Shown here one piece after another: positions 1 through 64,000 of a stretch of 64,000 nt of DNA (positions within the stretch are counted from its first letter, which is position 1; each line of letters starts with the position of its first letter). Location: NCBI GenBank assembly GCA_963422395.1, contig OY729431.1:1216001-1280000 (forward strand). Direction: 5' to 3'. The position numbers and the translations under genes were made by a program. The DNA comes from Vicinamibacteria bacterium. Its GTDB lineage: Bacteria > Acidobacteriota > Vicinamibacteria > Marinacidobacterales > Marinacidobacteraceae. The notes under the pieces are model-generated. The model worked only from the letters and a program-made list of their open reading frames with translations, was not told the DNA's origin and ran no database searches.

Positions 1-1
1 C

Positions 2-1132
2 GAGGCGATTCTGAACAGCGAGGTCCCCGTGGCGGTGTTCGTCGGTCCGTCCGGTGCCCGCGCGGCGTCGGCCGGCTATCTGATCACCCTCGCCGCGGAT
101 GTCTCGGGAATGGCGCCGGGGACGAACATGGGTGCCGCGACTCCGATTTCCGGGACTGGCGGTGAAATGCCCGAGACGCTGAGCCGCAAGGTGGAGTCGG
201 ACGCCGCGGCCTATCTGCGCTCCATCGCCGAACGCCGGGGGCGGGATGTGGCGCTCGCCGAACAGGGAGTCACCGAAGCGAGGAGCTGGACCGCCAGCGA
301 AGCGCTCGAAGCCGGGCTCATCGACCTGATCGCCGACGACACCGCGGCGTTCCTCGACGCGCTCGACGGCCGGACCGTGCAGCGGATCGACGGAGCCGAA
401 GCGACGCTCGCCACTGCGGGAGCGCTCGTCGTCGAAACCGGAATGTCCTTCCGCGACCGCGCGCTTTCGGTCATCGCCAATCCGAACCTCGCGGTCCTGC
501 TGGGGATGATCGGCCTCCTGGGCCTCTATCTCGAGTTTTCGAACCCGGGGCTGCTGTTCCCTGGCATCCTCGGGGCGGTTGCCCTGTTGCTCGCGGGCTT
601 CGGTTTGAACCTGCTGCCGGTGAGTCTGTTGGGCATCCTCCTGCTTCTGCTCGGGATCGGCCTGCTGACCGCGGAGGCGCTGACTCCCTCGTTCGGCATA
701 ATGGGCATGTCGGGGGCGGCGGCGCTGGTGCTCGGCCTTTTCTTCTTCTTCGAAGAGCAGTCGCTCCCCACACCTGCACTCGATTTGACCTGGGGACTCG
801 TGATTCCGTCCGTCCTGGTGTTTTCGGTGCTGGTGTTCTTCCTGGGGCAGCTCGTGGTCCGGTCGCAGCGGGCGTCCGCGGTGACTGGCCAGGAGGGGAT
901 GGTCGGTCTGACGGCCACCGCACACACCGACATCCGGCCCGGAGCGGCCGGCAAGGTTTTCGTCCACGGAGAGTTCTGGGACGCCATCGCTTCCGGACCG
1001 GTCGCCGCGGGAGACCGGGTGCGGGTCCTCGCCATCGAGGGACTGACCCTCCGGGTCGGAGGGGCCTCCGGTTCGGGCGCCGCTGCGGCCCTTCCCGATC
1101 TCTCCGATCCCCCATCGGAAACAAGGAGCTGA
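2..1132 (+). CDS. nfeD: NfeD family membrane-bound serine protease (5' end outside window)
   Basis: Frame open from base 2; AASAG and GTNMGAATP ClpP-like motifs, several TM helices, C-terminal OB-like '[12 protein letters not shown]'; directly upstream of a stomatin gene. Confidence 0.9.
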
Positions 1133-1139
1133 GAAAGCA

Positions 1140-1922
1140 ATGTTCGGACTTCCCCTGGGAGCCCTGATCGCCATCGCCTTCGGCGCGATCTTCCTGCTGA
1201 ACTGGATCAAGATCCTCAACGAGTACGAGCGCGGCGTCGTCTTTCGCTTCGGCAAGCTGCTCAAGAAGACGAAGGGACCCGGCCTCGTGCTCGTGTTCTC
1301 GCCCATCGACCGGATGGTTCGGGTGAGCTTGCGGCTCGTGGCCTTCGATGTGCCGCCCCAGGACATCATCACCCGCGACAATGTCTCGGTGAAGGTGAAC
1401 GCGGTGGTGTTCTTCCGGGTGGTGGACCCGACGAGGGCGGTGGTCGAGGTGGAGGACTACCTCTACGCCACTTCGCAGCTCGCACAGACCACGCTTCGCA
1501 GCGTGCTCGGCCGGGCGGACCTCGACGACCTGCTCGCCCAGCGCGACCAGCTGAATCTGCAGCTGCAGGGGATCCTCGACAAGAGCACCGACCCCTGGGG
1601 CATCAAGGTGTCCTCGGTGGAGGTCAAGCATGTGGACCTGCCGGGCGAGATGACCCGGGCGCTTGCGCGGCAGGCCGAGGCCGAGCGCGAGAAGCGCGCC
1701 AAGGTCATCCATGCCGAGGGCGAATTCCAGGCTTCGACGCAGCTCGCCAGAGCTGCCGAGATCGTGGGCAGGCACCCGCTCGGCGCCCAGCTCCGTTATC
1801 TGCAGACCCTCACCGAAATCGCTTCGGAAAAGAACTCAACGATCATCTTCCCGTTGCCGCTCGACATCGTGAAGCCGTTCATGGCGCTCGCCGAAAAGTA
1901 CGGCAGCGGCACCACGGACTGA
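1140..1922 (+). CDS. SPFH/stomatin-like (slipin) protein
   Basis: [11 protein letters not shown], '[20 protein letters not shown]', '[18 protein letters not shown]'. Confidence 0.95.
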
Positions 1923-2072
1923 GAGCTTCTGCTTTCTCCGCGGCCGGCGGCAGCAGCCTCGCTGCCGGGACTTCAAGTGTCACTTTAGGAAAGCTGGCGT
2001 AAGTTATGTAAGGTTCTCGGTAGGGGGCATTGATTTCTGCTCCCTTTTCAGCGGGCGCCACGGGAGGAAACC

Positions 2073-2801
2073 ATGACCTACCACGACAGCGACAACTATG
2101 ACATCCAGTTCACTACCCGTCAGCTCGTGATGCTCTTCGGGCTGCTCACGGTGATCGTCGGGGGAGTGTTCGTCGGGGGGATCGCGATCGGCCGGGGGAT
2201 GCAACCGGCTGCAGCGGTCACGGCTCGGTCGCAGCCGCCGAAAGCGGCCGAGCCGCTCGCCGGAGCTCCCGTGCCGCCTTCCCTGTCTGCACCTGCCGGC
2301 AGCGCTGCGGAGGCTGCGGAGAACGCTTCCGAAAATGCCGGCGACCAGCTGCAGCTGCCGGTCGGGGAGCCCTCCGCGAGGACCGCGGAGACCCGCTCCG
2401 AAAGCCCGGACCAGCTCGCCGCCAGCACGCTGAGTGTCGCGACCGGCAGCCGGAAGACTCCGCCCTCCCGGAATACGGCGGGCCCTCCGGTTGCGGCCGC
2501 TCGAGAGGAGAGGGCGCCGGCCCGTTCGTCGTCCTCGCCGCCTCTGTCACCGGCGGCGGGGGGCGCGGCGGCGGAGTCCCAGGGAAAGTTCACGATCCAG
2601 GTAGCCGCCTTCCGCGACCGCGCGGCAGCCGAGAATCTCTTGGCCCAGCTCGCAGGAAAGGGGATCGATGGCTATCTCGAAGCGACCCCGGCGGGGATCT
2701 TCCGGGTGCGCGTGGGCCGATTCGGCACCCGCGAGGCGGCCCGGGCACTCGCCGCGCGCCTCGAGAGCGAGCAGTTCGCCACCCTGGTCACCAGCCGCTG
2801 A
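2073..2801 (+). CDS. SPOR-domain cell division protein (FtsN/DedD-like)
   Basis: GGAGG RBS, N-terminal TM, Pro/Ala linker, C-terminal 'FTIQVAAF...FRVRVGRF' SPOR domain. Confidence 0.85.
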   Translation: MTYHDSDNYDIQFTTRQLVMLFGLLTVIVGGVFVGGIAIGRGMQPAAAVTARSQPPKAAEPLAGAPVPPSLSAPAGSAAEAAENASENAGDQLQLPVGEPSARTAETRSESPDQLAASTLSVATGSRKTPPSRNTAGPPVAAAREERAPARSSSSPPLSPAAGGAAAESQGKFTIQVAAFRDRAAAENLLAQLAGKGIDGYLEATPAGIFRVRVGRFGTREAARALAARLESEQFATLVTSR

Positions 2802-2870
2802 CCCCCGGGCAGCCCCGGGGCAGCAGGTCCCCCTTCGGCCAGTAGAATCCGTTCCGATGAACACCGCCGA

Positions 2871-3993
2871 ATGAGTCAGGAACTGCTGGACCGTTGCGAA
2901 GCCCTGCTGGCGCGCGCTTCCGCCCACCGGGGGTTTCTTTGACCCGGCGGCCCTATCCGCAGAGATCGAAGGGCTCGACCAGCGACTGAGCGATTCCGGG
3001 GTCTGGTCGGGGGCCGGCGGAGGCGAAGCCCTCGCCCGCCGCCGGTCCGACCTGGCGGTGGAACTGGATCGCCATTCCCGGTTCGAACGCGTAATCGACG
3101 AGGTGGAAACACTCGCCGAGTGGACCCGGGAGGGAGAAGAGGTGGCCGAGGACTTCCGCGAGCACCTCGACCGTCTGGAGAGCCAACTCACCGATATCGA
3201 ACTGCGGCGGCTGTTCGCCGGCGAGCACGATGCTGAGGACGCGATCGTCACCATCAACCCGGGCGCCGGCGGAACCGACGCTCAGGACTGGGCGGAGATG
3301 CTCCTCGGGATGTATGTGCGCTGGGCGAAGAATCGCAGCTTCGAGATCGAGGTGCTCGACCGGCAGCCGGGGGAGGAGGCCGGAATCAAGGGAGCGACCC
3401 TCGAGGTGCGGGGAGACCACGCCTACGGGCGGCTCCGGGTCGAGTCGGGGGTCCACCGGCTGGTGCGGATGTCCCCCTTCGACACTCAGCACCGGCGCCA
3501 CACTTCCTTCGCCTCGGTGGCCGCCTTTCCCGATCTCGACGACCGGATCGAGATCGAGGTGGACGAGAACGACCTGCGCATAGACACCTTCCGCGCCAGC
3601 GGCAAGGGCGGCCAGCATGTGAATGTCACCGACTCCGCGGTCCGCATCACCCATCTGCCCACCGGGATCGTGGTCTCCTGCCAGAACGAACGCTCCCAGC
3701 ACCGGAACCGGGACAGCGCCATGAAAGTGCTCCGCGCCCGCATCCACGACCGCGCGGTGCGGGAGCGAAAGGCGCAGGAGGAAGCCCAGAAGGAGAGTCT
3801 CGGCGAAAACACCTGGGGCAACCAGATCCGCTCCTATGTGTTCCAGCCGTACCGGCTGGTCAAGGACCACCGCACCAACCACCAGGTGGGCGATGTGGAC
3901 CGGGTCATGAACGGAGATCTCGACGGCTTCATCGAAGCCGGTCTCGCCTTCGCCGCGCGAACCGGCAAGGCTCCGGGCTCCGGCGCATCGTAG
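2871..3993 (+). CDS. prfB: Peptide chain release factor 2, +1 programmed frameshift at 2937-2943
   Basis: ATG 2871 gives 23 codons to CTT-TGA-C with GGGGG 3 nt upstream; +1 frame continues into an ORF with the SPF and GGQ motifs. Confidence 0.97.
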
Positions 3994-4003
3994 ACTTCCG
4001 GCC

Positions 4004-4960
4004 ATGCGTTCCCTCGATGCCCCGTCTCGCTTCGCCCTTTCCCCTCGGGCCTGCCGGCGCCTGCGGGCGGTCGTTTCCGGCGCCGCCCTCGCGGGGCTCT
4101 TGCTCGGTTGCGGCGACGCTCCCTTCGATGAGGAAGCCTGGCGCGAGGGAGAGCGGCTCCACCGGGAGGAGGCGGAGGCCCTCCTGACCTCCGACGGTAG
4201 TTGGCTCACGGTTGCCGGACTCCATTTCCTCACCGCCGGAGACCACATCGTCGGGAGCGGCGAGGACGCCGATCTGCGCCTGCCGGAGCGGTTTCCGGAC
4301 ACCGCGGTGACCGTCTCCTGGTCGGCAGCGGGGAAAGCATTCGCCCGGGTCGCCGAGGGGCTGACCGCGACCGTTGGCGGAGCGCCGTTTCGCGAAGGGG
4401 AGCTCGCGGCCGGAGAGGACGGCGCGGTGGTTCTCGACGAGCGCATCCGTTTCTGGCTCCACTCGAGCGGCGAGCGCCGCGCGCTGCGCTTGCGCGACCT
4501 CGAAAACCCCCTGCGGACAGGGTTCACCGGCCGCAAGTGGTTCCTGCCGGATCCGAAGTTCCGGGTGGAAGCCGCTTTCGAGCGCCATCCGCAGCAGCGC
4601 CAGGTCGAAGCGGTGAACATCCGGGGCGACATCGTGGACTATGTTTCGGACGGCGAGGCGGTCTTCGACTGGGAAGGCGAGGAGGTCCGCCTCTTGGCGT
4701 TCACCCGCCGAAACGGCAACCTGTTCTTCATCCTCACCGACGGCACCAGCGGCGTTTCGACCTACCCGGCGGCCCGCTTCCTCACCACCGCGCCGCCGGA
4801 GAACGGGCGGGTCGTCCTGGACTTCAACCGGGCCGAGAACCCGCCGTGCGGCTTCAGTGCCTTCACCACCTGTCCCACGCCGCCGCCGCAGAACCGGCTC
4901 CGGTTCCGCATCGAGGCCGGCGAGCGGCGCTACCACCCCGCCGTCGCGCCGACCGACTGA
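4004..4960 (+). CDS. DUF1684 family lipoprotein
   Basis: LLLGC lipobox; 'TYPAARFL...LDFNRAENPPCGFSAFTTCPTPPPQNRL...AGE'. Confidence 0.85.
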   Translation: MRSLDAPSRFALSPRACRRLRAVVSGAALAGLLLGCGDAPFDEEAWREGERLHREEAEALLTSDGSWLTVAGLHFLTAGDHIVGSGEDADLRLPERFPDTAVTVSWSAAGKAFARVAEGLTATVGGAPFREGELAAGEDGAVVLDERIRFWLHSSGERRALRLRDLENPLRTGFTGRKWFLPDPKFRVEAAFERHPQQRQVEAVNIRGDIVDYVSDGEAVFDWEGEEVRLLAFTRRNGNLFFILTDGTSGVSTYPAARFLTTAPPENGRVVLDFNRAENPPCGFSAFTTCPTPPPQNRLRFRIEAGERRYHPAVAPTD

Positions 4961-4978
4961 CCGGGTGGTCCCGAGCGT

Positions 4979-5383
4979 TTGGGCATAGGCATCTCGGTAG
5001 TCCTCGACCGTGAGGTCGATGGCGCCGACCCGTCGAATTTCGAGGGCCGGGCACTGCATCAGGCCCGCTGGGAGCTCTCCGAAGCCGCCGAGGAAGCGGG
5101 GCTCCAGCCTCTCGACGAGTTCGTCAGCCTGAGCCCCGAGGAGTCCGAGATCCTGGCCTCCGACCTCAATTTCGACTCCGAGGTGGACGCGGCGTCTCCC
5201 GCGGGTTGGTTCGACTCCGGCACCGGACTCGAACTCGTGCGCACCCTCCTCGGCAGGGTGTCTTCGGAGCCCGACGCGTTTCCATCCGCGGAGCAGCTGC
5301 TCGCCGAACTCCGGGAGCTTTCGTCGCTCCTGGCCGCAGCAGCGCTCGCCGACGTCCGCTTCCGGCTCTCCGTCGCCTACTGA
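4979..5383 (+). CDS. Hypothetical acidic protein
   Basis: Fills the gap in operon orientation; protein-like composition; TTG start. Confidence 0.6.
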   Translation: MGIGISVVLDREVDGADPSNFEGRALHQARWELSEAAEEAGLQPLDEFVSLSPEESEILASDLNFDSEVDAASPAGWFDSGTGLELVRTLLGRVSSEPDAFPSAEQLLAELRELSSLLAAAALADVRFRLSVAY

Positions 5384-5437
5384 TCCTGTCCGAAGCGGCA
5401 CCGATGCTGTCCGGTGCCGCCATCCACGGGAGGGAAG

Positions 5438-5929
5438 TCAGGCTGCGGCGGGCTTTTTCGAGATCTTCGCGGTCAACCAGGTGATCGAACCGCCGAGGAG
5501 CGTCGTCCAGAGTCCCATCCAGAAGAGCACTTGCGCCATGACGCCCCCGAAGAACCACTGGGCCAGCGGGCCCATACCGGCCATTTCGGGTGGATAGGCG
5601 TCGTAGTGGGTTCCCCAATCGCCGAGGGTGGCGAACAGCATGATGACGATGACCGGGATGCGCGCGCCGAACGAATAGACGAAATTCGTCCGCAACGCGG
5701 AGACGAAGCCGGTGTCTCCGGCACGGGCGTGCCGGGTTCCGAACCAGACGGCGAAGATCGGCGCCAGCCAGACGATTCCGATGATGGCTCCGGTCCCGCC
5801 GGTTTCGCGGTTCACGAGGAATTCCGGCAGGCCGCCGAGAGCGCCCAGCAGACGCAGCGCGGTGACTCCGAGAGTGACGAGCACCGGAGTGCGCACCAGT
5901 TGCCAAACGGGGGATGAGAAGGGGAACAT
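5438..5929 (-). CDS. Hypothetical membrane protein (about 4 TM)
   Basis: Hydrophobic segments; probable start MFPFSS at 5929. Confidence 0.7.
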   Translation of the reverse strand: MFPFSSPVWQLVRTPVLVTLGVTALRLLGALGGLPEFLVNRETGGTGAIIGIVWLAPIFAVWFGTRHARAGDTGFVSALRTNFVYSFGARIPVIVIMLFATLGDWGTHYDAYPPEMAGMGPLAQWFFGGVMAQVLFWMGLWTTLLGGSITWLTAKISKKPAAA

Positions 5930-6033
5930 GGGAAGAGATCTCCTTGCCGGTTGGGTACTCCGGTGGATTCGGGACCTGTAGGAGCCGCTGATTCTGGCAG
6001 ACTTCGCCGGTTCTCGCAGGAGGTTCCGCACCG

Positions 6034-7680
6034 ATGCGCCGTCCGTTCCGGGTTTCGTTCCTTTTTCTGATCTCTTCGGGGGTCGGGGCGGCGGCCTCCG
6101 CCGCGCTTTGGTCTGGTTGTGCTGGCGGGCCGTCCGGTTCGGAGGCCGCCCGGTTCGACGAGGCTCGGCTGCTCGAACAGATCGCCGTGCTCTCTTCCGA
6201 CGAATTCGGCGGGCGAGCTCCGGCTTCGCCCGGAGAAGAGAAGACGGTTGCGTGGCTGACGGATGCGTTCCGGACAGCCGGGCTCGATCCGGGAAATCCC
6301 GACGGTAGCTGGGTGCAGCCGGTTCCGCTGGTCGGCTCCACCGCTGCCGGCATGGAGGCTTCGTCGGATCCGGGCGGCGCCTGGGAGCCGGCGGTGGACT
6401 TCGTGGCCTGGACGAAACGGGTGGTTCCGGAGATCCGGGCGTCCGGGGAGTTGGTGTTCGTCGGCTACGGAGTCGAAGCTCCGGAATACCGCTGGGACGA
6501 TTTCGGCGAAACCGCCCTTGCGGGAAAGATCCTCGTCGTGCTGGTGAACGATCCGCCCGGCGAGCACCATTTCGGCGGCGAGGCGATGACCTACTACGGC
6601 CGCTGGACCTACAAATTCGAAAAGGCCGCCGCGATGGGCGCTCTCGGAGCGCTCATCGTCCACGAGACCGGCCCGGCGGGATATCCCTGGGAAGTGGTGA
6701 GCGGCTCGTGGACCGGAGAACAGTTCGACCTCCGCAGCCCCGGCGGGAATCTGGATCGGTTGGAGGTGGAGGGGTGGGTCTCCCGCGAGCGGGCGGTGTC
6801 GCTGTTCGAAGCTGCGGGGAGAGATTTCGACGAAGCGCGGGAAGCGGCCGCCGCGCCCGGGTTCTCTCCCATGCCGCTCGGGATCTCCGCCAGCTTCGTG
6901 CTCGAATCCGCGCACCGCGAGATCGACTCGAACAATGTGCTCGGGTTGCTGCCGGGTTCCGAGACGCCCGAGGAGCTCGTGATCTATACCGCGCACTGGG
7001 ATCATCTCGGTACCACAGCGGAAATGGAAGGCGACGGAATCTTCAATGGCGCTTTCGATAACGCCACCGGAACCGCGGGCCTCGCGGCGCTCGCGGAAGC
7101 CTTCGCCGCCGGAGGCGCGCCCCGGCGCAGCGTGCTCTTCCTCGCGGTGACCGCGGAGGAGCAGGGGCTGCTCGGTTCCCGCCATTACGCCGAGAATCCG
7201 CTCTATCCGACCGCGAACACGGTGGCGGCCATCAACATGGACGGCATGAACATCTGGGGGAGGACGACGGATATCACCGTGGTGGGCCTCGGCCAGTCGG
7301 AACTCGACGCGGTCGCCGGAGAGGTGGCGGCCGGGCTCGGCCGCGAACTGCGTCCGGACCCCGAGCCGGAAAAGGGCTTCTACTACCGCTCCGATCATTT
7401 CGAGATGGCGAAGGCGGGGATTCCCGCCTTCTATCCCGACGGCGGAGTGGACTTCCTCGGGAAGCCTCCGGGATTCGGCATGGAGGCCCGTGCCGCCTAT
7501 GTCGCCGAGGCCTACCACAAGCCTGGCGACGAGGTGCAGGACTGGTACGACCTCTCGGGCATGGTGGAAGACCTCGAGTTCCTCTACCGGATGGGCCGGC
7601 GCCTCGCCGACTCCGCCGAATGGCCCGAGTGGAGCGAAACGAGCGAGTTCCGTGCCCGCCGCCTCGAGGACCGCCGGTGA
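6034..7680 (+). CDS. M28 family metallopeptidase with PA domain
   Basis: 'TAHWDHLG', 'NGAFDNATG', 'TAEEQGLLGS', 'YRSDH', 'YHKPGD'. Confidence 0.93.
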   Translation: MRRPFRVSFLFLISSGVGAAASAALWSGCAGGPSGSEAARFDEARLLEQIAVLSSDEFGGRAPASPGEEKTVAWLTDAFRTAGLDPGNPDGSWVQPVPLVGSTAAGMEASSDPGGAWEPAVDFVAWTKRVVPEIRASGELVFVGYGVEAPEYRWDDFGETALAGKILVVLVNDPPGEHHFGGEAMTYYGRWTYKFEKAAAMGALGALIVHETGPAGYPWEVVSGSWTGEQFDLRSPGGNLDRLEVEGWVSRERAVSLFEAAGRDFDEAREAAAAPGFSPMPLGISASFVLESAHREIDSNNVLGLLPGSETPEELVIYTAHWDHLGTTAEMEGDGIFNGAFDNATGTAGLAALAEAFAAGGAPRRSVLFLAVTAEEQGLLGSRHYAENPLYPTANTVAAINMDGMNIWGRTTDITVVGLGQSELDAVAGEVAAGLGRELRPDPEPEKGFYYRSDHFEMAKAGIPAFYPDGGVDFLGKPPGFGMEARAAYVAEAYHKPGDEVQDWYDLSGMVEDLEFLYRMGRRLADSAEWPEWSETSEFRARRLEDRR

Positions 7681-7779
7681 CGGCCTTCGGAAAAACACTC
7701 CACCCTGCGGTTTCGCCGAGACAGGCGAACGAGATGCCGGGGAAATTCCACCGGCTGCGCTTCCGCGTGGCGGACTTCC

Positions 7780-8517
7780 TCACGGGCTCCCTGGATCGGG
7801 AGCCGTGAGGCCGCGGCCCGGTCGGCGCCGGCGGGTGCAGAAGAACGGGGCGAGCACGAGGAAGAACATTCCGAGGCCGACGAATTCGAGCACCGGGAGA
7901 TACCACGGCCAGGGGATCCGGAAGAACGGAGAGGCGGTGTCCGTGGGAGGTCCCGACAGGAACAGGTAGTTCGATCCGAGGAGCAGATTCACCCCGGCGA
8001 CCCCCGCCGCGAAGAGGTTGAGACAGGCGAAGGCGCGCAGCAGCCCTCCGAGGGTCGGCCGCATCCCGAGCGCCCAGGTCGCATAGAGGACCCCCACCAC
8101 GATGCCCGAATGGGCGATGAAGTACTGGAAGAAGCGGTACTCGGGGAATCCGGCGTCGAGCCCGCCGGGAGTGAGGACCGCGTTCAGCGAGCCGACGAGA
8201 CCCCAGAAGTACACGATCTCGTAGGTCTTCCGGCTGCGAAAGAGCAGTGTCGCCGCGGTGAGCAGGACCGCCGCCCCGCAGAGGTGGAGCGGCAGGTGGT
8301 TTCGCACCCATCCATCGAAGCCGATCTGCCCGATCCGCACCGCCCACCAGACGAGCTCGTTCCCGAGGAGCACGGCGGCCCAGGCGGCGGCGATGGCGCC
8401 CCGCGCTCCGGGCGGCCCGCGCCGCGCCGCGCCGGCCAGCGCCATCGGCAGAGCGAGCGTCAGCCCCATGGCGACGAAGTGCGGCGCGCCGAAGGTCTGG
8501 AAACCGGAGGCCGGCAC
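7780..8517 (-). CDS. TMEM164/YwaF family membrane protein
   Basis: 'LPLHLC', 'FFQYFIAH', 'GSNYLFL', 'PWPWY'. Confidence 0.85.
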   Translation of the reverse strand: MPASGFQTFGAPHFVAMGLTLALPMALAGAARRGPPGARGAIAAAWAAVLLGNELVWWAVRIGQIGFDGWVRNHLPLHLCGAAVLLTAATLLFRSRKTYEIVYFWGLVGSLNAVLTPGGLDAGFPEYRFFQYFIAHSGIVVGVLYATWALGMRPTLGGLLRAFACLNLFAAGVAGVNLLLGSNYLFLSGPPTDTASPFFRIPWPWYLPVLEFVGLGMFFLVLAPFFCTRRRRPGRGLTAPDPGSP

Positions 8518-8527
8518 GGCGTCAGCG

Positions 8528-8844
8528 GTGATCTTGCGGCAGATCGTTCATGCGAGCCCGATGCCTGGAGCTCCTGGGCATCCACGATCCCCAGCAGCCC
8601 GAGCAGCAACCCGCAGGAACATCCACGAGTCCGCCCAACGGACCCCGTTTGGTCGAGAGATCCTGGTTCGCCGCCTCACCGAGGGAGGCCTTCGCATCGA
8701 GGAGGCGGCCCGGCACCGTGGGACGCATCGCCCAGCGCGCCGCCCGACTCCACCGATGCAGCGGCGCCGGCCGCATGCCAGCCTCCATCATCGACCTTCC
8801 ATCCAGCCGCTCGACTTCTGCTGAACAACTCGATGGATCGCACA
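8528..8844 (+). mobile_element. Internally deleted IS481-family remnant
   Basis: N-terminal-like 'NIHESAQRTPFGREILVRRL', C-terminal-like 'RPHASLHHRP', end GAACAAC...CACA followed by GCTAG; left boundary approximate. Confidence 0.7.
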
Positions 8845-8849
8845 GCTAG

Positions 8850-9019
8850 CAGTCCGTGGATAAAGTGGTGCGAGCGCCAAGACCGGGGAGGCGCCTGGCT
8901 GACAAGGCGCGAATCGGGAGGCATACCGGGCGTATTCCGACGGATTCGCAACGAAGAGCGAAGCGGTTCAGCCGGGATGAATCGCCGGTCGACTGCCGTG
9001 TGACTTTGTCCACGGGCTG
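8850..9019 (+). mobile_element. MITE copy 1 (170 bp)
   Basis: Terminal inverted repeats CAGTCCGTGGATAAAGT / ACTTTGTCCACGGGCTG, flanked by CTAG on both sides; three more copies in the window. Confidence 0.85.
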
Positions 9020-10507
9020 CTAGCGTACGGTTTGGGCGGTGCGCATCAGATAGGGCTCGACCCGTTCGAGGGGCGGTGGGTCGGTGCGGAGAGAGACTGC
9101 GATCAGGACCAGCACATTCGCTGCCGCCCCGTAGATGCCGGGATGGATCCCCAACGGGGCGAGGACGGGCCACAGGTTGCCCGCCAGCGTGACGGTACAG
9201 CCGGCGAGGAGTCCAGCGATGGCACCGGCCCGGCTCGCCCGACGCCAGAACATCGCGGCGATCATCAGCGGGAAGAACTGGGCGATGGCGCCGTACGACA
9301 GGAGCAGCAGCCCGACCAGCGACGCCTCGGAACCCACCGCGAAGTAGTAGGCGACCGAGGCCATCCCGAGCGCGGTCCAGCGGATGCGCCGGGTCTCGGC
9401 GGCGGGCGTCCGGCGGATGCGCCGGAGCGGGACTTCGAGATCCTTCACCAGCACCGACGCGCCGGCGTGGAGGATGGCGTCTCCCGAACTCATCGAGGCG
9501 GCGAGCGCGCCGGCGCAGAAGAGTCCCACGGTGAGCGCCGAGAGGTCGAGGTCCATGAGGATCGTCGGCAGGATGGTGTCCGCCGGCTCGACGCCGGGAT
9601 AGGCGGCGATCCCGGAGAATCCGATGAAGAGCACCGGAATCAGGAAGATCTGGAAGGTCGGATAGAAGACCACCATCCGCTTGAGGGTCCGGATGCTCCG
9701 GGCGGCGTAGATCTTCATGAAGTAGTGCGGCCATACGGAAAAGCCGAGTACCGAGATCAGCACCGCGCTCGAATAGGCGCCGAAGCCCCACGGTTCGCCC
9801 GCGGTGTCGAGGCCCGGGGCGGTCAGCATCTCGGGCGCTGCGGCTGCGAGTTCCTCGAACATCGGGCCGATCCCGCCGTGGAGCTTTAGAGGAAGGTAGA
9901 GCCCCAGCCCCCAGGCGAGCCCCAGCATCAGGATGCCCTGGAAGGTATTCGTCCAGCCGACGCCGAGCACGCCGCTCCGAGCCACATAGAGGAACACCAC
10001 CCCGTAGGCGAGGGCGGCGCCCGCCCACTCCGGCATCCGCCCCTCGGTCACCACCGAAAAGACATACCCGGCGCCCTTCATCTGGATCACGAGGTAGGGG
10101 ATGAGCGCCGCCGCGCTCATGATCGCCATGATCGCGGGGACCGCGCGCGGGCTCTCGAAACGGTGGGCGAAGAACTCCGCCTGAGTCACGAACCCGAAGC
10201 GGCGCCCGAGCATCGCGATCCGAGGACCGAGGAAGTACCACGGCAGCAGCCCCACCGTCCCGTAGGAGACGATGTAGAAGGCTGCTGCGCCGCGCGAGTA
10301 GGCCCAGCCGGGGGCGCCCAGGAACGCGAAGGCGCTGTAGATCGACGCCCCCATGATGAAGTAGAGGACGATGAAGCCCAGGCTTCGGTCGCCGGCCACG
10401 AACCCCTCGGGGGTGTTCGACATCCGGCGGCCCGAGGCGACCCCGATCGCCAGGGTGACGCCGAGGTAGGCGAGAGTCGTCAGGAAGACGATGACCCAGG
10501 GGTCCAT
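9020..10507 (-). CDS. Sodium:solute symporter family transporter
   Basis: Many TM helices; 'FVAGDRSLG', 'SAFAFLGAPG', 'ALAASMSS'. Confidence 0.92.
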   Translation of the reverse strand: MDPWVIVFLTTLAYLGVTLAIGVASGRRMSNTPEGFVAGDRSLGFIVLYFIMGASIYSAFAFLGAPGWAYSRGAAAFYIVSYGTVGLLPWYFLGPRIAMLGRRFGFVTQAEFFAHRFESPRAVPAIMAIMSAAALIPYLVIQMKGAGYVFSVVTEGRMPEWAGAALAYGVVFLYVARSGVLGVGWTNTFQGILMLGLAWGLGLYLPLKLHGGIGPMFEELAAAAPEMLTAPGLDTAGEPWGFGAYSSAVLISVLGFSVWPHYFMKIYAARSIRTLKRMVVFYPTFQIFLIPVLFIGFSGIAAYPGVEPADTILPTILMDLDLSALTVGLFCAGALAASMSSGDAILHAGASVLVKDLEVPLRRIRRTPAAETRRIRWTALGMASVAYYFAVGSEASLVGLLLLSYGAIAQFFPLMIAAMFWRRASRAGAIAGLLAGCTVTLAGNLWPVLAPLGIHPGIYGAAANVLVLIAVSLRTDPPPLERVEPYLMRTAQTVR

Positions 10508-10552
10508 TCCGCAGCTTCCGAGCCGTCGCCGCCGACCTCGTGTCTTCGCCCG

Positions 10553-10786
10553 CTACCTTCGATACTCGCGGTCGAGGGCTTCGTCGTCCTCGCGATCGGC
10601 GGCGAACAGCGCGAGGAAGGTGCAGAAGACGGCGGCGATCATCAGCACCAGCCAGAACATCGAGAACGGCATCCCGAACACCAGCGGCCGGATTCCGCCG
10701 ACCCAGGGGTAGAGCGGCCAGATGCTCAGCAGGAGCACCGCCAGGGCGACGAGGAATCCGGTCCGGCGGCGCGCCGTGCGGCTCAT
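10553..10786 (-). CDS. Small 2-TM symporter accessory protein (DUF3311-like)
   Basis: 77 aa, 'PLVFGMPFSMFW', directly upstream of the symporter; GGAGGAG RBS. Confidence 0.8.
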   Translation of the reverse strand: MSRTARRRTGFLVALAVLLLSIWPLYPWVGGIRPLVFGMPFSMFWLVLMIAAVFCTFLALFAADREDDEALDREYRR

Positions 10787-11673
10787 GGCCGCTCCTCCTC
10801 CAGTTCGATCTCGAAGAGCGTCGGCCATTTCTTGCCGGTCACGAAGATCCGACGCTCCCCCGGGTCCCAGGCGATGCCGTTCAACACATCGCTTTCGGGA
10901 TGGCGGGAGGCCGCGGGAAGGAGGCCGTCGAGGTCCACGAAGGCGGTCACTTCTCCGGTGTCGGGCCGGATCCGGGCGATCCGGTCCTCGGTCCAGAGGT
11001 TGGCCCAGATCTCCCCCTCGATCCACTCCAGCTCGTTCAGCGAGAAGACCGGCGCGCCGTCGGCGGCCACCCGAAGCCGACGGACTTCGCGAAAAGTGTC
11101 CGGATCCCAGAAGCGGAGGGTGTCCGACCCGTCGCTCATCACCAGCTGCTCCCCGTCGAAGGTCAACCCCCAGCCCTCGCCGGAGTAACGGAACTCGCGC
11201 AGCAGCCGGAACGAGTCCCGGTCGTACACGAAGCCGAGGCCCGCCTTCCAGGTCAGCTGCACGATCCGGTCGCCGACGAGCGCTGCTCCTTCGCCGAAGA
11301 GCGAGGGAAGGAGCCGGCGCTCCTCGAGCACTTCGCCGGTCTCGACCGCGACCCGCCGCAGGCCCGATTCTCCGTGGAGTCCGGTGCTCTCGTAGAGGAA
11401 GCCGTCGTGGAAGAAGAGCCCCTGCGTGAACGCCTGCGGGTCGTGGGGAAACTCCCGGACCACCCGGTGCCGGAGCACGGGGGGCGGCGCCGCGGCCGGT
11501 GGTTCCGGCGGCACCGCCGCGGCCGCCGCCGGGTCGAGGAGGCCGATACCGGGAGAAGCGTCGCCGGGCGTGCCGCAACCGAGGAGCGCGAGGAGCGCGG
11601 GGACGGGCAGGAAGACGGGGAGAAGCGGAAAGATCCAGCGCTTTCGCCCCGGGCGGCCCATGCGGCGAATCAT
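10783..11673 (-). CDS. Glutaminyl-peptide cyclotransferase (lipoprotein)
   Basis: 'PHDPQAFTQGL', 'FGEG', 'EGWGLT', 'LNELE', 'VLNGIA', 'TGKKWP'. Confidence 0.93.
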   Translation of the reverse strand: MIRRMGRPGRKRWIFPLLPVFLPVPALLALLGCGTPGDASPGIGLLDPAAAAAVPPEPPAAAPPPVLRHRVVREFPHDPQAFTQGLFFHDGFLYESTGLHGESGLRRVAVETGEVLEERRLLPSLFGEGAALVGDRIVQLTWKAGLGFVYDRDSFRLLREFRYSGEGWGLTFDGEQLVMSDGSDTLRFWDPDTFREVRRLRVAADGAPVFSLNELEWIEGEIWANLWTEDRIARIRPDTGEVTAFVDLDGLLPAASRHPESDVLNGIAWDPGERRIFVTGKKWPTLFEIELEEERP

Positions 11674-11750
11674 GGCACGCGGCCTGTGGATGAAGCGGCG
11701 CGGGTTCCGAGAGCGGTTCGGATCCCCCGGCGGCGTATCCTCCCCGCACC

Positions 11751-13082
11751 ATGGTCCAGGACCTCGGCGTCCGGTTCGCCGAACACCTCGACACCCGCCT
11801 CGATGGCGTCGCCGAGGATCTCCGGACGACCGGTTTCTCCGCTCTGCTGCTCGATGCCGGGAGTCCGCATTTCTACTTCCGCGACGACCAGCCGGCCCCC
11901 TTTCGGGCCGGAGCGCATTTCCTCCACTTCTGCCCGCTCGAAGGGCCCGGCCACCTGCTCTTGCTCCGCCCGGGCGAGGAACCGTTTCTGGCAGCCCTCT
12001 GCCCGAACGACTATTGGTACGAGAGCCCGAAAGTCGGGGACCCCTTCTGGGCGGGCGGCTTCCGCATCGTCGAATGCGGCAGCCGAAGACATCAGGCGGC
12101 CGAGATCGCGAAACGGCTCCCCCGGTCCCGCGCCGCCGCCATCGGCGAAAGCGCCGGGATCGCCGAGGCGCTCGGGCTTTCCCGGAACCCCGATTCGCTG
12201 CTTTCCCGACTCGACTGGCGGCGCGCCATCAAGACGGCCTACGAGGTCTCATGCATCAGCGAGGCGAACCGGATCGGCGCCGCAGGGCACCTTGCGGCTG
12301 CGGCGGTGTTCCACGAGGGGGGCAGCGAACTCGACATCCACCGTGCCTTCGTCGAGGCGGCCGGCAGCGTCGAAGCCGACCTTCCCTATCCGACGATCGT
12401 CGGGCTCGACGAGAAGGGTGCCGTGCTCCACTACGAAGGGAAGCGTCCCGACGCGCGAAACGGCAAGAGCCTGTTGCTCGACGCCGGCGCGAGAGTCCGG
12501 GGGTACGCCTCCGACATCACCAGGACCCACGCCGCAGAAGCCGCCGACGAGAGCTTCCGCTCGCTCCTCGCCGCCGTGGAGAAGGTCCAGCAGGTGCTCT
12601 GCGGCGAGGTCCGACCCGGCCGCCCCTGGGCGGAACTCCACCAGCAGGCGCATCATGCCCTCTCTGGAGTGCTCCGGGACGAGGGCATCCTTCGGATCTC
12701 CCCCGAGGCGGCAGTGGAAAGCGGGCTCAGCCGCGTCTTCTTCCCCCATGGTCTCGGCCACTTCCTCGGCCTCCAGGTCCACGATGTGGGGGGCTACCTC
12801 GCCGGGCCCGACGGCGGCCGCGTCCCCGCACCCGCGGCCTACCCCGCGCTGCGCAGCACCCGAACGCTCGCGGCGGGGCAGGTCCTCACGGTGGAACCCG
12901 GCCTCTACTTCATTCCGATGCTGCTGCACGAGTGGCGGACCGGCGAGGAATCGCAGCGCGCCGCAGTGCGCTGGGAGGCGGTCGAAGCGCTGCTTCCCTA
13001 CGGCGGGGTCCGCATCGAGGACGATGTGCTCGCGACCGAAACCGGCCCCCGCAATCTGACCCGGGAACACCTTCCGGCCTGA
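11751..13082 (+). CDS. pepQ: Xaa-Pro dipeptidase (M24B prolidase)
   Basis: 'AVLHY', 'LLDAGA...YASDITRT', 'PHGLGHFLGLQVHDVG', 'EPGLYF', 'GGVRIEDD'. Confidence 0.92.
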   Translation: MVQDLGVRFAEHLDTRLDGVAEDLRTTGFSALLLDAGSPHFYFRDDQPAPFRAGAHFLHFCPLEGPGHLLLLRPGEEPFLAALCPNDYWYESPKVGDPFWAGGFRIVECGSRRHQAAEIAKRLPRSRAAAIGESAGIAEALGLSRNPDSLLSRLDWRRAIKTAYEVSCISEANRIGAAGHLAAAAVFHEGGSELDIHRAFVEAAGSVEADLPYPTIVGLDEKGAVLHYEGKRPDARNGKSLLLDAGARVRGYASDITRTHAAEAADESFRSLLAAVEKVQQVLCGEVRPGRPWAELHQQAHHALSGVLRDEGILRISPEAAVESGLSRVFFPHGLGHFLGLQVHDVGGYLAGPDGGRVPAPAAYPALRSTRTLAAGQVLTVEPGLYFIPMLLHEWRTGEESQRAAVRWEAVEALLPYGGVRIEDDVLATETGPRNLTREHLPA

Positions 13083-13521
13083 CCGGGGGGTACTCCTCCG
13101 GCCGAGCCGCTCGGTGCCGGGCTCTCCGGGCCCGCTGTTCGGTTCCCAGTCGGCGGGTTCCCAGTCGGCGGGTCCGCCGCCGCGGGCGCGGCACCGAGGG
13201 ACCGGTCGGAAGCCGCGGAATCCTCGCACTCAGCGCCGCGCGGCTGACCCCCGCGATCCGGACCAGCTTCCGCGCGTGGAAAGTCCCGGAGACGATCTGG
13301 ATCGACTCGCTCGAAACTCGAAGCGTCCGGGAGAGGAGAGCAATGAGCCGCGCGTTGGACTCGTCCGGCTCTGTCGCTGCCGCGAGGAATGCCCGGACGC
13401 TGCCGTCCGCCAGCCGGCCGAGCCGTTCCGGCGAGCCCCCCGGCGTGACCCGGACCCGGAGCAACACGGCAACGATGAGGGGCTGCGCCTCCGCTGCCCC
13501 TGCGGCCCCGATGGGGGTCAT
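12910..13521 (-). CDS. DUF167/YggU family protein with a long basic tail
   Basis: 'LRVRVTPG...NARLIALLSRTLRV...IVSGTFHARKLVRI'; 3' end doubtful because it overlaps pepQ. Confidence 0.65.
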   Translation of the reverse strand: MTPIGAAGAAEAQPLIVAVLLRVRVTPGGSPERLGRLADGSVRAFLAAATEPDESNARLIALLSRTLRVSSESIQIVSGTFHARKLVRIAGVSRAALSARIPRLPTGPSVPRPRRRTRRLGTRRLGTEQRARRARHRAARPEEYPPVRPEGVPGSDCGGRFRSRAHRPRCGPRRREAALRPPPSALRRAAIPRRSATRAAASE

Positions 13522-13575
13522 TCGGAAACCGCCGGGAGAACGGGCGGAAGCGGCCCGGAGGGCGGGGTGCCTGCT

Positions 13576-16500
13576 TCAGTGGGCGTTCGGGTGGGCATCG
13601 CTCTCGGTCTCGTCGTCTGCCTCTTCGGGTGTTTCCTCGGGGGGGCGGGGCCGGTCCAGCCGGATGGAGACGCCGCCGAAGAACTCGCTCGATTCGCGGG
13701 TTACCCGGTGGTCGCCGTCGAGCAGGTACTGCAGGATGGCAGTGTCCCAGGCGAGGCCGGCGGAGGCGACGAGCTCCATCCAGTCGCCGCGCGCCGGCTC
13801 GTCCGGGGCTTCGGTTCCACCGGCCCAGATGGTGATCCTGGGGTCGTAGGTGAAGTTCCTGCCGGACCCCGCGGCGCGGCGGCCCTTGATCGGCATGCCG
13901 ATGTTGACGCCGCCATGGAGGTCCATGCGGAAGGTCTCCGGGTCGAAATCCATGCCGTAGCGGCGGTAGCGGTCGTAGTTCCGGGCGTTCATCGCAGCCA
14001 CCGGGCCGGTGGACTGGATGGCGTCCATGATGTATCTGCGGATCTCGAGGGCAGCCGCCTTGTGGCGGGGGAGTTCGGGGTCATCCACCACATCGAAGCC
14101 GGGCATGAACCATCCCTTGTTGAAGCCCCAGTTTCGTTCGGTGCGGCGTCCGGCCCGGACGAGGCCGCTGAACTCGCTGAAGAGCTGCACCAGCTGATGC
14201 GCGGGGTAGCCGTGAGGGTTCAGGAAGATGTCGGGGAGCCACATCCGCCAGAGGCGGGGACGGACTTCGGCTTCGGGATAGATCGGCATCGGCTGGTCGC
14301 TGTCCGAGGTGGAGTCGATTCCGAGCGACCCCCAGTACCCCGCGTGGAGGATGTGTTCCGGGTTGATCTGGTGCATGTCCCAGGCGAGCTGGGCGCCGTC
14401 CGGGTTCTGGATCGGATGCACGATGACCTGCACCCGGTCCAGCGCCTTCCGGTGCTCCGGATCGGTGAGGATCCGCTCGGCGAGCCGCAGGACATGCGAG
14501 GTGGAGGAGACCTCGTTCGCGTGCTGTCGGGCGCTGTACACGATGGTCGGCTTCAACAGGCTGGCCTTCCGCTGGGACCAGTGAGAGGCTTCCAGCTCCG
14601 GCATCAGATCCATCGCCCAGATGGACTGTCCCAGGTAGCTTTCGCCGATCTGGTACACGGCGGCCTCGGGGAATTCGGACATGCGCGCCAGGATGCCGTA
14701 GGCCTCGGGGGGAGAGATCGGGGCGTCCCAGTGGACCAGCGGATCGCCGCTTCCGGTCTCGTTCCGGAAGGTCATGACATCGGGGAACGGGGGCGGCTCG
14801 CCGTTCGCGGGCAGCGTGGCCACCCGCTCGGTATCCGGCTCGTGGTCCCAGGTCCAGGAAGCGGCGAGCTGCAGCTCACGAAGGCCGGCGAACGCCAGTT
14901 CGTCGGCATAGAGCCCGGCGGTGCGGAGCTCGCCGAGGAGTTCCATCGTCCTCGTCGCCTGCGCCGCGGACAGGATCCGCTCGTCGGCGGCGTCCTCGCC
15001 GTGCCGCGAGACGAAGTAGTCCCGTTCGTCCGCATCGGTGTCCACCTTGACCCGCAGGCGCAGGCGGTCCACCCCGGAACCGCCGCTGCTCACTCGGGCC
15101 GCCATCGCGCGCGGCCGATCCACCTCGACCCGGGGGATGTTCCGCCGCACGGTTCCGCGCTGTCCGTCCGCGGTCCGGTACTCCACCACCACCGCCGGGC
15201 GGCCGGTGCGGAAGCCGGTGAAGCGGATGTGCGCGGTTCCCGGGGAGCCGTCGGTCTTGGGCCGCATCTCGGGAATCACCCGGCCGCCATAGGTCAGTTC
15301 GGTTCCCAGGGAGTTGCGGCCGAGGTGGCGGAGGAGGGTGTGGGTGACGAAATAGATGTCCTCGTGGAGGGCGTCGTGGGTGGATTCGATCTCCTGCTCC
15401 ACGCCCAACCGGCGCTCCGGCTCGGAAAGCGAGAGCACCACCTTCAGCTGACCGAAATAGGGCGCATCCACCGGGCCCCGGGGTTTCCCCTCGTGCTGCT
15501 CCATGAGGTGGTCGTAGAGCCGGGCGAGGGTGTCGGATTGGTAGTGGTCCCAAAACGCCTCGGCGTCGGTCCGAATCCGTTCGTCCAGCACCGTCCGGCC
15601 CTCCACTCGCGCGGTGAGGCCGCCGGTGGTCACCTGGATTCGCTCGTAGTCCGGATAGCGGTCGAGAAAGGGCCGCGAAACGAGCCGCGGCTCGAAAGTG
15701 TCGTTGAAGAGCACCTCTCCGTCCGCGCTCTCGGCGACCAGCTGGTAGGCCGGAGCGTCCTGCTCGGTGCGCATCTCGTAGCCGACCTGCGGCAGGTCGA
15801 GGCCGAGCCCTTCGGCGAGGATCTCGTCGGCGGGGAACATGGCGTGCTGCCAACGGAGCGGGGTGTGCATCGCCTGTTGCGGCCAGTCGGCCGGCGGCCG
15901 GTGCTCGCGGAACAGCAGCCGCACGCGGGCCGGTGGGTTCGGGCCGTCCCGGAGTTCGAGGAGCCTCGGAAGCACGACCTCCTCGATCCAGCCGTAGCCC
16001 TGCCGGTAGGCGGAGAGGATCACGATGTCTCGGGGAGATACCGCAGCTGCCCGACCCTCGAGGGCGGCGGCCAGCTCGTCCCGGAGCGAAGCCCGGACCT
16101 CCGCCGGCTCGCTCAGGTGGGCCACTACCCGGACGCGGTCGCCGCGCCCCACCGCGGGGAGCAGCCGGTCGCGCACCAGCCGTCGGAACTCCTCGACTTC
16201 CGATGGCACCGGGTACTCCTCCTCGTGGATCACGCGGGCGCCCTCCACATTCCGGTCGTCGAGTTCCAGGGCGGCTTCGCCGAGGCCCAGCCGTCCCGCG
16301 GCATCTTCGAGGAAGCCGGCGAGTCCCGGCGCCGGATCCTTCACCGACACCAGGATCCTGGAACTCTCGATTCCCAGGTGGGAGATCTCTCCGGCGATCT
16401 GCTCCAGCTTGTAGGCGGCGGCCGCGGCCTGCCCCCCGGGGCTTCGGGAGGACAGGAATTTCCAGGCAGCGAACTCGACGGCCTCCACCGTGGGGTGGTC

Positions 16501-17769
16501 CTTCTTGCGGTTCGAGGCATCGAGGTGGGGGAAGCTCACCGCCGTCTGGTGGAGAGCGCGGGCGAGACCGGCCGGGTCGCCGCCGGTGACCGCGAGCGCC
16601 GGCTTCTTCCCGAAGGCTCCGGGGACCACTCCGACGAAGCCCTCTCCCGCGCCGAGCGCGGGGATCTCCAGATCGGCGAGCAGGGGGTTCGCCGCAGCGG
16701 TGCCGACGACCACCAGCGTCGGGAACTCCTCCGGTTCTTCGACTGCTTCCGCGGGGATCGCCACTGGGAAATCCATGCCGGAGGACTCGAGTCCGAGCCG
16801 GGCGGCGAGCGCCAGCGCGCCTTCGGGGTCTTCGGCGGTGACCGCGAGCCGGGAGTCGAGCCGGTCCGGGATGCGATCTCCGTTCGCGTCGCCGAGCAAG
16901 CCGTCCGGCTCGTAGAGCACCCCCAGGTCGAGGTCTTTCTTCGCGCCCGATCCGGCCCGCGCCGGAATGGGGCCCGGTTCTCGGGGCCGCGGCGGGTGAG
17001 CGATCGAGGCCGCCGCCTCGCCGCCCGCGTGCGCCGCGACCACCCGAAGGACATCCAGGCTCTCGAACCGGAGGTCTTCACCGGCCGCTTCGGCGGCGGA
17101 ACCGATCCGGGCGGCAGCGTCGGCGCTCGCGGCGCTGATCCGGACTTCGGCGAACGCGAGCGAATCGGCGCCGGCTTCCAGCTCGACCCGCACGGTATGG
17201 GCCCCGCCGGCCGGGTCTTTCGCCGGGTCTCCCACCGCGCCGAGTACCGCTGCTTCCACCGCGTCGAGGGACTCACCCCCGAGACGGAAGACATGCGGCG
17301 CTCGGGAAGCGAGCCAGCTCGCAGCGGCAGCGAGACCGGCGGCGTCCCCGCCGCGGACGACCACCACGGCTTCGTCTCCGTTGGAGTGCAGCTCCACCGC
17401 GCCCCGTCCCGCGGCGAGCTGCCCGGGGCTCTCCGAGATCCCGAGCTCCGACGCGGCCGCCCCGCCGATCGCGATGGCCACCGGAGAGTCGTCGGGGAAC
17501 GGCAGATCGAGCGCCATGGTCTCGAAACCGAGACGAGCCGCGATCTCCGCTCCGGCGGCGACTTCCGCGGCTGAAGGCGCCCCGGACAGCACCACCCGAG
17601 CGCGGAGTCGGTCGGGTACCCCGTCCCCGTTCGTGTCGGCGGCGGCTCCCCCCGGCTCGTAGAGCGCGGCGAGAGAGTCGAGTGGGGAACCGGGTTGGGC
17701 GGTCGCCGCCGCGGCAGCGGCCCCCCCCAGCACGATGATGAAACTCGGAAAAACGGCGGAAGTACGCAT
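13576..17769 (-). CDS. Large secreted protein with a C-terminal M14 zinc carboxypeptidase domain
   Basis: Signal peptide; 'ARQHANEVSS' (HxxE), 'NPDG', 'FLNPHG'; about 1397 aa. Confidence 0.85.
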   Translation of the reverse strand: MRTSAVFPSFIIVLGGAAAAAATAQPGSPLDSLAALYEPGGAAADTNGDGVPDRLRARVVLSGAPSAAEVAAGAEIAARLGFETMALDLPFPDDSPVAIAIGGAAASELGISESPGQLAAGRGAVELHSNGDEAVVVVRGGDAAGLAAAASWLASRAPHVFRLGGESLDAVEAAVLGAVGDPAKDPAGGAHTVRVELEAGADSLAFAEVRISAASADAAARIGSAAEAAGEDLRFESLDVLRVVAAHAGGEAAASIAHPPRPREPGPIPARAGSGAKKDLDLGVLYEPDGLLGDANGDRIPDRLDSRLAVTAEDPEGALALAARLGLESSGMDFPVAIPAEAVEEPEEFPTLVVVGTAAANPLLADLEIPALGAGEGFVGVVPGAFGKKPALAVTGGDPAGLARALHQTAVSFPHLDASNRKKDHPTVEAVEFAAWKFLSSRSPGGQAAAAAYKLEQIAGEISHLGIESSRILVSVKDPAPGLAGFLEDAAGRLGLGEAALELDDRNVEGARVIHEEEYPVPSEVEEFRRLVRDRLLPAVGRGDRVRVVAHLSEPAEVRASLRDELAAALEGRAAAVSPRDIVILSAYRQGYGWIEEVVLPRLLELRDGPNPPARVRLLFREHRPPADWPQQAMHTPLRWQHAMFPADEILAEGLGLDLPQVGYEMRTEQDAPAYQLVAESADGEVLFNDTFEPRLVSRPFLDRYPDYERIQVTTGGLTARVEGRTVLDERIRTDAEAFWDHYQSDTLARLYDHLMEQHEGKPRGPVDAPYFGQLKVVLSLSEPERRLGVEQEIESTHDALHEDIYFVTHTLLRHLGRNSLGTELTYGGRVIPEMRPKTDGSPGTAHIRFTGFRTGRPAVVVEYRTADGQRGTVRRNIPRVEVDRPRAMAARVSSGGSGVDRLRLRVKVDTDADERDYFVSRHGEDAADERILSAAQATRTMELLGELRTAGLYADELAFAGLRELQLAASWTWDHEPDTERVATLPANGEPPPFPDVMTFRNETGSGDPLVHWDAPISPPEAYGILARMSEFPEAAVYQIGESYLGQSIWAMDLMPELEASHWSQRKASLLKPTIVYSARQHANEVSSTSHVLRLAERILTDPEHRKALDRVQVIVHPIQNPDGAQLAWDMHQINPEHILHAGYWGSLGIDSTSDSDQPMPIYPEAEVRPRLWRMWLPDIFLNPHGYPAHQLVQLFSEFSGLVRAGRRTERNWGFNKGWFMPGFDVVDDPELPRHKAAALEIRRYIMDAIQSTGPVAAMNARNYDRYRRYGMDFDPETFRMDLHGGVNIGMPIKGRRAAGSGRNFTYDPRITIWAGGTEAPDEPARGDWMELVASAGLAWDTAILQYLLDGDHRVTRESSEFFGGVSIRLDRPRPPEETPEEADDETESDAHPNAH

Positions 17770-17864
17770 TTCGCTGCCTCCTTCGACCCGGCTTCGACCC
17801 AGCTTCGACCGGACGGGCAACCGAGGCCGGCGATTGTAGGGGGTCGCCGGCTATCCTCCGGCCG

Positions 17865-19016
17865 ATGCGGGGGGCCGCGTTCCGGGAGCGAGCCGGCCAC
17901 CCGGTTCTCGGTCTGGCGGTGGTGGTTCTGCTCGCCGGTTGCCGGGGAGCGGGCGGCGGAGGGGACTGGCCGGGATCCGGGCCGACCCGCGACGCTCTGA
18001 CCACGCTCCACACTGCGGTGCGGGAGCGGGTGCTCGCCGGCGATCTCGCCCGGAGCGACGGTTTCGCCTATGCGGTGGACATCGGCGAGCTGATGCGGGT
18101 GGCGGCGCGGCTTTCGGATCGAGAGCTCTACGAGTCGCTTCGGGGGTTCGCGCTCCGCAGGCTGATCGTGGACGAACCCGACGATCCCTTCACTCGCGGC
18201 TTCGTGGTCTGGCGGCGGGCGCCGGGGCCGGGCGGTGATCCGCCGGACGCCTCGGGCACCACCGAGGCGCTTCGGGTCTCCGAGGGTCTTCGCGAAGGCG
18301 CCGCAGCATTCGACGCGCCCGAGGATCGGGAGCTGTCGCTCGTCGTGCTCGATGGCTACGCCCGCCACGCGAGCGAGGCGGGCGGACTGCTGCTGATCCG
18401 GAACTACTTCAACTTCGCAAGCCGTGACTTCGCCACGAATTCGTTCCTCGTGGACTACGGTCCCGACTACCTGGCGCGGGTGGCCCGCGCGACCGACCGG
18501 GAGGAACTCGCCCGGCTCGCGGCGCGAAGCTACGAGGTGGTTCGCGCCGCCCGCTCCCCGGCAGGACTTCTCTACGATGTGTTCCAGCCGGAGATGACCA
18601 CGCTCTTCGACGACGACCGGACAGTGCTCTTTTCCCCGAACGACATCGTCCAGACCTCGAATGCGGCGGCAGTGGCCGGGACCGCGCTGGAAGGCGCTCC
18701 CGAAGTGGCGGCGCGGGTGCTCCGGTTCTGCCGCGAGCGGATGCCGGGGCTGAAGCTCGCCTACTACGGGCGCACCGGCGAGGAAGCCCGGCAGAAGCGT
18801 CCGGGTATCGAAATCTGGGGGACTCTCACCGAGATGAGTGTCCGCAGCGGCGACCGGGCGGGAATCCGCGCCTTCGCCCCGTTCCTCGTGTCGAACGCCG
18901 CCCCACAGCGGATCCCCCGGGACGCCTTCCTCTATGTCGCAGCGCACCTGCTTCTCGGCCTCGATGCCCTCGACCGGCATTACCGCAGCGCGCGTCCGCT
19001 TCCGGGCCTCCCGTGA
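17865..19016 (+). CDS. Hypothetical lipoprotein
   Basis: LLAGC lipobox; helical-looking sequence; GTGA overlap with the next gene. Confidence 0.75.
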   Translation: MRGAAFRERAGHPVLGLAVVVLLAGCRGAGGGGDWPGSGPTRDALTTLHTAVRERVLAGDLARSDGFAYAVDIGELMRVAARLSDRELYESLRGFALRRLIVDEPDDPFTRGFVVWRRAPGPGGDPPDASGTTEALRVSEGLREGAAAFDAPEDRELSLVVLDGYARHASEAGGLLLIRNYFNFASRDFATNSFLVDYGPDYLARVARATDREELARLAARSYEVVRAARSPAGLLYDVFQPEMTTLFDDDRTVLFSPNDIVQTSNAAAVAGTALEGAPEVAARVLRFCRERMPGLKLAYYGRTGEEARQKRPGIEIWGTLTEMSVRSGDRAGIRAFAPFLVSNAAPQRIPRDAFLYVAAHLLLGLDALDRHYRSARPLPGLP

Positions 19017-20614
19017 ATCGCGGGCCCCGAGAAGTCGAAGCAGGCGGTCGGATCGGCGTCGTTCGAGTCGGGCTGGCGTTCGGGGCCCTGAACCTGCCGC
19101 TCACCCTGTCGGCCTCGCCGGAGGTGCCTTGGGTGCGGCCGGTGGCCGCGGTTTCCCCGGACCTGCTGGCGCTGGTGGTTCTGGCCGCGCTGGCGCCGGG
19201 TTTCTTTCGGGCCGAGCGGTTCCGGACGCTGTTCGCGGCGGGCCTCCTCGCGGTGGCGGCGGCCCGTTTCGCCGGCCTCGCCGCCCTGGGCCTCCTCGGC
19301 CGGCCGCTCGATCCGGCGGGAGATCTGCCGCATGTCGGCCGGGTGGCCGAGATGCTCTTCACGGCGCTCCCGGGGTGGTCCTTCGGCGCAACCCTGCTCG
19401 GGGTGCTCGCGGCCGGTGCGGTTCTGCTGGCGGCCACCCGCTGGTCGCTCGCGGTCTTCGGCACCGCCGGGGCGCAGATTTCGACGAGGGGGCGGGTTGC
19501 CGCGGGCGCCCTCGCTTTCGGGGCTCTCTGCTGGCCGGCAGCGGCTCCCCCAGGCGGTTCCGCCGTGCTCGCCGCGTTCCGGATCGCCGCCGCACCGCTC
19601 GCCGAGCCTGCCCCCGACCTCTCCGGACCGGAGCTGCCCGGTGCTCCCGATCTCGGCGGCGCGGATCTCTATCTGATCTTCATCGAGTCCTACGGCGTGG
19701 CGGCGTTCGACGAGCCGTCGCGGCGGGCCCGCCTCGCCGAGGCGGCCGGGCGCTTCGCCGCCGACGCGGCGGCGGGCGGCTTCGATTTCCGTTCGGCGCA
19801 AATCCAGAGCCCCACTTTCGGCGGCGGTTCCTGGCGGGCCCACGCTTCGCTGCTCTCCGGGGTGTGGGTGGATCGGGAGGCGGTGTACGAGGCGCTGCTC
19901 GCCTCCGGGCGGGCCAGCCTGGTCGAGCGTTTCCGCGAGGCGGGGTACCGGACGGCGGCGTTCGAGCCGGGGATCCGCGAGGAGTGGCCGGAGGGCGCGT
20001 GGTACGGATTCGACCGCGTGTACGACTACGAAGGCATCGGCTACCGAGGGCCGGCGATGGGCTGGTGGAAGGTGCCCGACCAGTTCACGCTCTACGCCCT
20101 CCACGAACGCGAGATCCGCAGTGCGGACCGCCCGCTGTTCGCCAAGGTGTCGCTCATCACCAGCCACATCCCCTACTGGCCGATACCGCCCTATGTCGAG
20201 CCGTGGCGCCGGTTCGATGAGGGAACGGCCTATGAAGGACCGCTTCGCTCGGTCGCCCACGACGACTTCCGGGATCTGGAAGAGCTTTCGGAGCGCTACG
20301 CCCTGAGTCTCGAGTACCAGTTCCGCATCCTCGGCGGTTTCCTCCGCGAGTTCGCTCCGCGCCGGACGCTCGTCGTGGTCGTCGGGGATCACCAGCCGCC
20401 GAAGCTTTCGCTCCACGACAGCGACACCTGGGCGACTCCGATCCACCTCTTCTCCCGGGACCCCGCTCTCCTGACCCCTTTCGAGCGGTTGGGCTTCGCC
20501 CGCACGCTGGTTCCGGAAGCAGGCTCTTCATGGCGCATGAGCGACTTCGCCCGCGATCTGCGTAGGGTGTTCCCGGGGTCGAACGAGCCCGCAGATGGGG
20601 CTCTCGTTCCATGA
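19013..20614 (+). CDS. Membrane-anchored sulfatase/alkaline-phosphatase superfamily protein
   Basis: N-terminal TMs; 'IFIESYG', 'SPTFGGGSWRAH', 'ITSHIPY', 'GDHQP'. Confidence 0.85.
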   Translation: MNRGPREVEAGGRIGVVRVGLAFGALNLPLTLSASPEVPWVRPVAAVSPDLLALVVLAALAPGFFRAERFRTLFAAGLLAVAAARFAGLAALGLLGRPLDPAGDLPHVGRVAEMLFTALPGWSFGATLLGVLAAGAVLLAATRWSLAVFGTAGAQISTRGRVAAGALAFGALCWPAAAPPGGSAVLAAFRIAAAPLAEPAPDLSGPELPGAPDLGGADLYLIFIESYGVAAFDEPSRRARLAEAAGRFAADAAAGGFDFRSAQIQSPTFGGGSWRAHASLLSGVWVDREAVYEALLASGRASLVERFREAGYRTAAFEPGIREEWPEGAWYGFDRVYDYEGIGYRGPAMGWWKVPDQFTLYALHEREIRSADRPLFAKVSLITSHIPYWPIPPYVEPWRRFDEGTAYEGPLRSVAHDDFRDLEELSERYALSLEYQFRILGGFLREFAPRRTLVVVVGDHQPPKLSLHDSDTWATPIHLFSRDPALLTPFERLGFARTLVPEAGSSWRMSDFARDLRRVFPGSNEPADGALVP

Positions 20615-20769
20615 CCTGGGGGAGCGGGGACCGGCGGCATCGTCCCTGCGCCCTTTCGGGCCTCGGGCTCCCCGGTGGAATCCTGCTGTTGCAGCGGCTC
20701 GACAGCTGAAAAGCGGCGATCGATCGGGGTGTGGTTCAGCATGACGGTGGTTCGTCCGCTGACCGGCCA

Positions 20770-23700
20770 ATGCGGGATACTTCCCTCATGCTTCGTGGAT
20801 CGTGTCTCCTCTTCGTTGTCGGGATCTTCGCTGCCCCGGCCGGGATTGCCGGGTCCTCACTCGCCGCCGCGCCGCCGCCCGCGGAGCAGAACCGTGCCGC
20901 ACCCCCGGAAGGCGAGGAAGATCCGCGCGAGCCCTCCTTGCTCGAAAGGGCGCGGGGCGATTCCGCCGCGCCTCCGCTCCCCGCTGCCGAATCACAGCAA
21001 CAGCAGGATCCCGCCGAGGAGCCCGAGGAGACCGTTCAGGATCCGGAAGCGGACATTACCGAACTCCGCTATGAGGAGGAGGTCTCGGTCACCGGAACCG
21101 CGATCCGCGAGACCCCGATCGATTCTCCCTACTCGGTGTCGTTCGTCAACCGCGACACCCTGGTCCAGCGCGGATCGCCGCAGCTCGTGGATATGTTCAA
21201 GAGTCTCACCGCAAGCAGCGGGGTCATCGGCGAAGTGAACAGTTGGTACGCCGGCAGCACGAATGTCCCGGAGACGGTGGCGAATGTGAACTTGCGCGGC
21301 CTGGGGGCGTCGCGGACCCTGGTTCTCATCAACGGCCGCCGCCAGGTCCATGTTCCCGCCCAGCTCGTCGGCGGCCGTTTCGTGGATGTGAACTCGATAC
21401 CGGGGATCGCCGTGGAACGGCTGGATGTACTCAAGGAGGGGGCCGGCGCGATCTATGGTTCCGATGCCATCGGCGGGGTGGTTAACTTCATCACCCGCAA
21501 CACCTTCGAGGGCCTTGAAGTGCAGGCGTCCCACGAGTACTTCGAGGGGGGCGGAGATTCGCTGTTCTCGGGTATCTGGGGACGGCGTTTCGGAACCAGG
21601 AATGTCGTCGTTGCATTCGAGCACCAGCGCCGCGCCCGACTCGAAGCGGAGGAGCGGAGCTTCACATTGCGTCCTTACCCGAACTGGAGGTGGGGATGGT
21701 CGGGGGTCGGAAACCCAGGTGCCTTCATCGTTCCCGGAGCCGGTCCGCTGAACGAGACAGGGCTCGCGGCCGCGCCGCGCTTCATGGATCCTCAGTGCGA
21801 GAACTTCGGCGGCTATGTGGACAACGAGTTGCGGAGCTGCCGGTTCCGCTATCAGCCGTGGGATGACCTCATCCCAGAGACCCAGCACACTCGGGGGTTG
21901 GTCGAGGTCAGCGGGGATGTCGGAGAACACGGCTACTACCGGATCGATGGTCTGTTTGCCGATGCGCAGACCCCCAATTGGGAGACCACTCCCTCCTTTC
22001 CGCCGGTGTCTCTGCTGAACCAGGTGCAGCTCGTCGGCCCCGATCATCCCGGCCGTCAGGCGCTCGCCGCTCGGTATCCGGGGCTCTACGCCGCCGATGG
22101 CGCAGCGCTGGATCTGACCGGCAGCGAACCCTGGTACTTCTTCGGGCGGCTGGTCGGGAATTCCGGTCCGGGCCGCGTCCTGAAGCGGGAGAGTTCGACT
22201 GCGAGGATCACTGCATCGCTCGGCGGCGAACTCGGCGGCGGGCTCCACTACGACATCGGTGCGGTAGCGGCCCGTTCCACTGGCAATGTGAATCAGCCGG
22301 CGGAATACGCCTACCGAAAATTCCTCGCCTTCCGCGGGTTCGGCGGGCCGAACTGCGGCGTGGGTGTGGTGGTGGACCCGAACGCACTCTCGCGGATGGG
22401 GCTCGGGGACCCGGGCGGAGCCGCTCCGGGGCAGGGGAACTGCATGTACTACAACCCGTTCTCGAACGGCCTTCAGTTCTCCGCGCAACCAGGCGCGCCC
22501 TATCTCGATGCCGCGAACCCCGAATACGAAGCGGCTCTCGCGAACTCCGCCGAGCTGCTCGGCTGGATCAACGAGCAAGTCGATGTGCAGTCCACCTCCG
22601 ACCTGTTCTCCGCCGACGCGACCTTGAACGGCGTGCTGAGCGAGAGCGCCAGCTACGCCGTCGGCTACCAGTTCCGCCGGGTAGGCGCGAGCGCCCACCC
22701 GAACGATGCCGGGAATCTTTCGCTGCATCCCTGCCCGGTTCCCGGCGACCGGGGGTGCGCGATCCAGACCGGCCCCTTCACCTTCACCACCGCCCGCCAT
22801 CCATACGACGCCAACCAGACGACCCATGCGGTGTTCACCGAGCTGGCGCTGAACCTCGGCTCCCGCTTCGACGCCCAGATCGCCGGCCACTACGAGAAGT
22901 ACGACTTCGCCGACAGCTTCGATCCCAAGGTGGCCGTCATCTTCCATCCCGTCGAGAACTTCGCGCTGCGCGGCACGGCGCAGACGAGCTTCCGGACTCC
23001 GTCGGTAGATGATCTGAACGAGGATCTAGCGACCTACCTCGACTGGGTCTCGGCGAGCGGCACCTGGAAGGCGATCGACGACTCCGGCAGCAAGGACCTC
23101 CTGCCCGAGCAGGCGTTCACCTACAACCTCGGAATGACAGTGAGTACCGACGGCGGGTTCGACGCGACACTCGACTACTGGCACTTCGACTTCGACAACC
23201 CGATCAGCACCCTGCCTCACTCCGGCATCGTGAGCGCCTACGGGAACCCCGCCACCCGCAGCCGGGTGCAGCACCTGATCACTTGTCCCGGGGGCCTCAC
23301 CGATGGAAGCTGCGACCCGGTGGACATCGAGCGCATTCGGGTCCGTCGGGTCAACGCCACCGCCCTCAAGACCTCGGGGGTGGACTCCCACCTCGGCTAC
23401 CGCGGAGCGATCGGACCAGCGCCCTCGTCTTCAACTTCGACGCCAGCTACACCCTCGACTACACCGTGGAGGCGCTTTTCCACGAGGGCGTCGAATTGAT
23501 CGCCGAAGAACAGGCGGCGGGCTTCCTGAACCGGACGAACCCGCTTGCTCCGCCGCTGCCCAAGCTCAGGACGCATACGCTCCTCTCCTGGCTCTTCGGC
23601 CCGTTCACGATCACCGGCGCCTCGCAGTACATCTCCGGCTATCGGGACCGGACGACGACGGCGGAATATGAGAACATCGATTCCTGGCTGATCTTCGACG

Positions 23701-23867
23701 CCAATCTCCAGTACCGTGTTCCGGATACCCAGATGCTGATCACGTTTTCGGTGCTGAACCTGACCGGGACCCATCCGCCGCTCGTGAACCAGGAGCTCGC
23801 CTTCGACGCCCTGACCCACAACCCCAAGGGCCGCCGCTTCAAGGTCGGTGTCTCCTACGAGTTCTAA
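20770..23867 (+). pseudogene. TonB-dependent receptor with one frameshift near 23413 (pseudogene or sequence error)
   Basis: 'VSVTGT' TonB box, plug 'VNLRGLGASRTLVLINGRR', 'GAIYGSDAIGGVVNFI'; the C-terminus ending 'GVSYEF' is in another frame. Confidence 0.85.
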
Positions 23868-23917
23868 CGATTTCGGTTCCTGAGCCCGGCGGCGTACGCC
23901 GCCTCGCTCCGGCTGCC

Positions 23918-24784
23918 GTGAGGGGGCTCTGGTCGTTTTCGGCGGCGGCCGCGGGCGCTGTTTTCGCCGCCGGGATGTTCCTCGCCGGTTGGACCCTCGG
24001 CGGGGGCCTCGCCAGCGCCGCCATCTTCTTCGGCGTGGTCGCGTTCGCCGCCCGTGAACTGGTGCCGTCGCCCCTCGGGCCGGCGAACCGATTGACGATC
24101 GCCCGACTCGCGGTGCTGGGGGCGCTTGCCGGTCTTTCGTTCCCCTTCTCGGCCGAGGCCCCCCTCGCGCTGAGCGGCTGGATCCCGTGCCTCTCGTACG
24201 GAGCGGCGTCGCTCGCTGATTTCGCAGACGGCGTGCTTGCTCGGCACACCCGCTCGGAGAGCGCATTCGGCGCCCGGCTCGACGCGGAAGCCGACGCGCT
24301 CGGGATAGCGGCGGCGAGCGGCATCGGCGTCTTCGTCGCCGGGACCCTGCCGCGCTGGTATCTGGCGGCCGGCCTCGCGCGGTACCTCTTCGGCGCCGGC
24401 CTCTTCATCGAACGCCATCTCGGCCGTCGTCCGCAGAAGCTCTCCCCGAGCCCGTTCCGCCGCCGTCTTGCCGGCTTTCAGATGGGGCTCCTCGTCGTCT
24501 GTTTGGCCCCCGGTATCGAGCTTCGTTGGGCGCTGCCTTCGAGCGTAGCGCTCGGCGCCCCGTTCCTCGCCGGTTTCGTCCACGACTACCTTCTGGCGAG
24601 CGGCCGTCTCGGTCAGGGTTTGCGGCAGTTCGCCTTCCGGCTAGATCGCCTCCGCGCTCCGGCAAGCCGGATCGCCGCCTTTCTCGCCGCCGCCTTGGGC
24701 GCCCTGAAACTCGCCGGGCTCCCGACGGGATCCCTCGCTCTCGCCGCCTTCTTCTTCGCCTGGCTCATGCGCCCGCCCCGGTGA
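23918..24784 (+). CDS. CDP-alcohol phosphatidyltransferase family protein
   Basis: 'ANRLTIAR' and 'DFADGVLAR...S.FGARLDAEAD' signature. Confidence 0.9.
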   Translation: MRGLWSFSAAAAGAVFAAGMFLAGWTLGGGLASAAIFFGVVAFAARELVPSPLGPANRLTIARLAVLGALAGLSFPFSAEAPLALSGWIPCLSYGAASLADFADGVLARHTRSESAFGARLDAEADALGIAAASGIGVFVAGTLPRWYLAAGLARYLFGAGLFIERHLGRRPQKLSPSPFRRRLAGFQMGLLVVCLAPGIELRWALPSSVALGAPFLAGFVHDYLLASGRLGQGLRQFAFRLDRLRAPASRIAAFLAAALGALKLAGLPTGSLALAAFFFAWLMRPPR

Positions 24785-25838
24785 GCAGATCCTCGACTGC
24801 TTCGAGGCTCTCTGCCCAGGTCGGATGTGCCCGGTACCGCTCATCGGCGCGGATCCCCATGGCGGCGAGTTTCGCCCGGTCGGCCCTCAGGGTTTCGAGA
24901 TGGCCCGCCAGCAGAATCGCCGTCTCTCGGGGTGGTGCCTGGGGGATCAGCCAACCGGTCTCTCCCTCGGAGACGATCTCCGGCGCGCCTCCGGAGGCGG
25001 CGGCGAGAGCCGGAAGACCGAAGGCGAAACCATCGAGATAGGCGATGCCGAACCCCTCGTGGGTCGAAGGTACTGCGGTCAGGCAGCTTCGGTGGAGGAG
25101 CGTTGCGACCTGCTCGGCGTCCAGTCGGCCATGGAAGCGGACTCGGCCGGCGAGGTCGGGAGCGCGGGCGCGGAAGCGGGCGCGGGCAGCGTAGCCGGGG
25201 TCGAGGTCGAAACGGCCCGCGACCGCCAGTGTCCATTCGGGCACCCGGGAGATCGCTTCGAGCAGTTCCAAAAGTCGCTTTCGCGGGATCAGGTTGCCGA
25301 GGAAGACCGCCCGCAGCGGCCCTTCGGCGCGCGCTCTGATTCCCTCCCGGGTCTCTTCCCGGGTCCCTTCGCTGTCGAGCAGGGGGGGCGGCCCCGAGCC
25401 GGCGAAGCGGTCGCGTCCCGGCGGCGCCACCGCCGCCTCGATCTTCCTTCCGGCGAGCCGCCGTGCGGCCCGGACGGTGGCCCGGCTGGGGGCGAGCACG
25501 GCGTCCACACTCTGCAGATAGGCCGCTTCTTCCTGCCGGAGCCGCCGCCGCGCGGCTTCGCTCCGCTCCGGCTCGTCGCTCATCAAGTGGTGGACCAGCG
25601 CCACGATCCGGGGGCGCTCCGAGACGAGGGCGCGGTTTCGGGCCAGGAACTCCCGATGGAAGAGCTCGTCTTGCAGCACCACTTGGGGCGAGAAGTCCGG
25701 ATGCGGTTCGGCGCCGGTACCGAATTCGCGAATCCGCACTTGGTGCCCCCGCGCTTTCAGCCCTTCGGCGAGCGCCTGGTCGTAGAGGTTCCCGCCGCTC
25801 AGCCGGGCGAGCGGCGGGGTCCAGATCTCGATGCGCAT
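24765..25838 (-). CDS. Glycosyltransferase family 4
   Basis: 'SGGNLYD', 'FLGNLIPRK', 'PSTHEGFGIAYLDG'. Confidence 0.9.
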   Translation of the reverse strand: MRIEIWTPPLARLSGGNLYDQALAEGLKARGHQVRIREFGTGAEPHPDFSPQVVLQDELFHREFLARNRALVSERPRIVALVHHLMSDEPERSEAARRRLRQEEAAYLQSVDAVLAPSRATVRAARRLAGRKIEAAVAPPGRDRFAGSGPPPLLDSEGTREETREGIRARAEGPLRAVFLGNLIPRKRLLELLEAISRVPEWTLAVAGRFDLDPGYAARARFRARAPDLAGRVRFHGRLDAEQVATLLHRSCLTAVPSTHEGFGIAYLDGFAFGLPALAAASGGAPEIVSEGETGWLIPQAPPRETAILLAGHLETLRADRAKLAAMGIRADERYRAHPTWAESLEAVEDLLTGAGA

Positions 25839-25997
25839 CGACAGTGGATGATCGGGGCGATCCTCTTTCCCGGGAGGCGTGGAGGATGCAGCAGCCGGGA
25901 TATCACACTTCCGGACGGGGCGCTCCGCGGCTCCCCGCGCACGGCCATCTGCCGGGAGCGAACAGCCCGCCGGCGCTCACCGAGGATGTGCTGCTGT

Positions 25998-28900
25998 CTA
26001 CCTCGCGAACGGGTCATTACCGTCCCCCGGGATGCAGGGCAACGAATAACAGGGGATGGAGCGGCCCGGGGTCCAGGGGACGCCGGCGGCGTCGGCTCGA
26101 GCTTCGAGAGCAGCGAGCTGGCCGTCCACGAGTTCGATGAGTTCGGCGTTTGCCAGGTCGAACTGTTCCACCACGATCTCGACCTGACGGCGGTGGGTGG
26201 CAGTGGGGTCTGCGGTGGACCAGAAGGCGCCGACGACGCGCTGGATGCGCTCGCGGAGGCCGGGGAGGACCGCTTCGCGGCGTGAGCGGACGGTGTCGTC
26301 CCCGAGAAACCGCACCCGGAGGTCGAGCAGCGCGGTGCGGATCGCCGCCGCCTCGGCGCGGAGCTCGCTACCGGCAGTGGATTCGTCCATCGCTTTCGCG
26401 AGCGCCTCGACCCGTTCGACGGAGGCTTCGAGGGCGGCGACGGCACCGAAGGTCTTTCGCTGGAGCCTGGCGACCTCGCTCTGGAAGGCGTGGCGGGCTT
26501 CGGGGTCCGACGGAGGCACTCCGGCGGCAGCGAGCACGCTGGGAGTGAAGGGCTGTGGTTCCCCGAGCCGTTCGCTCTCCCCGCCGGCGCGGCGCACGAG
26601 CTCCGCCGTGTAGCGCCCCGGCATGGCGAGCGGGCCGCCGCGCGAGCCCCCGGCGGCGTCGGGGTGCCGGAGGTCCCAGGCGATGCGGTGGATTCCCGCG
26701 GCCCCCGGCGCCGGGAGGCGACGGACGAGGGTGCCGTCCGCATCCCGGATGACCAGGAACAATGCTGGGTCTTCGGCGCGGTCCTCGGCGCGGAGTGCAT
26801 CCCACGAGGGGTAGGCGAGCGGCTCGCCGGCGGCCGCCCGGGCGCGTTCGAGATCGCGGCGCTCTTCGCGGAGCGAGCGCAGCCCCTCTCGCAGGTAATA
26901 GGTCACGACCGCCCCGAACGGAGGATTCGGCGCAGTGAAGAAGGCGTCGCCGCGCTGCGCTTTCTCGCCGCCGCCGAGAGGGTTCGCCTCGATGTACATC
27001 CAGGGATCCTTCACCGGAAACACTGCGCCGGCGCTGGCGAGAGCCTGGGCCGAGAGGTGGCGCAGGGGGGTGTAGTCGTCGAGGATGAAGAAACCACGGC
27101 CGAAGGAGGCGGCGGCCAGGTCGTTCTCGCGCGTCTGGATCTCCAGATCGCGGATCGGGATGGTGGGCATTCCGCCTCGCAGCCGGATCCAGCGTCCTCC
27201 TCCGTCGAGGGTGACGAAGAGTCCGAATTCCGTCCCGAGGAACAGGAGCCCCTCGCGTCCGGGGTCCTCGACCACCGCCCACGCGAGCTGATCTTCAGGC
27301 AGGTCTCCGGTGATGTCCTTCCAGTTTTCACCGCGGTCGTCGCTCCGCATCACATAGGGCGCGAAATCCCCCTGTTTGTGGTTGTTGAAGACCGCGTACA
27401 CGGTGTTCTCGCGGTGCCGCGAGGCGTGGAGATCGGCGACATAGGTGCGTGGCGGCACTCCGGGGACGGTGTCCACCGCCCGCCACTCCAGGCCTCCGTC
27501 ACCGCTGATCTGGAGGAGTCCGTCGTCCATTCCAGCGTAGAGCAGCCCTTCGACGAGCGGCGATTCGTCGAGCGCCACCATGTTGCCGTAGGTCGAAGTG
27601 AAGACATTTCGCCAGACGGCGTCCACGCTCCACGAGCGGCCCATCACCGGCAGCTCGGCGCGGTCGATGCCGCGGGTGAGATCGCCGCTGATCGGGGTCC
27701 AGCGGTTCGCCCGGTCGTCGCTGCGGTACAGCCGGTTCGCGCCGAAATAGAGCCGCCGCGGGTCGTGCGGCGAGATGAGGAGCGGTGCATCCCAGTTCCA
27801 CTTGAGCGGCGGCTCGTCGGGCTCGGGCTGCGGCTGGATATCCACCCGTTCCCCGGTGCGGCGGTCGAAGCGGACGATTCCGGCGTACTGGAACTGCGCG
27901 TAGATGATGTTCGGGTCCTCGGGGTCCACTCGCGCCTGGAATCCGTCGCCGCCGATCACATCCAGCCAGTCGCTGTTGCGGATCCCGTGCACATTGATGG
28001 TGCGCGAGGGGCCGCCGAGAGTGGCGTTGTCCTGAGTGCCGCCGTAGAGGTTGTAGAAGGGGAAGTCGTTGTCGATCCCCACCCGGTAGAACTGGGTCAG
28101 CGACTGGTTGGCGTGGAACTTCCAGTGCTCTCCGAGATCCCAGCTCTCGTAGAGGCCGCCGTCGGTGGCGACCATCAGATAGTCCGGATCGTCGGGGTCG
28201 AATTCGAGATCGTGGTTGTCCACATGCTTGAAGCGACTGTTCAGCCGCCGCCAGCTGCTGCCTTCGTCGTCGGTGAGGTGGACGAAGACATCCATCGAAT
28301 AGATACGGCCCGGCCGGTGTGGGTCGGGAAAGATCTCCATGTAGTACTGCGGGTCCACCGGGAGGTAGTCGCTGCGCTTCTCCCAACTCTCACCCCGGTC
28401 GGTCGTGCGGTAGAAGCCGCTCGCGTCGTCGGAAGCGGCGACCTGCGCATAGACGATGTCCGGGTCGTGGGGAGAGATCGCGAGCCCGATGCGACCGATG
28501 TCGTGGCGGGCCCCATCGGGGAGGCCGCGGGAGAGCTGGCGCCAGCTGGTGCCGCCGTCCTCGGACTTGTGGATCCCGCCCTCCGGGCCGCCGGCGACCA
28601 GCAGACCGGTGTGGCGGCGCCGCTGCCAGGCCGCGGCGTACACGATGTCCGGATCCCTCGGATCGAGGACCACATCGCTGATCCCGGTGTCTTCGGAGAT
28701 GTGGAGGACCCGTTCCCAGGTCGCGCCCCCGTCGCCGGTGCGGTAGAGGCCCCGGTCACCCCCTGACCGCCACAGCGGCCCCTGGGCGGCTACGAAGATC
28801 GTCTGGCTGTCGCGCGGGTCGAGAACGATCTTGCCGATGTGTTCGGAATCGTCGAGGCCGAGGTGTTCGAAGGAGGCGCCGGCGTCCCGACTGCGCCAGA

Positions 28901-29330
28901 CGCCGTTGCCGTAGCCCGCCGAGCGCTGTCCGTTGTTCTCCCCGGTCCCGAGCCAGACCACATTCGGGTTCTCTGGGTCCACCACCACGGTGGAAGTCGA
29001 ATAGACCGGGTAGTCGTCGAAGATCGGCTCCCAGGTGACGCCCCGGTTCGTCGTCTTGAAGGCGCCCCCCGAGGCGGCTGCGATGTACCAGGTCGCCCGA
29101 TCGCTCGGGTCCACGGCGACATCGGCGATCCGTCCCGAGCGGGCTGCCGGTCCGATCCCGCGCAATTTCAGGCCGGCGAGGAGGTCTTCGCTGACCGTTG
29201 GGGGCGCGGCCTCCTGGGCGGCGGCGGGGATACCGCAGAGTAAGGCGGCGAGAGCGGCCGCCGCAGCAGCCATGAAGGGGGCAGGGAAGGGGGCGGCGGG
29301 TGTGGAAGGGGGTGGCGGCTTCGGGATCAT
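25998..29330 (-). CDS. VPS10/BNR-repeat glycosyl-hydrolase-like secreted protein
   Basis: 'LRGIGPAARSGRIADV', many SxDGGxxW Asp-boxes, 'GGTQDN', 'GGDGF'; start uncertain. Confidence 0.88.
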   Translation of the reverse strand: MIPKPPPPSTPAAPFPAPFMAAAAAALAALLCGIPAAAQEAAPPTVSEDLLAGLKLRGIGPAARSGRIADVAVDPSDRATWYIAAASGGAFKTTNRGVTWEPIFDDYPVYSTSTVVVDPENPNVVWLGTGENNGQRSAGYGNGVWRSRDAGASFEHLGLDDSEHIGKIVLDPRDSQTIFVAAQGPLWRSGGDRGLYRTGDGGATWERVLHISEDTGISDVVLDPRDPDIVYAAAWQRRRHTGLLVAGGPEGGIHKSEDGGTSWRQLSRGLPDGARHDIGRIGLAISPHDPDIVYAQVAASDDASGFYRTTDRGESWEKRSDYLPVDPQYYMEIFPDPHRPGRIYSMDVFVHLTDDEGSSWRRLNSRFKHVDNHDLEFDPDDPDYLMVATDGGLYESWDLGEHWKFHANQSLTQFYRVGIDNDFPFYNLYGGTQDNATLGGPSRTINVHGIRNSDWLDVIGGDGFQARVDPEDPNIIYAQFQYAGIVRFDRRTGERVDIQPQPEPDEPPLKWNWDAPLLISPHDPRRLYFGANRLYRSDDRANRWTPISGDLTRGIDRAELPVMGRSWSVDAVWRNVFTSTYGNMVALDESPLVEGLLYAGMDDGLLQISGDGGLEWRAVDTVPGVPPRTYVADLHASRHRENTVYAVFNNHKQGDFAPYVMRSDDRGENWKDITGDLPEDQLAWAVVEDPGREGLLFLGTEFGLFVTLDGGGRWIRLRGGMPTIPIRDLEIQTRENDLAAASFGRGFFILDDYTPLRHLSAQALASAGAVFPVKDPWMYIEANPLGGGEKAQRGDAFFTAPNPPFGAVVTYYLREGLRSLREERRDLERARAAAGEPLAYPSWDALRAEDRAEDPALFLVIRDADGTLVRRLPAPGAAGIHRIAWDLRHPDAAGGSRGGPLAMPGRYTAELVRRAGGESERLGEPQPFTPSVLAAAGVPPSDPEARHAFQSEVARLQRKTFGAVAALEASVERVEALAKAMDESTAGSELRAEAAAIRTALLDLRVRFLGDDTVRSRREAVLPGLRERIQRVVGAFWSTADPTATHRRQVEIVVEQFDLANAELIELVDGQLAALEARADAAGVPWTPGRSIPCYSLPCIPGDGNDPFAR

Positions 29331-29341
29331 GGCGGTCGGCC

Positions 29342-30250
29342 TCAATCGGTGAGGGTGGCGATGTGTGCGGCTGCTGCGCGAGCCTGCCCATCCACGTTGT
29401 ATCCGCCTTCGAGCAGCGACACCAGTCGGCCGCCGCAGTAGTGGGCGGCGATCTCCATCAGGGTGCGGGTCATTCGGACGAAGGCGTCATCGGTCACCTC
29501 GAAGGAGCCCAGGAGGTCCTCGCGGCGGCTGTCGAACCCGGCGGAGACGATCACGAATTCGGGGCGGAAGCGCTCGACCGCGGGGAGAAGGGTGCGGTCC
29601 CACGCCGAAAGCAGGTCGCGGTCGGTAGCACCCGGCCCGAGGTGCACATTCAGGTTCGTGCCGCTCCCTTCACGCGCGCCGGAGAGCGAGGGATCGCCGG
29701 TGCCCGGGTAGTCGTGCCAATTGTGGGTCGAGAAGAAGAGCACCGACGGGTCCTCGTAGAAGGCGTTCTGGGTGGCGTTGCCGTGGTGGTAGTCCCAGTC
29801 CACGATCAGCACCCGCGGATGGCTGCAGACCTGCTGCGCGTAGCGGGCGGCGACCGCTGCGTTCGAGTAGAAGCAAAAGCCCTCCTCGGCGCCGGTGTCG
29901 TTCGCGTGGTGGCCCGGCGGCCGGACGGCGCAGAAAGCGTTCCTGAGCCGCCCTGCCGAGACTTCCCGCACCGCGGCGAGCGCGCCGCCCACTGCGAGCT
30001 CGGCGATTTCGCCGGTGGTGGGGATGCGGCGGATGCGATCCACATGCTCCCGGGTGTGATGGCCCAGCAGCGCCGCGAGCGGGTCGGGCCAGTCCTCGAT
30101 CGGGACCAGAACCGAGAGCAGCCCGGCGGCGGCGAGCGCTTCCCGGATCTTCACGAGGCGGGTCGGGGATTCGGGGTGTTCCGGGCGGATGTGATGGCGC
30201 AAGAATGCCTCGCGGTACACGAGGCCGGTCCGAGAAGCGGGAGTTGGCAT
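29342..30250 (-). CDS. Histone deacetylase family protein
   Basis: 'HPESPTRL', 'RPPGHHA', 'GFC', 'DWDYHHGN', 'SAGFD', 'LEGGY'. Confidence 0.95.
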   Translation of the reverse strand: MPTPASRTGLVYREAFLRHHIRPEHPESPTRLVKIREALAAAGLLSVLVPIEDWPDPLAALLGHHTREHVDRIRRIPTTGEIAELAVGGALAAVREVSAGRLRNAFCAVRPPGHHANDTGAEEGFCFYSNAAVAARYAQQVCSHPRVLIVDWDYHHGNATQNAFYEDPSVLFFSTHNWHDYPGTGDPSLSGAREGSGTNLNVHLGPGATDRDLLSAWDRTLLPAVERFRPEFVIVSAGFDSRREDLLGSFEVTDDAFVRMTRTLMEIAAHYCGGRLVSLLEGGYNVDGQARAAAAHIATLTD

Positions 30251-30282
30251 GGGGAGAACGATACCGAGAGGGTGGGGAACGG

Positions 30283-31005
30283 ATGCTACGGTTCCTCCTC
30301 TTGCCGAGCCACCGCGACCGCAGCACCGACCACGCGAAGCGCCCGTGGTGGAAATCTTTCCGAACCACTGCGGCGATCGGTTACTGCATCCGCCACTACT
30401 CCGGACCGTGGAATCGGATGGTGATCGAGCGGGCGGGGATCCGCGCCGGCGACCGGGTAGTGGACATCGGTTGCGGGCCGGGCGAGGCGGCGCTGCTGGC
30501 TGTCCGGAGTGCTTCGGGAGTCGAGGTTCTGGCGATCGATCCCGCCTGGCCCTGCTGTCTGGCCACCGGTGTCCGGTCGCTCGGACTGCTCGGGTCGTTC
30601 CGCTCGTTCGTCGAGGCGGAGTCCTGGGGCGCAGTACGGGTGCGGCGCGCCTCTGCCGAGAGCCTTCCGTCCGAGAGCGGCTGGGCCACCCTCGTCCTTT
30701 CGATCAACGCCTTCCACCATTGGGCCGACCCCAAGCGGGGCCTCGCCGAGGTGCGTCGGGTGCTCGCCCCCGGAGGCCGGCTGGTGCTCGTGGACGAGGA
30801 CTTTCCGGAGGATCACCATCACACCCGCTTCCATAACGAGTCGCAGACGGTGGCCCCGGTCCACGCCGCGAGCCCCGAGGTCCATGGATGGCTTCGGGAA
30901 CTCGGTTTCGGCCTGGCCGGTGTCGAGCGGATCGAGGATGCGGAGGGCTCTCCCCACCACTTCCTCCGTGCGGTCGTTCCGTCTCCAGCCGAACCTACCG
31001 GCTGA
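30283..31005 (+). CDS. Class I SAM-dependent methyltransferase
   Basis: 'VVDIGCGPG', 'AESLP', 'FHHWAD', 'RVLAPGGRL'; start uncertain. Confidence 0.85.
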   Translation: MLRFLLLPSHRDRSTDHAKRPWWKSFRTTAAIGYCIRHYSGPWNRMVIERAGIRAGDRVVDIGCGPGEAALLAVRSASGVEVLAIDPAWPCCLATGVRSLGLLGSFRSFVEAESWGAVRVRRASAESLPSESGWATLVLSINAFHHWADPKRGLAEVRRVLAPGGRLVLVDEDFPEDHHHTRFHNESQTVAPVHAASPEVHGWLRELGFGLAGVERIEDAEGSPHHFLRAVVPSPAEPTG

Positions 31006-31089
31006 CTGACGAACCGAATCTCGCCCTGCGGGGCTCAGCGCTAGCGGGGCGTCCTTCCCATGGAGTATCTGCCGCGATAGAGCCGATGT

Positions 31090-31730
31090 TTCAGAATCCG
31101 AACTGGCTGCTGTGGCAGCAGTTCGGATTCCTGGCGCGGAGCGCCGGGCGGTTCGGGGGCGGGGTGTCCCGCCTTCCCACGAGAGTGCGAGATGCAACCT
31201 GACATCACACCCCGCCGGAGAGGGCCTCGATCCTCATCCGTGGCCCGGAAAACATCTGATGCGGCCGAGCCTGTGGCTCGGGAGCGTCGCAGCGGGGGAA
31301 AGTGTGAAAGGGAGTTTCACCCCCGTTCACGGATTGGCGATTCAGAATCCGAACTGGCTGCTGTGGCAGCAGTTCGGATTCCCGGCGCGGAGCGCCGGGC
31401 GGTTCGGGGGCGGGGTGTCCCGCTCTTCCCACGAGAGTGCGAGATGCAACCTGACATCACACCCCGCCGGAGAGGGCCTCGATCCTCATCCGTGGCCCGG
31501 AAAACATCTGATGCGGCCGAGCCTGTGGCTCGGGAGCGTCGCAGCGGGGGAAAGTGTGAAAGGGGGTTTACCCCCGTTCACGGATTGGCGATTCAGAATC
31601 CGAACTGGCTGCTGTGGCAGCAGTTCGGATTCCCGGCGCGGAGCGCCGGGCGGTTCGGGGGCGGGGTGTCCCGCTCTTCCCACGAGAGTGCGAGATGCAA
31701 CCTGACATCACACCCCGCCCCCGAACCGCC
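31090..31730. repeat. 251-bp structured tandem repeat, about 2.5 copies
   Basis: TCAGAATCCGAACTG recurs at 31091, 31342 and 31593; near-identical copies; multiple hairpins. Confidence 0.95.
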
Positions 31731-31816
31731 TGGTGCCGAAGGGGGGACTCGAACCCCCACGGGATAACTCCCATACGCCCCTCAAGCGCACGTGTCTACC
31801 ATTCCACCACTTCGGC
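31731..31816 (-). tRNA. tRNA-Leu(GAG)
   Basis: GCCGAAGTGGTGGAATGGTAGAC...TTGAGGG...GGTTCGAGTCCC...GGCACCA with a long variable arm; follows secG. Confidence 0.95.
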
Positions 31817-31832
31817 ATTCCACCACTTCGGC
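31801..31832. repeat. Tandem duplication of the first 16 nt of tRNA-Leu
   Basis: ATTCCACCACTTCGGC twice (31801-31816 and 31817-31832). Confidence 0.9.
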
Positions 31833-31894
31833 GGAGGCGAGCCCCCGCAGTCGGCGCGCCGGACGGCAGCCCGGAATCATAGGCGGCCCCGGGA

Positions 31895-32278
31895 TCAGTC
31901 CGAAGGATCCGATTCGGGCTCGGAGGCTTCCTCTTCGGGGCTTTCGCGCTCTCCGCTCTCCGGCGTGTCCCCCGGAGGTTCTTCCTCGGGTTCCATGGGC
32001 GCGGCGGGAACGCTGACCCCCGGCACATCCACGACCGTTTCGGCATCGACGCCGCCCTGGACATATCCGAGCAGCAGGGAGGTGACCATGAAGGTCGCCG
32101 CAGCGCCGGCGGTGATCTTGGTGAGTAGCGTCGCGGTGCCGCGGGCCCCGAAGGCCGCCTGGGTGCCGGCGCCGCCGAAGGCACTCGCCAAGTCTTGCCC
32201 CTTGCCCTGCTGCGTCAGCACCACGAGCACGAGGAAGACGCAGACCAGGATGTGAAAGATAGTCAGCAGAATCGTCAT
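31895..32278 (-). CDS. secG: Preprotein translocase subunit SecG
   Basis: 'LVVLTQQGKGQDLASAFGGAG...FGARG...LTKIT'; downstream of tpiA. Confidence 0.95.
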   Translation of the reverse strand: MTILLTIFHILVCVFLVLVVLTQQGKGQDLASAFGGAGTQAAFGARGTATLLTKITAGAAATFMVTSLLLGYVQGGVDAETVVDVPGVSVPAAPMEPEEEPPGDTPESGERESPEEEASEPESDPSD

Positions 32279-32296
32279 GGGGAGAGAGGGGCCGGG

Positions 32297-33073
32297 TCAG
32301 CCGGCGGCCCGACAGATGCTCAGGAAGGAGTCGGCGCGGAGGCTCGCCCCGCCCACCAGCACGCCATCCACATCGAGGCCGGCCAAGATGGCACCGGCAT
32401 TATCGCTCTTGACCGATCCTCCGTAAAGGATCGGCATCGCCGCCGCAGCTGCATCTCCGGCGAGCTCGGAGATCGCGCGGCGGATGGTCTCGTGCATCGC
32501 CTGGGCGGTTTCGGGGGTGGCGTTTCGTCCGGTACCGATGGCCCAGACGGGCTCGTAGGCCACTACGAGGCGTTCGAGCTCCGCGGGCGAGAGGCCGCGG
32601 ACCACGGCTCCGAGCTGCGCCCGCACCGCCGCGGCGGCCTGGCCGGCGTCGCGCTCGGCCGCGGTCTCTCCCACACAGAGCACCGGACACATTGCGGCGG
32701 CGAGAACCGCTCGGGCCTTGCGCCGCACCTCGTCGTCGCGATCTCCGAAGAGGTGGCGCCGCTCGGAGTGGCCCACCAGAACTCCGCCGCATCCGGCTGC
32801 CGCGAGCATCGGGGCTGAAACTGCCCCGGTGTAGGCGCCCTCCGCTTCGGGAAACACATCTTGCCCGAGCACGCAGGCGGAACTCCCGGAGAGCGCTTCG
32901 GCGACGGTGCTCAGTGCGGGAAAGGGAGGAGCCACTCCGACCCGAGCTCGAGGCCGGCCGAGCCCCTGCGCGATGGCGCGGGCGAGTTCCACCGCCTCGG
33001 GCAGGGTCTTGTGCATCTTCCAGTTGCCGATCACCATCGGGCGGCGGGCGGGGGTCGGTTCAGACATCGGCAT
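32297..33073 (-). CDS. tpiA: Triosephosphate isomerase
   Basis: 'GNWKM', 'VGHSERR', 'AYEPVWAIGTG', 'LYGGSV', 'LVGGASL'. Confidence 0.98.
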   Translation of the reverse strand: MPMSEPTPARRPMVIGNWKMHKTLPEAVELARAIAQGLGRPRARVGVAPPFPALSTVAEALSGSSACVLGQDVFPEAEGAYTGAVSAPMLAAAGCGGVLVGHSERRHLFGDRDDEVRRKARAVLAAAMCPVLCVGETAAERDAGQAAAAVRAQLGAVVRGLSPAELERLVVAYEPVWAIGTGRNATPETAQAMHETIRRAISELAGDAAAAAMPILYGGSVKSDNAGAILAGLDVDGVLVGGASLRADSFLSICRAAG

Positions 33074-34268
33074 TCCGGGCGTTGGTCAGGGCCTCCACTC
33101 CTGGAAGCGGCTGGCCGGCGAGAAAGGCGAGCGAGGCGCCGCCGCCGGTGGACCGGTGGGTGATCCGGCGGCCCACTCCGGTGCGCCGCAGCGCCGCGAG
33201 CGAGTCTCCGCCCCCCACCATCGTGGCGGCGCCTCGGCCGGTGGCTTCGGCGACTGCCCGCGCTACCGCGCTGGTGCCGCCTGCGAATCGAGAGTCTTCG
33301 AAGAGCCCCATCGGGCCGTTCCAGAAGACGGTCGCCGCCTCCACGATCGCGGCGGCGAACAGAGTACGGGAGGAGGGGCCGATATCGAGGCCCATCCAGT
33401 CTTCCGGAATTCGGTCCACCGGTAGTTCGCGAACCGGACCGGGGTTTCGTCCCGGTGCGGCGAGGTGGTCCGAGGGGAGAAGGAGGCGGTCCCGGTGTGC
33501 GCGCAGCAGCGCGGCGGCCTCGGCGACCCTCTCTGGTTCGACGAGCGAGCGGCCGGTGGGGAAGCCGAGGGCGGCGAAGAAGGTGTAGGCCATCGCACCT
33601 CCGATCAGGATCCGGTCGGCATGCCCGAGCAGCGAGCGGATCACGGGCAGTTTGCCGGCGATCTTGGCTCCCCCGAGGATGGCCACGAACGGGCGCGGTG
33701 GATCGTTCAGGGCGAGGCCGAGAGCACGGAGTTCCGTTTCCATCAGCGGGCCGGCTGCCGCCCTCGGAAAGCGTTGAGCGCAGGCGTCCACCGAAGCGTG
33801 AGAGCGGTGCGCCGCCCCGAAGGCGTCGTTCGCGTACTCGTCGCCGAACGCGGCGAGCGCGGCGGCGAAATCCGGGCGGTTCGCGGTTTCTCCGGGATGG
33901 AAGCGCAGATTCTCGAGCAGCAGGGTTTCCCCCGGAGCGAGCCGGTCGGCGGCCCGGTCGGAACTGGCGCCCACCGGCTCGGCACGGAACCGGACCGGCT
34001 GGCCGAGCAGCTCTTCGAGGCAACGGGCTACCGGGCGCAGACTGAGGGACTCCTTCGGAACCCCGCCGGGGCGGCCGAGGTGGGAAGCCAGCACCACTGC
34101 GGCGCCGGCCTGGTGCGCGGCCTCGATGGCCGGAAGCGCGGCGGAAATCCGCGTGTCGTCACTCACCTCGCCCCCGGCGAGCGGCGTGTTCAAGTCGGTC
34201 CGCAGGAGCAGCTGCCGGCCGTGGAGGTCGAGATCGGCAAGCCGCAGTTTCCGGAATCGCTCGAGCAC
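33060..34268 (-). CDS. pgk: Phosphoglycerate kinase
   Basis: 'RTDLNTP', 'SHLGRP', 'LLENLRF', 'NDAFGAAHR', 'WNGPMG', 'STGGGASL'. Confidence 0.98.
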   Translation of the reverse strand: MLERFRKLRLADLDLHGRQLLLRTDLNTPLAGGEVSDDTRISAALPAIEAAHQAGAAVVLASHLGRPGGVPKESLSLRPVARCLEELLGQPVRFRAEPVGASSDRAADRLAPGETLLLENLRFHPGETANRPDFAAALAAFGDEYANDAFGAAHRSHASVDACAQRFPRAAAGPLMETELRALGLALNDPPRPFVAILGGAKIAGKLPVIRSLLGHADRILIGGAMAYTFFAALGFPTGRSLVEPERVAEAAALLRAHRDRLLLPSDHLAAPGRNPGPVRELPVDRIPEDWMGLDIGPSSRTLFAAAIVEAATVFWNGPMGLFEDSRFAGGTSAVARAVAEATGRGAATMVGGGDSLAALRRTGVGRRITHRSTGGGASLAFLAGQPLPGVEALTNARNADV

Positions 34269-34350
34269 AGCGGCGCGAACCTTACGATATCCGGGGCATC
34301 CTCCGAAGGATCACCGGCGGCTACGATCCTTTCCGCATTCGCCCTCCGAC

Positions 34351-34935
34351 ATGAGCATTTCCACCGCACGCGGCGACGACGGGACGACCCAGGTCGCGGA
34401 CCGCCGGACTTCGAAGGGCTCTTGCGAAGTCGAGGCACTCGGTGCGCTCGACGAGCTGGTGTCGGCGCTCGGTTTCGCGCGGTCGCTGACCGGCGATGAC
34501 AGAATTCGGGAGCGCGCGGAAGGGCTGCAGCGCGTGCTCTTCCGAGTCTCGGCGGGGATCGGCGCGCCCGCCAGACCGAAGGGCAGGGAACAGACGCTCC
34601 CGGACGGACTCCTGGCCGAGATCACCACGGAGGTTCGGGAACTCGAAAATCGCCAGGGGATGCTCTCCGACTGGGCGCTGCCCGGCGGTCACACCGCCGC
34701 GGCCGCGTTCGATCTGGCGCGTACCGCCTGCCGGCGGGCCGAGCGGGCGCTGGTCCGCCTCACCGAGGCTCCCTCCGCCGAAACGGAGAAAACAGCCCCA
34801 GTCGCCCCGGAATCCCTCGCCCTGCTGAACCGGATGTCGGACTTGCTCTGGCTCTACGGACGGGTCCTCGAACACGAATCCGGAGTGAACAGCGCTTTGG
34901 CCGGCTCCTCGTCCGGGGCGCAGCCGCAGCGCTGA
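34351..34935 (+). CDS. PduO-type ATP:cob(I)alamin adenosyltransferase
   Basis: 'ISTARGDDGTT', 'GALDELVS', 'ARTACRRAER', 'LNRMSDLL'. Confidence 0.88.
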   Translation: MSISTARGDDGTTQVADRRTSKGSCEVEALGALDELVSALGFARSLTGDDRIRERAEGLQRVLFRVSAGIGAPARPKGREQTLPDGLLAEITTEVRELENRQGMLSDWALPGGHTAAAAFDLARTACRRAERALVRLTEAPSAETEKTAPVAPESLALLNRMSDLLWLYGRVLEHESGVNSALAGSSSGAQPQR

Positions 34936-35068
34936 AGCGTCTTACTGTCGCTTGCTGCACCGACACGATGCGCCGGCCGCTCGATCTGCCCAGCCGGAAG
35001 GATCTGCGGCTGGCGATGCCCCCCGGTCCGCTGCCACTTCATAGGGAGGTCTCCTGCCACAGTTTTAG

Positions 35069-35430
35069 CAGCCCGTGGAAAAACTACCCTAATCGGTGAG
35101 GATCAGCGGCCCCGGAGGGGGTGCCGTGATCGGCGCAGTACGGCGTGCGGGCGCGGTCTGCGCGGGCAAACCGCCCGACAGGGCGCTATCCAGGCCCAGG
35201 CGGGCGTTTCCCGGCTCCGGTAGGCGAAAATGAGAGCGAAAAGCGCGGCGCCGACCGCGGCCGCGCGCCCCTGCAGTCGTCGCGGCTTGCCGATTCCGCA
35301 CCGGTGGCGCATCAGCAGCCCGAGGTCGAAGCCGGCTGCCTGGATCGACAGCCGCTTCCCGATGTTCCCCCGTCCGCGCAAATACAGCCGCCGCATCCCC
35401 CCGGTCTCGTAACAGGCGTTACCGTGCCGA
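35069..35430 (-). mobile_element. IS1182-like element remnant (transposase C-terminus plus right end)
   Basis: 'YETGGMRRLYLRGRGNIGKRLSIQAAGFDLGLLMR'; terminal TTTTTCCACGGGCTG followed by CTAA; upstream boundary approximate. Confidence 0.7.
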
Positions 35431-35824
35431 TTTCTCTTTTGCCTTCCGCTGTCTCCACGCGCTGGAACCAAGTCGCCGAGCAAGCGAGAACTCCCTGGAA
35501 TTCCTGTCCGATTCCGTGAAACGCGATCAGGATTTCTGTCTGATCGGCGTTTCGGATCACCAAGCGCGCCCAGGAACGGTAAGTATGTGTGTCGGCGAAA
35601 TACTCTAGTCGCTTGGCAGTTTGGATGATCTGGTATTGAAAGAAATGACTCCGCTCGCCATTTCTGGATTCGCAAGGCTTCCGTGCGGGATCACTGCCGC
35701 CCGTATGCCTTGCTCGATGAGAAGTTGGGTGATGCCGCGATCCAGGGCCGTAGCTGCCCCGAGATCGCTGACGCCGACCGCGTTTGCGCTGAAATGGAGG
35801 ATGCGGCTCGCCGGCTGCCGGTGG

Positions 35825-36916
<1,092 letters not shown>

Positions 36917-36961
36917 TCAACGAACCTCGGGAATTCGGTGCGCCTGTTTGGGGACTTAAAA

Positions 36962-37030
36962 ATATGAGTGATTATCACTAAGATAATCGTAGTCTTTCTG
37001 TTTGATATTTATCGGATGCGTTGCTATAGT
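36962..37030 (+). promoter_or_regulatory. hsp20 promoter with upstream HAIR-like operator
   Basis: ATATGAGT-N7-ACTAAGAT (36962-36984); TTGATA(37002)-17 bp-TATAGT(37025); AT-rich island. Confidence 0.65.
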
Positions 37031-37139
37031 GACTTCTGTCAGGCGAAATCACTCGGCTGACGGACCCCGGGGTTGGCTCGGCGCCACGCCCGATCCGGCC
37101 CCCGCAGACACCAGGAGACCCAACCTGAGGAGACTTGCC

Positions 37140-37604
37140 ATGACGCATCTCACTCTTTTCGATCGGCCGTTCTCGCGGCTGTTCGTCGATCCGTTCTTCG
37201 GCTTGCCCGCCGGCTTCGGCGACGGAGAACCCGGCGGAGTCCGCTGGGCTCCGCCGGTGGATGTCCGCGACTCCGACTCGGAGTTTCGGATCGAGGCGGA
37301 GCTGCCGGGGATTCCCCGCGACCACCTTTCGGTCCGGTTCCATGACGGCCGGCTGACCCTCGAGGGGCACCGAGACGGGGGCGTCGAGACCGAATCGGGG
37401 GGCGAAGGCGGCGAGCCGAGCACCGCGCCGGCTGGCTGGACGCAGCGCGAGCGGATCACCGGGAAGTTCCGCCGGATTTTCGAAGTGCCGGACACCGTGG
37501 ATCCTTCCGGGATCCGCGCCGAGTCGAAGGACGGCGTGCTGACCGTCGTGCTCCCCAAGGTCGAGAAGGCGCAGCCGCGCCAGATCGAAGTCAGCGTCCA
37601 CTGA
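37140..37604 (+). CDS. Hsp20/alpha-crystallin small heat shock protein
   Basis: 'WAPPVDV', 'AELPG', 'RER..GKFRR.F', 'DGVLTVVLPK'; GAGGAG RBS. Confidence 0.95.
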   Translation: MTHLTLFDRPFSRLFVDPFFGLPAGFGDGEPGGVRWAPPVDVRDSDSEFRIEAELPGIPRDHLSVRFHDGRLTLEGHRDGGVETESGGEGGEPSTAPAGWTQRERITGKFRRIFEVPDTVDPSGIRAESKDGVLTVVLPKVEKAQPRQIEVSVH

Positions 37605-37702
37605 TCGGGAGGGACACTCCGGGGGCCGGCGCGTGCGCCGGCTCTCGGGCGGTGCGCTCCGGGGGGCGGCCGACGGCGCTGCGGCGTCCGAACGCCCCGG
37701 GC

Positions 37703-38008
37703 TCAGTCCGTTTGACGGTCGAGGCCGGGAACGACCCGCCGGCTCTTGACCATCTCTTCGTCGTAGTAACGCCGATAGAGGATGTCCCAGGTCTCGGTGC
37801 CCTGTTGGACCGTTCGGCTCTGGCTGTCGATCTTCCGGCGGACGATCTGATCGATTCGTTCGTCGTCTTCGAGTTCCGAATTGATGATCCGCATGATCAT
37901 GCGCCGGATGTCGCTGTCCTCGGCGTAGAACTCCACGGTCTCGTCGGCGCGCAGCAGATCGAGGACCTGGTTCGCCAAGTGGTTGATCTTGCCGGTGGTC
38001 AGCCGCAT
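37703..38008 (-). CDS. DUF507 family protein
   Basis: 'MRL...KINHLA...IDQIVRRKI...EGT-like WDILYRRYYDEE'. Confidence 0.75.
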   Translation of the reverse strand: MRLTTGKINHLANQVLDLLRADETVEFYAEDSDIRRMIMRIINSELEDDERIDQIVRRKIDSQSRTVQQGTETWDILYRRYYDEEMVKSRRVVPGLDRQTD

Positions 38009-38015
38009 CGCCGTC

Positions 38016-38294
38016 TCAGAGGATGATTCCCTGCTCGCGCGCGAGGCGTTTCTTCACCAGCTTGAACATCTCGCGATATTCGACTCCGCCGGTGCGGATC
38101 TCCTCGCCGTAGCCTTCGAGCAGCTTCCGGACCTCCTCGTTCAGGTCGTCTTCCTGTTGGAGACTCTCGGTGATCATCTCCACGATGGAATCCACCAGGG
38201 CGTTCGGATCTTCGGGATCGATGAGGCCGGCTACCTGTAGATCGTCGGTGATCCGGTAGCCGAGAAAATGGATCTGGCTCTTGGTCAGACGCAT
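38016..38294 (-). CDS. DUF507 family protein
   Basis: 'MRL...EDDLNEEVRKLL...YREMFKLVKKRLARE'; tandem paralogue. Confidence 0.8.
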   Translation of the reverse strand: MRLTKSQIHFLGYRITDDLQVAGLIDPEDPNALVDSIVEMITESLQQEDDLNEEVRKLLEGYGEEIRTGGVEYREMFKLVKKRLAREQGIIL

Positions 38295-38406
38295 AGCGCG
38301 CAGCCCGTGATCCTATCACAGGAAGAGGGGATGAAGCATCCGGGACTCCGGGTCGGAGAGGGCTTCCTTTGGGTGGCTGTTAGAATCCCACGCTGTTGCG
38401 AGCAAT

Positions 38407-38484
38407 GGGGTCGTAGTTCAGTTGGTCCAGAACGCCGGCCTGTCACGCCGGAGGTCGCGGGTTCGAGTCCCGTCGGCCCCGCCA
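38407..38484 (+). tRNA. tRNA-Asp(GTC)
   Basis: GGGGTCGTAGTTCAGTTGG...CCGGCCTGTCACGCCGG...GGTTCGAGTCCC...CCCCGCCA; TGnTAGAAT upstream. Confidence 0.97.
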
Positions 38485-38578
38485 TTCGCCGCTTTCCGGT
38501 ACGGCGCTCCGGCGCCCTGTTCAACGGGCTGATCCTTGGGGAAATCCGAGGAGAGAGGGCCCCATGAGGATGGATTCG

Positions 38579-38806
38579 ATGAAGATCTCGATCACGTATT
38601 GCGTCGTTTGAAACTACCTTCCGAACGCCGCCAGTCTGGCGGCGGCCATCGAGAAGTCACGCGGCGTCGAGCCTGAACTCATCGAAGGCAGCAAGGGCGT
38701 CTTCGATGTCCGGTTGGACGGCGAGCTGATCTACTCCAAGTACGACACCGGCCGCTTCCCCGAACCCGCGGAAGTCCTCGACCGGATCCCGGCCTCGGCG
38801 AACTGA
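38579..38806 (+). CDS. SelT/SelW/SelH (Rdx) family selenoprotein, UGA at 38609 read as Sec
   Basis: MKISITYCVV-U-NYLPNAASLA...GSKGVFDV...LIYSK..TGRFPEP; CxxU motif; hairpin at 38626-38644; alternative in-frame start at 38564. Confidence 0.9.
38626..38644 (+). promoter_or_regulatory. Putative bacterial SECIS hairpin
   Basis: CGCCGCCA-GTC-TGGCGGCG, 14 nt after the in-frame UGA. Confidence 0.7.
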
Positions 38807-38896
38807 CCTCCTCCCGGTAGGGAGAAGAAGGAAACGTCTCTCCCGTTTTCGGCATGATTCGCGCTGTCTCCCGGAGAGTTTCCCTGACCGTCTTCC

Positions 38897-40378
38897 GTGC
38901 CTGACCCCGCGATCCTCCCGAACTTCATCGGCGGCAGCTACCAGGTTTCCCCGGCGACCGAGACGCTCGGGGTCTGGAACCCCGCGACCGGGGAGCTGCT
39001 CTCGCGGATTCCGCTTTCGGGGCCGGAGGAGGTGGGGCGGGCGGTCCGGGAGGCTCGCAGGGCACTCGACGAGTGGAAGGAGATGCCGCCTACCGAGCGG
39101 GTGCAGCCGCTCTTTCGCCTCAAAGCCCTTCTCGAACGCGACTTCGAGGAGATTTCGCGGGGCGTCACGATCGAGTGCGGGAAGACGCTCGCCGAGGCGC
39201 GCGGCGAAGTGCGCCGGGCGATCGAGAATGTCGAGGTCGCCTGCGGCATCCCCTCATCGATGCAGGGGCGGATGCTCGAAAACATCGCAGACGGAATCGA
39301 CGAGCTGATGATCCGCCAGCCGGTGGGCGTCGCCGCGGTGATCGTGCCCTTCAACTTTCCCGCGATGATCCCGTTCTGGTTCCTGCCGTATGCGCTCGCC
39401 TGCGGCAACCCGGTGGTACTCAAGCCTTCCGAGAAGGCCCCGCTCACCATGCATCGAGTGATGGCGCTCCTCGAGGAGGCGGGGTTCCCGCCGGGGGTGG
39501 TCCAGCTGACCCACGGAGGGCGTGAGGCGGTCGAGACGCTCCTCGATCACCCGGACATCGCCGCGGTGAGCTTCGTCGGCTCCTCTCCGGTCGCCCGCCG
39601 AGTCTATTCCCGCGCCGCAGCTGCCGGAAAGCGGGTCCAGTGTCAGGGCGGCGCGAAGAATCCGGTAGTGGTGCTCGATGACGCCGATCTCGACGCCGCT
39701 GCGGCCACCGTCGCCGAGAGCGCCTTCGGTTGTGCGGGCCAGCGCTGTCTCGCCGCCTCGCTGGCGGTCACCGTGGGCTCGGCACGCGAGCCCTTTCGGG
39801 AGCGGATCGCCGCCGCTGCCGAACAGCGAGTGGTCGGATCGGGGCTCGACGAAGCGGTGGAGATGGGGCCGGTGATCCGCGGCGAGAGCCGGGAGCGGAT
39901 CGAACGGCTGATCGGGCGCGCGGTGGACGAGGAGGCCGCGAGAGTCGTGGTGGACGGCCGCGGCGCTCGGGTTCCCGGTCTCGAAGGCGGTTTCTTCGTG
40001 CGTCCCACGGTACTCGACGGCCTGCCCGCCGCCGGCCCGACGGTGCGGACCGAGATCTTCGGCCCGGTACTCGGGCTCCTCTCGGTGGATTCGGTCGCCG
40101 AAGCGGTCGAGTTCGTGAACGGCGGCGAGTTCGGCAACATGGCCTCGGTCTTCACGAACGACGGGCGCGCCGCCCGCCGCTTCCGCCACGAAGTGCAGAC
40201 CGGCAATGTGGGCATCAATGTCGGGGTCGCCGCGCCGATGGCGTTCTTCCCGTTCAGCGGCTGGCGCGGCAGCTTCTTCGGCGACCTCCACGCCCAGGGC
40301 GCCCACGCGGTCGAGTTCTACACCCAGACCAAGGTCGTGGTGGAGCGTTGGCCGCGGAACGCTTCGCAGCGCTTCTGA
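38897..40378 (+). CDS. mmsA: CoA-acylating methylmalonate-semialdehyde dehydrogenase
   Basis: 'PFNFPAMIP', 'LKPSE', 'FVGS', 'GGAKN', 'AFGCAGQRC', 'EIFGPV', 'FPFSGW..SFFGDLH'. Confidence 0.92.
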
Positions 40379-40483
40379 AACGCCGAACCGAAGCGTTGGA
40401 CGGCCGGTACCTCCGGTATCGAACAGGCCGGTGCCGGGCATGCCGGTGCCAGGCAGGATTGCCGCGGCGGTTCTGAATTTCTG

Positions 40484-41275
40484 ATGTCGGACCCCGTCCG
40501 CAAGGCGAAGGGACTCCCGCGCCGAAGCGGCGTCGAAGCCGGCAGGGCCGGCAGCCAGGTCTGGATCCGAATGGTCAGGGCAGGGTGGAAGCCGGCGCTC
40601 TGGGGCGTCTTTCTAGCGAATGTGCTGCTCTGGCCGCTGCTCCTGCCCGGCGTTGGGGGAGCGTCGGCCGCGCTGCCGGATTGGATGCCCACGCACCCCG
40701 CCGCGCTGATCGCCCTCCACGCCATCGCCAGCGCGGTCGCGCTGCCGAACACTCCGTTCTGCGTCGCCGCCGGGCTGTTCTTCGGCCTGGGGCGGGGGAT
40801 GCTCTTCGCCTCGCTCGGGGCCTTCCTCGGCTCGCTCGCCGCCTTCGCCGCAGGAAGGCTCTTCCGGCGCTTGCTGTCGCGGCGCTTCCGCAGGAGTCCG
40901 ATCCGGCGCTTCTCCCGCGTGGAGAGCATCTTCGCCGCCCTGGGCGGTGCCGGGTTTCGCACCGTGGCTCTGACCCGTCTCTCTCCCCTGCTGCCCTTTC
41001 CGGTCCAGAACTTCGGCTGGGCGGTCACCCGCGTCCGCTTCCGCGCCTACGCCCTCGGCTCGCTGCTGGCCGTTCCCGTCGGCGCTTCCTTCTTCGCCCA
41101 CCTCGGAGCGGCCGGGAGCGCAGGAGCTAGCCTCGCCACCGATCGTTTCCGCTGGTCGGCAGTCCTCACCGTGATCGGAGTTGTCGCCACCTTCCTCCTG
41201 ATCCGTCGACTGAGTCGCTTCGCCGACCGTGCCCTCCGCGACCGGATAGCGGGAGGGGCCGACGGCCCCCCGTAG
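40484..41275 (+). CDS. TVP38/TMEM64 (VTT/DedA-like) membrane protein
   Basis: 'AAGLFFG', 'LTRLSPLLPFPVQNF'. Confidence 0.85.
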   Translation: MSDPVRKAKGLPRRSGVEAGRAGSQVWIRMVRAGWKPALWGVFLANVLLWPLLLPGVGGASAALPDWMPTHPAALIALHAIASAVALPNTPFCVAAGLFFGLGRGMLFASLGAFLGSLAAFAAGRLFRRLLSRRFRRSPIRRFSRVESIFAALGGAGFRTVALTRLSPLLPFPVQNFGWAVTRVRFRAYALGSLLAVPVGASFFAHLGAAGSAGASLATDRFRWSAVLTVIGVVATFLLIRRLSRFADRALRDRIAGGADGPP

Positions 41276-41349
41276 ATTCCTAGCCGCGCTCGCCGCCGCC
41301 TTCCCCCGGAAGAGGCGAAAGTGCCGGCGAACCGCGCGCGTTCCCGGAG

Positions 41350-41377
41350 AAAAAGGGGGAGGTCCGCCGACCCCCCT
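41350..41377 (-). terminator. Probable intrinsic terminator
   Basis: Minus strand GGGGGGTC-GGCG-GACCTCCCCC then TTTTT, right after the stop at 41380. Confidence 0.6.
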
Positions 41378-41379
41378 GC

Positions 41380-42678
41380 TCAGGATCCGTCGCTGATGTC
41401 GTAGGCGAGCAGGACATCCTGGTCGCGAAGGTAGAGGAGGCCGTTCGCGACCACCGGATGGCTCCAGGTGTCCCGCCGGGAGCGCTCCGTCTCGGGGAAC
41501 CGGAAGCGTCCGCGTTCGCGGTAGCCGGCCCGCGAGGGTTCGACGAGGGCGACTTCGCCTCGTTCGCTGAAGATGTAGAGGCGGTCGTCGGCGAGCGTGA
41601 GCGAACCTTTCCGGATCGAGCGGTCGCGCCAGAAGAGCGCGCCGGTCTCGATGTCGAGGGCGCTCAGGATGGAGCCGGAAAAGCCGTAGAGCACCCCGTC
41701 GCGAAGGATCGGAGTGGCGTGGTGGGCGCGCATGTTGCGGGTGAAGTACGCCTCTTCGACGGCGACTCCGCCCGCTCCGTCGGACTGCAGTTCGAGCAGC
41801 GCGCCGCCGGTGCCGTAGTCGGAAGAGAGGAACAGGCGGACGGAGCCCTCCTCGCGAGACACCAGGATCGGAGTCGCGATGTTCGCGGTGCGGTTGGAAG
41901 CCCGGGGGTAGCTCCAGAGCAGCGCCCCATCTTCGGCCCGGACGCCCGCCGCGCGCTCGCCGCTGAAGAAGACGACATGGGGGGCGCCGGGCAGGTCCAC
42001 CGGCAGCGGCGAGGCGTAGCCCGCCTCGTCGTTCTCGGCACTCCAGAGCAGCTCCCCGGAGGCGGCGTCGAAAGCCGCGAACCCGGAGCCCTCTCCGCCC
42101 GGCGAAACCAGCAGCCGGCCGCCGAGCAGGAGCGGGGATTCGCTGATCCCCCAGGAGATGTTCCGCCCGCCGATCTCGCCGAGCAGATCCGCGTTCCAGA
42201 GAACCTGCCCGGTTGCGGCATCGAGCGTCGAGAGCCGGCCCTGTGCCCCGAGCGCGTGAACGCGCCCGGCGGCGACCGTCGGCGCCGAGCGGGGTCCATC
42301 GCCGCGTCCGTCTCGGTAGCCCTCGTCGTGCGGGGCGGCCCAGAGCTGCGCGCCCGTTTTCGCGTCGAGGGCGATCACCCACTCCCGCCCCGACACCATG
42401 CCCAGAGTGTGGATGCGGCCATCGGCGACCGCGACGGTCGAATACCCGGCGCCGAGCCCGTCAGCGCGGAAAGCCAGCGGCGGCCCCCCTTCGGGCCAGC
42501 TCTGGAGCAGCCCGGTCTCGCGGGAGATTCCGTCCCGGTTGGGGCCGCGCCACTGTGGCCAGTCTTCGCCCGGCGCGGCCCCGGTAGAGAGGAAGAGAGC
42601 GATCCCGCCCGCGAGGCCGCGGCGCGCGGTGCGCCGACCCGTTCGGGTCACGGTGTCGGCGGCTCGGCGGCGAGCCAT
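41380..42678 (-). CDS. PQQ-binding-like beta-propeller protein
   Basis: 'DWPQWRGPNRDG', repeated 'ALDAxTGxxLW', 'WSHPVVANGLLYLR'. Confidence 0.9.
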   Translation of the reverse strand: MARRRAADTVTRTGRRTARRGLAGGIALFLSTGAAPGEDWPQWRGPNRDGISRETGLLQSWPEGGPPLAFRADGLGAGYSTVAVADGRIHTLGMVSGREWVIALDAKTGAQLWAAPHDEGYRDGRGDGPRSAPTVAAGRVHALGAQGRLSTLDAATGQVLWNADLLGEIGGRNISWGISESPLLLGGRLLVSPGGEGSGFAAFDAASGELLWSAENDEAGYASPLPVDLPGAPHVVFFSGERAAGVRAEDGALLWSYPRASNRTANIATPILVSREEGSVRLFLSSDYGTGGALLELQSDGAGGVAVEEAYFTRNMRAHHATPILRDGVLYGFSGSILSALDIETGALFWRDRSIRKGSLTLADDRLYIFSERGEVALVEPSRAGYRERGRFRFPETERSRRDTWSHPVVANGLLYLRDQDVLLAYDISDGS

Positions 42679-43715
42679 TCCCGCGCGGGGGAGAGCGCCC
42701 GATCCAGGAGCGCCTCGAGGTAGCTCTGGAGCCTTCGTCCCGCGTCCTCCGGTGCCCGATCATCTCCCGGTGCGACGCTCTCCGGCCCGGGGATCTCCGC
42801 CATGGCCACATAGACGAGCTGGCGGCCGGGGAGGTCCTCCGGCCGCTCGAAAAAGCCCGACAGGACCCGGGTGATCGGACTGGAGTTCAGCGATCCGCCC
42901 TTGTAGAAGTGGCGGCCGTGGGCGGTCTCTTCGAGGAAGAGGATGTCCCGCATCGCGGCGATGGTCTCCGGAGCAGCGCCCGGGGTGTCGCCCCGCGCGA
43001 TCGAAGCGAGGACGGCGGCGAGTGAGCGGGCGGTGGCTTCGTTGTCGCCGGTGACATCGCGCGCCGCGAGCATGTAGCGGCGGGCGTGGATCCCGGAGAA
43101 ATCCGGGTGGCGGGCGTGGATCCTCCGCGTCAGCTCGGCGGGGCCGCCGAGGAAGGCGGTCACCAGGTTCGCGGCGGCGTTGTACACCGCGTTCGAGACT
43201 TCGGTTCCCCGAATCATCGTGAACCCCACGGTCTCGGCGCTGGCAGTTTCGAGGTGCTCGCGGATTTCCGCCTGCGTCCTGGCGTCGAAAGGGGAGACCG
43301 CCGGATGCGCGGAGTCGAAGGCAGCCGCGGCGCTCCCCGGGAGCGCCTCGCCGAGGGTGTTCGCGCGGTCGGTGAACAGCTCGACCAGGTACGAGGTCTT
43401 GATCGAGCTCGCCGCCGGACGGGGCGCCTCCGGGGACTCTGCATAGAGCGGCCCGCCGCCGCTGAATCCGCTATCCGCGGTCCCGATCCAGAGACTCCGC
43501 TCGAGGCCGGCGAACTCGTCAGAGTCAACACTTCCGATTGCGGCGGCGATGCGCTCCCTTACCGCACCGGAGTCTTCCGCGGCTGGCGAGCCTCGAAAAA
43601 CGCCTTCGGCCTCGGGCACCCCGGCCAACCCCGAGAGCAACGCTGCGGCGACCGAGAGCGATGCCGCAGCGCCCGGGAGCGCTGGCGCCCAAGCCCTTCG
43701 AAGCAGCCTTCGCAT
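42648..43715 (-). CDS. Serine hydrolase, class A beta-lactamase-like fold
   Basis: 'AASSIK' SxxK, 'DNEATARSL', 'YKGGS'; signal-like N-terminus; start inferred. Confidence 0.7.
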   Translation of the reverse strand: MRRLLRRAWAPALPGAAASLSVAAALLSGLAGVPEAEGVFRGSPAAEDSGAVRERIAAAIGSVDSDEFAGLERSLWIGTADSGFSGGGPLYAESPEAPRPAASSIKTSYLVELFTDRANTLGEALPGSAAAAFDSAHPAVSPFDARTQAEIREHLETASAETVGFTMIRGTEVSNAVYNAAANLVTAFLGGPAELTRRIHARHPDFSGIHARRYMLAARDVTGDNEATARSLAAVLASIARGDTPGAAPETIAAMRDILFLEETAHGRHFYKGGSLNSSPITRVLSGFFERPEDLPGRQLVYVAMAEIPGPESVAPGDDRAPEDAGRRLQSYLEALLDRALSPAREWLAAEPPTP

Positions 43716-44025
43716 GGCGACGAGTCTAGCGGAGGTTCCGTCGAGCGGTGTTGGGGCACCGGAGTCCTGCCGCCGACCGCGTGCTGCAACGGGGCTGGTC
43801 CCGAGGGACGGTAATGGACCGGTACGACGCTCCGATCCTCTGGGGATGTCGGTGGTCGGTGGGAAAGGGTCGCGGCGAAAAGAAAAACCCCTCCCGGATT
43901 TCCGCGAACGCTTCGAAGGTTTTTTCCGAGCGAACGCTTTTCCCGACAGGCTGTCCGTCAGGTCATCCGACAGGGGCGGCCGGAACGGGGAGGCCCCGTC
44001 CCGGCGAGTGTGCTTCGGTTTCGGA

Positions 44026-46006
<1,981 letters not shown>

Positions 46007-46167
46007 CGGTACATATCTCCTCTCTTTGGCTTGGATGGACGCCGTGCGGCGCCCATGCCGGGGGTTTCAGATGGGTCCGGCCGGTCTCACGAGCTGCGGA
46101 ACCGGTCCCGGAGCGGCTTGCCTAGCGTGTGGCCGGCGATGCCGATCAGGAGCTCCGAACGATGGGA

Positions 46168-46248
46168 ACGATAGACGCGATGCCGCGGGTTGTCAAGCAG
46201 TGTTTAGCAAGATCACAATATATAAATCTTAGTGAATTCCACTACGAT
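46168..46248 (-). promoter_or_regulatory. groESL sigma70-type promoter with upstream HAIR-like operator
   Basis: TTGACA(46196-46191)-17 bp-TATCGT(46173-46168); ATCGTAGT-N7-ACTAAGAT at 46248-46226. Confidence 0.7.
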
Positions 46249-47048
46249 TCTGCGCTGCGGTTGCCGTCAGGACGCAGACGGACGACGAACCCGGCGGCCG
46301 AAGCGGGAATACGCAGCTCGCCTTCGCGGGGGCCGGCTTCCACGGGCACTCCGCCCTCGGCGAGCCCCCTGCGGTCCGCCTCGGAATCGCCGGTGTCGAG
46401 GACGAGGGCGGTGAGTCCCGGTTCTCCGGGCTCGAAGCGGAGAGCGCAGCCGTTTCCGAAGGGGAGTACCGTGCCCGGTCCGCCGTTGCTGCCGGATTCG
46501 GAACCGGCGGGCGGAACCCCGAAGAGCCGCTCGAAACGCCGGGCCGCGGCGGCCGGGTCCGAGCTTCCCGCCACCACCTCGACGAGCCGGGTGGCTGACA
46601 GCAGCGGGCTCATCCGGGGCGGCGGCGGGTCGGGCCAGTTCCAGCTCGAAGCGTGGGGCTGGATGAGCTCCACCGTGAAACCGCAGGCGTCCCCCGGATA
46701 GACGAAGGCTTCGAAGCCGTCGGCGGCTCGGAAGATCGTGTCCTCGAAGATCTCGGTCGTCTGCCGGACCCGGGCCACGGCGCCCTCGATGTCGTCGGTC
46801 TCGAGGGCGAGGTGTTCGAGCCCCTCGCCCCGCTCGCGAAGGTAGCGGCAAACGCGTGCTTCGGGATTCCAGTTGTGGACCACATGGAGCCAGCATTCGT
46901 TCCCGAGCAGCGTGCGCGAGTCGAGCTGGAACCCCCGGCCCTGATCGGTGCGCCGCTCCGACGGTTCGAGTCCGATCCGGCGGAGCCCCGCCGCCGCCGA
47001 GGCGTGGCTCCGGTGTGCAGTGCCGATGTGCTGGAGGCGCAGGATCAT
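46242..47048 (-). CDS. VOC family protein (methylmalonyl-CoA epimerase-like N-domain plus a second VOC-like domain)
   Basis: 'LQHIG', 'RGEGLEHLALETDDIE', 'AFVYP...GFTVELIQ'. Confidence 0.75.
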   Translation of the reverse strand: MILRLQHIGTAHRSHASAAAGLRRIGLEPSERRTDQGRGFQLDSRTLLGNECWLHVVHNWNPEARVCRYLRERGEGLEHLALETDDIEGAVARVRQTTEIFEDTIFRAADGFEAFVYPGDACGFTVELIQPHASSWNWPDPPPPRMSPLLSATRLVEVVAGSSDPAAAARRFERLFGVPPAGSESGSNGGPGTVLPFGNGCALRFEPGEPGLTALVLDTGDSEADRRGLAEGGVPVEAGPREGELRIPASAAGFVVRLRPDGNRSAES

Positions 47049-47087
47049 GGGGCGCACATTATCGGGATTTTCTCGGCGAGGGCCTGC

Positions 47088-47870
47088 CGGAGGTTCGAGG
47101 CGATGCCGGTGGCGGCAGCGAGACTCGCCGGCCTGAGCCTGGTGCGGTTCCGGGAGGATTACCTGCCGGGTGCGGTGGATGCCGAAGCCCTGGCGAGAAA
47201 CGACCGGAACATCGAAGAGCGCCTCGCCGCCATGAAGATGATCGCTACGGTGGAGGATCCCATGCCGACGATCGTCGGCGTCCTGGTCCTGGGCCGCCGT
47301 CCGCAGGAGTTCCTACCGGGGGCCTACGCCCAATTCCTGCGGATCGCCGGCACCGAGTGGGGGATCCGGTCGTCGACGAAGCTCGTTGCCTTCGGACCGA
47401 TTTCCGAGGTCATCGCGCAGTTGGACCTCAAGCTGTTCGCCCACAACCGGACCGCCGTGGATTTCACTTCGGATCGGCTGGAAAAACGGACGGTGACCTA
47501 TCCGCCGAGTGCTCTGCAGCAGCTCGTCCGCAACGCGGTCATGCATCGCAGCTATGAGGGAACGAACGCCCCCATCCATGTGTACTGGTTCGACGACCGC
47601 ATCGAGATCAACAGCCCGGGGGGGGGGGCGTACGGAGAGCTGAACCACCGCAATTTCGGACAACCGGGCCTCGTGGATTACCGCAACCCGATCTTGGCGG
47701 AGGCGATGCGCGTCCTCGGGTTCTTCCAGCGATTCGGCTTCGGGATTCCCTCAGCGCGGCGCGACCTGCAAACCAACGGAAACCCACCGCCCGAGTTCCG
47801 GGTGGAAGCGAACCGGATTCGATGTACGGTCCGGGTTCGCGCGCCGGAGCCGGCGCGGTCGTCTCGCTGA
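47088..47870 (+). pseudogene. Fragment of an AlbA_2/RecG-C (HATPase_c_4) type ATP-binding protein
   Basis: 'FLPGAYAQFLR', 'ALQQLVRNAVMHRSY', 'DDRIEINSPGG', 'YRNPILAEAM'; N-terminal domain absent; apparent compensating indels near 47360-47392. Confidence 0.7.
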
Positions 47871-48029
47871 CGGTCCAACTGCTAGCTCCGAGCCAGCTTC
47901 CCGCGAACGCCCGGCTGGAATAAGGGCTCTACTCGTCGTATACGGCCCCGGCGAAGGTCCTTCGCCCGGCGGGTGAGCAGCGCACCCGGAGGGGATCGGG
48001 GCGCTGTCGGAACCGCCGGCGCCGTCAGG

Positions 48030-50195
48030 TCATCGCTCCACCCCGAGGTGGTGGAGCATGAACGCCCAGCGGTCGGCTTCGAGCGCCATCCGCATCGAGA
48101 CCGGCATTCCCCCGCCGTGCCCGGCGCTCTTCTGGACGCGGAGCAGCACCGGGTTTTCGCCCTTGCCGTGGATCTCCTGCAACCGCGCCGCGTACTTGAA
48201 CGAATGGCCGGGCGCCACCCGGTCGTCGTGGTCGGCGGTGGTCACGAGCGTCGCCGGAAAGTCTTCGCTCGGGGCGATGTTGTGGTAAGGCGAATAGGTG
48301 CGCAGCACCTCGAACATCTCCGGGTCGTCGGGGCTTCCGTAGTCCGAAGTCCAGGCCCAGCCGATGGTGAACTCGTGGAAGCGGAGCATGTCCATCACTC
48401 CGACGGCAGGCAGCGCCGCGCCGAAGAGTTCGGGACGCTGGTTCAGAACCGCCCCGACCAGCAGACCGCCGTTCGAACCTCCGGCGATGCCGAGCCGGTC
48501 CGGGCGGGTCACCGAGTCGTGGATCAGGAACTCGGCGGCGGCGGTGAAGTCGTCGAAGACATTCTGCTTGTTCTCGAGCATTCCTCCGCGGTGCCAGCTC
48601 TCACCGTACTCCCCGCCGCCTCGGAGATTGACCTGCGCATACACCCCGCCGCGTTCCAGGAAGACGAGATCCGAGGCGCGGAACCGGGGCCGCAGGCTGA
48701 TGTTGAAACCGCCGTAGCCGTAGAGCAGCGTCGGGTTGCCGCCGTCGCGCACCAGGTCCTTGCGGTGAGTCAGGAACATGGGGATTCGGGTTCCGTCGGC
48801 GGAAGCGAAGAACACCTGCTCCGTTTCGTAGTCCTCGAAGTCGAAGGGGACTTCGGGCGCCCAGTGCTCGGTCGTTTCCCCGGAGGTGAGGTCGTAGCGG
48901 TACACCGCCGGCGGAAAGAGGAAGGAAGAGAACGCGAAGTAGAGCGCGTCGTCCCGCCGGCCGCCGCTGAGCTGGGACACCGAGCCGATCCCCGGCAAGG
49001 GAACCTCCCGCTCGAAGGCGCCGTCGAGAGTATGGACGGCGAGCCGGCTCTTCGCGTCGTCGAGAAAGGACAGTACGAACCGGTCGCCGACGATACGCGC
49101 GCGCTCCAGTGTGTCCTCGCTTTCCGGCACCAGTTCCAGCCAGTTTCCCGGCTCGGGGCGTTCGATGTCCACGGCGACGATCCGATAGCGCGGCGCGTCT
49201 CGATTCGTCAGGAAGTAGAAGCTCGGCCCGTCGTTTCCGAGGAACCCGTAGGAAGCGTCGAAGTCGTCGAGCAGCGGAACGATCTCGCCGTCGAAGCGCG
49301 GCGCCTCGCCCCGCCCGAGGTCGAGCAGATGGATCCGGTTTCGTTCGTCGGTCCCTTCGCCGATGGAGAACACTGCGTAGCGGCCGTCGTCGGACACTTC
49401 GGCCCCTACGGATCCGTCGGGTTCTTCGGGCCTCGCGTAGATGAGCCGGTCCGAGTCCTGCGCCGACCCGAGCGCGTGGTACCAGACGCTCTGGTTCCGG
49501 GTGACCCCGCCCTGCGCGGCCTCGGGGTCCGGTTCGGGGTAGCGGCTGTAGAAGAACCCCCCGTTGTCGTGGGTCCAGGCGGCGCCGGAGAACTTGATCC
49601 AACGCAGGTGGTCCTCGCGCTGCTCGCCGCTCGCCACTTCCATCACCCGGAATTCCCGCCAGTCGGAGCCGGATTCGCCGAGTCCGTAGGCGAGCAGCGC
49701 TCCGTCCTCGCTGAACGCGGTCGTTCCCAGGCTCACCGTGCCGTCCGCGGACAACTCGTTCGGGTCGAGGAGGACTTCGGATACACCCGGATCCTCGTCG
49801 GGTGAGGGCATGCGGTAGAGGACATCCTGGTCCTGGAGCCCGTCGTTCGCGCGAAGGAACCAGTGCTCGCCGAAGCGGAACGGGACGCTCCGGCGGGGAT
49901 AGTCCTGCAGCTCGGTCAGCCGGGCGAGGATCTCCTCGCGCTGCGGCAGCGAGTGCAGGTGGTCGAAAGTGACCTCGTTCTGCCGGTCCACCCAGGCGAG
50001 CACTTCGGAGTCGCGGTCGTCTTCGAGCCAGCGGTAGGGGTCTGCGACTTCCACGCCGTGGAGCGACTCGACGAGTGCTTCCTGGCGGGTCTCGGGATAG
50101 TCGAACCCGCCCCGGCAGGCGCCGAGCACCAAGCCGCCGAGCACCAGGGCGCCGCCGAAGCGCCACACCGTCAGACCGTTCTTCGTTTTCTCCAT
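48030..50195 (-). CDS. Prolyl oligopeptidase (S9A), probable lipoprotein
   Basis: 'DPYRWLED', 'GGSNGGLL', 'DHDDRV', 'AGHG'; GAGGAG/AAGGA RBS before MEKTK. Confidence 0.95.
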   Translation of the reverse strand: MEKTKNGLTVWRFGGALVLGGLVLGACRGGFDYPETRQEALVESLHGVEVADPYRWLEDDRDSEVLAWVDRQNEVTFDHLHSLPQREEILARLTELQDYPRRSVPFRFGEHWFLRANDGLQDQDVLYRMPSPDEDPGVSEVLLDPNELSADGTVSLGTTAFSEDGALLAYGLGESGSDWREFRVMEVASGEQREDHLRWIKFSGAAWTHDNGGFFYSRYPEPDPEAAQGGVTRNQSVWYHALGSAQDSDRLIYARPEEPDGSVGAEVSDDGRYAVFSIGEGTDERNRIHLLDLGRGEAPRFDGEIVPLLDDFDASYGFLGNDGPSFYFLTNRDAPRYRIVAVDIERPEPGNWLELVPESEDTLERARIVGDRFVLSFLDDAKSRLAVHTLDGAFEREVPLPGIGSVSQLSGGRRDDALYFAFSSFLFPPAVYRYDLTSGETTEHWAPEVPFDFEDYETEQVFFASADGTRIPMFLTHRKDLVRDGGNPTLLYGYGGFNISLRPRFRASDLVFLERGGVYAQVNLRGGGEYGESWHRGGMLENKQNVFDDFTAAAEFLIHDSVTRPDRLGIAGGSNGGLLVGAVLNQRPELFGAALPAVGVMDMLRFHEFTIGWAWTSDYGSPDDPEMFEVLRTYSPYHNIAPSEDFPATLVTTADHDDRVAPGHSFKYAARLQEIHGKGENPVLLRVQKSAGHGGGMPVSMRMALEADRWAFMLHHLGVER

Positions 50196-50525
50196 GTCCT
50201 TCGCTCCTCCTCGAGTTCGAGCTGGGTATGGGCAGCGTAGCGGGGCGGCTCCTCCTTCGGGAGATCGCTCGGATCGACCGTCAGGTATTGCCGCTCCATA
50301 CCAACGGTGGACGGCGGCGTCCTCTTCCGACGACCGGTTCGCCAGCAGACCGCCCGCCCGGGAAGGCGGATCGCCCGACGGCCTCCCCGATCGGCATCGA
50401 AACCGGCTTCGCCCGCGGGTCGAACCGCGGGCGAAGAAGAACGGGTGGAGAAATCGGGCCGGGGTGTAGTCGGCAGGCACCGTGCCTCCCCCGCCGAAAG
50501 CCGGAAAGCACGGCGAAGTCTTCTA

Positions 50526-50634
50526 CAGTCCGTGGATGAAGTGGCGCGAGCACCGAGACCGGGGAGGCGCCCGGCTGACAAGGCGCGAATCGGCTCGCTA
50601 CTCGGCAATGCCGTGTGACTTCGTCCACGGGCTG
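50526..50634 (+). mobile_element. MITE copy 2 (109 bp, internally deleted)
   Basis: CAGTCCGTGGATGAAGT...ACTTCGTCCACGGGCTG flanked by CTA on both sides. Confidence 0.85.
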
Positions 50635-50700
50635 CTAAAAGCCGGGGGCGTTCTCGAGTGCGCTATGCTGGCGAGCGTCCGTGTCCTTGGTTCCCCGATC

Positions 50701-52533
50701 GTGATTCCCCGGATCTCCCGGCGTTCGGCCCTGTCGGGCGCGGCGTACGCGGGGGCGGCCGCGGCGCTTTCGGGACTGTGGCCGGGGCGCGTTGCCGCCG
50801 GCGTCCCGGAACGCACCGTCCCGGACGAGCTCTCCGGTTCCCGCTTCGATCTGTGCGTCCTCCGCGCTCCGGTCCCGATCGAAGGACGGCGGGGCGAGGC
50901 GATCACGATCAACGGGAGCGTTCCCGGTCCCCTTCTCCGTTGGCGGGAGGGAGACGAGGTCGTCCTCCGAGTGAAGAACGAACTCGACGAGGACACCTCG
51001 ATCCACTGGCACGGCATTCTCGTCCCGTACGGGATGGACGGTGTTCCCGGCGTCTCGTTTCCCGGGATCGCACCGGGCGAGACTTTCGAGTACCGCTTCC
51101 CGGTGCGTCAGGCGGGAACCTACTGGTACCACTCGCACTCGGGCCTCCAGGAGCAGTCGGGGCATTACGGGGCGCTCGTCATCGAACCGGCGAAGGGCGA
51201 CCCGGTGGCTTTCGACCGCGAGCATGTGCTGGTGCTCGGCGACTGGACCTTCTCGAGGCCGGAGTGGATCTTCGAGCGCCTCAAGAAGTCCAGCGAATCC
51301 TTCAACTTCGGAAAGCCGACCCTCGGCGGCTTCTTCCGCGAGGCCGGCAGCCGCGGGTTCGGAGCCGCGCTCCGCGACCGGGCCGCCTGGGCGCGGATGC
51401 GCATGTCGGTCGCCGACCTGGCCGATGTCACCGGGGCCGCCTACACCTATCTGGTGAACGGCTGTGGTCCGGCCGACAACTGGACCGGGCGCTTCCAGGC
51501 GGGCGAGCGGGTACGGCTGCGCTTCGTCAACGCGGCGGCGATGACGCTGTTCAACATCCGGATTCCGGGCTTGCCGATGACCGTGGTGCAGGCCGACGGC
51601 CTCGATATCCAGCCCGTCGAGATCGACGAATTCCAGATCGGGGTGGCGGAGACTTTCGATGTGATCGTTACTCCGAGGCAGGAGCGCGCCTTCACGGTCA
51701 TGTGCGAAGCGATGGACCGGAGCGGCTACGGGCGCGCCACGCTCGCCCCTGCGGCAGGCTTCCCCGAAGCCGATCGGAACCCGAGCTTCAGCGCCGAGGT
51801 GCCGCCGCTGCGGAAACCGCCCCGGCTCACCATGCGCGACATGGGTCACGGGGGGCACCGGGATTCACCATCCGGCAGCGAACATGCTCCCTCCGGGACG
51901 GCCTCCCACGGGGGGATGGGTCATGCGGGGATGGACCATGGGGAGATGGATCATGCGGGGATGGACGGAACCGGCGCTTCGTCGGCGCCGCAACCGCACG
52001 ACCATCCGAAGGGCCCGGGAGTCGCGAATCTCGCCGCGGCTCCGGTCAGCCGGCTGGCGGAGCCAGGGCTCGGCCTCGATGCCGTTCCCCACCGGGCGCT
52101 CTCCTATGCGGACCTCGTCGCCCTGAGCGACAACCCGGACGCCCGCGCCCCCGAGCGCGAACTGGAACTCCATCTCACCGGCAACATGCGGCGCTACATG
52201 TGGTCCTTCGACGGCGTGAAGTACTCCGACGCCGAAGAACCCATCGTGTTTCGCGAGGGCGAGCGGTTGCGCCTGATCCTGGTCAACGACACCATGATGG
52301 TCCACCCCGTCCACCTGCACGGAATGTTCTTCGAGGTGGAGACCGGAGCCGGGCGCCGCTTGCCCAGAAAGCACACCATTTCAGTGAAACCAGGAGAGCG
52401 GCTGCCGCTGCTCGTCACTGCCGATGCTCCGGGAGACTGGGCCTTCCACTGCCATCTGCTCTACCACATGCGCGCCGGCATGATGCGGGTGGTCTCCGTC
52501 CAGGGCCCCGGCAGCGCGGCATCTGTCGGATGA
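50701..52533 (+). CDS. copA: Copper resistance multicopper oxidase (CopA/PcoA type)
   Basis: Tat-like SRR signal; HWH, WYHSH, HPVHLH, HCHLLYH; His/Met-rich insert; start 50701 or 50665. Confidence 0.95.
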   Translation: MIPRISRRSALSGAAYAGAAAALSGLWPGRVAAGVPERTVPDELSGSRFDLCVLRAPVPIEGRRGEAITINGSVPGPLLRWREGDEVVLRVKNELDEDTSIHWHGILVPYGMDGVPGVSFPGIAPGETFEYRFPVRQAGTYWYHSHSGLQEQSGHYGALVIEPAKGDPVAFDREHVLVLGDWTFSRPEWIFERLKKSSESFNFGKPTLGGFFREAGSRGFGAALRDRAAWARMRMSVADLADVTGAAYTYLVNGCGPADNWTGRFQAGERVRLRFVNAAAMTLFNIRIPGLPMTVVQADGLDIQPVEIDEFQIGVAETFDVIVTPRQERAFTVMCEAMDRSGYGRATLAPAAGFPEADRNPSFSAEVPPLRKPPRLTMRDMGHGGHRDSPSGSEHAPSGTASHGGMGHAGMDHGEMDHAGMDGTGASSAPQPHDHPKGPGVANLAAAPVSRLAEPGLGLDAVPHRALSYADLVALSDNPDARAPERELELHLTGNMRRYMWSFDGVKYSDAEEPIVFREGERLRLILVNDTMMVHPVHLHGMFFEVETGAGRRLPRKHTISVKPGERLPLLVTADAPGDWAFHCHLLYHMRAGMMRVVSVQGPGSAASVG

Positions 52534-53276
52534 GGCGGAGAGCCGCCGGCTTTCGATCCGCCGCTCTCGCCGCGGCGCTGCTGCCCGCCCTCTCGGGAGC
52601 AGCCCTTCCAACGGAAGCGGCTCGGGGCGCAGGCGATCAGGAAACACACGGGGAACACCGAGTACCGCTGATCGCCTACCTGGAAGTCGAACGCCTCGAA
52701 ATCCGCTCCGGGGAGGGTTCGCGGCGTTTTCTCGCCGACTTCCAGAGCTGGTTCGGGGGCGACCTCCACAAGCTCTGGTTGAAAGCGGAACGGGAGCCGG
52801 ACGGGGAAGTCTTCGAGGGCCAGCTCCTCTACAGTCGGGCGGTGAGCCCCTTCTTCGATGTCCAGATCGGCGCCCGCCGGGATTTCGGCGCGGCGGGGGG
52901 ATCGAGCTATGCGGTGATCGGCCTCGAGGGTCTGGCGCCCTATCTCTTCGAGGTGGACGCCGCCGTCTTCCTCCGGGACGACGGCGGGGCGTTCGCCCGG
53001 CTGGAAGCCGAGCTGGATCTGCTGCTCACTCAGCGGCTGATCCTCCAGCCGCGCGGAGAGATCGGGCTCGGGTTCGGGAAGGGGACGGTTTCCGGCAGGG
53101 GTGCCGCGCTGGGCGCCGCCGAGGCGGGGATCCACCTGCGATACGAGATTCGCAGGGAATTCGCGCCCTATCTGGGGGTGCTCTTCGAGAGGACGCGCGA
53201 TCCCGCGGGCGAGAGCGTGGGAGCCGGGGCCGACTGGAGCCCGCTGCTGGTGATGGGCCTGCGCGTCTGGTACTGA
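52530..53276 (+). CDS. copB: Copper resistance outer-membrane protein B
   Basis: ATGA overlap with copA; 'LYSRAVSPFFD', 'GLAPYLFEVD', 'LRYEIRREFAPYLG'. Confidence 0.92.
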   Translation: MRRRAAGFRSAALAAALLPALSGAALPTEAARGAGDQETHGEHRVPLIAYLEVERLEIRSGEGSRRFLADFQSWFGGDLHKLWLKAEREPDGEVFEGQLLYSRAVSPFFDVQIGARRDFGAAGGSSYAVIGLEGLAPYLFEVDAAVFLRDDGGAFARLEAELDLLLTQRLILQPRGEIGLGFGKGTVSGRGAALGAAEAGIHLRYEIRREFAPYLGVLFERTRDPAGESVGAGADWSPLLVMGLRVWY

Positions 53277-53301
53277 CCGCTCGACGGGCCGCTGCAGTCG
53301 G

Positions 53302-56300
53302 CTATCGGCTACCGGACGGGGGCGGCGGAGTGTCGTCCTCCCAGAATCGTTCCGGCGCCGGCCGTTCGACCGGCCAGAGCTGCGCCATCGTGCCCGCGTC
53401 GAACAGTTCGCCGTTCCGCATCACGAACCGCACCGAGTTCGTGTTCCGGATGTCTTCGAGCGGGTCGAGATCGAGCACCTGGAGATCTGCCAGCTTGCCG
53501 GGAGCGAGCGAGCCCAGGTCCTCGGCGAGCCCGATGGCTTCGGCTCCGAAGAGGGTGGCGGCGATCAGCGTCTCGTGCTCGGTGAGTCCGCCGGACTGGA
53601 GCGCCCAGATCTCCCAGTGCGCACCGAGTCCCTGGAGCTGTCCGTGGCTTCCGAGGGCGCACTTCCCGCCCGCCCGGATCACCTTGGTACAGCCCTCGGC
53701 GATTCCCGCATGGACATATTCCTCGGGAAGGAACCACTGGCCGCGGCGTCGGACCATGTTGTCGAGGATCGCGGCGGGTACGAAACGCGCGAGCTTCTCG
53801 TCGCCGACCACATCGGTGTTCTGGAAGAAGTAGTTCTCGCTCCAGGGGCCGCCGTAGGCGACCAGGATCGTCGGGGTGTAGAAGGTTTCGGTGCGCGCCA
53901 CGAATTGCGCCACATCGTCGTGGATCGGGACAATCGGCAGGCTGTGTTCGTTGCCGGAGAACCCGTCCGCCATCTGCGTCAGGTCCAGCTTCAGGTCGAG
54001 CGCTCCTTCGGTGGTGGGGATGAGCCGGTGTTTGGCGGCGGCCAGCGCCACCCACTGCCGCACGATCCGGTCGCCGACCACATACTGCTTGATGGTGATC
54101 GAGTCGTAGGCTTCGGCGTAACGCTTCAGGAAATCGTCGGCGGCGTCGGCGTCATGGACTCCCGAGCGGGAGAAGATCCCGGGGCCGGTGGCGTAGATCC
54201 GCGGGGCGAGGATGTGCCCGATCTCCATGAGGTCGCGGTAGGCGAACACATCCGCGGTGGAGGTCTGCGGGTCGCGGGTGGTGGTTACCCCGTAGGCCAG
54301 GTTGGCGAGGTGCTGGAACACCTGCCGTTGATGGAGCCCTCGCGGCGCCCACATGTGGGCGTGGGCGTCCACATAGCCCGGCAGGATCGTCTTGCCGGAG
54401 ACATCGAGGATCCGCGTTCCCGCGGGCGCGGAAAGCCCGACGCCGACCGCAGCGATCCGGTTGTCTTCGACGAGCACATCGCCGCCGGCGACGATCTCCT
54501 CTCCCGCCATGGTGATGATCTGCGAAGCGCCCCGGAGCAGGATCGTCCCGCTCGGGCGCGCCCGCGGCTCGGTGACCACGGCCGCGAAGGTTTCGGGGGC
54601 GAGGTCCGCTTCGCCGCCGACCGCGGCGGCGGCCTGGCGGTAGATCCGGTTGCCGAGGGACCAGATCACGGCGTCCCCCGAAGCCGACCAGGCGAGGTAG
54701 CCGCCCCCCTCGGGAGCTACTTCCCGGACCGGGACCGGCGGATCACCGCTCCCCACCCGGACTTCGAGCGTCCGATCGCCGAACTGCGGCATCTCCACCA
54801 GGTGATGGCGGTTCTGCAGTTCGAAGAACGCCTGTTTCCCGTCGGGGGCCAGCATGATCTGTTCGGCGGGCGGCGGATTCTTGCCGGCGCCCCGCCCGGT
54901 GACTTTCAGGTGGGTCTTCCGGTCGGTGCCGTCGAGCCGCAGCGAAACCAGGCCGTCGTTCCCGGTGAGGTACACCCGGTCCGGATCGCTCGAAAAGTGG
55001 GGGAAACGGCCGCCTTCCACCGGTCCGATCACGGTCGGTTCCCCGCCGCCGGCCGGCACGAACAGGAGCTCGCTGAGCTCGGCCGGGCGCATGCCGCCGA
55101 TTTCGTCCTCCTCGTTCGTCCCGCCGAGTTCCTGCTGGCCAGCGCTGTAGAGGTCCGTCCTGGAGAGATCCGAGCCGCCAGGTCCCGTTCGCAGGAAGGA
55201 ATAGAGGTGTTCCTTCACCGGGGCGCGCCGCAGCACGATGCCGTCCCCGCCCGGAGTCCAGACCGGCTCGGCGTAGAACGCCGGATCGGTGGTCAGCGCG
55301 GTCCCCGCGCCGCCTGCCGCCGGAGCCGTCTTGAGGTGGCCGCCGCGGCTCGACCAGGTGACATAGGCCACGGTGCTGCCGTCGGGGGCCCACGCCGGCA
55401 TGAATTCGTCCTCGTCGGCATCGGTGAGGCGGGTGGGAGCTCCGCCGGCGAGATCCATCCGATAGATGCGGCTGAATGCGGAGAAGACGAGGGCGTCTCC
55501 GTCCGGCGAGATGCGCGGCCAGCGCACGATCCGAGCGGTTACCTCCGGTCCGTCCTCGACCCGCCGGGGGAAGTGGAGGCGCGGGGCCACCTCGGCCTCG
55601 ACCCGCGCCTCGAAGGGGATCCGGCTCATGGCGCCGGTCTCGAAGTCGATCCGGCGGATCTCTCCGGCGACGGAAGCGATCAGCGCTGAACCGTCGGGAG
55701 TGAAGGCGTAGCCGGGCATGGTGTCGCGGCTCGCTCGGGATTCCTGGTCGTCGCGGGTGACCCCGCTCACCAGCCAGCGTTCTTCGCCGGTATCGAGGTC
55801 GCGCACCCGCAGCGCGGTTTCGGTCCGGTGGCGGGTGGCATAGACCAGCTGCCGACCGTCCGGACTCAGAACCGGGCGCATCGCACTGCCCGGAGCGCTG
55901 GTGATCGTGGTCTCGTCGCCGGTCACCCGGTCGAAGCGGACCACCTGCCAGATCGGAAACTGCGCGTTGTAGTTGAAGGTACCCCGCCGCTCGGAGAAAT
56001 AGATCCAACGGCCGTCTCGATCGGCCACTGCGCCGAGCCGATGGAGCGGCGGCGGTCCGCCGGTCCCCGGAGTCGGCTCCGGCGGCGCCGCTCCGAGCCG
56101 CACCCCGCTTCCGCCGTCTCGGTGGACCAGGAAAACGCCGGCGGTCCGGTCGGGCGGCCGTGCGCGGGAGACCAGCAGGTACTCGCCGTCCTCGACCCAG
56201 CTCGGCGACACCATGAGCTGCGGGCGGTCGCGGGTGGGGCCGTCTTCGGTGACCGCCCTCGGCTCGCTGCCGTCCGCTTTCGCGATCCAGAGGTTTTCGA

Positions 56301-56658
56301 CGCCGCTGCGGTCGCTCAGGAAGGCGATTTCGCTCCCGTCGGGCGAAAAGACCGGCTGGCTCTCGAAGGACAGCCCCCCGACGATCCGGGTGGCTTCTCC
56401 GCCGCTGATCGGCAAGGTGTAGAGGTCCCCGAGGAGGTCGAAGACGATCGTCTGCCCGTCCGGGGAGATATCGAGGGACATCCAGGTCCCCTCGGTCACC
56501 GTGAAGGAAAGCGTCTCCGAAGCGGCGAGCGGAAGTCCCTTCTCTTCTGCTGCATCGGCGTCCTCGTCCTGGCCGGAGGCGGGAGCTGCGGCGAGCGGTG
56601 CCGCGGGGAAGATGGAACCGGCGGCGAAGAAGAGCGAGAGGGCTCGGAGGAAACGCAT
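53302..56658 (-). CDS. Amidohydrolase with N-terminal TolB/PD40 propeller repeats
   Basis: 'EGTWMSLDISPDG', 'PGYVDAHAH', 'GSHGQLQG', 'GKLADL'. Confidence 0.9.
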   Translation of the reverse strand: MRFLRALSLFFAAGSIFPAAPLAAAPASGQDEDADAAEEKGLPLAASETLSFTVTEGTWMSLDISPDGQTIVFDLLGDLYTLPISGGEATRIVGGLSFESQPVFSPDGSEIAFLSDRSGVENLWIAKADGSEPRAVTEDGPTRDRPQLMVSPSWVEDGEYLLVSRARPPDRTAGVFLVHRDGGSGVRLGAAPPEPTPGTGGPPPLHRLGAVADRDGRWIYFSERRGTFNYNAQFPIWQVVRFDRVTGDETTITSAPGSAMRPVLSPDGRQLVYATRHRTETALRVRDLDTGEERWLVSGVTRDDQESRASRDTMPGYAFTPDGSALIASVAGEIRRIDFETGAMSRIPFEARVEAEVAPRLHFPRRVEDGPEVTARIVRWPRISPDGDALVFSAFSRIYRMDLAGGAPTRLTDADEDEFMPAWAPDGSTVAYVTWSSRGGHLKTAPAAGGAGTALTTDPAFYAEPVWTPGGDGIVLRRAPVKEHLYSFLRTGPGGSDLSRTDLYSAGQQELGGTNEEDEIGGMRPAELSELLFVPAGGGEPTVIGPVEGGRFPHFSSDPDRVYLTGNDGLVSLRLDGTDRKTHLKVTGRGAGKNPPPAEQIMLAPDGKQAFFELQNRHHLVEMPQFGDRTLEVRVGSGDPPVPVREVAPEGGGYLAWSASGDAVIWSLGNRIYRQAAAAVGGEADLAPETFAAVVTEPRARPSGTILLRGASQIITMAGEEIVAGGDVLVEDNRIAAVGVGLSAPAGTRILDVSGKTILPGYVDAHAHMWAPRGLHQRQVFQHLANLAYGVTTTRDPQTSTADVFAYRDLMEIGHILAPRIYATGPGIFSRSGVHDADAADDFLKRYAEAYDSITIKQYVVGDRIVRQWVALAAAKHRLIPTTEGALDLKLDLTQMADGFSGNEHSLPIVPIHDDVAQFVARTETFYTPTILVAYGGPWSENYFFQNTDVVGDEKLARFVPAAILDNMVRRRGQWFLPEEYVHAGIAEGCTKVIRAGGKCALGSHGQLQGLGAHWEIWALQSGGLTEHETLIAATLFGAEAIGLAEDLGSLAPGKLADLQVLDLDPLEDIRNTNSVRFVMRNGELFDAGTMAQLWPVERPAPERFWEDDTPPPPSGSR

Positions 56659-56782
56659 CCGCCGATTCTACGGGCGGCGCTGCTGCGGCGTTGACCGCTC
56701 GCTGCCGTCCGGGGGACCGGGCGGGCCGAACCACAGGATGCCGACGCCGGAGTGCCGACGCCCGCGGCGATGTCAGGGGCCG

Positions 56783-57250
56783 TCAGAGGAGCGCGAAGAC
56801 AGCGATCATGACGATTCCGCCAGCGAACAGTTCGAGGATTCCGTTACGAATGCACGCGAAGCTGACGGAGAGAGCATTGGTCATGACGATCGTCCCCAGC
56901 TGGTTCTGGTCCAGGTAGAAGAGCCTCGTTGCGCGCAGTGGATTTTCCTCGAGTGCCGCCTGGTGGTTAGCAGCTTGTGGACAAAGTCACACGGCCAAAG
57001 GCCGGCGATGCCCAGTTCTCCCGGTGGGGGCCCCGGCTGAACCGCTTCGCTCGGCGTTGCGATTCGGTCGGAATACACCCGGTATGCCTCCCGAATCGCG
57101 CCTTGTCAGCCGGGCGCCTCCCCGACCTTGGGGCTCGCGCCACTTCATCCACAGGCTGCTAGCAGAGACGCTATACACCTTGCGGAAGGGAGGGATCGGG
57201 GTTGTGATCCGAGATTCGGAGTGGTGCGGATCGGTCGTTCCCCGCTCTCC
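56783..57250 (-). pseudogene. C-terminal remnant of an unknown membrane protein interrupted by MITE copy 3
   Basis: Removing the MITE and one target copy gives the open frame '...FRKVYSVSANHQAALEEN...TNALSVSFACIRNGILELFAGGIVMIAVFALL*'; no start codon. Confidence 0.4.
56971..57158 (-). mobile_element. MITE copy 3 (188 bp)
   Basis: CAGCTTGTGGACAAAGT...ACTTCATCCACAGGCTG flanked by TTAG and CTAG. Confidence 0.88.
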
Positions 57251-57256
57251 GAGCGG

Positions 57257-58897
57257 TCAGGTGGTGACGGCGCCGCGGCTCGCCGAGGAGACGGTGCGGG
57301 CGTACTTGGCGAGGGCGCCGGTGGCGAAAGTGGAATCAGGGGGCGAGGGGCGGCGGGATGCAGCGTCGGGCATCTCGATATCGAGGCGGCGGGAGGCGAG
57401 ATCGATGGTGATCCGGTCTCCGTCGCGGACGAGGGCGATGGGGCCGCCGGCGGCGGCTTCCGGCGCCACATGGCCCACCATGAAGCCGTGGGTCGCGCCG
57501 CTGAAACGGCCGTCGGTGATGAGGGCCACCCGATCTCCGAGACCGCGCCCGATGACCGCCGCGGTGACGCCGAGCATCTCCCGCATCCCCGGTCCGCCGC
57601 GCGGCCCCTCGTAGCGGATCACGATCACATCGCCGGCCTCGATCCGTCCGTCCTGGACGGCGGCGAAGGCGGTTTCTTCCGAATCGAAGACGCGGGCCGG
57701 TCCCTGGTGCCGGGTGCGCCGGTGTCCCGCCAGCTTCAGCACGCATCCCGCCGGCGCCAGCGTTCCGGTGAGGATGGCGAGTCCGCCGCGCGTCTTGATC
57801 GGCTCCGCCGCGGGGCGGATCACCTCCTGGCCGGGAGCTTCCGGAGCGGCCCCGGCGAGCTCGAAGAGCGTTTCCCCCGAGACGGTGGGGGTGTCGGCGA
57901 GGAGGTCGAGTTCCCGGAGCCGGCGGCCGAGGAGGCGCATCCCGCCTGCGGCCTCCATTTCCGGAGCGGTGAACTGCCCACCCGGCTTCAGGTCGGCGAG
58001 TACTGGCGTCGCCGCTCCGATCTCGTCGAGATCGTCGAGGGTGAGCTCGCTGCCCGCCTCGTGGGCGATGGCGAGCAGGTGCAGCACCGCGTTCGTGGAT
58101 CCGGCGGTCGCCGACACTGCGGCGTACGCGTTTCGGAGCCCGTCCCGGGAAAGGAACTCCCGTGCCGTCCTGCCCTCCCGCAGGAGATGCATCACCCGCT
58201 CCCCCGCGCGCCGCGCCGCGTCTCCCTTGCGCGAGTCGGTCGCCGGGATCTCGTTCCCCACCATCGGCGAGATTCCGAGGAAGGCGGTGGCGACCGACAT
58301 CGTGTTCGCAGTGAACTGCCCGCCGCAAGCGCCGGCGCCGGGGCAGGCGGCTCCCTCGAGCTCCCGCAGTTCGGCGTCGCTCATCGCCCCTGCGGCGTGC
58401 GCCCCCACCGCCTCGAAGACATCCTGGATGGTCACCGACCGACCGCGAAAGCGTCCGGGCGCGATGGACCCGCCATAGAGCATGAGCGAGGGCAGGTCCA
58501 GCCGGGCGAGCGCCATGACCGTCCCGGGGATCGTCTTGTCGCAGCCGGAGATCGCCACCACTCCGTCCAGCAGGTGGCCGCGCACTACCAGCTCGATCGA
58601 GTCCGCTACCACCTCGCGCGACACCAGCGAAGCGCGCATCCCCGAGGAGCCCATCGCGATCCCGTCGGTGACCACGATGGTGTTGAATTCGAGCGGGGTG
58701 CCGCCGGCGGCGCGGACGCCGGTCTTCACCTGTTCCGCCAGTTCGCGGAGGTGGCTGTTGCAGGGGGTGATCTCGGTCCAGGTGTTCGCGATGCCGATGA
58801 GTGGTTTCGCGATGTCCTCGTCCGAAAGTCCGGCTGCCCGGAACATCGCCCGCGCCGGGGCCCGACTCGGTCCGCTCTTGATCGCATCGCTCCGCAT
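57257..58897 (-). CDS. ilvD: Dihydroxy-acid dehydratase
   Basis: 'TPCN', 'GCDKT', '[12 protein letters not shown]', '[13 protein letters not shown]', 'TDGRFSG'. Confidence 0.97.
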
Positions 58898-59020
58898 GGG
58901 ATTCCTCCATGGCCCGATCGTCTGGAGACGAAGTCACGCGCGTCCGATCCCGCTCTGGACACTCGCACCGCGATCCACAGGTGTCGGGGCCGCCCGCTAC
59001 TCTCTCACGAATCGGATCCG

Positions 59021-60157
59021 ATGCCGCCTGCGACAGTTCCCTCGGCACCGGGTTCCTCAACGGCGGAAGGGCCGCCGACCGGCGGCGAGGCGCGGCGTTT
59101 GCGTCGGACGCTGCTCCGCTGGTTCCGGGAGCACCGGCGCTCGCTGCCCTTCCGCGAGAGCCGGGATCCCTGGCGGATCTGGGTATCCGAGGTGATGCTC
59201 CAGCAGACCCGGGTCGAGGCGGTGCTGCCGCGCTACCGAGCCTTTCTCGCGCGCTTTCCCGACCCCGCCGCGCTGGCTGCCGCCGGGGAAGACGAGGTGC
59301 TGGCCGCCTGGTCCGGGCTCGGCTACTACGGTCGCGCCCGCGCCCTCCACCGGGCGGCGCGGACGCTGGCCGCTTCCGGCGGAGGAATTCCGCGCACCGC
59401 GGTCGCACTCCGGGAACTCCCCGGGGTGGGGGAATACACCGCGAGCGCGGTTGCTTCCATCGCTTTCGGCGAGCCCTCCGCGGCGGTGGACGGGAATGTG
59501 CGCCGTGTCTTCGCCCGGCTCTTCGCGGTGCGGGGCGTGCCGGGCCGCGCCTCCTTCGAGAAGCGGATCCGGAGCATCGCCGAACGATTGATGGAGGCGG
59601 ACGGCGCCCTCTTCCCCGGCGAGTGGAACCAGGCTCTCATGGAGATCGGGGCGCTGATCTGCCATCCGACCACCCCGCGCTGCGAGGCGTGCCCCCTGTG
59701 CCGTGCCTGCCGTGCCCGGGCCGGGGGACTCGAACGGGACCTGCCGGAACGACGGCCACGCCTGGCGCCCGTCTCGGTCCGCTGGGCGCAGGCGGTCCTG
59801 CGCGACCGAGACGGGCGGTTGTTGGCGTTCCGCCGCCGCGAGAGCCCGCTACAAGGTCTCTATGAACTGCCGGGTGGAGAATGCCGCGACGGCGAGGCGC
59901 CGGCGAAGGCGCTCGTGCGCGAGGCGGCCCGGTGCTACGGCCTTTCGGTGATTCCGCGGCAGCCGCTTCCTCCATTTCGCCACGCGATCATGAATCGGAG
60001 GATCGAGGTGTTCCCTTTCGAGGCGGACAACCAGGGTCCGCCGCCCTCCCCAGCGCGCACTGGGGCGCGATGGGTCCGGCCCGAAGAAGTGGAATCGCTC
60101 CCGTCGGGTTCCATGCTCCGGAAAACGCTCACCCGGCTCGGGCAGACGGGCTGCTGA
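59021..60157 (+). CDS. mutY: A/G-specific adenine glycosylase
   Basis: 'WVSEVMLQQT', 'WSGLGYY', HhH 'LPGVGEYTA', 'VDGNV', C-x6-C-x2-C-x5-C, NUDIX-like C-terminus. Confidence 0.96.
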   Translation: MPPATVPSAPGSSTAEGPPTGGEARRLRRTLLRWFREHRRSLPFRESRDPWRIWVSEVMLQQTRVEAVLPRYRAFLARFPDPAALAAAGEDEVLAAWSGLGYYGRARALHRAARTLAASGGGIPRTAVALRELPGVGEYTASAVASIAFGEPSAAVDGNVRRVFARLFAVRGVPGRASFEKRIRSIAERLMEADGALFPGEWNQALMEIGALICHPTTPRCEACPLCRACRARAGGLERDLPERRPRLAPVSVRWAQAVLRDRDGRLLAFRRRESPLQGLYELPGGECRDGEAPAKALVREAARCYGLSVIPRQPLPPFRHAIMNRRIEVFPFEADNQGPPPSPARTGARWVRPEEVESLPSGSMLRKTLTRLGQTGC

Positions 60158-60248
60158 CCTGACGACAGTTTCGCCCCTTTCCACCCCCTCGGCGCCGACC
60201 GGGGACACCGAAGGGAAGCGGTGTCGGGCGCGCTCGACTCGGGCGTTT

Positions 60249-60935
60249 CTATCTCTTGCGTTCCTTCCGGTGGCTCGGAGTCCTTTTTCCCGGGGCTGGT
60301 GGTCGGGGGCCGATTCCCAAGTCTCTGCGGAGCGTCGCGAGAACGCACCAGGCCATGAGCTTCAAGTCCAGCCAAGGGTTCATCGTAGCGATGTAGAGGT
60401 TGTCGTATCGGAGCTTTTCGCGCGGAGAAGCGTGATAGCCGCCGGCAGCCTGGGCGAGGCCGAAGATACCGGGCCGGACTCGGAGACGCCTCCGAAAGCC
60501 GGAAACCTCGAGTTCGATCTGTTCGGTGAGCTCGGGACGCTCGGGGCGCGGCCCCACGAGGCTCATCTCACCCCGGAGGACATGCGCCAACTGCGGCAGC
60601 TCGTCGAAGCGCAAGTGTCGGAGCACCCGCCCCACCGCGGTGATCCTCGGGTCCTTACGAGCCGCCCAGACCGGCCCGAGGCGCTGCTCGGCGTCCACCA
60701 CCATGGTGCGGAACTTCAGCAGTCGGAAGGCCTCTCCGTCCAGGCCCAGCCGGGTCTGTCGAAAAAAGACCGGTCCGCCGTCCTCCAGGCGGATGGCGAG
60801 CGGAATCGAGATCGCCAACAGCAGCCACAGGGGCAGCAGCAGCCAGAAGGAGACGAAGACTACGGCGAGATCGAAGGGGCGCTTGTAGCGGGCGCGCCGC
60901 ATCGGGTCTCGGGTGAGATTTTCGGCGTGCGTCAT
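60249..60935 (-). CDS. Bacterial sugar transferase (phosphoglycosyl transferase)
   Basis: 'KRPFD', 'KFRTM', 'DPRIT', 'DELPQL', 'MSLVGPRPE'. Confidence 0.93.
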   Translation of the reverse strand: MTHAENLTRDPMRRARYKRPFDLAVVFVSFWLLLPLWLLLAISIPLAIRLEDGGPVFFRQTRLGLDGEAFRLLKFRTMVVDAEQRLGPVWAARKDPRITAVGRVLRHLRFDELPQLAHVLRGEMSLVGPRPERPELTEQIELEVSGFRRRLRVRPGIFGLAQAAGGYHASPREKLRYDNLYIATMNPWLDLKLMAWCVLATLRRDLGIGPRPPAPGKRTPSHRKERKR

Positions 60936-62953
60936 CAGCCGGGAGCCCATGGATCGCGGTTCGGAGCGAGTTCGAGCGCCGCCTCGAGGTGGTGCAGCGC
61001 GCGCTCGGCGTAGCGGGCATCCGTCGAGGCCACCGCCCCGTAGAGACGCGCCAGCGAGGCGTGGATCTGCCAATTCCGAGGCTCGGCGGCCAGCGCCGCC
61101 CGGGCCTCGGTTTCGGACCAGGCGAGCAGACGCTGCGCTTCGCTGCTCCGGCTGCGGTGTAACTCGCTCCAGTTGCGCTGCAGGTTTTCGAACAGGAGCC
61201 GCCTCGGGAGATTCGCCAGCGGGTCGAAGCGGCGGGTCGCGGTTTCGAAAGGCACCAGCTGGCTCGTGGCCAGGCCGCGGTGGATCGCGCTCGCGCCGGA
61301 GTGGATGGCGTAGTTCACCCCGAGGCCGGCGCCTGCCAGCCCGATCCCACCGACGGCTGCCGCGACCCGCACCCACCCCCGGCGGAAGAGGGCGGAGAGC
61401 GCCGCTGCCAGTCTCTGCGGCAAGCGGGGAAGGGCGCCGGATGCGGGCTCGAGGTGGACCACGACGGCGCTCAGGACCGCGAACTGCACGGAATGGGAAG
61501 CGGTGACGAAGAGCGCTTGGGATGCCACGAAGAAGCTGGTGAGAGCCGCCCCCGCGAAGAGGGCGAGAGCCCGCACCTGCCGATCCGGTGAGAGCGCTGC
61601 GCGCCAGGGGATGAGCAGCGCGTACCCCCAGATCCCCAGGTAGAGCAGCAGGCCCGGCGCTCCCTTGGTGACCGCTTCCTCGACGAGCGTGTTGTGAGCC
61701 TGGTCATGGACCTGCATCGCGGCGCCAAGCCCCGAAGCATGGCGGCCGAACGGGATCAGGTAGTTCTCCGGACCGAAGCCCAGCAGGGGGCGGTCGCCGA
61801 AGCCCCGGATTCCGGCGTCCCACGAAGCGGAACGGGGTCCCATCGAGACCAGGACGTTTTCGTAGAGCCGGTCCAGGCGGGATGTGAGTGGATTGGAAAA
61901 CGCTTTTCCCCATGGAGTGGGCGCCGTGAGGAGCAGCGCGAACAGCCCGGCGGCGCCGGCGGTTGCGAGGAGGATCCGCCACCGGCCCGAGCGCTGCCGC
62001 AGGACGCCGGCAAGACCGAAAGCGACACCTCCCGCGAGGCCGACGATCGTCGAGAGCGAGCCGCTCAGCGTCATGCCGAAGAGGCTCGACATCGCTGCGA
62101 AGATCCATGGCGCTGCCCCCGCCAGGCGGCGGCTCCACCATCTTCGAGCACTCTCTTCCGGGGCGCCCGGCGGGGTGACCGCGTCCGGTGGATCTCGGGG
62201 AGGAGCATTCGGGAAGAACGACTGCCAGGCCAGCCCCAGGGCGAGCAGCAGGTTCACCATCAGATACGCCCCGAGGAAGTCCGCGTTACCGAGCGTCGCC
62301 GCGATCCGCGGGTAGTGCTGTTCCGGGATGGAGCCGAGCAGCGGCCATTCCACAGCGTAGAGGTTGCCGACCGCGATTGCTGCCACCACGCTGCCTACGA
62401 CCACCTGGACGCTCAGGAAACTTCGGATCTCGCGGCGCCCGTGCGTCACCGAGGCGACCACCACGGTGAAGGCGAACCAGTGAGTGAGGTCGATGACCCC
62501 CTGCATTCGCTCGTAGGTGGACCACAAACTGCGGGTGGGGCTCACCCCGAAGACGGCCGCGAGAAGCGCGACGGCGAGACTGGCGCCGAGGAGCCAGAGC
62601 AGCCTCGATCGCGGTGGGCGCCACGCCGGCCGCCAGAGCGCGAGCGGCACCCAAAGCGCGAAGACGACTCCGATCAGCGAGCGCGACCAGATCGCCTTGC
62701 CGACGATGAACGGGTAGGCCGTCTCTCGGCTGAGGATCAGGGGGGTCAGCAGCACCAGCGCGATGCCCACCCGGATGGATCCGACCAGCACCCTCTCCGG
62801 AAGAGAAACCCTTTCCGGCGGCTGGTTTACCGCTGGAGCGGGGCGATCCGCTCTCGGGACCGGCGCGCGCCTCCGCTTCCGCCTCGATACCCCCGATGCC
62901 TTCCGCTTCGATCCGGAGCGGAAGGCCTGCCCCTCCGGTGAGCCCCGCTTCAA
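60935..62953 (-). CDS. O-antigen ligase/Wzy-like membrane protein with TPR-like C-terminus
   Basis: 'ATLGNADFLGAYL', 'RPLLGFGPENY', 'AHN'; many TMs; start uncertain. Confidence 0.85.
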   Translation of the reverse strand: MKRGSPEGQAFRSGSKRKASGVSRRKRRRAPVPRADRPAPAVNQPPERVSLPERVLVGSIRVGIALVLLTPLILSRETAYPFIVGKAIWSRSLIGVVFALWVPLALWRPAWRPPRSRLLWLLGASLAVALLAAVFGVSPTRSLWSTYERMQGVIDLTHWFAFTVVVASVTHGRREIRSFLSVQVVVGSVVAAIAVGNLYAVEWPLLGSIPEQHYPRIAATLGNADFLGAYLMVNLLLALGLAWQSFFPNAPPRDPPDAVTPPGAPEESARRWWSRRLAGAAPWIFAAMSSLFGMTLSGSLSTIVGLAGGVAFGLAGVLRQRSGRWRILLATAGAAGLFALLLTAPTPWGKAFSNPLTSRLDRLYENVLVSMGPRSASWDAGIRGFGDRPLLGFGPENYLIPFGRHASGLGAAMQVHDQAHNTLVEEAVTKGAPGLLLYLGIWGYALLIPWRAALSPDRQVRALALFAGAALTSFFVASQALFVTASHSVQFAVLSAVVVHLEPASGALPRLPQRLAAALSALFRRGWVRVAAAVGGIGLAGAGLGVNYAIHSGASAIHRGLATSQLVPFETATRRFDPLANLPRRLLFENLQRNWSELHRSRSSEAQRLLAWSETEARAALAAEPRNWQIHASLARLYGAVASTDARYAERALHHLEAALELAPNRDPWAPG

Positions 62954-63127
62954 TCCGGAGCGGAAGGTCCGCCTGTACCGGGGAACGCTTCCACTCGCAC
63001 CAACACCATCGAGACGTAATTCTACCGAGGAGCCGGTGGAGTTTCGCCGGCGTTCTCCCCGGGGCCCCTGCGGCACCGGCGCCCGGATGGCTCTTGGTGG
63101 TTTTAGCCGCCTGTTTCCGAAACCCTT

Positions 63128-63313
63128 CGGCCGTGGAGAGTAGCGAGCGAGCCCCAAGATCGGTGAGGCGCCCGGCGGACAAGGCGCGATTCGGGAGGCA
63201 TACCGGGAGTATTCCGACGGAATCGCAACGCCGAGCGAAGCGTTCAGCCGGGGCCCCCACCGGGAGAACTGGGCATCGCCGGCCTTTGGCCGTGTGACTT
63301 TGTCCACAAGCTG
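63128..63313 (+). mobile_element. MITE copy 4 (degenerate left end)
   Basis: Close to the reverse complement of copy 3; ends GTGTGACTTTGTCCACAAGCTG. Confidence 0.85.
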
Positions 63314-63357
63314 TTGAGGACCAGAGGCATGGATAGACTGCGCCCTCCCCGGTGCCC

Positions 63358-64000
63358 ATGATCGATTTTCACCAGCGCGTCGAAACGAAGTGGCAGGAGC
63401 GCTGGGAACGGGAAGGCACCTTCCGTGCGCCGGACCTCCCCGAGGGGCCTCGGTTCTATTGCCTGGAGATGCTTCCCTATCCGTCGGGCCGCATCCACAT
63501 GGGGCATGTGCGGAACTACTCCATCGGAGATGTAGTGGCCCGTTTCCGCCGGCGGCGCGGTTTCACCGTGATGCACCCGATCGGCTGGGACGCTCTCGGG
63601 CTCCCCGCGGAGAACGCGGCCCTCGAGCGCGGAGCGCACCCCGCGGACTGGACGAACCGCAACATCGAGCACATGCGGCGCCAGCTGCGCCGCCTGGGAT
63701 TCAGTTACGACTGGGACCGCGAGTTCGCCACCTGCGATCCAGCCTATTACCGGTGGAACCAGTGGTTCTTCCTCAAGATGCGGGAGCGCGGCCTCGCATA
63801 CCGGAAGAACGGGCCGGTGAACTGGTGCCCTCGTTGCGAGACGGTCCTCGCCAACGAGCAGGTGGAGGCTGGTCACTGCTGGCGCTGCGAGGCGGTGGTG
63901 ATCTCGCGGGATCTTCCGCAGTGGTTCCTCCGCATCACCGATTACGCCGACGAGTTGCTCGAGGCGATGGAGGAGATGCCGGGCTGGCCGCACAAGGTGC
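63358..64000 (+). CDS. leuS: Leucine--tRNA ligase (3' end outside window; absent from ORF track)
   Basis: [16 protein letters not shown]...[21 protein letters not shown]...[15 protein letters not shown]. Confidence 0.97.

Follow-up and report, generated by a model that had tools for sequence, protein, structure and literature searches.

A probable BIME-like mobile hairpin repeat in tandem behind a tRNA-Leu(GAG) gene of an uncultured Acidobacteriota lineage

Introduction

Among the described bacterial repeats, those closest to the sequence analysed here are structured units behind tRNA genes and the dispersed elements of the REP/BIME type. In E. coli, the units behind tyrT repeat the tRNA 3' end. 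The rtT RNA of this locus is treated in bioRxiv 10.1101/2024.07.17.603846. Theta ribozymes also occur at tRNA 3' ends (PMC10879173). In the REP/BIME systems, Y1 transposases bind folded single-stranded DNA in a strand-specific manner, and a rolling-circle-like amplification has been proposed (PMC3333891, PMC8266576). The copies of a tandem BIME are almost identical at any one locus, and their number differs from genome to genome (PMC3333891). Dimers of REPs have been described (PMC3733652), as have the REPINs of Pseudomonas fluorescens SBW25, linked to RAYT (PMC3337134). In Acidobacteria and Planctomycetes, class 3 TnpA-Y1 is associated with atypical, high-copy secondary structures that present a CnGA foot (PMC6006769).

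The locus discussed here lies in a 64,000-nucleotide stretch of a Vicinamibacteria bacterium (contig OY729431.1, positions 1,216,001 to 1,280,000), referred to as the window, in which a tandem array follows the tRNA-Leu(GAG) gene. We consider it likely that its unit, or cassette, is a BIME-like, non-autonomous repeat of about 230-260 bp that acts as a single-stranded DNA hairpin, comprises five hairpins, occupies many sites across its lineage, has a hotspot at the 3' end of tRNA-Leu(GAG) and is amplified head to tail. The family would then be a larger, five-hairpin, GTAG-less addition to the REP/BIME/REPIN repeats in an uncultured Acidobacteriota lineage. Its covarying copies, recurrent tRNA site and arrays at several stages provide material on how such repeats spread and amplify, and the cassette is a concrete candidate substrate for the poorly known HUH-Y1 classes.

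The array behind tRNA-Leu(GAG)

The array and its surroundings comprise the following features.

31895..32278, minus strand: secG, the upstream neighbour, in the order pgk-tpi-secG-tRNA-Leu
31800..31832, minus strand: the 5' end of the tRNA, of which 16 bp are exactly duplicated in tandem; no such duplication at any of the 57 relative loci where tRNA-Leu(GAG) was called
31731..31816, minus strand: tRNA-Leu(GAG) with encoded CCA, the cassette insertion site
31090..31730, minus strand: whole array, with one complete cassette, one complete unit in which the H1 left arm is half degenerate, and a distal copy cut off after H3
31486..31730, minus strand: tRNA-proximal copy (H1-H5 and spacer), homologous by BLAST and alignments to the single tRNA-Leu cassettes of relatives
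31649..31730, minus strand: H1, a perfect 21-bp inverted repeat with an unconserved 40-nt loop (31670-31709), the arms of which covary across relatives
31632..31650, plus strand: H2, a short hairpin, the triloop of which reads C-GNA-G on the plus strand (opposite the tRNA); further copies at 31381-31399 and about 31130-31148 (one substitution)
31596..31632, no strand assigned: H3, a 12-bp stem with an inner helix; copies at 31345-31381 and 31094-31130
31546..31581, no strand assigned: H4, a G/C-run hairpin (31556-31581) with a conserved unpaired tail (31546-31555); second copy at about 31294-31330
31498..31533, minus strand: H5, a hairpin (31517-31533) with a short T-rich run behind it, the two together terminator-like in relatives; also at 31265-31281 (second copy)
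31234..31485, minus strand: middle copy, with the family start signature GGATCGA 20 nt ahead of the H1 loop and a putative boundary
31090..31233, minus strand: distal copy with H1-H3 only, ending after H3 and so lacking H4 and H5
30418..31005, plus strand: methyltransferase gene, converging on the array

The sequence-only reading from which this work started had described a tandem array fused to the tRNA-Leu 3' end, and this is borne out: the repeat runs from 31090 to 31719 with a period of 251, 2.5 copies, 98% matches and spacings of 251/252, and the array abuts the CCA of the tRNA. It had also noted few substitutions and indels between copies; the distal and middle copies differ by two substitutions and two single-base indels, and the middle and tRNA-proximal copies are completely identical over the 127 bp that they have in common. 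An assembly duplication had been doubted, and an artefact is indeed unlikely because the copies differ, the contig is 2.9 Mb long and arrays of the same subfamily occur in two other assemblies. The 16-bp duplication at 31800-31832 may be real slippage or an assembly error. Neither sequence comparison nor covariance models revealed a second cassette copy outside the array within the 64-kb window, and a promoter/terminator scan gave no site in the array. Two long plus-strand frames that cover the array are called spurious, since they match no Pfam or NCBIfam family and their database relatives are repeat read-throughs of mixed frame.

In the internal copies of the window, the GGATCGA placed exactly 20 nt ahead of the H1 loop probably marks the true start of the unit. 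This signature makes another candidate start, a GGCGG microhomology in the H1 arm, less likely. A CRISPR-like capture of a spacer by each copy in the H1 loop was rejected, as the loops are homologous between species and common to many dispersed copies; the H1 loop has no match elsewhere in the window.

All the stems listed in the sequence-only reading are present, except that the G-rich one carries a mismatch. The 21-bp stem said to start at the base after CCA is perfect (31649-31669 with 31710-31730), and is the longest perfect inverted repeat of the window among those with loops of up to 60 nt. The tRNA-proximal unit folds far better than its shuffled versions (z -6.5, 0/200). However, the description of the units as almost fully paired does not hold: the paired fraction is 0.66-0.73, against 0.67+-0.04 in 60 random stretches of the window, and the amplified internal unit, at -121.6 kcal/mol, lies within the window background of -114.4+-12.5. 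The internal copies have lost the outer half of the H1 pairing, and in the middle copy it is the outer half of the left arm that is unpaired. Two further elements of the proposed fold, the GGGCC/GGCCC stem and two small hairpins in the H1 loop, are present but unconserved in the GTDB relatives, and only in this genome does the main stem start exactly at the CCA, 6-7 nt intervening in relatives. Both strands have about equal folding energies, which are thus uninformative for strand assignment.

Comparison with described systems

Like the BIME-2 and atypical BIMEs of E. coli (TnpAREP), the cassette is a dispersed intergenic mosaic of hairpins with variable linkers and local, near-identical tandems. 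Unlike a BIME, it measures 230-260 bp, holds five dissimilar hairpins with no REP/iREP pair and has a recurrent site at a tRNA 3' end. The GTAG found at the hairpin foot of REP/BIME elements is absent from the cassette copies of the window and of the relative loci L001, L003, L006 and L014, and occurs as single unconserved matches in those of L009 and L036; there are no CGTC feet among the tabulated hairpin feet, and the attC patterns searched for in the cassette gave nothing conserved. REPINs share with the cassette a long hairpin with an unconserved middle (H1, approximately 82 nt) and tandem arrangements, but H1 is REPIN-like in its size alone: its arms, although complementary, are no palindromic REPs, they differ from one subtype to another, and four further hairpins go with them. 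From the TIR-type MITEs the cassette differs in that its ends are no mutual inverted copies and no target-site duplication is seen.

The structures of class 3 TnpA-Y1 occur in the same phylum. On the strand opposite the tRNA, the H1 foot reads CCGA in six of the eight aligned rows, CCGG in the proximal copy of the window and CTGG in L013, and the internal window copies start with TCGA; the other hairpins are inconsistent in this respect. A class 3 gene was not seen in the ORFs of the window or in the frames beside the cassette.

As at tyrT, the window units are tandem repeats directly behind a tRNA gene. Unlike those of tyrT, they contain no duplicate of the tRNA 3' end, the longest exact tRNA match in the array being 7 nt, and the cassette is not of the tyrT type because its units hold no tRNA sequence. 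A true tyrT-type arrangement is found at L056 (3200-3540), where a structured unit of about 260 bp accompanies a duplicated tRNA-Leu 3' end and a terminator-like hairpin.

Theta (HDV-like) ribozymes resemble the cassette in being structured sequences that begin at a tRNA 3' end. They are recognised by a nested double pseudoknot, a catalytic C and a G1 within 5 nt of the tRNA end. That the unit could be a self-cleaving ribozyme, either a theta/HDV-like trailer with a role in tRNA 3' trimming or a retrozyme-like array spreading as circular RNA, agrees with the G directly after CCA, with a unit size near 250 nt and with the known position of theta ribozymes. This reading is nevertheless extremely improbable: no nested pseudoknot core was detected in the cassette, which is four times longer and mostly not linked to a tRNA; no Rfam ribozyme family matches when E values as high as 5-10 are allowed; loose patterns for HDV-like and hammerhead cores, run with no positive control, gave 0 matches in seven copies on both strands; the distance from CCA to H1 varies; and circular folding of the unit brings no improvement over linear folding.

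Anatomy and conservation of the cassette in relatives

Relatives were collected by one GTDB genome scan, for which 46 of the 120 listed SecG proteins had been aligned; it yielded 60 loci, and tRNA-Leu(GAG) was called in 57 of them. The SecG relatives are Acidobacteriota, and the nearest loci are titled Candidatus Marinacidobacterium, Vicinamibacteria or Acidobacteria. A tree of Tpi, Pgk and SecG places the window as sister to L030 plus a clade of 16 loci, and the window shares 68-70% amino-acid identity with the seven clade members measured.

With the window unit alone as query, BLAST finds homologues directly behind tRNA-Leu in relatives; weak matches in L007 were judged unrelated by eye. What the relatives keep is the single cassette and not the array; behind the tRNA they carry one copy, part of one or none. 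Along the tRNA strand, the elements of the cassette follow one another as H1, H2, H3, a pyrimidine linker, H4, the conserved unpaired tail, H5 and a T-rich run. Across loci, H1 is an inverted repeat of 20-29 bp with a loop of about 40 nt (80-84 nt overall), H2 is a short hairpin with a 3-nt loop, H3 is a 12-bp stem with inner helices, H4 is a G/C-run hairpin, and H5 with its T-rich run is kept in relatives.

Structural conservation, which had been proposed as a check, is present, the stems being conserved and covarying. The identity between the window and its relatives is 89-93% in H2, H4 and the tail and 21-29% in the linkers, which are saturated, and the H1 loop, with 44-50% at fourfold-degenerate sites. 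In H1, 11 of the 21 pairs have changed on both sides, with 23 such cells in the alignment against two one-sided ones, a level that none of 500 shuffles reaches, and in H3-H5 the same holds for 8 of the 42 pairs; these figures come from related, non-independent genomes and are not to be read as probabilities. For screens of non-coding RNA this carries a caution, as mobile DNA hairpins can give strong covariation behind a tRNA. Rfam, also named as a check, holds no family for the cassette in the window, L003, L009 or seven loci, where only sub-threshold generic hairpin matches appeared. Plasmid and phage sequences, searched by BLAST, yielded nothing beyond short matches (E 0.02-0.8). The cassette family is apparently undescribed, no description having been found in the literature searched, which left most subscription papers outside its scope.

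Patchy presence and subtypes at tRNA-Leu

Of the 16 loci of the clade, 15 show the tRNA end, and 14 of these begin with the first bases of the cassette after CCA, the exception being L002. Covariance-model matches adjoin the tRNA in nine of these 15 loci of the nearest cassette-bearing clade (all nine being training rows) and in none of 11 other close loci. These 11 carry no cassette at the tRNA, and in nine a gap of about 14-131 bp separates the tRNA from the end of the methyltransferase gene. Within the clade, copies are often deleted or broken by other palindromes (L008, L011, L012, L016, L022 and L037). A diverged full copy lies between secG and the tRNA in L014, that is, upstream of the tRNA; it is matched by both covariance models (E 0.003 and 0.0014) and belongs to neither training set. 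In L007 (13894-13979) and L010 (11500-11585), tRNA-Leu is inverted relative to secG, with small genes inserted between the two.

Comparison of the H1 sequences shows that cassette subtypes cut across the host tree. The hosts L036 and L037 are 97% identical in amino acids, yet the identity of their cassettes is 80% in the H1 arm and 61% in the loop, whereas L003 and L037, with 80% identical hosts, reach 95% in the arm and 72% in the loop; shuffled H1 loops give a baseline of 50+-6% identity.

The retention of the first cassette bases at CCA in 14 of the 15 loci suggests long residence, and possibly a benefit for the host. One explanation along these lines, compatible with a mobile hairpin repeat, is that the cassette came as mobile DNA but has been kept as a 3' trailer structure of tRNA-Leu, the array being a by-product. 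H5 and the T-run would terminate transcription, and the pgk-tpi-secG-tRNA transcript would be protected by the stems, or isolated by them from the methyltransferase gene that runs towards it. The conserved H5 with its T-rich run fits this proposal, as do an ancestral G-T pair at the base of H1 and the GNRA-type loops, on the tRNA strand, of a 95-nt insert in L009, L013 and L036. REPs have, in addition, been reported as transcription terminators and mRNA stabilisers (PMC3333891). We regard retention as a trailer as possible but rather unlikely, given the 11 close relatives that lack the cassette there, most of them with a short gap to the methyltransferase gene, the frequent deletion or interruption of clade copies, the blank terminator scan and the distal copy of the window without H4 and H5.

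Dispersal and tandem copies in other assemblies

The first motif scans of the 60 loci had indicated a strict linkage to the tRNA, which was discarded as a sampling effect because the loci are centred on secG. For the same reason, spurious ORF calls over the cassette were used as a probe for copies elsewhere. With the 197-aa frame of the window as query, the database ORFs P0123, P0124 and P0125 were found (P0126, a repeat-domain protein, is a false match and was dropped before counting), and P0125 as query added 69 more, 72 in total. The family yields many spurious ORFs in protein databases. At least two core modules (H2-H3, H4-tail or H5) are matched by 67 of the 72 ORFs, against 0 of 219 control open frames; H3/H2 comes next, at a fixed spacing, in 58 of 64 cases where H5 and H4 are neighbours, and a module is present twice in 37 of the 72. 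These counts are made at the translated level, without DNA context, and the length filter of 159-508 aa favours arrays over single tRNA-linked copies; read in this way, only one ORF runs into tRNA-Leu among the 49 informative ones, which continue for 45 residues or more beyond their final H3/H2 match. The own ORF of the window was detected as positive control. Seven contig sizes recur two or three times among the matching ORFs, and in those inspected the flanks differ.

P0123 consists of tandem 256/257-nt units that are about 80% identical to the window unit and have the same internal junction; tandem units explain it with 0-1 codon conflicts in 66-112, and non-tRNA sequence follows its last copy. 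The units of P0124 measure 249 nt and those of P0125 about 297-318, P0123 and P0124 being arrays of the window's own subfamily. These translated sequences support a cassette that is dispersed, multi-copy and often tandem in the lineage, with tRNA-Leu as one recurrent site among many. The suggestion of a REP-like element amplified at a tRNA, made in the sequence-only reading, is thus the one that gains support.

Palindromic units that have no relation to the cassette likewise occur in tandem within the clade, with 138 bp x4.2 in L003 and 130-155 bp x2 in L008, L036 and L037. The array of L003 (10882-11460) is non-coding, made of REP-like palindromes and placed directly behind the cassette. In L007, a degenerate non-coding tandem array of about 1.1 kb occupies 6352-7459.

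The dispersed copies largely refute the idea that an integrative island at tRNA-Leu left the array behind as an attachment arm, or that the array is a meaningless accident of assembly or slippage. Duplications of the tRNA-Leu(GAG) 3' end in L026 and L056, accessory genes behind the cassette in several relatives and the private 16-bp duplication of the tRNA 5' end in the window would be in keeping with it. Nonetheless, neither the cassette-bearing loci nor the window has a second tRNA 3' fragment downstream, there is no shared integrase, many copies lie away from a tRNA and the stems are conserved, all of which make this origin highly improbable.

Single-stranded DNA or RNA as the selected form

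Watson-Crick pairs occupy 480 of the 514 stem cells. The exceptions, counted on the tRNA strand, comprise seven G-T, ten A-C and ten other positions, so that neither strand is favoured for wobble pairs. In 8/8 rows, the strand opposite the tRNA has C-GNA-G as its H2 loop (N being G, A or C); H3 contains a further C-GNA-G in 6/8 rows. Among perfect triloop hairpins, C-GNA-G accounts for 54 of 97 in the clade, one of 31 in the other close loci and five of 68 in distant loci, again counted in related genomes, and for 1-2 of 38-53 in three shuffles. The GCGNAGC sequence forms an extra-stable DNA mini-hairpin, known at single-stranded DNA origins and at the N4 promoter (PMC13037366). From these loops and pairs we infer that the cassette structure is selected in single-stranded DNA. 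Three features count against this: H1 has one ancestral G-T pair at its base, a T-run follows H5, and the optional 95-nt insert of L009, L013 and L036 has loops that read as GNRA-type on the tRNA strand.

If the selected form were RNA, the array could be a dedicated non-coding RNA, cotranscribed with the tRNA and processed to unit-length RNAs like E. coli rtT behind tyrT, which the sequence-only reading had offered as an analogy. Its position against CCA, its strong covariation and its lack of an Rfam family agree with this, and so does the recurrence of the tandem state, with the same junction, in a second organism. The tyrT/rtT-like array is nonetheless unsupported and in our view very unlikely: the unit has no tRNA piece beyond the match of at most 7 nt, relatives have no, a partial or one copy, 48 of the 49 informative homologous ORFs stop short of tRNA-Leu and the P0123 array ends in non-tRNA sequence. 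Furthermore, the G-U bias is absent on the tRNA strand, the two strands fold about equally well, and the amplified units, without half of H1, fold at background level.

Proposed mechanism of spread and amplification

The mobile, BIME-like repeat remains our preferred reading, and it builds on observations made at the sequence level: the anatomy of the cassette, the conservation of its stems, its presence away from tRNA-Leu, its patchiness, the subtypes that conflict with the hosts and the recurrent arrays. The cassette would work as folded single-stranded DNA. The enzyme that cuts and rejoins it, encoded elsewhere, would probably be a Y1/HUH transposase, with class 3 TnpA-Y1 as a candidate. 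No Y1/HUH or other cognate transposase (RAYT/TnpAREP included) was found in 49 ORFs of the window or in 34 cassette-adjacent frames of relatives. Copies may be gained through rolling-circle-like amplification or through slippage and unequal crossing-over. Simple slippage could also have built the array of the window, since the same tRNA has its private 16-bp duplication.

The choice of the tRNA end may reflect its last bases (TCGGCAC), which resemble the end of an adjoining REP-like palindrome. In dispersed copies, such a palindrome often adjoins the H1 end, and it ends in CGGCAC, as the tRNA does before CA. This likeness might explain the tRNA-Leu hotspot, although it is a weak step: the palindrome has 33 copies in relatives and 0 in the window, so that target mimicry is unsupported in this organism.

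A bolder interpretation, which we hold to be distinctly unlikely, sees in the cassette a new class of non-autonomous single-stranded DNA element, distinct from REPs and from IS200/605 derivatives. One arm of H1 would be copied from the other at insertion, hence arms that are perfect yet fast-changing, with almost no wobble intermediates. The 40-nt loop would act as a subfamily-specific guide or recognition module that steers the element to REP-like palindromes and to tRNA-Leu, the tandem units would be replication products with fixed ends, and the tRNA-borne copy would be a stably transcribed master that seeds the others.

Other elements in the window and relatives

A separate MITE-like family, unrelated to the array unit, is about 180 bp long, with inverted repeats of about 18 bp at its ends, and is flanked by CTAG/TTAG-like sequences. 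It lies in the window at 8845-9022, 50519-50640, 56960-57166 and 63147-63324, one of the four copies being internally deleted, and also in L003, L006, L008, L009, L014, L020, L025, L036 and L037, in tandem in L008, L036 and L037. A probable insertion-sequence remnant on the minus strand, at about 35065-35500 between gap and the cobalamin adenosyltransferase gene, has an end similar to that of this MITE; it matches no Pfam or NCBIfam family and presumably resembles the C-terminus of a transposase.

A very stable multi-hairpin sequence with a T-arm-like motif, unrelated to the cassette and with no Rfam match, follows tRNA-Leu in L047 (10041-10340). A cobalamin riboswitch lies near the start of pgk in L001, L012, L013 and L005; Rfam gave none at 34269-34350 of the window, where the gap between pgk and the adenosyltransferase gene is about 80 bp. 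Behind tRNA-Asp, an ORF of the SelT/SelW/SelH family (38579-38806, plus strand) has an in-frame TGA in a CxxU motif, is conserved in relatives and likely encodes a selenoprotein. The release factor 2 gene (2802-3993) shows an apparent frame break near its start, which we take to be the expected programmed frameshift, and a TonB-dependent receptor (20788-23867) is read in two frames, split near 23466-23499.
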